Counted from the first letter of the stretch, positions 1-5,561 are shown. The stretch: DNA of 5,561 nt from a virus (UHGV-0348703); one strand, 5' to 3'. Program-made: numbers and translations. The notes: generated by a model not told the origin, from the letters alone.

Positions 1-1279
1 GCAGAAACTAAACGAACTTACGAAACTCGGTGACTCCTTTGTATTCGAACGAACAGATCCGGATGCGCTGGGAATCAGGGAGCCGAGCAACCCGAGAAAG
101 GCAGCCAAGGTCTTCGCGTACAAAGTCAAAAAGACTATCCAGATCGCATACAACATGGATGTGGCCGGAGAGAATCCGATAACAATGCCGGATAACCAGA
201 AGATCAAACTAACACAATTTCCATTAAAAAACATCGACGACGAACGAACTTCAATCTTAGCGGCACCCAACTCCGCGGCATATATAGTAAGCAATACAAA
301 AATGCCATACGGGGCAGCAACAGGGACTTTAGATCTGCCGAATTATGATCGCACAAAAACATATCACAGCTCAAATGCATGGTACTCACAAGCAGGATTA
401 GCAGTAAAAACATACCTTAGCGACAGGTTCAACAACTGGCTGAACACCGAATGGATCGACGGGACGACCGGAGGGATCAACGCGATCACAGCGGTAGATG
501 TGAGCGATGGAAAACTTACGATGGATGCTCTGATCCTCCAAAAAAAAATCTTCAACATGCTGAACCGCGTGGCTATTACAGACGGCACCTATCAGGCGTG
601 GAGAGAGGCGACGTACGGGATCAGAAGTACAACGCTGCCTGAATCTCCTATCTTCTGCGGCGGAATGCAAAGCGAAATCGCATTCGACGAAATCGTATCG
701 AACTCAGCAACAGATGAAGAGCCATTAGGAACACTTGCCGGCCGAGGAGTCGCAACTATGTACAAATCCGGAAGGGGCTTGAAAATCAAATGTACAGAAC
801 CCTGCATGATTATGGCCTTGGGATCGATCACACCTCGAGTCGATTACAGTCAAGGCAATAAATGGTGGACAAGACTGCAAAATATGGATGACTTCCATAA
901 GCCGACATTGGACGCAATCGGATTTCAAGAACTGATAGCAGAAGAAGCAGCTGCATGGAGTACAGAAACCACTGAAAATTACACACACACGTACCAATCA
1001 TTAGGAAAACAACCGTCATGGATCGAATACACAACAGACGTAAACGAAACGTACGGCGAATTTGCCGCGGGAATGCCTTTAGCATTCATGTGTTTGAACA
1101 GGATATACGAACAAGGAATAAATAGAACAATCACTAACGCGTCGACGTACATCGATCCAACAATATATAACAATATATTCGCGGAGTCGAGACTTAGCTC
1201 GCAAAACTTCTGGGTACAAGTAGCGTTCGACGTAACAGCACGTCGAGTAATGTCAGCAAAACAAATTCCAAATCTGTAA
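1..1279 (+). CDS. VP1: Major capsid protein VP1/F, C-terminal part (continuation of 4798..5561). Combined length is about 680 aa.
   Basis: The reading frame is open from position 2 (QKLNELTKLGDSFVFERTDPDAL...) through the listed ORF 155..1279, with a TAA stop at 1277-1279. It contains the conserved Microviridae capsid motif region ...ILQKKIFNMLNRVAITDGTYQAWREATYG...PESPIFCGG... (compare the gokushovirus ...LRRAEALQRWLERNARGGTRY... pattern). Confidence 0.85.
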   Translation, partial: QKLNELTKLGDSFVFERTDPDALGIREPSNPRKAAKVFAYKVKKTIQIAYNMDVAGENPITMPDNQKIKLTQFPLKNIDDERTSILAAPNSAAYIVSNTKMPYGAATGTLDLPNYDRTKTYHSSNAWYSQAGLAVKTYLSDRFNNWLNTEWIDGTTGGINAITAVDVSDGKLTMDALILQKKIFNMLNRVAITDGTYQAWREATYGIRSTTLPESPIFCGGMQSEIAFDEIVSNSATDEEPLGTLAGRGVATMYKSGRGLKIKCTEPCMIMALGSITPRVDYSQGNKWWTRLQNMDDFHKPTLDAIGFQELIAEEAAAWSTETTENYTHTYQSLGKQPSWIEYTTDVNETYGEFAAGMPLAFMCLNRIYEQGINRTITNASTYIDPTIYNNIFAESRLSSQNFWVQVAFDVTARRVMSAKQIPNL

Positions 1280-1283
1280 TACT

Positions 1284-1607
1284 ATGAAAACAGCAAAAAA
1301 TAGAAAAGGATGTATCGATAATCCGGACCTTACCTACGAGGCAGAACCGAGGGAGGTAAAACTAAGAAAGATAATCAGCGGAGAAACCAGTAACATGGAG
1401 GATGGAGTATTCCCGACAATCTACACGGAAAAAAAAGATGGAGTACGACCCGAATACGACATAAGAACAGATCGATTCGAAGTAGCGATAGACGCAATAG
1501 ACAAAATCAACCAGAGCGCAGCGAACCAGATCGCAAAGAACAAGGGCGAAACCGAAAGTGTGAAAACCTTCGGGACAGAAGGAAAAACCGATCCCGAAAA
1601 GAGCTAA
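1284..1607 (+). CDS. Hypothetical small acidic protein (107 aa), possibly a scaffolding or assembly accessory protein
   Basis: The ATG lies 4 nt after the VP1 stop. The protein is strongly charged and hydrophilic (E/D/K rich) with no hydrophobic segment. Codon usage matches the neighbouring genes (ATC, GTA, GCA preferred). It is followed 30 nt downstream by the GC hairpin. Confidence 0.5.
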   Translation: MKTAKNRKGCIDNPDLTYEAEPREVKLRKIISGETSNMEDGVFPTIYTEKKDGVRPEYDIRTDRFEVAIDAIDKINQSAANQIAKNKGETESVKTFGTEGKTDPEKS

Positions 1608-1636
1608 AGCAGTCGTATAAAGATCTACCAAAACTC

Positions 1637-1667
1637 AAAGAGGGGGGATATTTCCGCCCCCCTCTTT
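1637..1667 (+). terminator. Perfect 11-bp inverted repeat AAAGAGGGGGG-(9 nt loop ATATTTCCG)-CCCCCCTCTTT followed by T. A candidate intrinsic terminator and/or ssDNA origin hairpin.
   Basis: The left arm is 1637-1647 and the right arm 1657-1667, with exact complementarity. The GC-rich stem is followed by TCTTTT (1663-1668). It sits in the only sizeable non-coding region, after the capsid gene block and before VP2. Confidence 0.5.
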
Positions 1668-1699
1668 TAACCCTCGTAAATATATGTGGCACAGAACGG

Positions 1700-1740
1700 T
1701 AGACATTTATACATATATAACAAGAACTATAGGTATAAAT
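1700..1740 (+). promoter_or_regulatory. Candidate promoter region upstream of VP2 (AT-rich; TAGACA at 1700-1705, TATATAA 1714-1720, TATAAAT 1734-1740)
   Basis: This is the only intergenic stretch long enough to hold a promoter. The hexamer-like elements have imperfect spacing for sigma70, and no clean Bacteroidetes TAnnTTTG box was found. Weak, positional evidence only. Confidence 0.2.
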
Positions 1741-1762
1741 TCTTTTTAAAAAAAGAACGAAA

Positions 1763-2971
1763 ATGAACTTTAAAGAACTACTGAAATTACTCGAAAAAGG
1801 AGAGGATCTCATGAGCCCTCTCTCAGGAATCGTAGGCGATGTTTCAGGAATCCTCAATACGCTGGGCGTAGGCAGGAGGAGGCAGATAAGACAGCAGAAA
1901 GAGATGGCAGAAAACGCAGCCAAAATAAATTACAAATACGGAGAAATGGCGGCGGAGAATGCATTCGAAAGACAGCAAGTGTTATACAACAGGACCTATC
2001 AAGACCAAAGCTACGCCAACCAAGTCGCGCAAATGGATGCAGCGGGATTGTCTCCCGGTCTGATGTATGGCAAAGGAGGTGCCGGAGGCGGAGGAGCCGG
2101 TTCGACAACCGGTGCTCCAATGGGTGCAACAGGAGCTACAGGAGCAGGATCAGCGGCCGATCCGAATATGCAACTGCAGGCATTGATGTCATTGCGACAG
2201 GTGCGGATGAGCGAACGAAAGAACGAGGCAGAAATCAACCTACTCAATACGCAAGCAAAAGCACTCGAAGCGGAAGCAGGTAAAAACCAAGAGGAAACCA
2301 CAACGATAATCGAAAAAAGACTATGGCAAGTAAAACAAGAGATGTTCGAAGGGTGGAAAGGCTTCATCGATACGGCAAATCAACTATGGGACCAAATGGT
2401 AAAATGGCAACCCACGGAAAAAACGACGATCGACGGCAAAGAAATCGAGATACCTAAATACTTCGAAATAGAGGACGATAAATTCGGGAAAATCGTATTC
2501 GGAGAAAAATCATTTCAAGGCGATATGATGAAAGCCGAAAAACAAATCCTCGAAGGAACAGCTGCAATCAAAACTCTGGAAAGCATATATGCAGACGAGA
2601 AACTATCGGCGGAAATCAACAAAATAAACGCGGACGCATGCAGCGCAATGGCGCAAGCCGCATATTTCTACGCAGCTGGCAGAAATCAAGAAGCAGAAGC
2701 AAAAGTGGCCGAAGCAAAAAGAAGAACCGAAGAAGCAACCGCAGACCTGCGAGAACTCCAATACTGGACCGAAATCGCAAACACGATCCTCAAACTCGCG
2801 CAAGTAGTAGGAAACATGGTAATCGGAGGAAAAACAGGAAAAGCGATCAGAGAATACACGGAAAGAAGAATGAGCGAAACACCCCCCAAAAATTCATCGA
2901 CAGTAACACAACACTACGATCCGGAGATGAAATTTAAAGGAGTAGATAAGACCGTAACGACAAAATGGTAA
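1763..2971 (+). CDS. VP2: Minor capsid / DNA pilot protein VP2 (402 aa). The alternative start ATG 1811 is preceded by AGGAG.
   Basis: It contains ...NRTYQDQSYANQVAQMDAAGLSPGLMYG..., matching the conserved gokushovirus VP2 motif (..YQ....D..AAGLNP.L.YG). This is followed by a Gly/Ala tract GKGGAGGGGAGSTTGAPMGATGATGAGSAADP (nt 2069-2161), then long E/K/A-rich regions of probable coiled coil. Its position after the capsid block fits the typical VP1-VP2 order. Confidence 0.75.
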   Translation: MNFKELLKLLEKGEDLMSPLSGIVGDVSGILNTLGVGRRRQIRQQKEMAENAAKINYKYGEMAAENAFERQQVLYNRTYQDQSYANQVAQMDAAGLSPGLMYGKGGAGGGGAGSTTGAPMGATGATGAGSAADPNMQLQALMSLRQVRMSERKNEAEINLLNTQAKALEAEAGKNQEETTTIIEKRLWQVKQEMFEGWKGFIDTANQLWDQMVKWQPTEKTTIDGKEIEIPKYFEIEDDKFGKIVFGEKSFQGDMMKAEKQILEGTAAIKTLESIYADEKLSAEINKINADACSAMAQAAYFYAAGRNQEAEAKVAEAKRRTEEATADLRELQYWTEIANTILKLAQVVGNMVIGGKTGKAIREYTERRMSETPPKNSSTVTQHYDPEMKFKGVDKTVTTKW

Positions 2972-3010
2972 AAAAAATGATTTTAAAGGGGCAAAATTCA
3001 ATTAAAAGCA

Positions 3011-3922
3011 GTGTGTCTATATCCAAGTACCATAGAGAATCCAAAGTACGCCAAATCGAAGGAAAACGCTAAAAAAATAAGAGACCGTCGTCTGAGATGG
3101 ATCCAAATTCCATGCGGACACTGCGAAGAATGCAGACGCGCAAAAGCAAATGAATGGAGAGTAAGATTGATGGAAGAAATAAAATCCAATCCAAAAAATA
3201 CTATATTTGCAACGCTGACGTTCTCCGAAAAAAGCCTAAAAAAATTAGAATATGACGAAAACGAACCGAACAAAACACCTCAAAAAGCAATCAGCCTATT
3301 CAGAAAACGATGGTGGAAAAAGTATAAAAAACCACTCAAACACTGGCTAATCACAGAAATGGGACACGACAATACCAAAAGAATACATCTGCACGGCATT
3401 ATATGGACAGAACTAACAGAGGAACAATTCGAAAAAGAATGGGGGTACGGCTGGGTATTCTTCGGGTATGAAGTAAACGAAAGAACAATAAACTACATCA
3501 TAAAATACATAACGAAAAAAGACGAGGATAACCCTGAATTCAACGGAAAAATATTCACATCAAAAAAAATCGGAATAAGCTACATAAACAAAAACACACT
3601 CAACAGGCATAGATATCGGGATAAATTCACAGAAGAAACATACAAAACAAATTCAGGAATAAAAATAGCACTACCAGCATACTACAGACAAAAAATATGG
3701 ACAGATCAAGAACGCGAAGCCCTCCGAATCATAAAAGAGGAAAAACAAATAAAGTACTACAACAAAACTCCTATCAAAGTAGAAACAATAAAACAATACG
3801 AAGAATATGTACACGCAGTAAAATATTGGCAATCAATCAAAAAATATGACGGAAAGAGAAAAGAAAGAAATATGCAAGGCATATGCAGACCTGATCATAA
3901 AGAAAGAACAATTAATTCGTGA
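3011..3922 (+). CDS. VP4: Rolling-circle replication initiator (VP4 / Rep, HUH endonuclease), 303 aa with a GTG start
   Basis: The N-terminus MCLYP...NP is followed by the Zn-finger-like IPCGHCEECRRAKANEWRVRLMEE (C35 at nt 3113). RCR motif I is FATLTF (nt 3206-3223). Motif II is RIHLHGIIW (HLH at 3386-3394). Motif III is NYIIKYITKK (Y162 at 3494, K at 3515). The GTG at 3011 is the first canonical start after an in-frame TAA at 2984. Confidence 0.9.
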   Translation: MCLYPSTIENPKYAKSKENAKKIRDRRLRWIQIPCGHCEECRRAKANEWRVRLMEEIKSNPKNTIFATLTFSEKSLKKLEYDENEPNKTPQKAISLFRKRWWKKYKKPLKHWLITEMGHDNTKRIHLHGIIWTELTEEQFEKEWGYGWVFFGYEVNERTINYIIKYITKKDEDNPEFNGKIFTSKKIGISYINKNTLNRHRYRDKFTEETYKTNSGIKIALPAYYRQKIWTDQEREALRIIKEEKQIKYYNKTPIKVETIKQYEEYVHAVKYWQSIKKYDGKRKERNMQGICRPDHKERTINS

Positions 3923-4037
3923 AATATGGGAAACGGAAATTGCAACCAGAAAAATAGAGAATATATTGACCAGAAACAGGATAATAAATTCACCAAAGGA
4001 AGAGGAGACATCGGAGACAGATCCACCAATCTTATAA
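3846..4037 (+). CDS. Possible overlapping ORF (63 aa, frame 3) spanning the Rep 3' end and the 5' end of the next ORF. The alternative reading is that this is noise.
   Basis: The ORF begins with ATG and gives a charged helical-looking sequence (MTEREKKEICKAYADLIIKKEQLIREIWETEIATRKIENIL...). A-rich DNA generates K/E-rich open frames readily, so support is weak. It overlaps the low-complexity N-terminus of ORF 3926. Confidence 0.15.
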   Translation: MTEREKKEICKAYADLIIKKEQLIREIWETEIATRKIENILTRNRIINSPKEEETSETDPPIL

Positions 4038-4285
4038 AACTAATCGGTGCAGAAACAGTATCCAGACGAGACTTCAGATACGAAGGAACATTCTACGTGA
4101 CAGAAGACGGAGAAACATTCAACAAGGAATACGTAGATACTCAAAAACCACAAAAAACCGGCGTCAGCTTCTACGAGGTAAGCAACTGGATATACAACGA
4201 AAGAAAACAACTGTACGAACCTATTGTCAGAAGAATAGTAATGATCAAAAAAAACGACACTCAATTATCACTAAACTATGAATGA
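3926..4285 (+). CDS. Hypothetical protein (119 aa). The N-terminal ~35 aa are low complexity. An internal GTG at 4097 is a possible alternative start.
   Basis: It begins 1 codon after the Rep TGA in the same frame and ends TGA 4283-4285, overlapping the next ATG (ATGAATGA). The C-terminal two thirds (LIKLIGAETVSRRDFRYEGTFYVTEDGETFNKEYVD...EPIVRRIVMIKKND) look like a folded domain. No family was recognised. Confidence 0.5.
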   Translation: MGNGNCNQKNREYIDQKQDNKFTKGRGDIGDRSTNLIKLIGAETVSRRDFRYEGTFYVTEDGETFNKEYVDTQKPQKTGVSFYEVSNWIYNERKQLYEPIVRRIVMIKKNDTQLSLNYE

Positions 4286-4448
4286 AAAAGTAAAGAAAAT
4301 CGTAAAATGGATCGCGGTAATAGCAGCCGCAATCGGCGCCGCAGCTGCCGTAATCATGGAACAAGGATGCACTCACAAGCACCACTTCAAAGCAAACGGA
4401 ATCAAAATCGACACAATCGAAGTATCAACAACAACAAAAATCAAGTAA
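4278..4448 (+). CDS. Small single-pass membrane protein (56 aa) not in the supplied ORF track. A candidate lysis protein (amurin/holin-like) or other membrane effector.
   Basis: My translation is MNEKVKKIVKWIAVIAAAIGAAAAVIMEQGCTHKHHFKANGIKIDTIEVSTTTKIK. It has one 20-residue Ala/Ile/Val/Gly hydrophobic helix flanked by Lys on the N side and a His/Lys-rich polar tail. The ATG 4278 overlaps the upstream stop (ATGAATGA). Its TAA 4446-4448 is followed 1 nt later by the next ATG 4450, a tight coupling-like layout. Codon usage (ATC x6 for Ile, GTA for Val, GCA for Ala) matches the capsid gene. Confidence 0.6.
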   Translation: MNEKVKKIVKWIAVIAAAIGAAAAVIMEQGCTHKHHFKANGIKIDTIEVSTTTKIK

Positions 4449-4497
4449 CATGAACAAAGAGCATCAACAACAACAAAAATCAAGTAACATGGACAAA
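4424..4497 (+). repeat. Direct tandem duplication: two 35-nt copies (4424-4458 and 4463-4497) at a 39-nt period, with 1 mismatch
   Basis: Copy 1 is ATCAACAACAACAAAAATCAAGTAACATGAACAAA. Copy 2 is ATCAACAACAACAAAAATCAAGTAACATGGACAAA. The first 29 nt are identical. Copy 1 holds the stop of the membrane-protein ORF and ATG 4450. Copy 2 lies inside the next ORF and supplies an in-frame ATG 4489. Confidence 0.85.
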
Positions 4498-4794
4498 AAA
4501 TTCAGAAATCAGCTACTTGCTGAAAGCGGAAAAAAAGAAGAAGAAATCGAAAACGTAAACCTCGAAATCGAAGAAAGAGTACAATCGAAAAACGGCATAT
4601 TCGTACTGATCCGCAACAAGAAAAACAAGTGGGTAATCACAATGTGCGGATCGATGTTAAACGCAAAGGAATTCGACACCAAAGAAGAAGCGGAAAAACA
4701 CATAGCTAAAAAAGAATGGGAAGACATCTTGACCGCAACATTCATATTCATCCTGCACGTATACAACGAAATGAAAACCAATCAAACAAAATAA
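4450..4794 (+). CDS. Hypothetical protein (114 aa) immediately upstream of VP1. The alternative start ATG 4489 is created by the tandem duplication.
   Basis: ATG 4450 to TAA 4792-4794, and VP1 starts 3 nt later. It has a Gln-rich N-terminus, an acidic coiled region and a conserved-looking core ...NGIFVLIRNKKNKWVITMCGSMLNAKEFDTKEEAEKHIAKKEWEDIL.... No family was recognised. It occupies the position of the small packaging/accessory genes (VP5-like) in gokushoviruses. Confidence 0.5.
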   Translation: MNKEHQQQQKSSNMDKKFRNQLLAESGKKEEEIENVNLEIEERVQSKNGIFVLIRNKKNKWVITMCGSMLNAKEFDTKEEAEKHIAKKEWEDILTATFIFILHVYNEMKTNQTK

Positions 4795-4797
4795 GCC

Positions 4798-5561
4798 ATG
4801 AAAAAAACATTAGGAGGAGACAGAATCCGAAGCGAAAGCAAAATGGAAGTATATCTGCCTAATTTCGGTAGATCATCACATAACGTAGGAAAAATAATCC
4901 GAACATCGCAAGCATGCGGCACAATCGTTCCCTATTGGTGCCAGATAGGTATGGACGGAACGACATTCTACATCGACATCACGACAAAAGTAAAAACACT
5001 GCCGACAACCGGACCCGTATTCGGCAGCTTCAAACACCAAATCGACGTATTCGTAATTCCGATCAGACTCTATATAGCAGCACTACATAATAACGCTTTA
5101 GGAGTAGGGTTGAACATGAGTAAAGTACTATTGCCACAATTTCAAGTATACACAGCCAATGCATCGATCTATGAAGACGACATCAACAGAGGGCAGGTCA
5201 ATCCGAGCTCGCTACTCTCATACTTGGGAATAAAAGGATTCGGACACTCCAGAGTCAATCAATACCTCCGAAGATTTCCGGCGATATTCAATCTGGCGTA
5301 CTGGGACATATTCAAAAACTATTACGCCAACAAACAGGAAGAAAACGCATACGTAATCACCGGAATAAACCATATTTGGAAGCAAATCAGTGTAGGAGAT
5401 GGAGTTAAATTGCTCAGGACATGGACGGAAAACAAAAGCCAAGCATACAAGATAGCTCCGACAAGTGAGAAACCGTTATATATCATAATAGAGTTCGAGG
5501 AGAATGTCTCGCCCGAAGAGGTCAACGAGATCCAACTCTTAACGAATATTCCCGACTCAAC
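4798..5561 (+). CDS. VP1: Major capsid protein VP1/F, N-terminal part. The ORF stays open to the window end and continues at position 1 because the genome is circular.
   Basis: The ATG at 4798 follows the upstream stop by 3 nt. There is an alternative ATG at 4843. Translation begins MKKTLGGDRIRSESKMEVYLPNFGRSSHNVGKIIRTSQACGTIVPYWCQIGMDGTTFYIDITTKVKTLPTTGPVFGSFKHQIDVFVIPIRLY.... This matches the conserved N-terminal beta-barrel signature of Microviridae F/VP1 (phiX174 F: ...PVIAGDSFEMD...DIFTFYVPHRHVY). The ORF track omits it only because no stop codon falls inside the window. The last 2 nt (ac) plus nt 1 (g) form the next codon. Confidence 0.8.
   Translation, partial: MKKTLGGDRIRSESKMEVYLPNFGRSSHNVGKIIRTSQACGTIVPYWCQIGMDGTTFYIDITTKVKTLPTTGPVFGSFKHQIDVFVIPIRLYIAALHNNALGVGLNMSKVLLPQFQVYTANASIYEDDINRGQVNPSSLLSYLGIKGFGHSRVNQYLRRFPAIFNLAYWDIFKNYYANKQEENAYVITGINHIWKQISVGDGVKLLRTWTENKSQAYKIAPTSEKPLYIIIEFEENVSPEEVNEIQLLTNIPDS

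What the first reader, a model, noticed from the sequence alone, without database searches (positions are those of the whole stretch)
4278..4448. Unannotated 56-aa single-TM ORF wedged between genes: candidate single-gene lysis protein of a gokushovirus-like phage
The supplied ORF track misses a + strand ORF. It encodes MNEKVKKIVKWIAVIAAAIGAAAAVIMEQGCTHKHHFKANGIKIDTIEVSTTTKIK, an N-terminal transmembrane helix (small-residue rich, AxxxG-like packing) followed by a basic/His-rich tail. This is the same gross architecture as phiX174 E, with no sequence similarity. Both ends overlap or abut the flanking genes (ATGAATGA upstream, TAAcATG downstream). Its codon usage matches VP1, which argues it is a genuine gene and not a frame artefact. 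Lysis genes of Gokushovirinae/Alpavirinae-type microviruses are largely unidentified, and this genome has no recognisable peptidase or endolysin. A small membrane protein is therefore the best lysis candidate. Alternatives are superinfection exclusion or a DNA-delivery accessory.
Basis: partly seen in the sequence, partly recalled or inferred. Interest (0 to 1): 0.75.

Follow-up and report, generated by a model that had tools for sequence, protein, structure and literature searches.

The report
Conserved small membrane protein of gut microvirus
A 56-codon gene in this 5.5-kb gut microvirus is real and is the most tightly conserved gene of its lineage; it encodes a tiny cell-envelope protein that is a reasonable but untested candidate for the unknown host-lysis function, and it does not resemble phiX174 protein E in the way first proposed.

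Summary
The ORF at 4278-4448 (+) exists exactly as described. It is a genuine gene. All 36 close relatives found independently through VP1 keep it intact at 56 codons. Its pN/pS of 0.11 is the lowest of the seven genes, and residues 2-31 reach 0.03. The two alternative frames have pN/pS of about 2 and carry stops.

The protein has a Lys-rich N-terminus, a 17-residue hydrophobic core, an invariant Glu-Gln-Gly-Cys31 and a 25-residue β-hairpin-like tail. This predicts an N-in/C-out topology, the opposite of phiX174 E. There is no E homology, no TM proline, and the gene is not overprinted.

Sister clades (VP1 42-58% identical) carry unrelated small ORFs in the same VP4-to-VP1 slot, nearly all with canonical lipoprotein lipoboxes. 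ORF56 fails the lipobox pattern in 0 of 109 members because of Glu/Asp at -3.

No lysin is recognisable in the genome. More distant relatives carry an M15 peptidase plus a tiny TM ORF, or DUF5675, in this slot. These never co-occur with the signal-plus-Cys ORFs.

Lysis is therefore plausible (about 0.4) but unproven. About 20 relatives have none of these genes. Superinfection exclusion is the main rival. The virus has an Alpavirinae-like gene order and is not shown to be gokushovirus-like.

The parts
4278..4448 (+). ORF56 gene: 56 codons plus a TAA stop
   Evidence: Listed. There are 190 homologues. The ORF is intact in all close relatives. pN/pS is 0.106, the lowest of the seven genes. It is called as a gene on the source contig.
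4278..4307 (+). Residues 1-10, MNEKVKKIVK: a Lys-rich n-region, predicted cytoplasmic
   Evidence: It carries four Lys and one Glu (sequence). pN/pS is 0.019 with pS 0.27. E3, K4, K6 and K10 are invariant.
4308..4358 (+). Residues 11-27, WIAVIAAAIGAAAAVIM: a 17-residue hydrophobic core with small-xxx-small motifs
   Evidence: The KD mean is 2.69. It lies within the AF2 helix spanning residues 3-29, with block-mean pLDDT 83, 81 and 63 over residues 1-30. pN/pS is 0.055 with pS 0.34.
4359..4370 (+). Residues 28-31, Glu-Gln-Gly-Cys: an invariant juxtamembrane motif with a lipobox-like G(-1)C(+1) but Glu at -3
   Evidence: pN is 0 while pS is 0.66. 107 of 109 members read [MLI]EQGC. 0 of 109 match the canonical lipobox pattern.
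4371..4445 (+). Residues 32-56: a predicted extracytoplasmic tail with alternating hydrophobic and polar residues, giving a β-hairpin-like prediction
   Evidence: AF2 places strands at 31-37 and 47-53 at low confidence, pLDDT about 55. G41 and D45 are invariant. pN/pS is 0.22.
4278..4285 (+). ATGAATGA: the ORF56 start overlaps the stop of upstream ORF119 (3926-4285)
   Evidence: Read from the sequence. The arrangement suggests translational coupling, which is an inference.
4446..4452 (+). TAAcATG: the ORF56 stop lies one base before the ATG of the downstream gene
   Evidence: The junction is conserved in 30 of 30 relatives, with the stop varying as TAA or TGA.
4489..4794 (+). Downstream core gene, the ORF114 family. 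Its conserved start MDKKF is the second ATG. The first ATG at 4450 was created by the duplication.
   Evidence: Relatives start at the equivalent of 4489. The source gene caller starts there and gives 101 aa. The family is present in 46 of 48 clade genomes directly upstream of VP1.

Best explanation
ORF56 is a genuine accessory gene specific to this lineage. It encodes a 56-residue protein targeted to the cell envelope. The Lys-rich N-terminus stays in the cytoplasm. Residues 11-27 span the inner membrane. The invariant Glu-Gln-Gly-Cys31 sits at the periplasmic interface. The 25-residue β-hairpin-like tail faces the periplasm. The protein is either an uncleaved type-II signal anchor or an atypical prolipoprotein.

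The helix and the EQGC motif are far more constrained than the tail, so the activity most likely resides in sequence-specific contacts of this membrane segment with a conserved host envelope component.

Its most likely role is release of progeny, that is, a single-gene lysis effector that is not homologous to phiX174 E and works differently from it.

Shown: the gene is real, its constraint pattern, its composition and predicted topology, the absence of a recognisable lysin in the genome, and the contents of the same slot in relatives. Inferred: membrane insertion, topology, and all of the function.
For: ORF56 has pN/pS 0.106, against VP1 0.195, VP2 0.136 and VP4 0.155. Residues 2-31 have pN/pS 0.03 at pS 0.35, so the constraint acts on the protein and not on the DNA.

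The hydrophobic helix is shown.

No lysin or peptidase is recognised in any ORF.

The other small genes of the genome are clade-wide core genes: ORF107 occurs in 48 of 48 genomes (cluster C2) and ORF114 in 46 of 48. ORF56 is therefore the clearest lineage-specific accessory gene.

In relatives with VP1 about 40% identical, the same VP4-to-VP1 slot holds Peptidase_M15_3 (PHROG 'endolysin', E 1e-19), a second M15-like family, or DUF5675. The M15-type genes are generally followed by a tiny TM ORF. These never co-occur with the signal-plus-Cys ORFs.

The literature reports that lysis-associated accessory genes occupy fixed slots in microviruses and that only phiX174 lysis is understood. Single-TM peptides of 37-91 aa are proven single-gene lysis proteins.
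Against: There is no experimental or homology-based link to lysis. No family match was found in Pfam, PHROGs, NCBIfam or the PDB. Only the protein's own narrow family appears among 1.84 billion representatives.

L039 (VP1 56% identical, complete genome) has no hydrophobic ORF in any frame between VP4 and VP1. About 20 of 48 clade genomes have neither a small TM ORF nor a lysin. Lysis in this clade can therefore be achieved without such a gene, possibly by a core protein, as with Qβ A2.

The slot is simply the accessory-gene slot, so shared position is weak evidence of shared function.

Known single-gene lysis proteins of RNA phages evolve fast, whereas this is the most conserved gene of the lineage.
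Confidence: 0.4

Rival explanations
1. ORF56 is a superinfection-exclusion or receptor-masking protein. In this reading a small inner-membrane or lipid-anchored periplasmic protein blocks the phage receptor or the DNA-entry route. That would protect infected cells and prevent progeny from being wasted on debris or outer-membrane vesicles. Known examples are T5 Llp, phi80/N15 Cor and T4 Imm.
For: The distribution is lineage-specific and patchy, with non-homologous analogues in sister clades occupying the same slot. Nearly all of those analogues (all but L048) are canonical small prolipoproteins, which is the class to which Llp belongs (PMC9586334). The tail evolves at about the same rate as VP1 (pN/pS 0.22 against 0.195). 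Lysis is evidently possible without this gene in L039 and others.
Against: The hydrophobic segment, which would be a disposable targeting signal for an Llp-like lipoprotein, is the most constrained part (pN/pS 0.03). There is no homology to Llp, Cor or Imm families. The tail of 25 residues is much shorter than mature Llp at 61 aa (size from memory). ORF56 fails the lipobox pattern.
Confidence: 0.25
2. ORF56 is a cleaved mini-lipoprotein acting like a colicin lysis (bacteriocin release) protein. Lgt and Lsp process the precursor at Cys31. The 26-residue lipopeptide, and possibly the stable signal peptide, would then perturb the outer membrane or envelope and cause quasi-lysis. This is a mechanistic sub-variant of the lysis reading.
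For: Cys31 is invariant, with Gly at -1, directly after a K-rich n-region and a 17-residue h-region. The precursor and mature sizes (56 and 26 aa) resemble those of colicin lysis proteins; the sizes of those proteins are from memory, and their nature as small lipoproteins causing quasi-lysis is. Sister-clade analogues match the lipobox pattern in 20 of 22 cases. hhalign aligns the ORF56 helix, Cys and THK with family 2 at 75% probability, E 2.6e-5.
Against: 0 of 109 family members match the canonical lipobox because of Glu/Asp at -3. There is no match to the colicin-lysis Pfam family or to any lipoprotein family. The tails are not significantly similar to those of the canonical lipoprotein analogues, with z about 0. 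The gene order relative to the 'YVxxDG' ORF differs from L040 and L041, so homology with family 2 is not established.
Confidence: 0.2
3. ORF56 is a morphogenesis, replication-anchoring or DNA-delivery accessory. A small membrane protein would tether replication or assembly to the inner membrane, or modulate burst size, as suggested for the non-essential 56-aa membrane protein K of phiX174 (from memory).
For: The gene is translationally chained with ORF119, ORF114 and VP1. Its very strong constraint is typical of a protein with fixed partners.
Against: The gene is absent from L039 and from most of the wider clade, which keep all core morphogenetic genes. There is no similarity to any virion or scaffold family.
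Confidence: 0.12
4. ORF56 is an E-like MraY inhibitor, that is, a functional homologue of phiX174 E.
For: Only the gross resemblance supports this: a small protein with an N-terminal hydrophobic helix followed by a polar, basic tail.
Against: There is no E-family hit. The helix has no Pro, whereas Pro21 is required in E. The predicted topology is the opposite. The gene is stand-alone and not overprinted. The tail is predicted periplasmic, so it could not bind a cytoplasmic chaperone.
Confidence: 0.04

Closest known systems
phiX174 protein E (single-gene lysis, MraY inhibitor; Bullavirinae)
   Same: It is a small microvirus protein with one N-terminal hydrophobic helix and a polar tail. The genome has no muralytic enzyme.
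   Different: There is no sequence similarity and no helix proline. The predicted topology is the opposite, N-in/C-out. ORF56 is a stand-alone gene, whereas E is overprinted in D. ORF56 is 56 aa against 91 aa for E.
Single-TM lysis peptides of ssRNA phages (LysM, 37 aa, and Sgl-PP7; MurJ inhibitors)
   Same: The size class matches. Activity is carried by one TM helix contacting a conserved membrane enzyme. These proteins are non-homologous and lineage-specific.
   Different: No homology was found. ORF56 is under unusually strong purifying selection, and its target is unknown. The phage type is different (ssDNA), and the probable host differs.
Colicin lysis proteins / bacteriocin release proteins
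   Same: The precursor is very small, with a basic n-region, a hydrophobic core and a Cys after a small residue. The extracytoplasmic part is about 26-28 residues. The role is cell-envelope permeabilisation.
   Different: There is no homology. The canonical lipobox is not met because of Glu at -3. These proteins are plasmid-borne in Enterobacteriaceae and are not phage-borne.
T5 Llp and Cor-type superinfection-exclusion lipoproteins
   Same: These are small phage-encoded envelope proteins made from a signal-peptide-plus-Cys precursor. They are accessory and lineage-specific.
   Different: There is no homology. ORF56 has a much shorter extracytoplasmic part and a non-canonical lipobox. Its targeting segment is the most conserved part.
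Small prolipoprotein ORFs of sister microvirus clades (family 2: L040, L041, L044-L047, P0121-P0134; also L086; L048 has the same architecture but fails the lipobox pattern)
   Same: They occupy the same VP4-to-VP1 region, have the same size class and the same n-region/h-region/Cys architecture, and carry a short β-rich tail ending in Lys. hhalign gives 75% probability over the helix and Cys.
   Different: Their lipoboxes are canonical. In them the mature part is conserved and the signal is variable, which is the reverse of ORF56. The tails are not significantly similar. The local gene order differs.

Membership tests
phiX174 E-type lysis protein | Sequence homology to the E family | tested here: not met
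   No E-family hit appears in Pfam or PHROGs even at E up to 1.
phiX174 E-type lysis protein | Essential proline (Pro21) within the N-terminal TM helix | tested here: not met
   ORF56 contains no Pro in any of its 56 residues. The requirement for Pro21 is cited from PMC11126076.
phiX174 E-type lysis protein | Gene overprinted inside the scaffolding gene in another frame | tested here: not met
   ORF56 is stand-alone. It overlaps its neighbours by 8 nt and 0 nt only.
phiX174 E-type lysis protein | N-out/C-in topology with a cytoplasmic C-terminal domain, and MraY inhibition | not testable with these tools
   The charge bias (+3 N-terminal against about +1 C-terminal) predicts the opposite topology, which is an inference from the sequence. 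MraY inhibition needs an experiment.
Bacterial prolipoprotein (SPII signal, Lgt/Lsp substrate) | Positively charged n-region followed by a hydrophobic h-region of 7-22 residues | tested here: met
   MNEKVKKIVK is followed by a 17-residue core.
Bacterial prolipoprotein (SPII signal, Lgt/Lsp substrate) | Invariant Cys at +1 preceded by a small residue (G/A/S) at -1 | tested here: met
   G30 and C31 are invariant in 36 of 36 aligned and 109 of 109 full-length members. pN is 0 at pS 0.66.
Bacterial prolipoprotein (SPII signal, Lgt/Lsp substrate) | Canonical lipobox with uncharged residues at -4 to -2 (PROSITE PS51257-type pattern, recalled from memory) | tested here: not met
   0 of 109 members match because of Glu/Asp at -3. 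By contrast, 13 of 14 family-2 proteins and 7 of 8 relatives' ORFs match.
Bacterial prolipoprotein (SPII signal, Lgt/Lsp substrate) | Actual diacylglyceryl modification and Lsp cleavage | not testable with these tools
   This needs a dedicated predictor (SignalP 6 or LipoP), globomycin treatment, palmitate labelling or mass spectrometry.
Colicin lysis protein / BRP | Homology to the conserved colicin-lysis family | tested here: not met
   No such Pfam or NCBIfam hit was found.
Colicin lysis protein / BRP | Quasi-lysis with outer-membrane phospholipase activation | not testable with these tools
   This requires an experiment.
Spanin (o-spanin Rz1 type or unimolecular spanin) | A partner i-spanin gene (type-II TM plus coiled coil) or a C-terminal TM domain in the same protein, together with an endolysin and holin | tested here: not met
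   ORF56 is the only small hydrophobic ORF on the + strand. It has no C-terminal TM segment. The genome has no endolysin.
Holin | Acts together with a phage endolysin encoded nearby | tested here: not met
   No endolysin is recognisable in the genome. In contrast, relatives L049, L053, L054, L060 and L072 do have an M15 peptidase followed by a tiny TM ORF.
Llp/Cor-type exclusion lipoprotein | Homology to Llp or Cor, and binding of the phage receptor | tested here: not met
   No homology was found. Receptor binding cannot be tested here.
Gokushovirinae (virus assignment in the finding's title) | VP1 closest to gokushoviruses | tested here: not met
   The best VP1 hits are unclassified faecal microviruses. 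Named gokushoviruses match at about 28% over 42-50% of the query. A conserved small gene directly after VP1 fits the Alpavirinae description. No formal phylogeny was done.

The most novel reading that the evidence does not exclude
Gut microviruses of this clade release their progeny with a single tiny envelope protein exported by the Sec/lipoprotein route. This would be a phage counterpart of colicin release lipoproteins, invented several times independently (the ORF56 family, family 2, and the L048 and L086 types) in the same genomic slot. In the ORF56 lineage, the Glu-containing pseudo-lipobox and the invariant helix would make the precursor itself the toxic species, for example by jamming Lgt, Lsp or another conserved envelope enzyme of Bacteroidales.
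Probability: 0.15. Interest if true: 0.8.

Novelty: new variant of a known kind. Interest (0 to 1): 0.55.

Why it matters
Outside the phiX174 group, how microviruses lyse their hosts is essentially unknown (Roux 2012; Kirchberger 2022). These phages are among the most abundant in the human gut. This lineage alone accounts for clusters with hundreds of member sequences and many complete contigs of about 5.55 kb.

ORF56 is a short, synthesisable and highly conserved candidate whose function can be tested directly. If it is lytic, its target would be a conserved envelope 'weak spot' of gut anaerobes, probably Bacteroidales. It would also represent a new class of protein antibiotic, with an export-type topology unlike E, LysM or L.

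If it is instead an exclusion factor, it would be the first described for this group. The parallel presence of canonical mini-lipoproteins in sister clades suggests a general, undescribed strategy in these microviruses.

Tried and rejected
- **Remote homology.** Pfam, PHROGs, NCBIfam, PDB sequence profiles and a profile search of 1.84 billion representative proteins returned only the protein's own narrow family. The one outlier, P0146, is a 769-aa Cys-rich repeat protein resembling the tail, judged coincidental.
- **Homology of ORF56 to the canonical mini-lipoproteins of sister clades.** hhalign gives 75% probability, driven by the helix and Cys. The tails are not similar (z about 0) and the gene order differs. 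Homology is left open and is not claimed.
- **Host identification.** The only genome-collection hit is a 5.7-kb Acinetobacter lwoffii scaffold that is just the phage genome. It does not show integration and is not usable as host evidence. Two longer IMG/VR contigs break inside VP2's Gly-rich region and look chimeric. Neither was accepted as host evidence.
- **Nucleotide similarity.** A near-identity search in annotated phage records gave no match.
- **The Arg-rich overlapping frame as the real gene.** This was rejected because of extra stops and pN/pS above 2.
- **ORF114 as a hidden lysin.** A weak PHROG 'amidase' hit at E 0.08 prompted the check. It was rejected because the family is core in 46 of 48 genomes, including those that carry M15 peptidases.
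- **Structural RNA in the region.** Rfam found none.
- **AlphaFold model.** Its confidence is too low (pLDDT 66) for fold searching, so none was run.

Full report
**What the window is.** The 5561-nt window is a complete circular microvirus genome. It is a rotation of ENA contig ERZ27315349:k141_116840, whose 141-nt terminal repeat marks circularity. All genes are on the + strand:
- VP1, 4798 across the origin to 1279, 680 aa.
- A 107-aa gene directly after VP1 (1284-1607).
- The VP2 pilot protein (1763-2971).
- The VP4 replication initiator (3011-3922).
- Three small genes between VP4 and VP1: ORF119 (3926-4285), ORF56 (4278-4448, the finding) and ORF114 (4450 or 4489 to 4794).

No gene has a Shine-Dalgarno-like leader.

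VP1 is at most 56-62% identical to any annotated phage record. All the best hits are unclassified faecal microviruses, and named gokushoviruses match at about 28% over half the protein. The conserved small gene immediately downstream of VP1, together with the VP1-VP2-VP4 order, fits published descriptions of Alpavirinae-type genomes. I did not build a phylogeny. 'Gokushovirus-like' is therefore not supported, and a Bacteroidales host is only an inference.

**Observation.** The ORF, its translation and both junctions (ATGAATGA upstream, TAAcATG downstream) are exactly as described. A 56-codon ORF is not unusual here, because the window has 64 ORFs of 30 aa or more. Conservation is what makes it a gene.
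- A search of 5.8 billion proteins returned 190 homologues, almost all exactly 56 aa and 80-95% identical, many on contigs of about 5.55 kb.
- A VP1-based search of IMG/VR found 36 loci with VP1 at least 81% identical. Every one had also been found through ORF56. The ORF reads through intact in every relative checked.
- Across 36 distinct nucleotide sequences, variable columns fall 15, 7 and 39 by codon position. pN/pS is 0.11 in frame, against 1.9 and 2.2 in the other frames.
- The overlapping Arg-rich frame gains extra stops in most relatives.
- Codon usage scores +0.44 per codon in frame against -0.68 and -0.45 out of frame.
- Public gene callers do call this ORF.

**Anatomy.** Residues 1-10 (MNEKVKKIVK) carry four Lys. 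Residues 11-27 (WIAVIAAAIGAAAAVIM) form the only strongly hydrophobic stretch of any small + strand ORF in the genome. Residues 28-31 are Glu-Gln-Gly-Cys. Residues 32-56 alternate hydrophobic and polar positions and end in Lys.

AlphaFold2 with the family alignment gives a helix at 3-29 and two strands at 31-37 and 47-53. Confidence is only moderate to low, with mean pLDDT 66.

The charge bias predicts N-in/C-out. That is the orientation of a signal peptide or type-II anchor, and it is opposite to phiX174 E. E's C-terminal domain is cytoplasmic and bound by SlyD (established knowledge; YES complex and Pro21 requirement cited in PMC11126076). ORF56 has no proline, no E homology and is not overprinted. 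The E analogy is therefore superficial.

**The constraint pattern is the most informative result.** Among the seven genes of this lineage, ORF56 has the lowest pN/pS:

| Gene | pN/pS |
|---|---|
| ORF56 | 0.106 |
| VP2 | 0.136 |
| ORF107 | 0.153 |
| VP4 | 0.155 |
| VP1 | 0.195 |
| ORF114 | 0.30 |
| ORF119 | 0.575 |

Within ORF56, residues 2-31 have pN/pS 0.03 at pS 0.35. The EQGC codons show no amino-acid change at pS 0.66. The tail has pN/pS 0.22. Synonymous change is normal throughout, so the constraint acts on the protein and not on an overlapping DNA element. A disposable targeting signal would not be conserved like this. The helix and its periplasmic end are probably the functional core.

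**A lipoprotein lead, and its limits.** A basic n-region, a hydrophobic core and an invariant Cys preceded by Gly form the outline of a prolipoprotein. Genomes whose VP1 is 42-58% identical carry small ORFs with the same outline in the VP4-to-VP1 region. These genomes are L040, L041, L044-L048 and L086.

One group, 'family 2', has a highly conserved mature part (C-T-V-x-HKVVQSAYNTxTGDSIxIRYEQTG) behind variable signals. A PROSITE-type lipobox pattern, recalled from memory, matches 13 of 14 family-2 proteins and 7 of 8 relatives' ORFs. It matches 0 of 109 ORF56-family members, solely because of Glu/Asp at -3.

Evidence on whether ORF56 is related to family 2 is mixed:
- hhalign aligns the ORF56 helix, Cys and THK with family 2 at 75% probability.
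- The tails are not significantly similar, with z about 0, whereas the L047 type is clearly related to family 2, with z of 6-9.
- The order relative to a neighbouring 'YVxxDG' ORF differs.
- A profile of the ORF56 family found nothing but itself among 1.84 billion representatives.

I therefore do not file ORF56 as a lipoprotein. It is either an uncleaved signal-anchor protein or an atypical prolipoprotein. The sister-clade ORFs are analogues, and possibly very distant homologues.

**Function.** No ORF of the genome matches a lysin, peptidase, holin or spanin family. ORF107 is present in 48 of 48 clade genomes. The ORF114 family is present in 46 of 48, always just upstream of VP1 and including genomes that carry peptidases. 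Both are core genes and not lysis candidates. ORF56 is the clear lineage-specific accessory gene.

In relatives with VP1 about 40% identical, the same slot contains one of the following:
- Peptidase_M15_3 (PHROG endolysin, E 1e-19) in L053 and L060.
- A second M15-like family in L049, L054 and L072.
- DUF5675 in L064, L067, L070 and L076.

Each M15-type gene is generally followed by a tiny TM ORF. None of these co-occurs with a signal-plus-Cys ORF. This fits the published view that lysis-associated accessory genes sit in fixed slots and that only phiX174 lysis is understood. It gives indirect support to a lysis role.

Against this, L039 (VP1 56% identical, complete genome) has no hydrophobic ORF in any frame of the slot. 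About 20 of the 48 genomes have neither kind of gene. The clade can therefore evidently lyse without one. The slot is also simply where accessory genes go.

The main rival is superinfection exclusion or receptor masking, for which small phage lipoproteins and membrane proteins are the classic agents. The extreme conservation of the helix argues somewhat against an Llp-like role, but it is compatible with an Imm-like membrane block.

I put lysis at about 0.4, exclusion at about 0.25, and other accessory roles at lower values. The BRP-like cleaved lipopeptide is a sub-variant of lysis at about 0.2.

**Novelty and verdict.** It is wrong on the E-like architecture, on the conserved His tail and on gokushovirus affinity, and it missed the Cys/lipobox-like feature.

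I found no paper describing small signal-plus-Cys proteins in microviruses. The family has no annotated relatives. It is best classed as a new variant of a known kind, namely small phage-encoded envelope effectors. It is directly testable and sits on an open question, microvirus lysis outside the phiX174 group.

Noticed in passing
window 4421-4458 and 4460-4497: A 39-bp tandem duplication (95% identical copies) spans the ORF56 stop and the start of the downstream gene. It is absent from all 30 relatives examined. It leaves ORF56 unchanged. It creates a second TAAcATG junction, so the downstream gene can start at 4450 (adding 13 aa, MNKEHQQQQKSSN) or at the conserved start 4489.
   Followed up: yes
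L040 1299-1514; L041 1088-1300; L044 1861-2070; L045 639-854; L046 5808-6191; L047 1033-1248; proteins P0121-P0134: A family of 62-90-aa ORFs in sister microvirus clades has variable signal peptides and canonical lipoboxes (SSC, TSC, QSC, SAC, TGC). The mature part of about 33 aa is highly conserved (CTVTHKVVQSAYNTATGDSIVIRYEQTGKGFK). These are apparently undescribed phage mini-lipoproteins.
   Followed up: partly
L049 4606-5067; L053 468-999; L054 366-828; L060 670-1201; L072 109-557: More distant relatives carry an M15-type peptidase (Peptidase_M15_3 or a related 106-118-aa family). It is immediately followed by a tiny ORF of 32-46 aa with one hydrophobic helix. This looks like a two-gene endolysin plus holin-like cassette in the VP4-to-VP1 slot.
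   Followed up: partly
L064 2388-2765; L067 4774-5250; L070 692-1147; L076 688-1035: DUF5675 proteins (Pfam E 1e-18) occupy the same slot in four genomes. In three of them a hydrophobic ORF of 57-101 aa overlaps the DUF5675 gene in another frame. This may be overprinting of the E-in-D kind, or it may be chance.
   Followed up: no
window 4489-4794 (ORF114) and homologues in 46 of 48 clade genomes: A core gene of unknown function sits directly upstream of VP1 in all these genomes. It has the conserved motif 'TPF.I.......G.....ITE......E........W..I' and no family match. Its role may be in scaffolding or packaging.
   Followed up: partly
window 3926-4285 (ORF119): This is the fastest-evolving gene of the lineage, with pN/pS 0.575. 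Its 'YVTEDGETF' stretch resembles the 'YVD.ETGE' motif of a 57-78-aa ORF family (cluster C3) found in 21 clade genomes.
   Followed up: no
L038 (NZ_JACWEU010000076.1, Acinetobacter lwoffii SU1904 scaffold_75, 5673 nt): The whole scaffold is a microvirus genome of this lineage, with VP1 84% identical and ORF56 intact. It has no bacterial flank. It gives no evidence of integration and may be a contaminant or an episome in the assembly, so it is not host evidence.
   Followed up: partly
L042 about 5533 and L043 about 4621: Two IMG/VR contigs longer than a genome switch from microvirus sequence to unrelated DNA inside VP2. In L042 the switch is at the Gly-rich region. L042 continues into integrase, ATPase and zeta-toxin-like genes. 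L043 continues into phage-like genes. These are probably chimeric assemblies and not prophage junctions.
   Followed up: partly
P0146 (769 aa, from the representative library): A Cys-rich repeat protein contains five copies of 'PLKVNGVCVDTIQVSATHKLK', which resembles the ORF56 tail 'FKANGIKIDTIEVSTTTKIK' (profile E 1e-10). It is probably a coincidental β-hairpin motif.
   Followed up: no
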